Below, piece by piece: positions 1 through 30,092 of a DNA stretch of 30,092 nt. Position 1 is the first letter of the stretch. Each line of letters begins with the position of its first letter. The stretch lies in the IMG/VR virus record IMGVR_UViG_3300036819_000070; one strand, written 5' to 3'. The position numbers and the translations under genes were made by a program. A model generated the notes under the pieces. That model worked only from the letters and a program-made list of their open reading frames with translations, had not been told where the DNA came from and ran no database searches. The stretch comes from a virus. Taxonomy: Duplodnaviria; Heunggongvirae; Uroviricota; Caudoviricetes.

Positions 1-563
1 GTGCCCGCCTGGGGGGCTGTGCGGTGCTGTACGCCCGTGCTGGTCAGACCGAGCGCGCTGGTGCCGCTTTGCGCCGCAGTGCGGTGCTCAACGCTGGTAG
101 CCGACAGACCCAGCGCAGCTGTACCGCCTTGCGGGGCGATCTTCGGTCTGGTGCCGGTGGCGGCGATACCCAGCGCGCTGGTGCCGCCTTGCGCGGCGGT
201 GCGGTGCTGGATTGACGAGCTGGCCAACCCGAGCGCCGTTGTACCGCCTTGCGGTGCCACTTTGCGCCCAGTGCCGGCACTGGTCACGCCTAACGCGCCC
301 AGTGCCTTCTGGGGAGCCGCCTTAACGGCCTTACCGGAGCCAGTGAGACCTAACGCCGCCCTGCCCGCTTCGGCGGTGACGGTCGGGCCCTGGTGAATGA
401 CCTCCAGCACCATCGTGTCATCGCGCGGGCCGGCATCGTCGAGGCTGATAGTGGACGGCAACCACGTACCGAATTTGACGGTATGGATGCCGACTATCGG
501 CGGTGCGATAAGCGATTGACCAGTATGCGCCCGATTCGGACGACTACGCCCTGCCCTAGCCAT
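1..563 (-). CDS. 20-aa tandem-repeat virion/fibre-associated protein (partial, runs off left edge); paralog of 4305..5267
   Basis: Not in ORF track (no stop in window). Manual translation from ATG at 563: MARAGRSRPNRAHTGQSLIAPP..., then 20-aa repeats such as GTTALGLASSSIQHRTAAQG, GTSALGIAATGTRPKIAPQG, GTAALGLSATSVEHRTAAQS. Same N-terminus and repeat as 4305..5267. Confidence 0.8.
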   Translation of the reverse strand, partial: MARAGRSRPNRAHTGQSLIAPPIVGIHTVKFGTWLPSTISLDDAGPRDDTMVLEVIHQGPTVTAEAGRAALGLTGSGKAVKAAPQKALGALGVTSAGTGRKVAPQGGTTALGLASSSIQHRTAAQGGTSALGIAATGTRPKIAPQGGTAALGLSATSVEHRTAAQSGTSALGLTSTGVQHRTAPQAG

Positions 564-603
564 GACGCCTACCCATCTCGCCTAGCTGGATGTCAGACGC
601 AAT

Positions 604-957
604 TTAGGCGTAGGTTTCTCCACTGATCGTCACGGTGATAGCCGAGGCTGTGCCCTGCAACGCGGTGACAAAATCGCCTGTGTTCATGTAAACAACGGTG
701 TCAATTACCGTGGTGCTGTTAGCCGGTATCGACTGCTGCGAGAAGATCTGTTTGTCGATACCGGTGCTGCCACCACTGTTGACCACGGCCAGGGTGATGG
801 TCGCCGCGTTCCCCGTGGTGTTACAGAAAATGAACGAAGTGATTTTCACATCCGTTGACCCAGGGGCCGTATATACGGTGGCACTCCCGGTGCTGGGCTG
901 ACCTCGGTAAAGCACCACCCGGTTGATCGTGGTCACCGTGACTAAATTGACAGCCAT
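604..957 (-). CDS. small beta-rich putative virion structural protein
   Basis: 117-aa ORF co-oriented in the tail cluster; alternating beta-strand pattern (VKITSFIFCNTT...ITLAVV...MNTGDFVTA...ITVTISGE) typical of small phage structural proteins of unknown function. Confidence 0.65.
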   Translation of the reverse strand: MAVNLVTVTTINRVVLYRGQPSTGSATVYTAPGSTDVKITSFIFCNTTGNAATITLAVVNSGGSTGIDKQIFSQQSIPANSTTVIDTVVYMNTGDFVTALQGTASAITVTISGETYA

Positions 958-976
958 GCGTCACGCCTCTCCTGGG

Positions 977-3046
977 TTACGGGTTGGCGCCTTTGAGGAC
1001 TTCCACGATGACGGGAGGCACGATGGTGATCACTTCGGAGGTCCCGGTGGTAACGAAAAACGATAACCAGGTTTGGCCGCCGGAACTGTTGTACGTCACC
1101 GGTGTACCGGTAATAAGACTGACCGCAGCGGCGGTCGCGAACAAACCAACAGCCGAAGCGGTAGTCGCTTTGACGAGGTGGCTTGTCATGACGCTGGTGC
1201 ACGACGCGCCGAGTGTCCCGGCTACCGCAAAGCTGATCTCCTCGACACCGGTGTCCACCGCAGCGGTCGGGGTCCGTGAAACTGAGTTGACGGTGGTGTC
1301 TGCGGTGGTGCCCGCCGTGCCCAGCTTGACGCCAGTGATACGGGCCGAAGAGCCGGCCGCCGTCTTGGACATGGTGAAGCGGCAGCGGACTAACAAACCG
1401 ATTTGGAGCCCTTGCGGCGGGATAGGGATCCTCGCAATAATCGCTGACGTCGCGCTCGCGGTAGTAGTAGTGAGGATCGCCGCGCCATGCTCGTGTACGT
1501 TGATCATCCCGTTGCCGGTCCACACGTACTGCGCGGCGCCCTCTACAGTTGGTAGTGGTGCGCCGTTGCCCATCTGCTGGTTGTAATACTTATTGGGTCC
1601 GGCCGGGAAAGATAATGCGGTGCCAGCATTGTTGACGCCCATGGAGCTGACCCCACCGCCGCCGCTACCGCCGGGATCACCGTCATTGATAATCGTGTTT
1701 CGTGAGGCTAGTCCAGCGGACGTGTTCGAGCCATTGAAACGATATCCAGGCTTGCGCTGGCGGTTACCGTTGGTCTCGGTGACGTTGGATCCGCCGTTAA
1801 TCATTACCTGACGGAAAATGATGTCATCGGAATTAAGAAACTCGACTGCTGCCGGTCCCCACGTGGTGCCGTGCGAGATCTGCACCATATCGATAACGCC
1901 GCAGCATGTGTTAGCCCCGGACGCGCCCGAGAGCTTATAGGCACCACCGTTACCGGGCGTGGCTTCGACTACGAACGCATTTGAATAAGACGCCGGGGCA
2001 TTCACGACTTCTTCCGCTGAGACGGTGCAGCCGGTTAGGGTGGTGCTGCCTCCACCGGCGGTGTAGCGCACCAACACTGGATAGCCCAGGTTGGACATTA
2101 CCCACACATAGCCGGTGGTGCGCAAATTGTTCGCTGCCGCGATCACCATGGATTGTCCGGAAGTGGACCAGGTGAGCGCCGATGAGGTGGTGGTCGGCGT
2201 GGTTGTCGCGGTCGCTGTGTTGTCGATCTGCCGGAAACACATATCCCGGTGGGAAAACCGTGTGGTGTCTTTCGCCTCGGTCGGTGTGCTGCCGATATCG
2301 GTCCAAACGGCCTGGGCTAGAGCATCGCGAACGTAGAAGTTTTCCAGCATGTGAGCGGCGCAGGACACCAATTTCAGGCCGTAGAGGGCCTGGTTTTGGC
2401 CGTTGTTGTAGCAGTCCAACCAGATGTGGCGCAGCGCGACACGCTTGAGATTCTGCACTCCCGTGGGGGCGAAAGTAATCATTGCCTGAAAGGCGGTGCC
2501 GCCATCGGACGACGTTCCCCACCACGCTAACCGCGTACCGCCGAGCGTGGTGTACGCACCGGCGTCCGCTGTGTGGCTACCGCCGACACCCATGAGCTGG
2601 CATGTTTTGTTGAACAGCCAGTTAGTTTGCACACCGTAGGCGTTAGTCTTGCTTTTGCCAAAGAAGACCACAGCCCCGGAGAATGCGGCATTGTTGATGG
2701 TAGACACCAGCAATGCCTCGGCGACGGAGTTATCCGTACCGTAACCCACGCTCGTGTTCGTCACGTTGTTGGTGGTACCCACCGCTAGGGTGACCTGGTT
2801 GGTACTCACGTAAGCCGCGATCGTGGTAGTCAACTGGGCGATATTCGGTGTGGTTCCCGCGCCGCCGAAAGGGATCGTGACGCGCTTACCGACGTCTGCC
2901 GGGGTAAATGGATTGGTACTGTCGGTCATCGCGGTGCCCACGGTGGTAGTCGTACCCAATGTGGCTACATAGTCACCGACGAACCCGAGATCTTTTTGCG
3001 CGTCGTAATAGGCGCCAGACGCCGCCGGAATAGTGAGCAGAGCCAC
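977..3046 (-). CDS. tailspike / pectin-lyase-like beta-helix receptor-binding protein (putative depolymerase)
   Basis: 689 aa. N-terminal FTPADVGKRVTI...LTTTIAAYVSTNQVTL segment is of the kind that precedes beta-helix domains in tailspikes. Beta-helix-like rungs follow (GAVVFFG, CQLMGVGG, ALRHIWLDC, YGLKLVSC, MLENFYVRD, DIIFRQVMING); G/T/A/N-rich; separate C-terminal beta domain. Confidence 0.7.
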   Translation of the reverse strand: MALLTIPAASGAYYDAQKDLGFVGDYVATLGTTTTVGTAMTDSTNPFTPADVGKRVTIPFGGAGTTPNIAQLTTTIAAYVSTNQVTLAVGTTNNVTNTSVGYGTDNSVAEALLVSTINNAAFSGAVVFFGKSKTNAYGVQTNWLFNKTCQLMGVGGSHTADAGAYTTLGGTRLAWWGTSSDGGTAFQAMITFAPTGVQNLKRVALRHIWLDCYNNGQNQALYGLKLVSCAAHMLENFYVRDALAQAVWTDIGSTPTEAKDTTRFSHRDMCFRQIDNTATATTTPTTTSSALTWSTSGQSMVIAAANNLRTTGYVWVMSNLGYPVLVRYTAGGGSTTLTGCTVSAEEVVNAPASYSNAFVVEATPGNGGAYKLSGASGANTCCGVIDMVQISHGTTWGPAAVEFLNSDDIIFRQVMINGGSNVTETNGNRQRKPGYRFNGSNTSAGLASRNTIINDGDPGGSGGGGVSSMGVNNAGTALSFPAGPNKYYNQQMGNGAPLPTVEGAAQYVWTGNGMINVHEHGAAILTTTTASATSAIIARIPIPPQGLQIGLLVRCRFTMSKTAAGSSARITGVKLGTAGTTADTTVNSVSRTPTAAVDTGVEEISFAVAGTLGASCTSVMTSHLVKATTASAVGLFATAAAVSLITGTPVTYNSSGGQTWLSFFVTTGTSEVITIVPPVIVEVLKGANP

Positions 3047-3062
3047 GCCGCGGTCCCCTTTA

Positions 3063-3566
3063 TCACTCCGTGTAAAGAATGTAGGCTAAACAGTTGACTG
3101 TGGTGCCGGCGGTGATGCGGATGCGCCCGAATTTGCCCGCACGAATCACGAACTCATACCCTAAAATCCAGTCGTAAATAAATTGGTTAGTCGGCTGGAT
3201 TAGCTGCGCGTCGCCCATTCTGATGGCGGTGATGGTGCCTTCCGCACCAGCGCCGAACCCGGTAAGAGCCGTCCCCAGCTGGCACAGGGAGTTGGCGCCA
3301 CCGGGGTTATTGATGTTCACCAATCCCGCTTGGACATGAGCCGTCAGCGAGGTCGCGGCCACATCGGTTTCGCACAGCTCACACACAATGGACGTAGCCG
3401 CTGCGCTACCGTCAAAAGACACTCCCCAACCTAGGACCGCTACGTCCTTGTTGGTCGGGGGCGCGATCTGGATATGGGTTTTGATGGCCGTACCGGTGGC
3501 CAGTTTGGCGATAGCTGCCGTGGTGGGCATAGCCGCGTTAAAGACCTTGTAGACGTTAACGGCCAC
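3063..3566 (-). CDS. putative virion structural protein (beta-sandwich)
   Basis: 167-aa ORF with RBS (AGGGGAG) in the tail cluster; beta-rich composition. Confidence 0.65.
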   Translation of the reverse strand: MAVNVYKVFNAAMPTTAAIAKLATGTAIKTHIQIAPPTNKDVAVLGWGVSFDGSAAATSIVCELCETDVAATSLTAHVQAGLVNINNPGGANSLCQLGTALTGFGAGAEGTITAIRMGDAQLIQPTNQFIYDWILGYEFVIRAGKFGRIRITAGTTVNCLAYILYTE

Positions 3567-3624
3567 GGGGTCTCCCCTCTAGTAGTTTGCCGACCGCCGT
3601 AGCGCTTTTTACGATCGATATGAA

Positions 3625-4296
3625 TTACATGGTGGTGGCGTCGAGGATCAGCGCGGCTGCGGCGACAGTGATCTGCCCTTGGCTGGCAAATACTTCCGGC
3701 ACCACACGTTGCCAAAAGAACGCACCTGACCCGAGGACGGTCGGGACGATCGCCGCGCCACCAGAGGTAGCAGAGAGCTGGAAAGTGTTAGTGGCGGAAC
3801 CGACAACGAAGTAGATAGTGCCTTCGGTGAGACCGGTTGACAATGCGGTCCCGAACTCGTTGTAGATAATGACCCGGTCGGTGTTGGCCATGCCGTGCGC
3901 GACGGAGAAGTAGTCAGCGTTAGACAGGGTCGGGTCAACCGAGGCGAAACCTTTCAACGGGGTGGTCCCGCCGAATGGAATGTAGCCGAGATACTGGGTG
4001 CCGCTGTTACCGGTCAGGGCATTCCACAAACCGAAATACGCGTACGTGCCGGCCGCGACATCGAACGTGAAAGTGCCTGTATTCGATTTCTGGCCAGCTG
4101 AGGCGGCGCCCCAGGTGGCGGCTTTTCGGGCGTAGGCCGGTGAGCCACCGGTCGCCTCAGTGCCACCAGCGGTCAAGGTAGTGCCGGGGTCACCGCTGGA
4201 TTGGTGAACGCCGACGAAAGTGATGGGCCCCGCGCCGGCAGCGGTCTCATCGAGAGCATCCAGTGCCGCGTTCCAAGCTGTAGCGTTAAAAGGCAT
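3625..4296 (-). CDS. tail fibre-associated protein with inserted small beta-barrel domain
   Basis: 223 aa. GGSPAYARKAATW...FTFDVAAGTYAYFGLWNA and C-terminal PEVFASQGQITV..ALILD resemble a widespread phage tail-fibre adaptor fold. The internal AHGMANTDRV...GLTEGTIYFVV...TFQLSATSGGAAI segment resembles a small module recurrent in fibres. Confidence 0.65.
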   Translation of the reverse strand: MPFNATAWNAALDALDETAAGAGPITFVGVHQSSGDPGTTLTAGGTEATGGSPAYARKAATWGAASAGQKSNTGTFTFDVAAGTYAYFGLWNALTGNSGTQYLGYIPFGGTTPLKGFASVDPTLSNADYFSVAHGMANTDRVIIYNEFGTALSTGLTEGTIYFVVGSATNTFQLSATSGGAAIVPTVLGSGAFFWQRVVPEVFASQGQITVAAAALILDATTM

Positions 4297-4304
4297 TCCT
4301 GCTC

Positions 4305-5267
4305 CTAGATGAGGTTCACGGTCGCTATGGTGTTATTGGTGAGTTCGGTGTCCGCGAGGTCGCTATGGGTGAGGACCACTGAAAGGGCCCTCGGTGGCCA
4401 CGGCCGGGCGGGTGGGAAAAACTTGATTCCGGTCCCGATCCCGGTAATGGCCAGCGCGACCAGCGCGCCAGTAGCGACGGTTTTGCGTGCAGCGCCGGTA
4501 TCCGACAATCCGACCGTGCACACCCCGCCGGTTATCGCAACCTTGCGAATGCCGGCGGTCCCGACAAGACCGAGATAAATACGGCCCGCATTACCGAGGT
4601 CGGTGTGTGCGGTAGCCAGGCCGATGAAGCAACGGCCCGCGTTAGCGGACAACTTCCGGGCGATGCCGGTAGCCGTCGCACCGAGCGGCCCGGTACCCGA
4701 CTGGGGGGTTTTCTTGCTCGCGGTGGACGCGGCACTGAGTCCGGCCGCGCTCGCGCCCGCTTCGGGTGCGTGTTTGCTGCCAGTGCCGGTACCGGTGAGC
4801 CCGGCCACCACCCGACCCGCTTCGGCGGTGTGCTTGCTCGCGGTACCAGCGGTGGCGAAACCCAGCGCGGTGGTCCCGGTTTGGCTGACGACCTTGCGTG
4901 CCGTCGAGCTGGTCGACAAACCCAGCGGACCCGTGCCGAGGCCCTTAGCTGTCTTGTGCTGGCTAGCCGTCGAGGTGAGGCCCACGGCTGCGGCACCAGT
5001 GGGCAGTGCCCGCTGAACACTGGTGCCCTTGGCGGTCAGGCCCAGGGCGCTGCTGCCCGTGTGTGGTGCGGCCTTGCTCGCGGTGCCGGTGGTGGCGAGG
5101 CCCAGTGCGCTGGTGCCGGCCTGGGCGACGACCTTGCTTCCGGTGGCTGTGGTGGCCAACCCCAACACGGCGACGCCGACCGCCGCCTGAATGGCTGGTG
5201 GTGCAACAGCAGCTCCGCTACTACTAATATGCGCCCGGTTAGGGAAGCTGCGGCCTGCTCTAGCCAC
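4305..5267 (-). CDS. 20-aa tandem-repeat virion/fibre-associated protein
   Basis: 320 aa; starts MARAGRSFPNRAH; about 12-13 repeats of G-x-x-(A/P)-LGL-x-x-x-(G/S)-T-x-x-K-x-x-x-x-x (e.g. GTSALGLATTGTASKAAPHT). Confidence 0.8.
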   Translation of the reverse strand: MARAGRSFPNRAHISSSGAAVAPPAIQAAVGVAVLGLATTATGSKVVAQAGTSALGLATTGTASKAAPHTGSSALGLTAKGTSVQRALPTGAAAVGLTSTASQHKTAKGLGTGPLGLSTSSTARKVVSQTGTTALGFATAGTASKHTAEAGRVVAGLTGTGTGSKHAPEAGASAAGLSAASTASKKTPQSGTGPLGATATGIARKLSANAGRCFIGLATAHTDLGNAGRIYLGLVGTAGIRKVAITGGVCTVGLSDTGAARKTVATGALVALAITGIGTGIKFFPPARPWPPRALSVVLTHSDLADTELTNNTIATVNLI

Positions 5268-5321
5268 ACCGCCTCCCTATTCAGTTCTTACTGTGGCGCA
5301 GCGTCATTCGGCGTACCTTTA

Positions 5322-6020
5322 TCAGTAGACTGTTGAGCGCCGTAGCGCCTTATTCACCAGTAAAGATAGAGGTGCAATACCGAGTGGCTGCAATTCGACC
5401 GCTGCCATGGTCCACGTGCGACCTGTAGGAGCTGAAACCCCAACGCTTTTTGTGCCTGCCGCACCCACGCTGAGGTAATGGGCCCCGTCGAGGGTCGCGG
5501 AGCTGGAATCCGACATCGTGGTATCGACGGCGACAGCGCCAGCTGTAGTGAGATATGTACGTGCGGTTGACACACCATTAAAGTCATTCAGCACCACAAC
5601 AACACAGGAGTTAGTTGCGCCCGTGGTGATACTAAGAGCCCCAGTGGAACTTGGTGTGGCACTCGTGGACGTTCCAACGGCGCCCACTCCAGAAAACACG
5701 TAAATAGCGAACCCGTAATTGACTAAGTTGGTGTTAGACGTGCAACTAACAGACGGAGTACCGCCAGCGGTAATGGTCGCGGTCCATAGAGATGTGTTGT
5801 TAAATGCTGAGTTGGTCGCGTCGACCAATAACTGTCGGCCGGTAACAACCAGCCCAGTGCCGCTGACAGTGAAAGTCTGCGTAGCATTTGCATTATCATT
5901 AGCGGCTACAAGAACCAGTACGTTACCGATCGCTACCGTAGGCGTCAGGGACTGGACGCCTGAACCGCCGCCAGTACCGAAGTTGACGGTATCGTATTTG
6001 TTTACCAACGCGATAGCCAT
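5322..6020 (-). CDS. putative carbohydrate-binding/adhesin-like virion protein
   Basis: 232 aa, T/S/G/A/V-rich beta protein (IGNVLVLVAAND..., WTMAAVELQP) similar in style to the insert in 9438..10844; basic C-terminal tail LLVNKALRRSTVY. Confidence 0.6.
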   Translation of the reverse strand: MAIALVNKYDTVNFGTGGGSGVQSLTPTVAIGNVLVLVAANDNANATQTFTVSGTGLVVTGRQLLVDATNSAFNNTSLWTATITAGGTPSVSCTSNTNLVNYGFAIYVFSGVGAVGTSTSATPSSTGALSITTGATNSCVVVVLNDFNGVSTARTYLTTAGAVAVDTTMSDSSSATLDGAHYLSVGAAGTKSVGVSAPTGRTWTMAAVELQPLGIAPLSLLVNKALRRSTVY

Positions 6021-6035
6021 CAGCCACCCCCAGAG

Positions 6036-6461
6036 TTAGTGGTCAATAGCCTCGAACGAAACCTCATAAACCTCATCGATAATGCGTTCCACATAGCCGG
6101 TGATCGGGTCGGTTAGCTCCGCTTGGATGACAACCAGGGGGCAACGCCAGTTCAGGGTTTGTGTGGGTGTGACGTGCAGCTGAACCTGGTCGGTAACAGC
6201 GCCGCCGGCTACCGCTTCGCCTTGGGTACCGGTGGGAGTGGTGGACCACTCCGCGACGATCGGGTTGTACAGGCGGTACCGGTAAGGCACCGACTGTCTA
6301 CCGAGGACAACCCGTTCGTAACGGGCCCTGGCCACGGCGTGCACGGAACACCCGGTGACGTCCATGGAAAGACCGGTACGAACATTGATAATGCTGTTCG
6401 CCTCGATCCAGCAGTCGACACCTTGTCTAATGACGCCACCAGCGCCGGTGTGCGGGGCCAT
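6036..6461 (-). CDS. baseplate-upper (BppU N-terminal-like) adaptor protein
   Basis: 141 aa; the pattern IRQGVD...MDVTGCSVHAVAR...VQLHVTPTQT..W....IQAELTDP..GYVERII resembles fibre-anchoring adaptor domains; sits at the head of the fibre cluster. Confidence 0.5.
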   Translation of the reverse strand: MAPHTGAGGVIRQGVDCWIEANSIINVRTGLSMDVTGCSVHAVARARYERVVLGRQSVPYRYRLYNPIVAEWSTTPTGTQGEAVAGGAVTDQVQLHVTPTQTLNWRCPLVVIQAELTDPITGYVERIIDEVYEVSFEAIDH

Positions 6462-6970
6462 CAGAAGTCGCCGATAATGGTTGACGGGCCGAGGTTCGTA
6501 ACAGTGATCGAGGTGGCGACAGCTGCGTTAATGTTGCCCGTGCCAGCCTGCCGGATCATGGTGCCGGCGAAATAATCCAATTCGGCGGTAGTCGTTTTGT
6601 ACAGCACCGATAAGTGGCCGTGGTTGATACCCGGCGACACGTACACACCGAACGCGATGTCCTCAGCGAGAATGGTGCCGGACACACTCGTCAACCGGAT
6701 TTTCATATCAACATCTGTCGCGGCCACGCTCACCGTGAAACACGCGAAGAAGTCAATAAGAAAGACACTGTTCGCGGCCATCGACAGGGTTTGTGTATCG
6801 ACCACGATCGTTTCGATGGTGACAATGTTGGAGCTGGGCCCGGTTCGCCGCTTGCCACCGAGAATGCCTAGGCCGTCGATCGCCTGGGCGAGGTTGCCGA
6901 CCGCCAACGGGCCACTCGGGAGATCCGCCAATGCGGGGTACGGCAAGCCGAGTTTAGACGTGTTCGGCAT
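6461..6970 (-). CDS. minor tail protein
   Basis: 169 aa; N-terminus MPNTSKLGLPYPALADLPSGPLAVGNLAQAID is a typical actinophage minor-tail/fibre anchor motif. Confidence 0.7.
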   Translation of the reverse strand: MPNTSKLGLPYPALADLPSGPLAVGNLAQAIDGLGILGGKRRTGPSSNIVTIETIVVDTQTLSMAANSVFLIDFFACFTVSVAATDVDMKIRLTSVSGTILAEDIAFGVYVSPGINHGHLSVLYKTTTAELDYFAGTMIRQAGTGNINAAVATSITVTNLGPSTIIGDF

Positions 6971-6978
6971 GCGCTACC

Positions 6979-8220
6979 TCATATCGAATAGGTGACTTGA
7001 ATGTAAGGCCGGGTTGAGGCGCCGAAACCGAACCCCCGGAAACCGGTAGCCGAGTCCGAGAAGTTGTACGAGCCACCGAGTACGCTGTTTGCGTTATTCG
7101 TCAAGATGTTGACCATTTGCGAAGAAATGTCGAAGCCGGCCCAACCGGGAATGCTCCAGAGGTTCTTGATGTCCTGGCCGCCAAACCCGTTAGTGGGCCA
7201 GGTAGCGGCGATGGTGGACGTCGTGCTCCATTGGTAAGTCAAGTCCGCTGGACTGGACGACGCAGCGAAGGCGTTGAGGAACATTTCGGCGGAAAGGATC
7301 GTCGCGCCGGCGAGGTCCGTTCGCATCGTCGCACCGGGGAAAGTCCACATGTGTTCTTCGTTGCCGAATGAACGTCCGGACAGCGACCAGGTGTACATAT
7401 TGTTGTCCTGGTCGGTGCCACCAATAGGGTTCCCGCTGTGGTCGTAAGAACGCGACCCGGTAGCCGTGTAAACCTTGATAAACGTGTTAGCGCCACCGAA
7501 GCTGCCCAGCTCTGAAATGCGCAGCCACGATCCTTGCTGTAACGAACCTGCGGTGGTCCCGCTGTCCAACGCGACGCGGAGCTGCAACAGTCCCGGTGTG
7601 TCCGTCGTCGCGAACCAGCCAGCTGGGCGGCACATCGTTGGGGTAGTCCCCAACCCTTGGATCGTTTGCGGACTGGTATCGCCGTAACCCACCACCACAT
7701 CAGTGAGAATCTCGTTCAGAGTGGCGTTACTCAATCCGTGCATGCTCCATTTGACGGCCATGTTCGCCGGACCGGTCCACGCGAACTTAATGTCGTTCGA
7801 GGTCGTTGAGATGTACGACAATGCCCCGTCTATCGCGTACTGAGTGTTTTCGTTCACGAGAAAATTGAGTAGGCCGGCGTCGGCGAAGGTCGTATTAGGC
7901 AAACTAATATCGCCGGGGAGCGCGCGGTACCTAATCGGGTCGATCAAAGTGACCGCCGACGCGGTACCCAGCATTCCCATAACGATGTAGCCGGCCGGGC
8001 CTTTGGCCAGTAATACCGTGCCTTCTGTCAGACCGTTCGGCGAGACTACCGGCAGATTCCGGTAAGTGACTGGCCCGACTAACACGGTGTTCGCGAAAGA
8101 AACCGCGTCCCATTGGGTCATCACACCACCAACCCAGTCCTGCGCCAGCGTCGGATCTGGTGGCACAGAACTGGGGGTAATAAACAATCGGGTCAGGCTA
8201 AACGCATCGGGAACGGTCAT
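6979..8220 (-). CDS. minor tail protein (tail-tip, multi-domain)
   Basis: 413 aa directly after the hub gene; N-terminal GVMTQWD...NTVLVG...YRNLPVV...TVLL...YIVMG segment typical of post-hub tail-tip proteins, followed by two beta domains. Confidence 0.7.
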   Translation of the reverse strand: MTVPDAFSLTRLFITPSSVPPDPTLAQDWVGGVMTQWDAVSFANTVLVGPVTYRNLPVVSPNGLTEGTVLLAKGPAGYIVMGMLGTASAVTLIDPIRYRALPGDISLPNTTFADAGLLNFLVNENTQYAIDGALSYISTTSNDIKFAWTGPANMAVKWSMHGLSNATLNEILTDVVVGYGDTSPQTIQGLGTTPTMCRPAGWFATTDTPGLLQLRVALDSGTTAGSLQQGSWLRISELGSFGGANTFIKVYTATGSRSYDHSGNPIGGTDQDNNMYTWSLSGRSFGNEEHMWTFPGATMRTDLAGATILSAEMFLNAFAASSSPADLTYQWSTTSTIAATWPTNGFGGQDIKNLWSIPGWAGFDISSQMVNILTNNANSVLGGSYNFSDSATGFRGFGFGASTRPYIQVTYSI

Positions 8221-8238
8221 GCGTCAAATGGCCCTTCG

Positions 8239-9438
8239 TTACAAGATCCCAAGGCCCAGCGCAAGGCCCTCAGTGGCGGTCGGGATTCGGGTGGTAATCG
8301 TGCCCGGTACGTTCGCCTTGAGTGGGATCACAATGGTATCGAGCATGCATCGGAACGGTTTGAAATCCGGCCGCAGGATGACGTCTAGCGGGTCGTTGCA
8401 TTCCAACGCGGGGTTGGGTACAACCTGCATCGTGAACGTCAGGGGCAGCGCGATGTACCGACGTAGGAGCACCTCACCGGCGAGTTCTACGTCCCCGTCG
8501 GTTTGGAGCAGCGGGGACGAGTAGTACGTCGGGCTCGGCCCGAACTGGGGGTAAGTCGGTTTGTTCCACGCTAACGGGCTGTTGCTGTCAGAATTGAAGG
8601 TTACTATGAAGTCGGTAATGCTTGATGGGTCCGATCCATAAGCGGTCACGATATTGTGTACGTCGGTTCGTTTCACTGATCGTTTCGTGCTGAGGATCGC
8701 GCCACCAGCGCCACCATGTAATGTCGCGACGGCGTGTGAGAAGTCGAACTTGAGGCTATAGACGAGCATTTCACCAGACGTCGTGAACCGGATCCCGGCG
8801 TAATAGAACTTGATCAACTGGGCGAGGTACGCGTAGGAGTCGTCCTCAACGATCTGGTCGCCGATAATAAGGGTCGCATCAGGGTCGTAACCGGTCCAGC
8901 TGATCGGCATCCGCGCGTAGAGGTACATTCCGTAACCATCGGGGCTCAATCCCGGATACGTGGCCTGTTGCGGGATGGCGATACCGTTGACGAGTCTCTG
9001 AAATACGTTGCGGTGACTATCACCGTTATTCAGCGGCAGCGGGAACGCTAACTTATTCTGTTGTAGCTGGGCGGTGCGGTCCAAACAGGTCAAGGTGATG
9101 GGGCCGAATGGTGCGGAGTCCTGGGATGCCTGTTCGATGCGGTGATATCCGAGGCCCACATATTCGGTGTCACCGGGGCCGAACTCGATGCCCCGTTCGA
9201 TGAAAATCTCCTGGCCGAACGGTTGCACGTCATCCCAGAACTCAGCGGGCACAGTAATCGTTAAAGTGCTCTTAATGTCACTCAACGATTGGATCGTTAC
9301 GTTGCCGTCAACGACCGGTAGGTCGGTTCCCGTCGGGTTCAAACCGAACTGCGGCACCGGGTTGCACAACGTCGCCCGGACAGCCATCTTGTGCGGCCCC
9401 TGCAACGCCGCCAGGAACCGATCCGAAACCGCGTGCAT
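8239..9438 (-). CDS. baseplate hub / Tal-like minor tail protein (DUF5047-like)
   Basis: 399 aa; MHAVSDRFLAALQGPH start, PFGQEIFIERGI..G..EYVGLGYHRIE, and C-terminal VPNPALECND, as in actinophage DUF5047-type hub proteins. Confidence 0.75.
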   Translation of the reverse strand: MHAVSDRFLAALQGPHKMAVRATLCNPVPQFGLNPTGTDLPVVDGNVTIQSLSDIKSTLTITVPAEFWDDVQPFGQEIFIERGIEFGPGDTEYVGLGYHRIEQASQDSAPFGPITLTCLDRTAQLQQNKLAFPLPLNNGDSHRNVFQRLVNGIAIPQQATYPGLSPDGYGMYLYARMPISWTGYDPDATLIIGDQIVEDDSYAYLAQLIKFYYAGIRFTTSGEMLVYSLKFDFSHAVATLHGGAGGAILSTKRSVKRTDVHNIVTAYGSDPSSITDFIVTFNSDSNSPLAWNKPTYPQFGPSPTYYSSPLLQTDGDVELAGEVLLRRYIALPLTFTMQVVPNPALECNDPLDVILRPDFKPFRCMLDTIVIPLKANVPGTITTRIPTATEGLALGLGIL

Positions 9439-10844
9439 CAGATGCCTACCAGTGCATCAGCTGGCGTGCCGCTCAGGGCAAGCACCGAGGACCACGTGGC
9501 GTTAGCGTTAATGACGTCCTGCCAGGTGCTGTAGTTGGTGATTAGCGTGGCCCAGGTGACCGTGTTACCGACGATCGTCACACTGGGTTGGCTTACTTCG
9601 GTCAATGGCACGGTGAACGTCGCCCGGTGGCTGATATGCGAGGGCCGCACATACTGGTAGGTCCCGATACCCGCGTACATGGTTTTCAATGCGACATTCG
9701 GTGGGATGTGGAGCAACAAAATCATGCCCAGTGACAACACCAGGTCCACGGCGGCCAGCTCGTTGTCGTCTTGGACGAACAACTCAATGGTGACGGTTCG
9801 TGGCACGTGCGTGTCGGTCGCAGCGATAGCGGTGTGCTTCGCGGTGACGGTGTAGAAACCCACGCGGGTGGTGCGTTCGAACTCGTGCCAGTCAATCAAT
9901 AACACTGACCGATTCAGGTACGGGGCCGAAACGAACTTCAACCACACCTGCGACATGTTCGGGATGATCGTGTTAACGGTGCGAGTGACATACGGTGCCG
10001 GGCGCAACGCCACGGCAGCGCCGTAGCTGATGGCCGCTGCACCACCAGTCACGACGAACGCACCAGAACTGACCCCAACCGGGGTCGCCATCAGCTGGTA
10101 ATCCCACACCAGGCCCGCATCGTTGCCGGCGGTGGCGGCGGGCTCGCCGATCTCGACGGCCCCGGTGACGGTCGCCACCGAAGTCCAGTCGTCCTGTCGC
10201 CACCCGAGGATCAGCGCGGCCACCCAGTTGGATTCGATCGCGGCCAACGCCGGGTAGGTGATGTTCTGTGCGCTCGGGTTCAGCTGCCACGCCGTGGCGG
10301 CCGGGACGATGTCAATGTTGCGGAGCGCGGCCATCTGTACGATCACGTCGGCACCGGCGACACCACCAGCGATGTTCACTACCGGTGCGGATTCCGAGCT
10401 GGTGGCCCGGCGACCGAGTAGCGCGACGTTGTCGACTGCCAGCATCGCGGTCCAACCGGCGGGGACCACGATCGAACCGGCACCGGAGTTACGGATGCTG
10501 GCCCAAATGACGAACAGGTCGCCCTCAGCCCAGCCCGCCGGCAGTGCCGGTGTGACCGATGTGTTGACGCCGGTTACTGCCGTCGAGCTGGCCACGAATG
10601 TGGGCGCGCTGACGTCGACTGCGCTGACGCGATAGAAGTTGGTCACACCGGGCGCGAACTCGTAGTCGTACACGCTGGCCGTGTTGCTGGCGATGGTGAC
10701 CGCACTGCCACCACGGACGGTGGTCCAATGGATTTGGTCGGTGGACGTTTCGAATAGCGCCACGTCGGCTGTTGCCGACAATGAGGTTGCGGTGCACAAC
10801 ACTCGGCTGAGAATGTCGTCATAAGTGAGGGTGAGTGCGGCCAT
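9438..10844 (-). CDS. distal tail (Dit)-like protein with inserted beta-rich domain
   Basis: 468 aa immediately after the tape measure; N-terminal TVRGG...YDYEFAPGVTNFYRV and C-terminal VWLK...PYLN...LLLHIP...FTVPLTEVSQP..TW halves flank an approximately 190-aa insert (ALPAGWAEGDLFVIWAS...GAAVALRP). Confidence 0.65.
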   Translation of the reverse strand: MAALTLTYDDILSRVLCTATSLSATADVALFETSTDQIHWTTVRGGSAVTIASNTASVYDYEFAPGVTNFYRVSAVDVSAPTFVASSTAVTGVNTSVTPALPAGWAEGDLFVIWASIRNSGAGSIVVPAGWTAMLAVDNVALLGRRATSSESAPVVNIAGGVAGADVIVQMAALRNIDIVPAATAWQLNPSAQNITYPALAAIESNWVAALILGWRQDDWTSVATVTGAVEIGEPAATAGNDAGLVWDYQLMATPVGVSSGAFVVTGGAAAISYGAAVALRPAPYVTRTVNTIIPNMSQVWLKFVSAPYLNRSVLLIDWHEFERTTRVGFYTVTAKHTAIAATDTHVPRTVTIELFVQDDNELAAVDLVLSLGMILLLHIPPNVALKTMYAGIGTYQYVRPSHISHRATFTVPLTEVSQPSVTIVGNTVTWATLITNYSTWQDVINANATWSSVLALSGTPADALVGI

Positions 10845-12074
10845 TTAGACGATCGACCCCCGGCCCATGCGCGCGGCGACGGCAATGCCTTGGCTCATGG
10901 CGCCGAGTTCGCTACTCACGATTTGCCGCAACTCGGTTTCCCCGATTTTGACGTTCACGTAGGTGTGCCCGCTACTGCCGCCCATCGCTGAGTTGGGTTG
11001 GACGAATCCGTTGCCACCCATGTGGAGGATCTCCGGTCCGCGTTCACCCACTAGATACGATTTGCCGCCCAGCACTGAACCGCCGCTGGCTTTCCCACCG
11101 CCGAACAGGCTGGAGAAGAATCCGCTGATACCGCTAATGATTCCGGAGAAGAACCCGCCGATACCGCCGCTTGAGGACGTGGTTCCACCGCTGCTAGAGC
11201 CGCCGGCACCGGTGACTCCACCGATCGCGCCGGCACCGCTGGTGATCGATCCGAGGCCAGCGAGGATGGGGGCGATGAAGTTCATGATGTTGGCGAGCCA
11301 GCCAGCGAGTACGGACACCAGGGGAAGCAATTCGATGAGGATGTTCGCAAACGCCGTGAACATCGTGATCATCGTGGGCAGCATGTTTTCGATGATCGGC
11401 AGGATCTTGTCGCCCATACCGGCGAATGCTGTCATCCAGTTCTGAATGGCCGCGACGACCTGCGGTTGTAGCAAGAACTGCACTAGTTTTTCTCGCAGAT
11501 TCCCCAGTGATGTGGCGATACCACCGAGGCCCGTTCCGAGGATCGGGAAGTACACCTGAGCGAGTTGAGTGACGTCACCGGAGAACCCGGCCCAGAACCC
11601 TTGCTGAATGATTCCGTAAAGGTTTTTTAGCTGCGGCTCTAGGAGCCGGATTGACATGACCGCGTCTTTCATCGCGGGCGCCATGTTTCGTGTTGCCGCG
11701 ACAAAATCAGCAGGACTGGCGGCGCTTATGGCGGCAGAGAAATTTGCCATTGCCATATGCGCGACGTTCATCGGATTGACCAGCGCTAAAAGGAATCCGG
11801 GCATGAGGAGAAACAGGCTGGCCAGCTTGCCGAACGCGCTGAAAATACCGTTTACCAGCGGTTTAACGTTGCCCGTGAGAAGTGAGGTGAACATCTTTCC
11901 GATGCTCGCCACGCCCTGCCCGAGCTTACCGATCCCGACCGCAGCGGATTTCGTAGAGCTCAACAGGTTTGATACTGAGCCCTTGAAATTGATCATGATG
12001 TTGCGCTGGGTGGGCATGCCGCCGCTGGACGACGCACCGGACCCGCCGTAATTAGACAGCCCAGGTGAAGACAC
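10845..12074 (-). CDS. tape measure protein (short)
   Basis: About 410 aa, amphipathic-helical A/G/L/I/F-rich; C-terminal ASGGSVLGGKSYLVGERGPE motif characteristic of TMP C-termini; upstream of Dit. The GTG at 12074 fits RBS GGGGAGG better than 12080. Confidence 0.8.
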   Translation of the reverse strand: MSSPGLSNYGGSGASSSGGMPTQRNIMINFKGSVSNLLSSTKSAAVGIGKLGQGVASIGKMFTSLLTGNVKPLVNGIFSAFGKLASLFLLMPGFLLALVNPMNVAHMAMANFSAAISAASPADFVAATRNMAPAMKDAVMSIRLLEPQLKNLYGIIQQGFWAGFSGDVTQLAQVYFPILGTGLGGIATSLGNLREKLVQFLLQPQVVAAIQNWMTAFAGMGDKILPIIENMLPTMITMFTAFANILIELLPLVSVLAGWLANIMNFIAPILAGLGSITSGAGAIGGVTGAGGSSSGGTTSSSGGIGGFFSGIISGISGFFSSLFGGGKASGGSVLGGKSYLVGERGPEILHMGGNGFVQPNSAMGGSSGHTYVNVKIGETELRQIVSSELGAMSQGIAVAARMGRGSIV

Positions 12075-12112
12075 GACCACCTCCCCGCTATTGAGTTATG
12101 CGCTTAACGCTT

Positions 12113-13312
12113 TTATCCCGAGTAGAACTTGGCCATGAGCGACGGGTGATCGCTGTACAGGTCGCCGTCCTGAATCAGGTTCGACCCGACCACCGGGTCA
12201 TACCCGCGAGATTCGAAACCCGTCTTTGGCATATACGCGGTGTTCCCCGCCCAACTGCCACCCTCGGAACCACCCAGCGAATTGAAACCAGGGCCAGGTG
12301 TATTCGCGCCGCTGGCGTCGTCCTGGGCGACGGTGGTGATCCCACCGAGGTTGCTCCAAGCGCCATCGGTGTTACCTGCCGCTTCGTCCTGACCTACGGT
12401 GCTGACCCCGTCAATACCGGACCACACTGAGTCATTAAAAGCGTTGCCGTAGTTCGCTTCGGCTTGGGTCGGAAAATCGGAAGGGGAAGTGAGGGCATCG
12501 CCAGTGTCACCACTGCTACCACCGCCGCCGCTGCCCCATCCGGACAGGGATTTGTTCATGGCCTGGCTGACGGCCTGTTGACCGGCCATGCCGGCTGGGT
12601 CATTCGGATCCCACGGTGGCGCTCCGCTCATCGACATCGACGTGGTTTGTGTCCACGGGTTGATAGGCGCTCCGAACAGTGACCACCTGGCCGGGCCTGA
12701 GGCGTTACCAGTGGCGTCGTAGGAACCATAGGAACCACCGCTGGAGGAACCACCGTCGGAGGAGGAACCACCACCACCGCCGCCCCCACCACCACCACCA
12801 CCGAAAAAACCACCGCCGCCACCGTAAAAACCGAAAAGACCACCGCCGGAACTACCGGAACCGTTGCCGTAGGAGCCACCTTTGTAGGCACCATCACCGT
12901 AGGTGGCACCGCTGTAGGAGCCACCGCCGTAGCCGGCACCGGAGAACCAGCTCGGCGGCTGCGCAGCCACCGGTGGTAGCGGCGCGGGGCCTTGCGTGTC
13001 CGCGCTCTGACTGGCGGATCCAATAGCACTACGGGCATTGGTGAGCAGCCCCGGACCCAACGCGTCGTTTGACTTCGTCAATTGCGACAGATCGCTGGGG
13101 TTCATTTCGGTGGTGAACGCGTCACCGTTGAGGACCGCACCGGGAACCGGGTCCTCATAAGGTTTGACGGTGGTACCGGCTACGCCCTGGTTGAGGCTGA
13201 CACCAGCGGGAAGGGCCGGCGAGTCGAACGTGTAAGCCTGGTTGGCTTGCGCGAGACCCGAGTCACCTTCCCACGCATCCGCTTCGTACTGATCACTAAA
13301 CGGACTGCTCAC
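12113..13312 (-). CDS. Gly/Ser-rich low-complexity protein of unknown function
   Basis: 399-aa ORF co-oriented and tightly packed (4 nt after the chaperone frameshift ORF). Run of about 12 Gly, GGSYG-type repeats, acidic, no Cys. Confidence 0.75.
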   Translation of the reverse strand: MSSPFSDQYEADAWEGDSGLAQANQAYTFDSPALPAGVSLNQGVAGTTVKPYEDPVPGAVLNGDAFTTEMNPSDLSQLTKSNDALGPGLLTNARSAIGSASQSADTQGPAPLPPVAAQPPSWFSGAGYGGGSYSGATYGDGAYKGGSYGNGSGSSGGGLFGFYGGGGGFFGGGGGGGGGGGGSSSDGGSSSGGSYGSYDATGNASGPARWSLFGAPINPWTQTTSMSMSGAPPWDPNDPAGMAGQQAVSQAMNKSLSGWGSGGGGSSGDTGDALTSPSDFPTQAEANYGNAFNDSVWSGIDGVSTVGQDEAAGNTDGAWSNLGGITTVAQDDASGANTPGPGFNSLGGSEGGSWAGNTAYMPKTGFESRGYDPVVGSNLIQDGDLYSDHPSLMAKFYSG

Positions 13313-13315
13313 AAC

Positions 13316-13488
13316 TCACCCCGACATCTGACGGTCGTCGTCGTCTTTATCGGACTTTTTCTTGCTCAGCAATTCCGACGCGGTGACGATGGTGCGCCAG
13401 TCCTGATCGGCCCACACGTCAGGTGCGATACCGGTAGCCACTGCCAGGGCAATGGTCAGCCGAGTCAAAGACCCGGCTGGGTAGGGTC
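13316..13488 (-). CDS. tail assembly chaperone -1 frameshift extension (gpGT-like)
   Basis: The -1 frame from GAC CCT AC (13488-13481) reads PYPAGSLTRLTIALAVATGIAPDVWADQDWRTIVTASELLSKKKSDKDDDDRQMSG-stop (TGA 13318-13316); no convincing own RBS and start. Confidence 0.65.
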
Positions 13489-13746
13489 CGCCGGCTCAGC
13501 CACCGGCTTAGCCGTCGGCTCCTCAAGGTCGACGGAGGTTTCCCATTCGGCTAGCGTCCCCGTGAAGAACCCTTGGCGTTTCGCCGCGACGTGCGTCACC
13601 GAATAAATGTCGGTGATGCGGGGGTCGTTCTCTAACCTCGTCACGGTGTGGGTTCTATCGATTTTCTCCCAGAATACGATGTCGCGGCTTTTCACCGTGA
13701 GGTCGTACGGTTCACCGCTGTCTGGGGTCACGTGGAATGTGAACAT
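13465..13746 (-). CDS. tail assembly chaperone (gpG-like)
   Basis: 93 aa between the major tail region and TMP; ends ...ADPTQPGL; followed by an overlapping -1 frame ORF. Confidence 0.75.
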   Translation of the reverse strand: MFTFHVTPDSGEPYDLTVKSRDIVFWEKIDRTHTVTRLENDPRITDIYSVTHVAAKRQGFFTGTLAEWETSVDLEEPTAKPVAEPADPTQPGL

Positions 13747-14276
13747 CAGGTCGACGTGCCGATCACGACAACCGAATATCCCACCAGTGTGCCCGAGCTG
13801 GAGTTAGCGATTTGGAGTAAATCTCCGGTGCCGGCGGTCACGGCGTAGCCGATGGCGTCAGTGGTGCCCGCGAGCCACACCAGCGTCGCGCCTGGCCGCA
13901 CAATCCCGGTGTGGGTGGTGGCACCGAACAGGCCGGCGACGGCGTTGCTGGACGCGCCGCCCACAACGACATTGTTGGTGTTCGTGGAGTCCGCTGAGAC
14001 CAGCAGCATCTTGATCCGGGCCATGGTGATGGCCCCCCCGAACGGGTCCAGTAGCGGCCCAGCGAGGTCCAACGTTTCCGACGTGGAAGCGGCCAGGGTC
14101 CGGTGATCCCACCACGCTTTGTCGGCTTGGCCGGCGGCTGTCCCGCTCGCGAGGGCCACACCGTAGTTGCTGGAAAGGTTCGCTGCTGACACACCGGAGT
14201 TGAGTGTGTTAGCGAAGTTCACCGCGACGGATAGCTGCACCACGGTACTGAGCGCGATTGCTGTGCTAGTAGCCAT
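13746..14276 (-). CDS. putative tail-associated structural protein
   Basis: 176 aa, A/T/G/S-rich beta protein directly after the major tail protein; coupled to the next gene by TGATG. Confidence 0.6.
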   Translation of the reverse strand: MATSTAIALSTVVQLSVAVNFANTLNSGVSAANLSSNYGVALASGTAAGQADKAWWDHRTLAASTSETLDLAGPLLDPFGGAITMARIKMLLVSADSTNTNNVVVGGASSNAVAGLFGATTHTGIVRPGATLVWLAGTTDAIGYAVTAGTGDLLQIANSSSGTLVGYSVVVIGTST

Positions 14277-14279
14277 GGG

Positions 14280-14744
14280 TCACCCGACCCGAGTGAATAG
14301 GGGAAGGCCGAGGACGAGCAGGGTCACGCTGGTCTCCTCTAGGGTTCTGATGTCGCCACCGACGGTGGGTGCTTTCAATACGCACGTCCCGTTCCAGCGA
14401 ATGTGTTCACCGACGATGTCGGGCATGTGGTCCAATTGAAAAGTGGCCACCGCTCGACTGTTGTTCCATAGCAGGTCTGAGATGCCACCGAAGCGCCAGT
14501 CAGCGTAGAACTTCAACTGAAGCGAGTAGTCATTATCTGTTTCAGTCCGGAACTCCGACGGGTTCCCGCAATACGTATATGTCTTAACACCGTCTACTGT
14601 ATTGTTCATCATGTTCCAGTTATTCAACTGACATGAATAGTCAACGCTGTTTAGGGTAAACGTTACGATTTTCAGACGCCGCGTGTGGACGCCTAAACCC
14701 GTTGGCGAAAAGGGAGAGCCCCCGGTGTTTACTGGTGCGGTCAT
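14280..14744 (-). CDS. major tail (tube) protein
   Basis: 154 aa; TLNSVDYSCQL...YSLQLKFYADW...F.LD...RWNGTC...PTVGGD...SVTL pattern and position after the neck genes. Confidence 0.75.
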   Translation of the reverse strand: MTAPVNTGGSPFSPTGLGVHTRRLKIVTFTLNSVDYSCQLNNWNMMNNTVDGVKTYTYCGNPSEFRTETDNDYSLQLKFYADWRFGGISDLLWNNSRAVATFQLDHMPDIVGEHIRWNGTCVLKAPTVGGDIRTLEETSVTLLVLGLPLFTRVG

Positions 14745-15133
14745 ACCATTCCCACCTCCATTTGGACCAGAATCGTGTAGGCCGGGAGTGGCCCGCTTGG
14801 ACTTGGATAAACACCGGGACCGGACCCCATAACCACGCCCGGTGTTAACCGTTCAATCGCCAACGTGATCGACCCGATTGTTGACAGCATCGCGTCGACT
14901 GCGTACTGATTCATTCCGACGACGAAATAAACGCTCCACTGCGCGGTCACGGGTCCACCGCTGAAATTGTTTTGGTTGTATCCCAGCCACATCAGCCGTG
15001 GCGGCCCCACCACCACCGCTGGCGGTGTGATGGGGGCTGCCACGGCCAGGAGCACCCGCAGATCCGGCACCGTCGCGATGGCGTCCGCGAGGCGTTGGTG
15101 CGCCCTCGCGACTGGGGTTAGCGCGGCGGTCAC
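14741..15133 (-). CDS. tail terminator / tail completion protein
   Basis: GTG at 15133 overlaps the upstream TGA (GTGA); LADAIATVPDLRV...ITPPAVVVGPP pattern and position just before the major tail protein. Confidence 0.65.
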   Translation of the reverse strand: MTAALTPVARAHQRLADAIATVPDLRVLLAVAAPITPPAVVVGPPRLMWLGYNQNNFSGGPVTAQWSVYFVVGMNQYAVDAMLSTIGSITLAIERLTPGVVMGSGPGVYPSPSGPLPAYTILVQMEVGMV

Positions 15134-15462
15134 GCGAGGCCACCGAGGATCCCGAGCTGCATCCAAATGTCGGGATCGGTTCGCATGACCATTCCGCTGC
15201 TCATGTCACCGAGCTGAACCATGCCGTTGGGGCTGACCCGACGGACGAACCATCGTGCGGCCAATCGGATGGTGCCCAGTCTGATTTCGGCGGGCACCGT
15301 CCAATCGCCGTGGTAATCGAGGTCCGGCCGGTGGTCCATTACCCAGGACATCGCGGCGTCGAGGGTTCGCTGGAGGGCCTCGTCGTCGCGGGAGGTGAGC
15401 TGGCCGTCAAGCGTTTGGTCGTTTTTCAGCTCTTCCAAAAGGACCCACGACGGATTAGCCAT
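15130..15462 (-). CDS. head-tail adaptor (HK97 gp6-like)
   Basis: 110 aa; LEELKND...DDEALQRTLDAAMSWV...EIRLGTIRLAARWFVRRVSPNG is typical of gp6/gp15-like connectors. Confidence 0.75.
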   Translation of the reverse strand: MANPSWVLLEELKNDQTLDGQLTSRDDEALQRTLDAAMSWVMDHRPDLDYHGDWTVPAEIRLGTIRLAARWFVRRVSPNGMVQLGDMSSGMVMRTDPDIWMQLGILGGLA

Positions 15463-15773
15463 CAGGTCGCCGTGACGCCTTTAGGCGGCGTGGTGTTTTC
15501 CACCACGGGCGCGGTGACATCGGGTTTACCGGAGCTGCGACCGACCGGTGTTTGGCCGGCAGGGTCAACCACTGAGGTGGTGGGCCCCTTGTAGCCCAAT
15601 TCTTTCAGTTCCCGGTAGATGCCTTGGACCCGATCCGTTTTGCCGTAGGCGATGACGTTCGGGAGTTCGGCGAGTAGCCGGCGCACGCTGCCGGCGATCC
15701 GGTGATCGACACCGAGGACAGTGTCAATCGCCGGGTTATTCGTCAGGTCCAATACTTCGTCATTGGTGGTCAT
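15462..15773 (-). CDS. hypothetical protein (head-neck region)
   Basis: 103-aa ORF translationally coupled on both sides. Confidence 0.6.
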   Translation of the reverse strand: MTTNDEVLDLTNNPAIDTVLGVDHRIAGSVRRLLAELPNVIAYGKTDRVQGIYRELKELGYKGPTTSVVDPAGQTPVGRSSGKPDVTAPVVENTTPPKGVTAT

Positions 15774-16126
15774 TCCGGGATCACCACCGCAGCGACGGCG
15801 TACGTGACGGTCGTGGAGCTACCACCCACGGTCGAAGACACCCGCACGTACTCACTGTTGACGAAAGCGGAAACGCGGGCATTGCCGGCCGCTGTGAGCT
15901 GTGTGGCGGTCGCGCCGGTGATCGCGGTCCAGGTGGTGTTGTCCGGTGAGGATTCCAGTTTGACGTCGAGCGTCGGGCTGCCGCCGGTCACAGCGGAAAC
16001 GTGCACCGAGGCGTCAACCCACATGGCATAGCCGGGGTTAGCGACCGGGCCGCTTACATACGTTCCCGGGGCCTGAGTGGCCGACGCGAGCGCCATTTCC
16101 GCCAATACTGTTCTTAGTGCTGCCAT
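15770..16126 (-). CDS. putative capsid decoration/cement protein
   Basis: 118 aa just downstream of the capsid gene; beta-sandwich pattern VHVSAVTGGSPTLDVKLESSPDNTTW...YVRV. Confidence 0.5.
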   Translation of the reverse strand: MAALRTVLAEMALASATQAPGTYVSGPVANPGYAMWVDASVHVSAVTGGSPTLDVKLESSPDNTTWTAITGATATQLTAAGNARVSAFVNSEYVRVSSTVGGSSTTVTYAVAAVVIPE

Positions 16127-16142
16127 AAGCTTTCCCCTTTAT

Positions 16143-16346
16143 TTATAGGGCGGTTGGGGTGATCAGAGCGTCTACACCGGCCACCGCTGCTGCGAGGTCG
16201 ACCCCGTAGCTCTTGCTAAAGAACTCTTCACCGTCGTAGTAGAACCTGGCGGTGCCATCCGATTGTGGGGTGATCCGGTACACGGAGTTCATGTTGAAAT
16301 ATGACGTCGCGTCCGGAACTTTGATGAACTGCACCGCCAGGGCCAT
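16143..16346 (-). CDS. hypothetical protein
   Basis: 67-aa ORF with RBS GAGGAG downstream of the capsid gene. Confidence 0.6.
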   Translation of the reverse strand: MALAVQFIKVPDATSYFNMNSVYRITPQSDGTARFYYDGEEFFSKSYGVDLAAAVAGVDALITPTAL

Positions 16347-16450
16347 GTGGGAAATCTCCTCTGAGACGAAGTAACCGTAACGCTTCCAAGATCCACAACA
16401 ATCACCAGAATAAGCGCAACAATGCGATTACGCTGAGTGATACTCGCAGG

Positions 16451-17875
16451 TCAGAAGACCGGTGCGACGAATCCTGTGCCCCCGATAGACGAGTTAGCGT
16501 TGGGATACCGGCGGAAGGAGTAAGCGAAGTACCCATACAGGACTAAGAGCACCCCAAGGGCAGCCGCAGCCGGCTGCTCGCACCGAAGAAATACCGGAGC
16601 TGCGGGGTCCTCCCACAGGTGGCACTCTTGTGTGGCAACCACAAACATTTGATCCTGGTTGGTGCCGCCACCGAGGTTGGTGGCAATGTTGTTATCGGCG
16701 ATAGCCACCATTCCATTGGGCAGCACACCACGTGCACCGTGGCCGTAAACGGCCGCGATGTTCTCACCGGCGGCGGTGCCACCAATGCCGGGTTGGCCGA
16801 ACATCGGCCACTGCGAGGTAAGCTGAGCGCTCAACCAGTACCAGCGCCGGCTGTGCATGATGACAGCATTCGGCTGAGCGAAGCCCAATAGGGCCGACTC
16901 GGAGGCCGACGCGCCTTGCAGCAATTTCGGCCACATCGCTTCACCAGAAGGACTGGAATCGGTGTAAACGATGGCGTTAGCGACTGCGGAAAGGCCCGTA
17001 GTGGACTGGTTGATAAGGGTGGAATCGATATCGGTAGCGTAACGCCGGAAAAGGTCGTCCATGACGACTTCTTCGATTCCGGTACCACGCTCAATCGCTT
17101 GCCGGGAAACGGTCTGCTGACCAGCGGCGACCTGCACGTTTTCGGTCAACAGGGTGTCGGCCATGTCCTGCCCAGCCACCGCAGTGTTTTCCGCTGCCTG
17201 CAAAGCAACAGAAGACGGAGTGGTGATCCGGGAGATGTTGATGGTCATACCATCGGACGGCAGATCGTGATGGTTGCAGCAGTCAGCGAAAGGACGCATC
17301 GCGGCCACAGCCGGTGCGTACATATCGGTCAAATACTGCGGTACCGTCAATCCGGTGAATTGCGGAGTACCGACACCGACGTTGGTCCGGGTCAAATACT
17401 GGCCGCGCTCCACCATTTCCTCGGACATGTGCCGGGCAAGCCGGTCTCTGGCGTCCGGGTCACCCAGGTACTGCTTCACCGCGTCCCGCATGAACTGGGT
17501 GCCCTTGCGGTCATTACCGGGGTGGTATTGGCGTTCCTCGGCGCCCACGCGGGTCACTTCGTCGTACGCGGGCTTACGCACACCGGTGGGCTTCACCTCA
17601 CGGCTGAGCCGCTGGCTTTCGACCTCTTCGGCTTTCACTCGTTGGGCATCACTGAGCCGAGCCTCAATGGTCTTCATTTTCCCGCGAGCGTCCTTGCGGA
17701 TACCGACCAGGGTGCGGACGTGCTTGTCCTCATCAGCGGTGAGGTTCACCCGACCGGCGATTTCAGCCATTTCGGTGATCGCCTCGATCCCGGCCGTGGC
17801 GTCGTCTCGGCTCTTACGTTGGATAGCGAGATCAGCCTCGATCCCGTCGATCATTTCGTCAATAGTCGCCGGCAT
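16451..17875 (-). CDS. major capsid protein (HK97 fold) with N-terminal coiled-coil scaffold (delta) domain
   Basis: Start reassigned to ATG 17875 (RBS GAAAGGAAA), 474 aa. Charged helical N-terminus; VPQYLTD, TINISRIT, AENTAV, AGQQTVSRQAIER, ADNNIAT, LYGYFA motifs. Confidence 0.9.
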   Translation of the reverse strand: MPATIDEMIDGIEADLAIQRKSRDDATAGIEAITEMAEIAGRVNLTADEDKHVRTLVGIRKDARGKMKTIEARLSDAQRVKAEEVESQRLSREVKPTGVRKPAYDEVTRVGAEERQYHPGNDRKGTQFMRDAVKQYLGDPDARDRLARHMSEEMVERGQYLTRTNVGVGTPQFTGLTVPQYLTDMYAPAVAAMRPFADCCNHHDLPSDGMTINISRITTPSSVALQAAENTAVAGQDMADTLLTENVQVAAGQQTVSRQAIERGTGIEEVVMDDLFRRYATDIDSTLINQSTTGLSAVANAIVYTDSSPSGEAMWPKLLQGASASESALLGFAQPNAVIMHSRRWYWLSAQLTSQWPMFGQPGIGGTAAGENIAAVYGHGARGVLPNGMVAIADNNIATNLGGGTNQDQMFVVATQECHLWEDPAAPVFLRCEQPAAAALGVLLVLYGYFAYSFRRYPNANSSIGGTGFVAPVF

Positions 17876-17963
17876 GGCGGTTTCCTTTCGTTTCATGTGA
17901 AGAAGTGACCGCCGTGCGACCGAGGCAATCCGGTCCGCAGTGAGGGCCTTAAAAGGTGATTGG

Positions 17964-18818
17964 TTATTCGTCGTCGGCGAGGACGATCGTCCGCACCAAA
18001 TTGATAGAGCGGCCCATGGGAACTTCGACGGGGGGCGCTTCGTCGGCAACGGACCGCTGAGGTGCCCGCTGTTGGTTCCCACCGTTGCCACCGCTGGTGG
18101 AATCGAGCCGATCCTGCAAATGACGCATCGCGGCACGGGCCGCACCGATCGGCAACCGGTCTACTTCGTCCATGACCCGACGGGCTCTGGCCGCAATGCT
18201 GGTAGTCGGGTTCGCGCCATAGTTCACGGCCGACACATCACCGCACTGCAAGTCCAACTGGAGCATGGTGAACTGGGTGAAGTCCTCGTTCCATTCGCCC
18301 TCTTCCAACATCGCAGCGAAGCTCATTTGGTCGACGCTGCGGTCGTTGATGGCGATGGCGAGGTCGCTGACGTCGGTGCGCGCCGGATTGAGCCACGCGT
18401 CAGTGATAAGCCCTTCCGGGCCCGCCGATAGGGTCAGCGTCCCGTTCGTTGTCCGGGCCATTGTCAGGCCCGTGTGATTGACCAGGAATGCGACGTCGGG
18501 CTTCCGCGCCAGCGAGTTATTGAACGCCGTCGAGGACACCTTTTCCGTGTATGGGCCAAACATATCCCACATTTCATAAGGTGTTTCCGTAGTTGATGCG
18601 ACGCCCGAAAGGTGATGCCATTCCTTGGAGTCATCGGGGCTACCTGCACGCTTTTCCATGGTGGCGCGGAGCACCGCCGGAAACGTCATACGGCGGACCG
18701 GCCCAACGTCTAAGGGCGGTGCGCAGCGTGACCGGCGAATGCCCTCGGGACTGGTGTCCTCGACCGCTTCGCGGCGCGCCCGCGACGCCTGTTCCCGAGC
18801 CACTTCGATGTCGATCAT
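17964..18818 (-). CDS. HK97-family prohead (capsid maturation) protease
   Basis: 284 aa; LSGVAST..PYEM, VAFLVNH (catalytic His), GTLTL...GL, DQMSF (catalytic Ser), DVSAVNYGANPTT. Confidence 0.9.
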   Translation of the reverse strand: MIDIEVAREQASRARREAVEDTSPEGIRRSRCAPPLDVGPVRRMTFPAVLRATMEKRAGSPDDSKEWHHLSGVASTTETPYEMWDMFGPYTEKVSSTAFNNSLARKPDVAFLVNHTGLTMARTTNGTLTLSAGPEGLITDAWLNPARTDVSDLAIAINDRSVDQMSFAAMLEEGEWNEDFTQFTMLQLDLQCGDVSAVNYGANPTTSIAARARRVMDEVDRLPIGAARAAMRHLQDRLDSTSGGNGGNQQRAPQRSVADEAPPVEVPMGRSINLVRTIVLADDE

Positions 18819-18847
18819 TCATACGCTCCTAAAGCGGTTATCGGGAT

Positions 18848-19246
18848 TCAGAACCCACTCGGGGTCTTCGGCGCACCGGTGCTGTTATTGGCCGGGGTGG
18901 TTGCGTCGGCGTTGGCGTCCCAACCGTTTTCGTTGCCGCCCATGGGCTCGAAGTCGCCACCATCACCAGCGGCTTTCTCGACCTCAATCTCGTTCTTGGC
19001 CTTTTCTTCCTTTTCGAAGAAAGACTCGGTGTCTTTGGCCTTTTCGGTGACGTCCTTGGGGTCTTTGTCTTCCGGGTTCTTGGACTTACTAGGGGCGTCC
19101 GGCACGTTGTCGGCGCGCGTGAGCGGCCGGAAGGCCCCAGAAAGGGCTTGTGCCCGAGTGGTGGTCACCGGGATAGCAGCTGCACCACGCGCCTCGCCGC
19201 CTTGCACAGCCGTACGGAACGCGGACCGTCGAGCGTTGTCACTCAT
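18848..19246 (-). CDS. hypothetical protein with basic N-terminus and acidic disordered tail
   Basis: RBS AAGGAG 8 nt before ATG 19246 (MSDNARR...); K/E/D-rich low-complexity C-terminal half. Confidence 0.65.
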   Translation of the reverse strand: MSDNARRSAFRTAVQGGEARGAAAIPVTTTRAQALSGAFRPLTRADNVPDAPSKSKNPEDKDPKDVTEKAKDTESFFEKEEKAKNEIEVEKAAGDGGDFEPMGGNENGWDANADATTPANNSTGAPKTPSGF

Positions 19247-19306
19247 ATTCATTGCTCCTTATTTGGGCATAGGTCGCCCCAGGAAGGGACTACCTGATTG
19301 AGGTGC

Positions 19307-19315
19307 TGCTAAGCT
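19307..19315 (+). promoter_or_regulatory. putative extended -10 promoter for the tRNA-Gln pair
   Basis: TGC-TAAGCT (TGn + TAnnnT) about 40 nt upstream of tRNA-Gln(CTG); no clear -35. Confidence 0.4.
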
Positions 19316-19354
19316 GCCCAGCGTGTGCTTCCGACAGCAATCCCGGTGACTAAT

Positions 19355-19425
19355 TCCACCGTGGGGTAATGGCAGCCCACCGGCCTCTGGTGCCGGTTAT
19401 CCAAGTTCGAATCTTGGCGGTGGAG
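19355..19425 (+). tRNA. tRNA-Gln(CTG)
   Basis: Cloverleaf: acceptor TCCACCG/CGGTGGA, D-arm GGGT-AATGGCA-GCCC, anticodon arm CCGGC-CTCTGGT-GCCGG, T-arm CCAAG-TTCGAAT-CTTGG, discriminator G; no encoded CCA. Confidence 0.95.
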
Positions 19426-19429
19426 CTAA

Positions 19430-19500
19430 TCCCCCGTGGTGCAATGGCAGCACAACGGATTTTGGTTCCGTGGATTCAGGTTCGAGTCCTGGCGGGGGAG
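19430..19500 (+). tRNA. tRNA-Gln(TTG)
   Basis: Cloverleaf: acceptor TCCCCCG/CGGGGGA, D-arm GTGC-AATGGCA-GCAC, anticodon arm ACGGA-TTTTGGT-TCCGT, T-arm TCAGG-TTCGAGT-CCTGG, discriminator G; no encoded CCA. Confidence 0.95.
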
Positions 19501-20715
19501 CTACACACCGGGGGTGAGGGGTTGCGCCGTCGGTGATCGCGACGGCGGCTTCGGTGGCCAGAACCGGTCGAACTCGTCCTTTTGCGAGTCGGTCAGCGGC
19601 GGCAAGTCATCGATCAACCGGGCTTCGGACAGTGCGAGTACCCGGCCAGCTACGCGAAGGTTGATTGCTTCGGCGCGGGTCATTGGGTCCATTCGCAGCA
19701 ACGCGTCAGGGTTGAGTTTCACGAATTGTTGCGCGGGCAGTAGTTTGTTTAGCGCGTTCTCGCGCCGGATCATCGCCGGCCCGAGCGACATGGTCAAAAA
19801 TTGGAGGTTTCTTTGCGTGACGTTCGCGTAGGTCACGGCGCTACCGGATATCGCTGAGTCGATTAAGTCGGCGGGGCAGTCGAGGAATCGGGAGATGTCC
19901 GTCGGCCCGAGCTTGCGGGCCTCGATCCATTCCATTCCGGTTTGCTCGGCCTGGATCATCTGGTAGTTCCAGTCCTTACCGGTGACTAATGCGTCACCGC
20001 TATGGACGGATTCTTTCAGGCGGGATTTGATCGCCTGCGCTTGCGTGTCGGAGATCGTGGCTTGCATGTTGTTCTGGAGGTGACTGCGCGGGATGCCGCC
20101 GCTGGTAAACCAGCTGATCGCAAAGTCCTGAATGCTCAAATGCTCACTGATGCACCAGGCCGCATACATAATCGGTGACAGCCCTAAGTGGAAGCCAGAG
20201 ACTGTGTATTGTTTTTCGTGCCAGATCTTCGACGGCGCGTACGGCTTACCTCGGATGAAGTATTCGATCAGTTTGTTGTCGATGACGTTGACGCTGACCC
20301 ATGCCAGAGGCACCAGTTCGATACACGCCGGCAATCCCCAGCCGTTGATCGCGGTGATAATCCCAATAGAGTTACCAGCACGATCTAGGTCAAATTGCGT
20401 GCTGAACATCCACTCCATGTAATCGCATTCGACACCGCCTGGCGACACAATAATCGGTGGCTTCGCGATCTCAATATGAGGCATGCCGTACTGAGGTTTG
20501 CGGAATACGTCGATAGGAAACGTGGAGATCAGATTGGCACGTAACCGTAAACACGCCCACACCGCCGAATGCCGCAGAGCCGACTCATTGTTAATCATGT
20601 GGCCGGGCTGCAATTGCATATTCATGCGGTGCGGAATCACATCGGCCGCGAGCCCACCGGGGAACTCGCCCCAGTACGGTCCCATAATGTTAGCTGTACG
20701 GAATAGGAGGCTCAC
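19501..20715 (-). CDS. portal protein (HK97 family)
   Basis: 404 aa; SAVWACLRLRANLISTFPIDVF, GLSPI, ISRFLDCPADLI, YANVTQRNLQF, EARLIDDLPP. Confidence 0.93.
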   Translation of the reverse strand: MSLLFRTANIMGPYWGEFPGGLAADVIPHRMNMQLQPGHMINNESALRHSAVWACLRLRANLISTFPIDVFRKPQYGMPHIEIAKPPIIVSPGGVECDYMEWMFSTQFDLDRAGNSIGIITAINGWGLPACIELVPLAWVSVNVIDNKLIEYFIRGKPYAPSKIWHEKQYTVSGFHLGLSPIMYAAWCISEHLSIQDFAISWFTSGGIPRSHLQNNMQATISDTQAQAIKSRLKESVHSGDALVTGKDWNYQMIQAEQTGMEWIEARKLGPTDISRFLDCPADLIDSAISGSAVTYANVTQRNLQFLTMSLGPAMIRRENALNKLLPAQQFVKLNPDALLRMDPMTRAEAINLRVAGRVLALSEARLIDDLPPLTDSQKDEFDRFWPPKPPSRSPTAQPLTPGV

Positions 20716-20734
20716 TGCTATTTACCTCCCCGTC

Positions 20735-20962
20735 CTATTGTTGTTTAGGTGGTGCGTGCATAGCTCGCTGCCGAGTCGCAGCCAGGGTCGCGAAACCCAA
20801 CAGGCACACACCCGAAATGGTCAGCAGCCCGGCTAAACCGAACCAGCACGCCGCGACGACCCCAAGACCTAACGACACGAGCAACATTCCCAGGGTTTCC
20901 AGTGCCACGATGAGAAGCTCCTGCACGAACCTCAACGGATTGATTCCAACACGTCGTAACAC
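20735..20962 (-). CDS. small membrane protein between terL and portal
   Basis: Two hydrophobic segments; position common in actinophages; start uncertain (GTG 20926 possible). Confidence 0.65.
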   Translation of the reverse strand: MLRRVGINPLRFVQELLIVALETLGMLLVSLGLGVVAACWFGLAGLLTISGVCLLGFATLAATRQRAMHAPPKQQ

Positions 20963-22398
20963 TCCGCTCCGTAAACCGCGAGGCCGTGTATCGCGAGCGC
21001 GGCGACCATCAGCGGTGAAATGTCCTGCTCAGATCGGCGCCGGCCGAAAGCCCAGCCACCGTCACCGATATCCCTCTTTTTCGCGGCCCTAATCGCTTCG
21101 TCTAAAGACAACTGCCCGATGTGCCGTAACTTGTCACGATCCGATGTGGTCGCAGCGGCGAGCATCCCCCCGCACGCCTGCGACAGTTCCCGACCGTTGA
21201 CCAGCTTCGGTTCGATACCCGCTTCGGCCAGGTCGGTGACTAGAGCTCCAGCTGGCCCGGCCGCGTCGAGGATCCACGCGATCGGACCCCACTCGGCTTC
21301 CAGCTCGACAACGCGGGGCACCATCCAGTCGACGCCGGCACGGTGGTCAAGCTGCCCGTCGCGGCCGGTGATCTCGAAGTGGGGAATCCCGTCGTCGCGG
21401 TACCCGGCGACACCGATACAACCACTGAGCAGGTCCGGTGACGCGTCGAGGGCGAACACCATCGGGGCGCCACGGATTCGGGAATCCGGATCGAGTAGCC
21501 GCGTCCACAACACCGGGTCGATCAGGGGTGCGCCACGCGGGTCATCCCAAATGCCCAGGACTTCTCTCGCATATTCGATTTCGTCCATGGAGCGTTGCGC
21601 GAGTACCAGCGTTTCTCGAGAGATTCGGATACCGAGCGCCGGGTTAGCTTGCGCCAGCACCATAGGGTCGGTGGCCGCCGCTTCCGGGTTCGCCCGGTAA
21701 TGCTCCTCGTCGGCGCTCCACTCGTAATACGCTAAACCGGGATCGCGATCCATTCCACGTTGCCGGATCCGGCGCAACGCGTGCGACGCGGGCTTGCCGG
21801 CAGAACTGAGATACCACAATTGCCAGTTGGGCCTAGCGAAAAGAATCGGCATCAGCGCGCCCACGTGATCCGTGGCGAGCGCGAACGCTTCATCGAAAAA
21901 CACCATATCGCCCGACCAGCCACGGGCCGACGAACCGGACCTGGCCACGAAGTCAATACGGGCCCGCGATTTCAGTTCGATGGACTGTTCTTCGTTGCTG
22001 ATCCGGATCTGTTTGACTTCCCGATCCAAATCAGGTTTCGACTCGATGAGCTGCTGGATCCGTTCCCGCATTTTCCGGGACGTCGCCATAAGGTGCGCCG
22101 TGTAAACGATCTTGAGGTGACTGAGGTAAATCGCGGCGAGCGAAGCGACCTCGACGATAACGGTCTTACCGTTCTGGCGCGGTACCACAAGGCCCACTTC
22201 GGGGGCGCTGAATCGTCCGCTCACGGTTTGACCGAGTGCACCCCGCAGAACACGACGCTGCCACGGATCAAGGGGCATCCCCACCATTTCGGCGAGGTCG
22301 ATCGCTTCGTCACCGGCGCTAATCTCCCACGGCGGGACTGACTCGATCCGAGGTATCTGGGACCCGACTGGTTTCGATCCGGCGAGCCCTGAGTTCAT
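20932..22398 (-). CDS. terL: terminase large subunit
   Basis: Start reassigned to ATG 22398 (RBS GGAG). GSQIPR and LDPWQ N-terminus, Walker A VPRQNGKT, Walker B VFFDEA, coupling motif YLSSAG, nuclease FALDASP and DISPL. Confidence 0.93.
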   Translation of the reverse strand: MNSGLAGSKPVGSQIPRIESVPPWEISAGDEAIDLAEMVGMPLDPWQRRVLRGALGQTVSGRFSAPEVGLVVPRQNGKTVIVEVASLAAIYLSHLKIVYTAHLMATSRKMRERIQQLIESKPDLDREVKQIRISNEEQSIELKSRARIDFVARSGSSARGWSGDMVFFDEAFALATDHVGALMPILFARPNWQLWYLSSAGKPASHALRRIRQRGMDRDPGLAYYEWSADEEHYRANPEAAATDPMVLAQANPALGIRISRETLVLAQRSMDEIEYAREVLGIWDDPRGAPLIDPVLWTRLLDPDSRIRGAPMVFALDASPDLLSGCIGVAGYRDDGIPHFEITGRDGQLDHRAGVDWMVPRVVELEAEWGPIAWILDAAGPAGALVTDLAEAGIEPKLVNGRELSQACGGMLAAATTSDRDKLRHIGQLSLDEAIRAAKKRDIGDGGWAFGRRRSEQDISPLMVAALAIHGLAVYGAECYDVLESIR

Positions 22399-22639
22399 CC
22401 AGCTCGCTCCTGACCGGCTCGACGGGTGTAGGCGGTGCGGCCTTGTCTTCGCGGTAGGCGAGGCGGCGTAGCTCAGCGAGGACTCGTTGGACACCACCGC
22501 CGCTGGCTGAGTGGCCGGCGTCGAAGTTCCGGGCGTGTAGTCGACCGATCTCGATCAGCCCACATTCCCGGGCTTGGAGATCTTCCGACAATTGCCGGAC
22601 TTGCTTATTAAAAGCGAGTAGCGTGGTGCGACTACTCAT
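22319..22639 (-). CDS. terS: terminase small subunit
   Basis: ATG 22639 with RBS GGGGGT; helical protein with C-terminal LDELRARR motif typical of actinophage TerS; overlaps the terL start. Confidence 0.7.
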   Translation of the reverse strand: MSSRTTLLAFNKQVRQLSEDLQARECGLIEIGRLHARNFDAGHSASGGGVQRVLAELRRLAYREDKAAPPTPVEPVRSELDELRARRIETSRVPDTSDRVSPAVGD

Positions 22640-22640
22640 G

Positions 22641-22730
22641 TCAGAACCCCCAATACAGCAGCCATCCGCATACGACAATCACGTACACACAGTGAATGTC
22701 GACGGTGAGCCACGCTCTTAATCTGTTCAT
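22641..22730 (-). CDS. 29-aa hydrophobic micro-protein
   Basis: Manual translation MNRLRAWLTVDIHCVYVIVVCGWLLYWGF; joined to both neighbours by identical TGACATG junctions. Confidence 0.45.
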   Translation of the reverse strand: MNRLRAWLTVDIHCVYVIVVCGWLLYWGF

Positions 22731-22731
22731 G

Positions 22732-22887
22732 TCACCAGTAGTGTCGGCGGTTGCCGATGCTGTGCCCCGTTAAGGGCAGCAACTCTAGAATCACACCGAT
22801 CACCACGAGAATGATTCCGAGAATGTATAGCAGGTGAATCGGGACTAACCAGCCGAGCACTAAAAGAATCAAACCGAGCACAATCAC
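22732..22887 (-). CDS. small two-TM membrane protein (DUF6131-like)
   Basis: Manual translation MIVLGLILLVLGWLVPIHLLYILGIILVVIGVILELLPLTGHSIGNRRHYW; RBS GAGGGGG; matches the actinobacterial MIxLG...GRRH(Y/W)W family pattern. Confidence 0.8.
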   Translation of the reverse strand: MIVLGLILLVLGWLVPIHLLYILGIILVVIGVILELLPLTGHSIGNRRHYW

Positions 22888-22904
22888 GGCATCCCCCTCA
22901 ACGA

Positions 22905-22947
22905 GTACAAAAGGGTCCGACCGGCGTTTGGCACCGGTCGGACACCC
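22905..22947 (-). terminator. putative intrinsic terminator
   Basis: Minus strand GGGTGTCCGACCGG-loop-CCGGTCGGACCC followed by TTTTGT. Confidence 0.55.
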
Positions 22948-22952
22948 ACCAC

Positions 22953-22998
22953 CCGTGTCACACGCGGTGTGACACGGTGTGTTCTGACGTGATAAGTT
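22953..22998 (+). promoter_or_regulatory. putative promoter with palindromic operator over the -35 box
   Basis: Perfect 11-bp inverted repeat CCGTGTCACAC-GCG-GTGTGACACGG (22953-22977) containing GTGACA (22969-22974); 18 bp spacer to TAAGTT (22993-22998), which is preceded by TG-A. Confidence 0.55.
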
Positions 22999-23004
22999 GC
23001 GCCC

Positions 23005-23172
23005 CGCCGGTGGGGCCCCGAACCCGCAGCGGTCGACGTCACTAGCGAGTCACTAGCGAGCGATCACTGCGGTGACCCCCTCGGGCTCCGGGTCCTTGGG
23101 GCCCTGCCGGCGCGCAAGACGCGGTGCGCCTTCGGGCCGGGGCTTCAATGCCACGGGCGCACCGCGTTGCCC
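23005..23172 (+). ncRNA. candidate structured 5' leader / cis-regulatory RNA
   Basis: Nested helices 23005-10/23107-12, 23013-19/23098-104 and 23022-26/23089-93; second hairpin with 12-bp perfect stem 23119-30/23156-67; 11-nt tandem repeat GTCACTAGCGA at 23038 and 23049. Confidence 0.4.
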
Positions 23173-23190
23173 GTGAGGAGGGGACCGGTA

Positions 23191-23490
23191 GTGCTGCTGC
23201 TGCTCGAACTGATGCCCGCCGCGAGCGCCCTAACCGGCCTCGCGCTCGGTGCCGTGCTGGCTCGCCGGCCGCGCACACCGAAGCCCTACTGCACCTGCAC
23301 CCACGGCTACGGCACTCACGACCACGACCAGGGGGGCGCCTGTACAGCGCAGATCAAACGACCGAATCAGTGGGTCGGCACCGGCACAGTCAGCAGCTAC
23401 GAATGGGTGCCGTGCCCCTGCAAGCACTACGACGGGCCCGCGCCGCCCGCCCAAACCTTCGCCCCATACGTGCCGTGGCCACCGAAGTGA
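23191..23490 (+). CDS. membrane-anchored Cys/His (Zn-binding?) protein
   Basis: RBS AGGAGG before GTG 23191; N-terminal hydrophobic segment; CTCTH...C...CPC motif. Confidence 0.7.
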   Translation: MLLLLELMPAASALTGLALGAVLARRPRTPKPYCTCTHGYGTHDHDQGGACTAQIKRPNQWVGTGTVSSYEWVPCPCKHYDGPAPPAQTFAPYVPWPPK

Positions 23491-23786
23491 AACCCACCGG
23501 CCGCCTGGTGTGCAGCGTCGTCGCCCAGGGCAACGGCGGCATCGAAGCCCAGATCCGGGATTGCCGGCAGTGCTCAGCGCTGATCTGGGTCAGCAACGAA
23601 ATGGTGCCCGTTGTCGACACCGGGGAGCTACACACGATCTGCGAACCCTGTTTCGACAAAGAACTAGGCGTAGTTGATGCCATCCATCCACGGCAATTCG
23701 ACGCGTTCGTTAAGTACGGGCTGCTCGAAGCGGCCAGCCAATACATCGCCGAACAACGACAGAAGCGACGTCGGGGGACTAAATGA
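23487..23786 (+). CDS. small Zn-ribbon-like protein
   Basis: GTGA overlap at 23487; CRQC...CEPC pairs; 99 aa. Confidence 0.7.
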   Translation: MKPTGRLVCSVVAQGNGGIEAQIRDCRQCSALIWVSNEMVPVVDTGELHTICEPCFDKELGVVDAIHPRQFDAFVKYGLLEAASQYIAEQRQKRRRGTK

Positions 23787-24292
23787 CGATTCTGCAAGCG
23801 CTAACACCAATATACTTCGGGATCGGCCTGCTGTGGGTTATCCGCGAATGGCGACGCATGCTAGAAAGGCATGAGACCAGCTTAATGCCAGTGCCCGTGG
23901 TGTTACTCACCGGCACGTTGATATTCATTGTGGTTATGGCCACCTGGCCCGTGGCCGTCGTCTTTCGGCTCCAGTACTACATCATGTTCATCAGCCGATG
24001 GGTCCGCGACGGAATGATCCACCGAGGCATGCGGCGACTAACCCTGCAAATCATTGTGATATGCACCGTCAACGTGGCAGTGCAACTAACCATCGACGGC
24101 CTCCACGCTATCGCCACCACCATATGGGGATGGGCATTCGCGTACGTGGCAGCGAGAATGGGCTACAACTACGGCACCCCACGGGCGGTCCTTGGGCATT
24201 TCGAGGCGGTTCGTGTCGATGAAGACGGCACCCAAACACCGATCAGCGGCCGGCTCCTAGTCGACAGCGAACCACCGGTAGGGAAAAAATGA
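23783..24292 (+). CDS. multi-pass membrane protein
   Basis: ATGA overlap; about 4 hydrophobic segments. Confidence 0.7.
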   Translation: MTILQALTPIYFGIGLLWVIREWRRMLERHETSLMPVPVVLLTGTLIFIVVMATWPVAVVFRLQYYIMFISRWVRDGMIHRGMRRLTLQIIVICTVNVAVQLTIDGLHAIATTIWGWAFAYVAARMGYNYGTPRAVLGHFEAVRVDEDGTQTPISGRLLVDSEPPVGKK

Positions 24293-24561
24293 TCGCACCG
24301 AAACAAATGCGGCCGAACGCCAAATACTTACTGCTGTTCTTTCCGATCACCGTCATCGGTTTCACCGTGCCCATCATGGCCGTGAACTACGTCCACAACG
24401 CGACCATCGTTAACACCGTCCTCGGTGTCTCCTTCGTCGCCGTCAGCGGGATCTCCTACCTCCTCGGCCAACTCAGCGTCCTCGGTGAGCTACACCGACT
24501 ACGCGACCTCGCCGTACTAGCAGGTGAACTAGCCATAGAACGGTCAGAGAACAATGAATGA
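24289..24561 (+). CDS. two-TM membrane protein
   Basis: ATGA overlap; two hydrophobic segments. Confidence 0.7.
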   Translation: MIAPKQMRPNAKYLLLFFPITVIGFTVPIMAVNYVHNATIVNTVLGVSFVAVSGISYLLGQLSVLGELHRLRDLAVLAGELAIERSENNE

Positions 24562-24754
24562 CGAAGACGACGACGAAGAACTGATCACAGAACTGAGGGC
24601 GTTATTTGCCCTCTCGGACGCTGAGTTGATCGAAGCGATGATCCGCAAACGAGTCGACTGGACGTCGCTGTTCCTCACCCACCTCAGAGACCTAGGAACG
24701 CCCAGAGACCTAGCCATCGCCGACGCAATCGAACGCGGACTAAAATCGCAATGA
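24554..24754 (+). CDS. small acidic hypothetical protein
   Basis: 66 aa; overlaps both neighbours. Confidence 0.65.
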   Translation: MNDEDDDEELITELRALFALSDAELIEAMIRKRVDWTSLFLTHLRDLGTPRDLAIADAIERGLKSQ

Positions 24755-24987
24755 GCCCACTCGACCGGCAAGCGCGTGACCCGTGGGGCCGCGCCGTCAT
24801 CCCCTTCGCCCTCATCGAAATGGTCGCCTCGCTCGGGCTGCTCTACTACCTCGGGTACATCCGCGAGTCCCGGTTCCTGTGGCTCTCCTGGCTACTATGG
24901 GCCGCGCTATCCACGCTCGTCGTCGCCCTGGCCGCCATCATCACCTACCGGATCACCAGCGACGGCAATGACCGACCCGAACACTGA
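24751..24987 (+). CDS. two-TM membrane protein
   Basis: ATGA overlap; two hydrophobic segments. Confidence 0.7.
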   Translation: MSPLDRQARDPWGRAVIPFALIEMVASLGLLYYLGYIRESRFLWLSWLLWAALSTLVVALAAIITYRITSDGNDRPEH

Positions 24988-25162
24988 CCGGCTCTGCGAA
25001 GCGTTCCACGACCTACCAGCGTCAGCGTTCCCGTTCACGCTCGTGTTCGTCGCCGACCGCACCGGCCGCACCGTCCACCACATCCGCGTCAAAGGACCCG
25101 GACTGATCGAGATACCCGCACTCGCACCCAAACACGGCCCCATCACCGTGCACATCCGGTAG
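24968..25162 (+). CDS. hypothetical protein
   Basis: ATG 24968 within ORF 24776..25162; MTDPNTDRLCEAFHDLP...; 64 aa. Confidence 0.55.
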   Translation: MTDPNTDRLCEAFHDLPASAFPFTLVFVADRTGRTVHHIRVKGPGLIEIPALAPKHGPITVHIR

Positions 25163-25175
25163 GTAAGCTCACCCG

Positions 25176-25415
25176 GTGCTCACCATAAGCGGGCCCGTGG
25201 TAATCACCACCCAAGTACACACCCTCGCCGAACTACGCGCCTTCCTCGAACTGTGCGAACTCACCCAACTGGACTTCGATGCGCCCCTACGCGTACAGAC
25301 ACGCCTCGGTGTCCCCGGCTGGCTCGACAAAGTCACCGTGAAAAGCAACACCATCGCGCCGGCACACGTCTCACCACCCGAGCCCCGATACTCACCCGTC
25401 GCGAGCCGGCCATGA
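25176..25415 (+). CDS. hypothetical protein
   Basis: 79 aa; coupled to the next gene by ATGA. Confidence 0.6.
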   Translation: MLTISGPVVITTQVHTLAELRAFLELCELTQLDFDAPLRVQTRLGVPGWLDKVTVKSNTIAPAHVSPPEPRYSPVASRP

Positions 25416-25651
25416 CGCTCATCGACTGGCACAGCATCAGCCCAGCCGAAGCGGTCCAACGCGACCTTGACCTCACCGTGCGCCTCGACATCACCGCACC
25501 CCACAACGAGATGGGGGAACGCTGCCCCTGGCCCTGGGATCCCCAACAACTCGTCGGCGCCCCCATCGGCCAATACCACTGCCGGTACTGCGGCGCGATG
25601 GTCCTAGCCGGTATCCCCCACATCGACTACGGACAGGACCCCGCCGCGTGA
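25412..25651 (+). CDS. Zn-binding hypothetical protein
   Basis: ATG 25412; CPWPW...GQYHCRYCGAMVLAG..H motif. Confidence 0.65.
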   Translation: MTLIDWHSISPAEAVQRDLDLTVRLDITAPHNEMGERCPWPWDPQQLVGAPIGQYHCRYCGAMVLAGIPHIDYGQDPAA

Positions 25652-25851
25652 ACCCCGTGCACCCCGACGTCATCCGCGACGTCGACAGTGTCATCGCCTC
25701 AGCCCTACTCGACGGTCGCGTGATCAGCGAACAATGGCGCGACACCCTCATTCGGATAGCGAACGGTGACATCGAAGTCGAAGACGTCATCGCCGAGATC
25801 CACGCCGAACTAGACCGAACCCACCCAGACCGGCACTCACAAACCAGCTAA
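25648..25851 (+). CDS. small helical hypothetical protein
   Basis: GTGA overlap; 67 aa; last gene of the plus-strand operon. Confidence 0.6.
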   Translation: MNPVHPDVIRDVDSVIASALLDGRVISEQWRDTLIRIANGDIEVEDVIAEIHAELDRTHPDRHSQTS

Positions 25852-26061
25852 CGGGCCCCGTGGGTGCAACACCGTGGTCACTGCGGCGGCGACTACCACA
25901 CAAACCACGCCGGCCACAAACCACACCGCGCGCCTCGGCCGCTTCGGCTGCGACTGACCGAACCCGTCTAACAGCTGCTGCACCTCATCGCAGATGGCCT
26001 CCATACGGTCCGCTGCCCGCCCAACTGCCAGCTGCGCAGCTTCCTTCGCCTCGCCCACCAT
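25837..26061 (-). CDS. small C-terminally anchored membrane protein
   Basis: ATG 26061 with RBS GGGGAAGG; helical N-terminus plus one hydrophobic segment. Confidence 0.55.
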   Translation of the reverse strand: MVGEAKEAAQLAVGRAADRMEAICDEVQQLLDGFGQSQPKRPRRAVWFVAGVVCVVVAAAVTTVLHPRGPLAGL

Positions 26062-26089
26062 TACCTTCCCCCTCGCCGGGTGCACCGGC

Positions 26090-26152
26090 GTTTAGAGCCC
26101 GTTTAGAGCACCCTCGTTTGCGCTGGTCACCCTCACCAGCCAGGTTTAGAGC
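26090..26152. repeat. three GTTTAGAGC direct repeats flanking a 16-bp element also found at 29286
   Basis: Copies at 26090, 26101 and 26144; CGTTTGCGCTGGTCAC at 26115-26130 is identical to 29286-29301. Confidence 0.7.
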
Positions 26153-26154
26153 CG

Positions 26155-26340
26155 TCACGCAAGCTCCCCAAGATCACCGATCGCGACCCAAGCCATCCGC
26201 GCCCGAACGGTCTCGAAGTTCCCCGTGCGGGCTTGCTCGGCAAGCTCCTCAAAGCTGAGCCCCGATCGCTCCAGGGTCCGACGAACAGCCTCACGCAAGT
26301 CGTCCTCGTCGGCCACGACGACATCCGGCCGCTCAGACAA
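26155..26340 (-). CDS. small helical hypothetical protein
   Basis: TTG 26340 overlaps the upstream stop; MSERPDVVVADEDDLREAVRRTLERSGLSFEELAEQARTGNFETVRARMAWVAIG. Confidence 0.6.
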   Translation of the reverse strand: MSERPDVVVADEDDLREAVRRTLERSGLSFEELAEQARTGNFETVRARMAWVAIGDLGELA

Positions 26341-26512
26341 CGCGGCGCACGAGCACAATCGTCAGAGGCGAACCAACCGCATCCCACGTAGCACCACACC
26401 CCGGTGCGCCGGCATCCTCAGGATCCGGGGTCACACACTCCGCACCCTCCTCCGAGCACCACACCCGGCCCACACCGCAGTACGGGCACAACAACGGTCG
26501 GCCAGCACCCAT
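26333..26512 (-). CDS. 59-aa Zn-ribbon protein
   Basis: Manual translation MGAGRPLLCPYCGVGRVWCSEEGAECVTPDPEDAGAPGCGATWDAVGSPLTIVLVRRVV; TGATG overlap with the upstream gene. Confidence 0.65.
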   Translation of the reverse strand: MGAGRPLLCPYCGVGRVWCSEEGAECVTPDPEDAGAPGCGATWDAVGSPLTIVLVRRVV

Positions 26513-26901
26513 CAGCGCTGCCCCGCCACCAGCTGCCGCAACAGCGCCCCATGTTCGTCATGTAGCTGCTGGAGCAACGTCAACGCCTGGGCGTTGACCT
26601 CGTAATCATGCTCAGCGGACAACCGGTCATGCTCAGCGGTCCGATTCTGTGACAACAGGATCAACGGCGCCGCGTAAGCCGCCTGCGTCGAAAACGCCAA
26701 GTTCAAAAGGATAAACGGGTACGGATCCCACTGCCGAATGACCGCGACCACATTCAACACAATCCACAACGTGACGAAAACCGTTTGGATAATGATGAAC
26801 CGCCAACTCCCGAACCCCCCAGTAACCGAGTCCGCGGCCCGTTGACCGAAATCCCTTTTATCGCGCAGCACGACATTCGCTGGATGCCTATGCAAAGTCA
26901 C
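26512..26901 (-). CDS. DUF1003-like membrane protein
   Basis: GTG 26901 with RBS GGGGGAGG; ADSVTGGFGSWRFII...WDPYPFILLNLAFSTQAAYAAPLILLSQNR is the DUF1003 signature. Confidence 0.9.
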   Translation of the reverse strand: MTLHRHPANVVLRDKRDFGQRAADSVTGGFGSWRFIIIQTVFVTLWIVLNVVAVIRQWDPYPFILLNLAFSTQAAYAAPLILLSQNRTAEHDRLSAEHDYEVNAQALTLLQQLHDEHGALLRQLVAGQR

Positions 26902-26983
26902 GATCAACCTCCCCCAATTCGACCGCAACCCGGCCGGAAACCCGACCGAACCCCACACTAACCAACCCCGAACCCAATGAGCG

Positions 26984-27217
26984 TTAATCCGTCCGCGTCC
27001 CCAGGTAGGCATAGGCAAACGAGTTATTTGGCCGAGCCGAACGGCGCTCATACACAGCGACCAGCCCCGGCGAGACGACCTCCTCAGCGACCGGAAACAA
27101 AGACGGTGCCCCCAGCGGAACTGGGAACCGCCACAAAAAAGGTGGAGCGCCATGCCAGCGAACCGTTCTCCCGCTCTCCGGACCTCCAAAGAACACCAAC
27201 TCGCACGCCGTCGCCAT
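26984..27217 (-). CDS. small hypothetical protein
   Basis: 77 aa with LVFFGGPESG motif (GGP-x-x-G type common in phage microproteins); starts 5 nt after tRNA-Glu. Confidence 0.6.
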   Translation of the reverse strand: MATACELVFFGGPESGRTVRWHGAPPFLWRFPVPLGAPSLFPVAEEVVSPGLVAVYERRSARPNNSFAYAYLGTRTD

Positions 27218-27222
27218 TTCGG

Positions 27223-27295
27223 TACCCCCAGCGGGATTCGAACCCGCGCCACCGCTGTGAAAGAGCGGAATCCTAGGCCGCTAGACGATAGGGAT
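27223..27295 (-). tRNA. tRNA-Glu(TTC)
   Basis: Minus strand ATCCCTA-TC-GTCTAGCGGCCTAGGAT-T-CCGCT-CTTTCAC-AGCGG-TGGC-GCGGG-TTCGAAT-CCCGC-TGGGGGT-A; D-arm matches actinobacterial tRNA-Glu; acceptor stem has two G:U pairs. Confidence 0.85.
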
Positions 27296-27451
27296 CAAAG
27301 GCACCCAGTCAACTACCTGCTCATCCGAGAACACCTCCACCGTCAACCCGCTGTTAGGTGTCCAGTACGTAAGTACCCAAGGATCCTTGAAATCGCCCTC
27401 AGGAAAATGTTGAGCCACGAAACCGTCAGGACTCATCCGCGCCTGGCGCAT
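27281..27451 (-). CDS. 56-aa hypothetical protein overlapping the tRNA-Glu 5' end
   Basis: Strong RBS GAGGAGGAG; MRQARMSPDGFVAQHFPEGDFKDPWVLTYWTPNSGLTVEVFSDEQVVDWVPLIPIV; stop TAG is tRNA nt 13-15. Confidence 0.6.
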   Translation of the reverse strand: MRQARMSPDGFVAQHFPEGDFKDPWVLTYWTPNSGLTVEVFSDEQVVDWVPLIPIV

Positions 27452-27834
27452 CACTCCTCCTCCTCAGCCCAACCGACGAACCCGACTCGACGTAGCAGGA
27501 GCAGCCGGCGCCGTAGGAGGCGCATCATCAGCGTCAGGCCCAGCACTATCGTCATCATCGTTAACACTGCCCGACCCATTACACATCGGGCACGCGAACC
27601 CAAGCCCAACGTTACCCGACCCGTGACACCTCGGGCACCTCTTTTTCCGGCGCACCAATCCCCCGCTCGATTAAGATGGCGATCGGAATCCGCGTCAGCG
27701 GCATCCTCCGAAGGGAACCCCACACCCGACTCACCACACGAACACGACCACACAAAACCAGCCGGCAAAACCCGGCCCTGCGACGACCGCTCACCCTCAG
27801 CAGCCGGCCCCCACACCAACACATCGTGCGCCAT
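27451..27834 (-). CDS. hypothetical protein with H...CSC...H motif (3' part overlaps the DnaJ-finger ORF)
   Basis: MAHDVLVWGP...FVWSCSCGESG..F.SE.AA....DRHL looks like a small Zn-binding domain; the C-terminal half may be spurious read-through. Confidence 0.35.
   Translation of the reverse strand: MAHDVLVWGPAAEGERSSQGRVLPAGFVWSCSCGESGVGFPSEDAADADSDRHLNRAGDWCAGKRGARGVTGRVTLGLGSRARCVMGRAVLTMMTIVLGLTLMMRLLRRRLLLLRRVGFVGWAEEEE
27464..27658 (-). CDS. DnaJ-type CxxCxGxG zinc-finger microprotein
   Basis: CPRCHGSG...CPMCNGSG followed by an acidic/Pro-Ala tail. Confidence 0.65.
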   Translation of the reverse strand: MVRRKKRCPRCHGSGNVGLGFACPMCNGSGSVNDDDDSAGPDADDAPPTAPAAPATSSRVRRLG

Positions 27835-28007
27835 GGTCACGCACAATAGCCGCACCACTACAGGCAATCACAAACGCATCGTGACCAGGCAACATCGGCC
27901 AGTTAAACAGTCAATCCTCCACCCGAATCACCCCAAAAACGCACAGTCACCAACCAACATCGGCCAGTCAATAGCAAGATCAAACCGATTCCGCCATTTT
28001 TCATTCT

Positions 28008-28060
28008 GGAGAGAGAAAGGCGGAGATGCTACGCATGTGTGTGTTTGGATGGTCTAAAAA
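28008..28060 (-). other. candidate cos/packaging-site region
   Basis: Minus strand TTTTTAGACC...CCGCCTTTCTCTCTCC lies between HNH and terS, at the edge of a repeat array; resembles sequence context recalled near cos ends of actinophages (not verified). Confidence 0.35.
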
Positions 28061-28080
28061 TCCGGATTGTCCTTTTTGAC

Positions 28081-28620
28081 TGTGTGTTATCACCTGTTTG
28101 GCCTATTGACATGTGACCACCCCGGAATTACCACCCATTTGGCCTATTGATTGTGTGCTACAATTGGAATACATCACCTGATCGTGTGTTTGACATTACC
28201 AATCGTGTCATACGTATCACACGAATGGCCTATTGCATTGGACGTGTATGTGTGTGTGATTGCACAACGTGACTATTGCATTGTGTGTCGTGGTGTGTGT
28301 GTCCGTTGTGTGTGGATAGTGTACCCATGTGGCCTAGTGTGTGTGGCTGTGTGTGTGGTGGTGTGTGCTGTGGGTTATCACCTGTGTGGAGTATTGCATT
28401 GTGAGCACTAGGCCATGTGGTGGTAATTGTATGTGTGCATACCATTACTGTATGTGGTGTCACTGTGTGTGTACAATATCCGATACTGTGTGTGCACGTG
28501 TGTGCACCACGTGGTCACTATGTGTTGGTAATTGTATGTGTGCATACCATTACTGTATGTGGTGGTACTGTATGTAGCTATTGCCCCACATACCACCCGT
28601 ATGCACAGGTCACGGGCTCG
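28081..28620. repeat. TG-skewed, lower-GC repeat region
   Basis: TGGCCTA(T/G)TG at about 28099, 28140, 28226 and 28330, plus an inverted copy at 28406-28415; exact 39-bp duplication at 28421-28459 and 28526-28564; long (TG)n-like tracts. Confidence 0.85.
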
Positions 28621-28674
28621 TATCTGTCACACCATGCGGGTATTGTGGGTAGTGAGTAGTCGAACCCTAGCCAG
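28618..28674 (+). promoter_or_regulatory. putative promoter plus start-associated motif copy 1
   Basis: TCGTAT-17bp-TATTGT (28641-46) with GTATCTGTCACA over the -35/spacer; CGAACCCTAGCCAG at 28661-28674 directly before the RBS GGAGG. Confidence 0.55.
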
Positions 28675-28682
28675 GAGGAACA

Positions 28683-28973
28683 ATGCGCGGGATCAATTGT
28701 GATCGTTGCTGTGGTCGCCTGTACAACGTTGCTGACATATGCGCGACCTGTGCAGGCGAGCTACAGCCAGCACACGCGCTAGCCGCAGCATGCGGTAGTG
28801 AGGCCGCTAGCCTGCCTGAGTGGGTCCGTATGGCGCGCGTGCACCACGCGTGTGTGAACGGGTCAGCTAACCCGGATTGCCCCACAGGGCTGCACACGCG
28901 GGTACCGCTACTGGCCATGGGTGCGATGCTGGCACGTAAGCGGCAGGCGTTGGTTACCAGCGTCGCGAGGTGA
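28683..28973 (+). CDS. Cys-rich (Zn-binding) hypothetical protein
   Basis: RBS AGGAGG; CDRC...CATC and HHAC..GSANPDCPT motifs. Confidence 0.7.
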   Translation: MRGINCDRCCGRLYNVADICATCAGELQPAHALAAACGSEAASLPEWVRMARVHHACVNGSANPDCPTGLHTRVPLLAMGAMLARKRQALVTSVAR

Positions 28974-29274
28974 CCACAACCGCGCGGAGTCGTTGCCGTT
29001 GCAGGTGGCGCACTCGGTTGCCTTCCGACGCGTTGCAACCCCTATGCGCGGGTGCGAGGTTACCGGGGTCGGTTGGGTCGCCACCTTGCTCCAGTCCGAT
29101 TATGTGGTGCGCGGTACCGGCTAGCCGGTGGAGCGGCATGACACGCGTGAACGCGTAGTTAATTGACTTTCCGCATAGGTAACACGGGGTGAGGTTGTAT
29201 TCACCGTCTGCCATGCATTGCGCCTGTATTCGGCGCCATTTGGAGCCATTGCGGCCCGGACCACTGCTGACCAT
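28954..29274 (-). CDS. HNH endonuclease (packaging-associated, HK97 gp74-like)
   Basis: KWRRI...CYLCG...TAHHII....GGDPTDPGNLAPAHRGCN..EGNR; co-oriented with and upstream of the terminase genes. Confidence 0.9.
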   Translation of the reverse strand: MVSSGPGRNGSKWRRIQAQCMADGEYNLTPCYLCGKSINYAFTRVMPLHRLAGTAHHIIGLEQGGDPTDPGNLAPAHRGCNASEGNRVRHLQRQRLRAVVVTSRRW

Positions 29275-29285
29275 GGATTATCACC

Positions 29286-29363
29286 CGTTTGCGCTGGTCA
29301 CGCGGTTGTATCTGTCACAGTTGCGCGTAGTGTTGGGTCTGTACACCGAACCCTAGCCAGAAT
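29286..29363 (+). promoter_or_regulatory. putative promoter plus start-associated motif copy 2
   Basis: TTGTAT-16bp-TAGTGT (29328-33) with the same GTATCTGTCACA (29308-29319); CGAACCCTAGCCAG at 29347-29360. Confidence 0.55.
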
Positions 29364-29373
29364 GGTGATCATC

Positions 29374-29529
29374 ATGGCCAGTTTCACTCACACGAAACAC
29401 CACGGAACCCGCGTGCACGCAAGCATAGGCGAAAGTTTCCGGTACACCGTGGCCGTGTTCGTTGCAGGCGCTATCGCTAGTCCGGTCGCTATCTACGTCC
29501 TGCCAGTGATCCTGAGCCACGGCCACTAA
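29374..29529 (+). CDS. small single-TM protein
   Basis: MASFTHTKHHGTRVHASIGESFRYTVAVFVAGAIASPVAIYVLPVILSHGH; start placed after the motif and GGTGA RBS-like sequence. Confidence 0.6.
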   Translation: MASFTHTKHHGTRVHASIGESFRYTVAVFVAGAIASPVAIYVLPVILSHGH

Positions 29530-29546
29530 GCGACGTCCGCACCACC

Positions 29547-29560
29547 CGAACCCTAGCCAG
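29547..29560 (+). promoter_or_regulatory. start-associated motif copy 3
   Basis: CGAACCCTAGCCAG 13 nt upstream of ATG 29574; an 18-bp match with copy 2. Confidence 0.7.
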
Positions 29561-29573
29561 AATTGAGGCGATC

Positions 29574-29816
29574 ATGGCCGACACGTTCATCGCTCACCGT
29601 TGGTACGCACGCGATGGTTATGAGGAGTGCCACGCGTGCGGCTTGCTGTGCGAGGTTACCGACACAACGCCTATCGATGATCAACCGTATCCGCTGCACT
29701 GTGGTCCGGAGTCGCAGTGCCCCGTGTTGGGTGAGGACGGCCGTAGCCAGGCGCACCACCTGATCGGTGCTGTGGGTGGTCTTGAGTGCTATTACTGCGG
29801 CAAGCATTACAGCTAG
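29574..29816 (+). CDS. Cys/His-rich (Zn-finger) microprotein
   Basis: H..W...CHACG...C...HH...CYYCG; RBS GAGG. Confidence 0.7.
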   Translation: MADTFIAHRWYARDGYEECHACGLLCEVTDTTPIDDQPYPLHCGPESQCPVLGEDGRSQAHHLIGAVGGLECYYCGKHYS

Positions 29817-29873
29817 GCCATTAGGGGCGCCGAACGGTCGCCCGTGTTCTCACGATTTTTTCGGAGCCCAGTT

Positions 29874-30092
29874 ATGAAACGACCACTTGACGGGATAGTC
29901 GGTAACCGCCGTGTGTGTGAGCAACTAGGAGACCTAGCGGACGCTGCGAGGGCACGCGGTCGCACGACAACAGACCACATTGCGCTGATCGGTGCGGGTG
30001 GCCTAGGCAAGACGTACGTAGCGGAAGAGTTTGCCGCGCGGCTAGGTGTGCCGTTCCGTCGGACTAACTCAGCGACAGTGAAGACCATACCG
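29874..30092 (+). CDS. RuvB-like AAA+ ATPase (partial, N-terminus)
   Basis: Manual translation MKRPLDGIVGNRRVCEQLGDLADAARARGRTTTDHIALIGAGGLGKTYVAEEFAARLGVPFRRTNSATVKTIP; aligns by eye to the RuvB N-terminus (..GQ..V.EQL....A...R....DH.LL.GPPGLGKT...A.ELG); RBS GGAG. Confidence 0.7.
   Translation, partial: MKRPLDGIVGNRRVCEQLGDLADAARARGRTTTDHIALIGAGGLGKTYVAEEFAARLGVPFRRTNSATVKTIP

Follow-up and report, generated by a model that had tools for sequence, protein, structure and literature searches.

A conserved family of acidic proteins, predicted to be largely disordered, is encoded between the candidate tail assembly chaperone and tape measure genes of soil phages

Siphophage tail modules are highly stereotyped, with genes for the tail tube, G, GT and the tape measure protein (TMP). 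In the 30,092 nucleotides of viral DNA analysed here, to which we refer as the window, a 399-amino-acid (aa) open reading frame (ORF) lies between the chaperone and tape measure genes, as a preliminary description of the sequence had claimed. That description called this a position at which siphoviruses normally have no gene, and canonical siphophage tail modules do leave the slot empty. It portrayed the product as a prion-like Gly/Ser/Tyr low-complexity (LC) protein and proposed that it was an unfolded cargo of the virion, a condensate- or amyloid-forming assembly factor or an anti-defence factor. The locus thus raises two questions: is the LC gene a real and stable part of this tail module and, if so, what might its product do there?

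The structural operon surrounding the LC gene runs on the minus strand from the terminase to the tail genes (Table 1), with two tube-type genes in tandem (154 and 176 aa; 13746-14744) before gpG. The gpG-like gene has a weak PHROG match (phrog_6889, E = 0.0015, function unknown), and its conserved homologues are all unnamed hypothetical proteins. Its 3' end is overlapped by a 'T' extension, the frame of which is conserved in all related loci and the would-be start codon of which may be ATG, GTG, TTG, CTG or TTA. Within the overlap, an 18-nucleotide (nt) stretch is invariant across loci save for one base in L018 and L019 (the near-invariant stretch is CCCTACCCAGCCGGG). Because the T frame is conserved, its start is unconserved and the overlap nucleotides are near-invariant, these features fit a programmed G/GT frameshift, and the extension is probably reached by programmed -1 frameshifting. 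No canonical XXXYYYZ heptamer is present in the overlap stretch, which may hold a non-canonical -1 signal; C-CCT is a possible single-tRNA slip site. We also considered independent initiation of the extension, but an NTGA overlap is found in the window, L001 and L015, and CTG or TTA occurs elsewhere, which favours frameshifting. The resulting gpT part would be unusually short, at about 50 aa.

As the G/T pair consists of the 93-aa gene and its 59-codon extension, the LC gene sits between the chaperone pair and the TMP gene and is not itself gpG/gpGT. Two ways of joining it to its neighbours were rejected. The first is a G-T/LC fusion by read-through or frameshifting. In the window, LC does continue the T frame after a TGA, but this frame relationship is not conserved: the LC and T frames differ and overlap in L005, L006, L007 and L011, and L002 has two stops. 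For an LC-TMP read-through fusion, the frames are likewise unconserved, and a fused open frame exists in no locus. The TMP gene has a strong Shine-Dalgarno sequence 32 nt past the LC stop. Its product is basic and hydrophobic (pI 9.8, net charge +8, GRAVY +0.54), and its PHROG matches begin only at profile positions 138-550, typical N-terminal TMP regions being missing.

Table 1 Features of the tail module and LC gene in the window
Feature	Position	Strand	Details
Terminase	20932-22497	minus	
Portal	19501-20715	minus	PF04860
S78 protease	17964-18818	minus	
Capsid, then small connector-type genes		minus	Between the S78 protease and 154-aa genes in module order
154-aa protein	14280-14744	minus	Matches PHROG major tail protein family
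176-aa protein	13746-14276	minus	Matches unannotated PHROG only (E = 3.6e-52)
gpG-like candidate tail assembly chaperone, 93 aa	13465-13746	minus	Directly after the tail-tube-type genes
gpG/T overlap, holding the near-invariant stretch	13465-13500	minus	
T extension, 59 codons	13316-13495	minus	-1 frame; overlaps the gpG end; ends RQMSG
LC gene	12113-13312	minus	GTG start, 399 aa, stop at 12113-12115; ORF and translation
LC N-terminal module, residues 1-112	12977-13312	minus	Alignments; HMM matches in distant loci
Gly/Ser/Tyr low-complexity expansion, residues about 122-200	12713-12949	minus	DNA tandem repeats
LC C-terminal conserved region, residues 271-399	12116-12502	minus	dN/dS 0.015-0.06
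TMP, 411 aa	10845-12080	minus	Nine PHROG tape-measure families, best E = 7e-18
468-aa protein, then DUF5047 tail protein		minus	After TMP; abut at 9438

The same operon carries additional genes in some relatives. An Acb5-family gene (PF26761; 80-87 aa) separates the 468-aa gene from the DUF5047 tail gene in L002 (13990-14247), L012 (4620-4862), L013 (9553-9816), L018 (14104-14367) and L020 (10391-10654); in the window, this gene is absent and the two flanking genes abut. Close to its portal gene, L002 carries an Acb2/Tad1-hairpin gene as well. An insertion of about 1.8 kb separates the TMP gene from a 478-aa gene in L009 (5884-7688) and L010 (7673-9477); it contains an open frame of 261 codons, whose Cys-x2-His motif hints at a homing endonuclease. 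Elsewhere in the window, the minus strand encodes a 320-aa protein rich in Ala, Gly, Thr and Ser (4305-5267), built from a repeating unit of about 16 aa, of the type GL.T.GT.SK....G, that occurs in many copies. It has no Pfam match and may be a fibre protein or serve in decoration. On the plus strand, the interval separating the portal gene from the protease gene holds a neighbouring pair of tRNA-Gln genes with CTG and TTG anticodons (19355-19501), and a tRNA-Glu gene is found at 27221-27295 on the minus strand. Between 24000 and 28000, GC skew reaches -0.26 and AT skew +0.33 over plus-strand genes, far more extreme than in the structural module, and the ORFs scanned there have no Pfam match.

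A purine-rich sequence, GGGGTGAG, stands immediately 5' of the GTG start of the LC ORF. Several lines of evidence bear on whether this ORF is a gene. Between the window and a 96% identical locus (L004), the ORF has accumulated 75 synonymous and 18 nonsynonymous changes, giving a dN/dS of 0.066, similar to the 0.044 of the TMP gene in the same comparison. In soil populations of relatives, all the indels listed within the ORF add up to net changes in multiples of three. On these comparisons, the LC ORF is a genuine gene under purifying selection, neither a chance nor a shadow ORF, and the earlier statement that it is tightly packed in the late operon is upheld. The preliminary description had named codon-position GC as one feature that could betray a non-coding or shadow ORF, and GC3 is indeed merely 0.66 (0.70-0.79 in neighbouring genes), GC2 is unusually high at 0.615 and several long shadow ORFs overlap the gene; yet the dN/dS in the LC frame, the frame kept by all listed indels and conservation of the family at the protein level effectively refute the reading of a non-coding or shadow ORF produced by high GC content, and the odd pattern follows from the Gly (GGT/GGC) content of the protein, GC3 being muted because its Gly codons are GGT-rich.

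Other elements of the preliminary description also hold for the window protein. The peptide strings that it quoted, rich in Gly, Ser and Tyr, are found in the translation, including the run of 12 Gly, and Gly (85 residues, 21%), Ser (55, 14%), Ala (43, 11%), Pro (28) and Asp (27) dominate the composition. It had reported no Cys, few basic residues and no transmembrane segment; we count 0 Cys and 9 Lys and Arg against 35 Asp and Glu (net charge -26, pI about 4), and the maximum 19-aa Kyte-Doolittle mean is 0.59, compared with 1.98 in the neighbouring TMP.

To assess how widely the gene is kept, we gathered loci by three routes, with the LC protein, the TMP and the gpG-like gene as starting points. 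In about 30 distinct metagenomic or viral contigs, the interval from the RQMSG end of the T extension to the TMP gene holds a family member, bearing out the synteny that the preliminary description had proposed as a check. The slot is occupied down to 53% TMP identity, and none of the loci examined lacks the gene or has it joined to the TMP gene; neither 13 further loci nor the earlier ones contain a fused form. The LC gene is thus a core, position-locked gene of its lineage. In the sub-lineage of L014 and L015, it is split into two coupled ORFs that meet at a TGA-G-ATG junction (stop, one nucleotide, start). The split gene occupies L014:6969-8551 and L015:5490-7035, with an N-terminal ORF of about 206 aa and a C-terminal ORF that the gene caller had broken up, and the LC fragment P0014 ends at the same split point.

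Both word-indexed and exhaustive profile searches point to a small, unannotated family: the exhaustive search, across 1.84 billion representatives, returned eight proteins, all of them LC family members. The window protein matches no family in Pfam, PHROG, the PDB or the ESM Atlas, with a profile search used for the PDB and both the whole protein and its two halves yielding no usable match in the ESM Atlas. Seven divergent members are likewise without a match in these collections. There was no LC match by tblastn and megablast in 50,697 phage records and no relative in the GTDB species genomes scanned. Literature searches for a gene between chaperone and TMP, and for tail proteins that are acidic or of low complexity, found no precedent. 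All members come from uncultured soil phages, and the sequencing runs containing window DNA are all soil metagenomes. The TMP matches by tblastn only the TMPs of Gordonia, Streptomyces and Arthrobacter phages and one relative is labelled part of a Pseudonocardiaceae metagenome-assembled genome; soil Actinomycetota are the probable hosts. In L018 (1-2137), an 844-aa ORF with a faint LAGLIDADG match, possibly an intein-bearing terminase, is followed by a 114-aa protein with an Rpf-type transglycosylase domain that hints at an actinobacterial host.

The properties shared across the family are physical rather than sequence-based. In a table covering 24 loci, LC proteins had a net charge of -20 to -41 and a pI of 4.05-4.45, whereas the adjacent TMPs had a net charge of +3 to +13 and a pI of 9.2-10.6. 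LC lengths ranged from 209 to 546 aa beside TMPs of 383-411 aa, a pattern that fits a role based on charge and disorder and not that of a ruler. Gly content was 9-23% in LC proteins and about 12-17% in TMPs (open-frame estimates). AlphaFold predicted no fold for either the window protein (mean pLDDT 35.9) or the least low-complexity member (47.5), only short helices and hairpins reaching moderate confidence. These models used shallow alignments of 12-18 family sequences, which may partly account for the low pLDDT, and a crude charge-hydropathy calculation places LC on the 'ordered' side of the boundary. The earlier description of an unfolded protein agrees with these predictions, in that no stable fold emerges.

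Family alignments divide the LC protein into four parts: an N-terminal module, a hypervariable low-complexity middle, a C-terminal region and a clade-specific C-terminal tail. The extreme N-terminus, of the type (M/V)S(D/S/N)P, is conserved in most of the family, and a marginal helix pair is predicted at residues 72-100 or so (AlphaFold pLDDT about 45-51). The N-terminal module with this helix pair is the most widely conserved core, and the most distant member (L032) matches it alone by HMM. The C-terminal third has a dN/dS of 0.015 against L004 and includes a 20-aa Trp-Ser motif that is duplicated (residues 294-313 and 316-335; nt 12308-12433) with a score of 65, reached by 0 of 2,000 shuffles (21 +/- 4.6). 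A second motif, GYDP..GSNL, is triplicated in the member P0012, and the conserved tail ends in YSG. Judged by their sequences, such repeated short motifs are typical of multivalent disordered binders. What the family conserves is its position, its acidity and a handful of short motifs, together with the absence of a predicted fold; sequence and length are not conserved.

We tentatively favour, at somewhat less than an even chance, the view that LC acts in tail assembly as a polyanionic, largely disordered protein that partners or escorts the TMP. This reading draws on the conservation of precisely those properties, next to a short TMP of constant length that is both basic and hydrophobic. Docking onto the TMP or a TMP-chaperone complex would involve the helix pair of the N-terminal module, the duplicated Trp-Ser motif and the tail at the C-terminus, and the acidic, disordered bulk would keep the aggregation-prone TMP soluble. 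In solved siphophage tails, the interior of the tail tube is electronegative; assuming the same here, the acidic bulk would also keep the TMP from sticking to the tube interior. LC would thereby supplement the unusually short gpT part. According to one proposal, the periodic aromatic residues of TMPs and of their chaperones form an interaction code (PMC5099701). Two observations qualify how the proposed escort should be read. Position is weaker evidence than usual because this lineage inserts non-structural genes into its structural operon, and a single continuous LC chain is not required because the gene is split in L014 and L015.

We know of no siphophage with a separate lumen cargo protein, and this argues against the first alternative, in which LC is an unfolded virion cargo. 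In that scenario, LC would enter the lumen of the tail tube together with the TMP, or sit at its head-proximal end, and would be ejected into the host envelope before the DNA, to serve as a pilot, a conduit or an early-acting protein. The data on position, acidity and disorder apply to it equally, and a polyanionic unfolded chain would not be expected to stick to an electronegative lumen. The hypervariable middle, with its indels at the population level, could reflect interaction with the host, although disordered linkers are hypervariable by default. Among the 28 window ORFs scanned with Pfam, no ATPase other than the terminase was found and hence no candidate loader. The conserved extreme N-terminus of LC nevertheless recalls the loading signals of contractile injection system payloads (PMC11495950, PMC10097599), and the TMP-RNA polymerase fusion of P23-45 provides a precedent for ejected cargo linked to a TMP (PMC10770324). 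On balance, we consider this alternative unlikely, if still worth entertaining. Its more specific form, argued by analogy, is slightly more doubtful: LC would be the siphophage counterpart of a lumen payload, a polyanionic cargo accompanying a minimal TMP and ejected before the DNA, with a middle region shaped by the host envelope.

Rather improbable, in our judgement, is that LC has nothing to do with tail assembly and is a moron-type insert that simply resides in the late operon, for instance a factor directed against defences or at the host, of which a polyanionic nucleic-acid mimic would be one example. DNA-mimic anti-restriction proteins are typically strongly acidic, as LC is; the gene evolves fast, and relatives carry the Acb5 and Acb2/Tad1-hairpin genes in the same structural operon. 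Yet every related contig examined has LC at exactly this position, whereas the Acb5 and Acb2/Tad1-type genes are dispensable, and the C-terminal region of LC is as constrained as the TMP. Known DNA mimics are also compact and folded, and LC has no predicted fold. The anti-defence idea is without specific support.

The short TMP invites another explanation, that the tape measure has been split, LC being its detached N-terminal half and contributing to tail length. The late start of the PHROG matches within their profiles and the combined length of LC and TMP, about 810 aa and a common TMP size, are what such a split would produce. Homology is not seen, however: hhalign gave a probability of 0.05 between LC and the TMP N-terminus of the Arthrobacter phage MrSmee, and the PHROG TMP families match neither the window protein nor the seven divergent members. 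With few predicted helices (AlphaFold) and low maximum hydropathy, LC also does not resemble a tape measure, and a fused LC-TMP occurs in none of the loci examined. Its length varies 2.6-fold, and even within populations, while that of the TMP is constant, which is unlike a ruler. We regard a split tape measure as very unlikely.

The prion-like character that the preliminary description placed foremost fares worse still. According to this reading, the function of LC is to form condensates or amyloid, driven by its Gly/Ser/Tyr domain. About 80 aa of the window protein have the appropriate look: Tyr recurs every five residues (128, 133, 138, 143 and 148), followed by GLFG/FF motifs and then the 12-Gly run, and in comparison with L004 this part shows 14 synonymous changes and no amino-acid change. 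Only four strict [GS]Y[GS] motifs are present, however, and the protein lacks the conserved, uncharged segment, dense in [G/S]Y[G/S] or rich in Q/N, that marks prion-like or FUS-like domains. The underlying DNA consists of imperfect tandem repeats with periods of 15, 30, 21 and 3, and in-frame variants circulate in soil contigs, among them a 9-nt deletion, seen in three runs, and one of 36 nt within the Gly run. The stretch, which belongs to the hypervariable middle, is limited to the window and its 96-98% identical relatives; most homologues lack it, such as the P0002 type, or have unrelated Q/P/G-rich inserts in its place. By its repeat structure and distribution, it is a recent, lineage-specific repeat expansion in a tolerant linker. 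A FUS-like sticker-and-spacer composition is thus not a defining feature of LC, given its absence from most homologues and a family Gly content that falls to less than half that of the window protein, and condensate or amyloid formation as the function of the family is without specific support. We consider it highly improbable.

The LC family is unannotated and position-locked, and with it the tail module is a variant on the canonical siphophage one, in an uncultured soil lineage, probably of actinophages. Within an otherwise stereotyped array, this lineage keeps an extra core gene that belongs to no known family. As an escort of the TMP, LC would add a disordered polyanion to the repertoire of tail assembly chaperones; as a passenger in the tail, it would represent a new class of ejected phage protein.

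Among known systems, the closest parallel to the proposed escort is with gpG and gpGT of the lambda type, which are acidic, have their coding region between the genes for the tail tube and the TMP, and bind and solubilise the hydrophobic TMP during tube assembly, a job of the same kind. LC has no sequence similarity to them, is 2-5 times larger and is predicted to be disordered. Nor is it a frameshift product, as no fixed relation holds from locus to locus between its frame and that of the T extension, and the phage already has G and T parts of its own. The TMP-RNA polymerase fusion of the Thermus phage P23-45 similarly places an extra polypeptide on the head-proximal side of the TMP gene, and LC, like that TMP-fused cargo, could be carried in the tail and ejected (PMC10770324). 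LC is, however, a separate gene that is never fused, it has neither an enzymatic domain nor helical ruler character, and it differs from TMPs with N-terminal extras in lacking homology to TMP N-termini. The lumen payloads of extracellular contractile injection systems (eCIS/PVC) resemble the proposed LC cargo in being unfolded proteins within a tail-like tube, directed there by an N-terminal segment (PMC11495950, PMC10097599). Contraction and a dedicated AAA ATPase loader characterise those systems, but neither is seen at the LC locus among the 28 ORFs scanned, and there is no homology. Finally, FUS/hnRNP-type and plant glycine-rich domains share with LC residues 122-200 or so the combination of Gly/Ser spacers and regular Tyr or Phe, but the LC segment is short, is embedded in a strongly acidic protein and stems from a recent tandem-repeat expansion that is not conserved in its own family.

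Follow-up and report, generated by a model that had tools for sequence, protein, structure and literature searches.

The locus considered here lies in a Caudoviricetes genome fragment of 30,092 nt (IMG/VR record IMGVR_UViG_3300036819_000070), the whole of which is referred to below as the window. Between the portal gene and the gene next to it in the head operon, two tRNA genes stand on the plus strand, a tRNA-Gln(CUG) at positions 19355-19425 (tRNA1) and a tRNA-Gln(UUG) at positions 19430-19500 (tRNA2), separated by the 4-nt spacer CTAA at 19426-19429. Each is 71 nt long and carries U1-A72, the discriminator base G73 and a G at position 37; CCA is encoded in neither, the 3' flank of both reading CTA instead. 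The 7-nt anticodon loops are CUCUGGU in tRNA1 and UUUUGGU in tRNA2. ARAGORN reports three tRNA genes in the window, Gln(ctg) and Gln(ttg) on the plus strand at ~19355-19501 and Glu(ttc) on the minus strand at 27221-27295, and Rfam concurs on all three. Against RF00005, for which the gathering score is 29, tRNA1 scores 59.1 bits and tRNA2 60.5 bits, and both matches run end to end (1-71). Thus, the two Gln tRNA genes are genuine and canonical by two methods. A preliminary description of this DNA had proposed two plus-strand cloverleaves 4 nt apart, naming ARAGORN among the means of checking them, and had placed them antisense between the portal and the pre-protease gene with the second ending beside the portal stop codon. 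It was correct on all of these points: the surrounding protein genes are all on the minus strand, and tRNA2 ends with its discriminator G at base 19500, directly before the portal stop codon TAG (CTA on the plus strand) at 19501-19503, so that 0 nt lie between them.

The operon that surrounds the pair is encoded on the minus strand and contains the large terminase gene (20932-22497), the portal gene (19501-20715; Pfam Phage_portal, 4e-35), an ORF of 134 amino acids with no function assigned (18848-19252), a prohead serine protease gene of the Peptidase_S78 family (17964-18818), and the major capsid gene, in the order portal-protease-capsid. The 134-aa ORF, which sits between portal and protease, is variable within the clade. 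The layout is the same in an independent assembly annotated by others, with a gap of ~254 nt from the portal to the next gene. Alignment with the related loci L003, L004, and L005 delimits a small hairpin (GTCCC-loop-GGGGC) and a ribosome-binding site ahead of the 134-aa gene at 19253-19291 on the minus strand, and both are kept across clade members whether these bear tRNAs or not; they are therefore part of the operon rather than of the insert. The adjoining 63 nt upstream of tRNA1 (19292-19354, plus strand) are, in the alignments, confined to relatives that carry the cassette. As judged from these alignments, the lineage-specific insert is this leader together with the tRNAs. The third accessory tRNA gene of the window, a tRNA-Glu(UUC) found by both ARAGORN and Rfam, lies at 27223-27295 on the minus strand and is co-oriented with its neighbors.

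Portal-based searches of viral contigs, metagenomes, and genomes gave ~100 distinct related loci, among which a tRNA at the portal junction is found only in the window, in L001, and in L002, which is part of G001 (a 79-kb record, 93% complete). In the portal flanks that were fetched, only three relatives have tRNAs at all, namely these two and L004, which belongs to G002. The portal of L001 is 100% identical to that of the window, and both tRNAs are in the same place. G001 (portal 97%) has the CUG gene alone at the junction, with no tRNA2 there, and G002 (portal 77%) has a homologous CTG and TTG pair ~2.3 kb upstream of its terminase gene. Three complete DTR genomes of the clade, of 71-88 kb, have zero tRNAs. 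The preliminary description had suggested looking for the same antisense placement in related phages; it turned out to be confined to the nearest kin, and ~95 relatives with the portal-protease-capsid order lack the cassette. This distribution bears on an alternative explanation in which the cassette would tune portal output versus protease and capsid output. Convergent transcription might do this, as might pairing of the tRNA precursor with the late mRNA, RNase III cleavage, or mirror structures that act as a processing or attenuation site just past the portal stop codon. The arrangement is not conserved with the operon that it would control: the same-order relatives do without it, G001 lost or never had tRNA2, and the complete relatives are tRNA-free.

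The junction itself varies within the clade. Members of the wider family (portal identity 36-58%), among them prophages of Streptomyces, Micromonospora, Amycolatopsis, and others, show an overlap of ~28 nt between the protease gene and the portal end. In the clade with 66-100% portal identity, the portal-to-protease gap is 350-1480 nt and its content is different in each phage; the distance from the portal to the next gene is 41-64 nt in the tRNA-free clade members. In L003, an ORF encoding a hydrophobic peptide of 57 amino acids occupies the exact spot of the tRNAs of the window. Comparison of these loci presents the portal junction of the clade as an opened, variable insertion site, and the cassette as a lineage-specific addition to it, recent and dispensable. 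The cassette is present or absent among close relatives at one junction whose flanking genes are intact, as expected of a moron-like element.

The arrangement is not peculiar to one assembly. A 27-kb contig from a different soil study covers 18800-20800 at ~96% identity and retains both tRNAs, and the cassette with its flanks is also found on shorter contigs from three other soil runs. The same junction was assembled independently in several studies, which excludes an assembly chimera. Another soil contig contains a tandem pair ~87% identical to that of the window, in which the likeness stops exactly at the tRNA ends and the flanks are unrelated. The exact 44-nt junction pattern was found in none of the viral contigs because L001 has a 2-nt insertion in the T-loop; a degenerate pattern of the tandem pair found only G002 in viral contigs and nothing in metagenome contigs or in genome contigs, so that this search recovered no CTG-TTG tandem from a host genome. 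Megablast of the region against cultured phages gave no match, and the best relatives of the portal among cultured phages have ≤28% identity by tblastn.

Over the 71 positions of tRNA1, the window and G001 differ at one (98.6% identity), at base 37, and the flanking genes differ by 11-12%, which by our own arithmetic corresponds to a binomial P of ~0.002. This conservation points to purifying selection on tRNA1. The 2-nt T-loop insertion in the CUG tRNA, seen in L001 and in one soil assembly, suggests for its part that the CUG copy may not be strictly constrained everywhere. It could be argued from this insertion, and from the missing tRNA2 of G001, that the genes are decaying passengers, tRNA remnants with no function, or else an artifact of assembly. 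The high covariance scores, the conservation of the tRNA above that of the flanking genes, and the repeated recovery of the junction all speak against it, and we consider this explanation very improbable.

The closest genome relatives of the portal are contigs of Pseudonocardiaceae MAGs (78-79%), followed by actinomycete prophages, and the host is likely Pseudonocardiaceae-like, an assignment that rests on MAG binning and on the likeness of the tRNAs. For comparison, we examined 10 tRNA-Gln genes of actinomycetes whose genomes contain related prophages or phage contigs; the five genomes are two Pseudonocardiaceae MAGs and those of Amycolatopsis, Streptomyces, and Micromonospora. U1-A72, G73, and G37 are common to all ten genes, and an encoded CCA is missing from all six genes whose downstream sequence was read (two MAGs and Amycolatopsis). 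In addition, U1-A72 is a general bacterial determinant for GatCAB on tRNA-Gln and tRNA-Asn (PMC2811023). Hence, U1-A72 and the missing CCA, to which the preliminary description had drawn attention, are indeed present but do not set the phage tRNAs apart, since they are common to the tRNA-Gln genes of candidate hosts.

The origin of the two genes is suggested by their backbones. tRNA2 shares 85% identity with the UUG-decoding tRNA-Gln of a Pseudonocardiaceae MAG. For tRNA1, identity reaches 77% with the UUG type of the host but only 58% with the CUG type, and its acceptor stem reads TCCACCG as opposed to TGGGGTA in the host CUG genes. With a backbone of the UUG type found in hosts, the CUG gene most plausibly descends from a duplicated UUG-type gene and looks like a copy whose anticodon has shifted. 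In candidate hosts, Gln(TTG) is a solitary gene and Gln(CTG) forms a cluster with Glu(CTC); the phage tandem was therefore not copied from a host operon.

With regard to transcription, no plus-strand gene is found over the 19 kb upstream of the cassette, and the cassette therefore needs its own promoter. The sequence TGCTAAGCT, of extended -10 form, lies at 19307-19315 inside the 63-nt leader and is a candidate promoter element. This motif form occurs twice in the window, the second time ahead of the plus-strand operon at 23191, and both copies precede plus-strand units; about one such motif per window is expected by chance, so that two matches are about the chance number. The candidate extended -10 element of the preliminary description is thus present as a motif, but a scan for two-hexamer promoters returned nothing on the plus strand near the cassette. 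Comparison of the leaders at all tRNA loci yielded no convincing common promoter motif: TANNNT hexamers are near chance, and in the resemblance of GGGACTAC to GCTGCTA between the leaders of the window and of G002 the spacing differs. The fold of the leader is not significant (z 0.13), and the leader has no Rfam match. A terminator scan near the cassette found none, and there is no terminator-like T-run downstream on either strand.

The complement of the tRNA pair folds into two mirror cloverleaves with a free energy of -55.7 kcal/mol (z -2.8), and a read-through late mRNA would therefore carry strong structure right past the portal stop. This mirror structure is an outcome of the geometry and is not evidence of regulation. 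The other tRNAs of the lineage are instructive in this respect. The tRNA set of G001 comprises Met, Gln(CUG), Glu(UUC), and one odd tRNA-like gene, and that of G002 comprises Gln(CUG), Gln(UUG), Glu(CUC), and Glu(UUC). A homologous tRNA-Glu(UUC) gene occurs in the window, G001, and G002. Its neighbors differ from one to the next, and it is on the minus strand in the window and on the plus strand in G001. Of seven independent tRNA loci, five lie antisense to the genes on either side, with orientation judged from independent gene calls where present and otherwise from our own ORF picks, a proportion that is not distinguishable from random orientation but contrasts with the co-oriented arrays of cultured actinophages. 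The window, G001, and G002 together have six antisense tRNA loci, and at five of them the 3' end of the tRNA is ≤5 nt from the stop codon of the convergent gene; at sites other than the portal junction, the antisense tRNAs adjoin unrelated genes (an HNH gene and small ORFs).

The head-ratio explanation can draw on the direct contact between tRNA2 and the portal stop codon, which is real, on the stable fold of the complement, and on the recurrence of antisense and stop-proximal placement across loci. To the distribution among relatives considered above must be added that antisense tRNAs elsewhere have no apparent link to head stoichiometry, that their frequency is that of random orientation, and that T-runs of the terminator type are lacking on both strands. 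Of the overall interpretation in the preliminary description, therefore, the two Gln decoders stand, but regulation of head protein ratios finds no comparative support, and we regard it as improbable. A related proposal would see the tRNA genes as hopping single-gene cassettes that prefer antisense sites flush with stop codons, the mirror structure acting in addition on the cistron upstream of it, in this case the portal gene, as a 3'-end, attenuator, or processing element. If this were true, one element would serve decoding as well as operon punctuation, but we hold it to be just as doubtful.

Many phages carry tRNA genes, and what these are for is debated, with codon support, defense evasion, and lysogeny as the uses under discussion. 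In the late genes of the window, CAA makes up 38% of Gln codons and GAA 56% of Glu codons, and in its other genes the shares are 48% and 44%, respectively; in 48 kb from the Pseudonocardiaceae MAGs, whose GC content is 66-70%, they are ~10% and ~18%. The phage thus uses CAA and GAA three to four times as much as its likely host, and this preference for A-ending codons is found in the window despite an overall third-position GC of 0.72. Within the head genes of the clade, the share of GAA is 0.48-0.62 in tRNA carriers versus 0.28-0.30 in the tRNA-free complete genomes. The corresponding shares of CAA, 0.38-0.56 in carriers and 0.14-0.40 in tRNA-free relatives, overlap and give a weaker contrast than GAA. 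The gap in codon usage fits decoding support, without explaining the CUG gene or the missing tRNA-Lys. On these two points, we observe that CAG is not rare in the host, so that the CUG tRNA is unexplained by codon rarity, and that the Lys codon AAA is over-used to an equal degree in a window that has no tRNA-Lys.

Taken together, the best reading overall, to which we give a probability of about 0.62, is that of an accessory, self-transcribed tRNA cassette for decoding support whose orientation is incidental. The tRNA pair would have entered the hypervariable junction between the portal and the next gene in one sub-lineage of soil actinobacterial phages of ~80 kb, the CUG gene having presumably arisen from a UUG-type gene by duplication and anticodon change. 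The cassette would most likely be transcribed alone, from a putative promoter in a plus-strand leader of 63-102 nt. The precursor would be processed by the RNase P and 3' trimming enzymes of the host, which would also add CCA, and charging would follow the host route of glutamylation and subsequent amidation. The expected benefit would be a larger supply of Gln decoders, chiefly for CAA, which is used far above the level of the high-GC host. The antisense orientation may be incidental or at most tolerated, as it would keep tRNA processing sites out of the late mRNA, and the cassette would not be a built-in regulator of head protein ratios.

A different benefit is conceivable, and it could coexist with codon support. 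The Gln and Glu tRNAs of the phage might stand in for host tRNAs lost during infection to cleavage or depletion by a tRNA-targeting defense system or toxin. The tRNA sets of the lineage consist nearly entirely of Glx decoders (four in G002 and three in the window), and some of these read codons frequent in the host. Position 37 of the tRNA-Gln(CUG) is G in the window and A in G001 and G002, and all host genes examined have G37; such variation is of the type of anticodon-loop change described for mycobacteriophage tRNAs in the available part of one report (PMC10264068). In G002, a weak match to a polynucleotide-kinase-phosphatase/HAD-like gene (E 1e-4 to 4e-3) lies two genes from the pair, but it is under the Pfam cut-offs. 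Moreover, the tRNAs of the window itself retain the host-like G37 loop, and the three complete clade genomes get by with no tRNA. We know of no Gln/Glu-specific nuclease for the host of this phage. On balance, we find counter-defense unlikely, though the Glx-only sets and the G37/A37 difference keep it in consideration.

The remaining use under debate, tRNA-dependent lysogeny, in which a phage tRNA substitutes for a host tRNA gene destroyed by prophage integration, is established in actinobacteriophages with one or few tRNAs (PMC10865867). It is difficult to reconcile with G001, in which, at 93% completeness, no tyrosine or serine recombinase domain (Phage_integrase, Resolvase) was found, with the closest relatives being free viral contigs with terminal repeats, and with the carriage of two isoacceptors. 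We judge it to be the least probable of the explanations considered.

The lineage offers a compact natural comparison, with close relatives that have two, one, or no tRNAs at one junction, to which the same tRNAs at other sites and in other orientations and the codon-usage gap to the likely host can be added. It also provides what may be a case of a UUG-type gene turned into a CUG decoder within a phage. On present evidence, the cassette belongs to the familiar class of phage-encoded tRNAs and is unusual in its position, and no new control of head assembly is revealed; in the literature, we found no paper on antisense tRNAs within actinophage head operons.

Among known systems, the tRNA array of the Streptomyces phage GiJojo (PP725410) likewise consists of host-like bacterial tRNAs in a phage of a high-GC actinomycete, and it shares the order Gln(ctg) then Gln(ttg) and also has Glu(ctc) ahead of Glu(ttc). 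The Mycobacterium phage Fowlmouth (MH834613) has a single, host-like tRNA-Gln. The phage-database sequences that match tRNA2 best at the DNA level are tRNA-Gln genes annotated in Streptomyces phages. The tRNAs of GiJojo and Fowlmouth are co-oriented with their neighbors and lie outside the head operon, whereas the pair of the window is antisense between portal and protease; and the tRNAs of GiJojo are clustered, whereas the other tRNAs of this lineage are scattered singly. In its presence or absence at a fixed junction, its own leader, and an operon that is otherwise unchanged, the cassette resembles morons and other insertions at late-operon junctions. It differs from them in that its cargo is RNA genes in the opposite orientation, its promoter is a candidate only, and no terminator was found. 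Finally, with the defense-evading phage tRNAs, as far as they are covered in the available part of their description (PMC10264068), it has in common the actinobacteriophage setting and the variation at position 37 between near-identical copies, and it differs from what is described there in that the copies of the window hold the host-type loop.

Across the three genomes (the window and its relatives G001 and G002), five of six antisense tRNA loci have the convergent gene's stop codon no more than 5 nt from the tRNA 3' end or overlapped by it (3' end/stop codon at 19500/19501 in the window, 8784/8790 in the G002 section L014 and 18029/18031 in the G001 section L012; also L010 11345-11347), and the 5' side of these loci retains 30-170 nt of non-coding DNA. 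G001 has a plus-strand tRNA-like gene (L012 17957-18029, G001 57957-58029), scored at 55.9 bits by Rfam and returned as 'tRNA-???' by ARAGORN, in which CCA is encoded and the anticodon loop is non-standard; an HNH endonuclease gene has its stop codon 1 nt from the end of this tRNA-like gene. The HNH homologue of the window (28954-29274, minus strand) has no comparable tRNA-like neighbor.

In all clade members, the gene following the portal gene is preceded by a small conserved minus-strand hairpin (GTCCC, 5-nt loop, GGGGC; window 19262-19291, at the same place in L003, L004, and L005) and then by GAC-C-ATG with a ribosome-binding site. The hairpin is kept with or without tRNAs. L003, the 80% relative, carries at the portal junction a plus-strand, 57-aa hydrophobic (membrane-like) ORF (1380-1553) in place of the tRNAs, which marks this junction as a general insertion site. 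The tRNA-Gln(CUG) gene itself varies, as a CG insertion at window 19407 producing a 9-nt T-loop is found in two independent assemblies (L001 3162-3235, portal 100% identical, and soil metagenome run X2), each with flanks nearly identical to those of the window.

The tRNA-Glu(UUC) genes of the three genomes are homologous and have in common the unusual first pair A1-U72, and their flanking genes differ by genome. The window copy (27223-27295, minus strand) is co-oriented with its neighbors, while that of G001 (L012 4763-4835, G001 44763-44835, plus strand) is antisense; the G002 locus (L014 12139-12450, plus strand) carries Glu(CUC) and Glu(UUC) with 240 nt between them. Two genes away from the G002 Gln pair, a 172-aa minus-strand gene (L014 7738-8256) resembles HAD/polynucleotide-kinase-3'-phosphatase proteins weakly (E 1e-4 to 4e-3, below cut-offs) and may provide a link to RNA repair. 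Elsewhere in the window, about 600 nt of T+G-rich non-coding DNA (28000-28600), in which TGTGTG runs are numerous and TGGCCTATTG motifs recur, adjoins a region of strongly negative GC skew (to -0.26; 25000-28000); an origin or packaging region may lie here.

In the late genes of the window (604-22398, minus strand), A-ending codons make up 38-56% of the Gln, Glu, and Lys boxes despite a third-position GC of about 0.72. In sampled candidate-host DNA, CAA, GAA, and AAA account for about 10%, 18%, and 20% of their boxes. Within the clade this bias peaks in tRNA-bearing members. The Glx decoders (Gln-CUG, Gln-UUG, Glu-CUC, and Glu-UUC) form nearly the whole tRNA complement of the lineage, at 19355-19500 and 27223-27295 in the window and L014 8636-8784 and 12139-12450 in G002. 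Streptomyces phage GiJojo shows the same order within its large tRNA array, where Gln(ctg)-Gln(ttg) is followed by Glu(ctc)-Glu(ttc).
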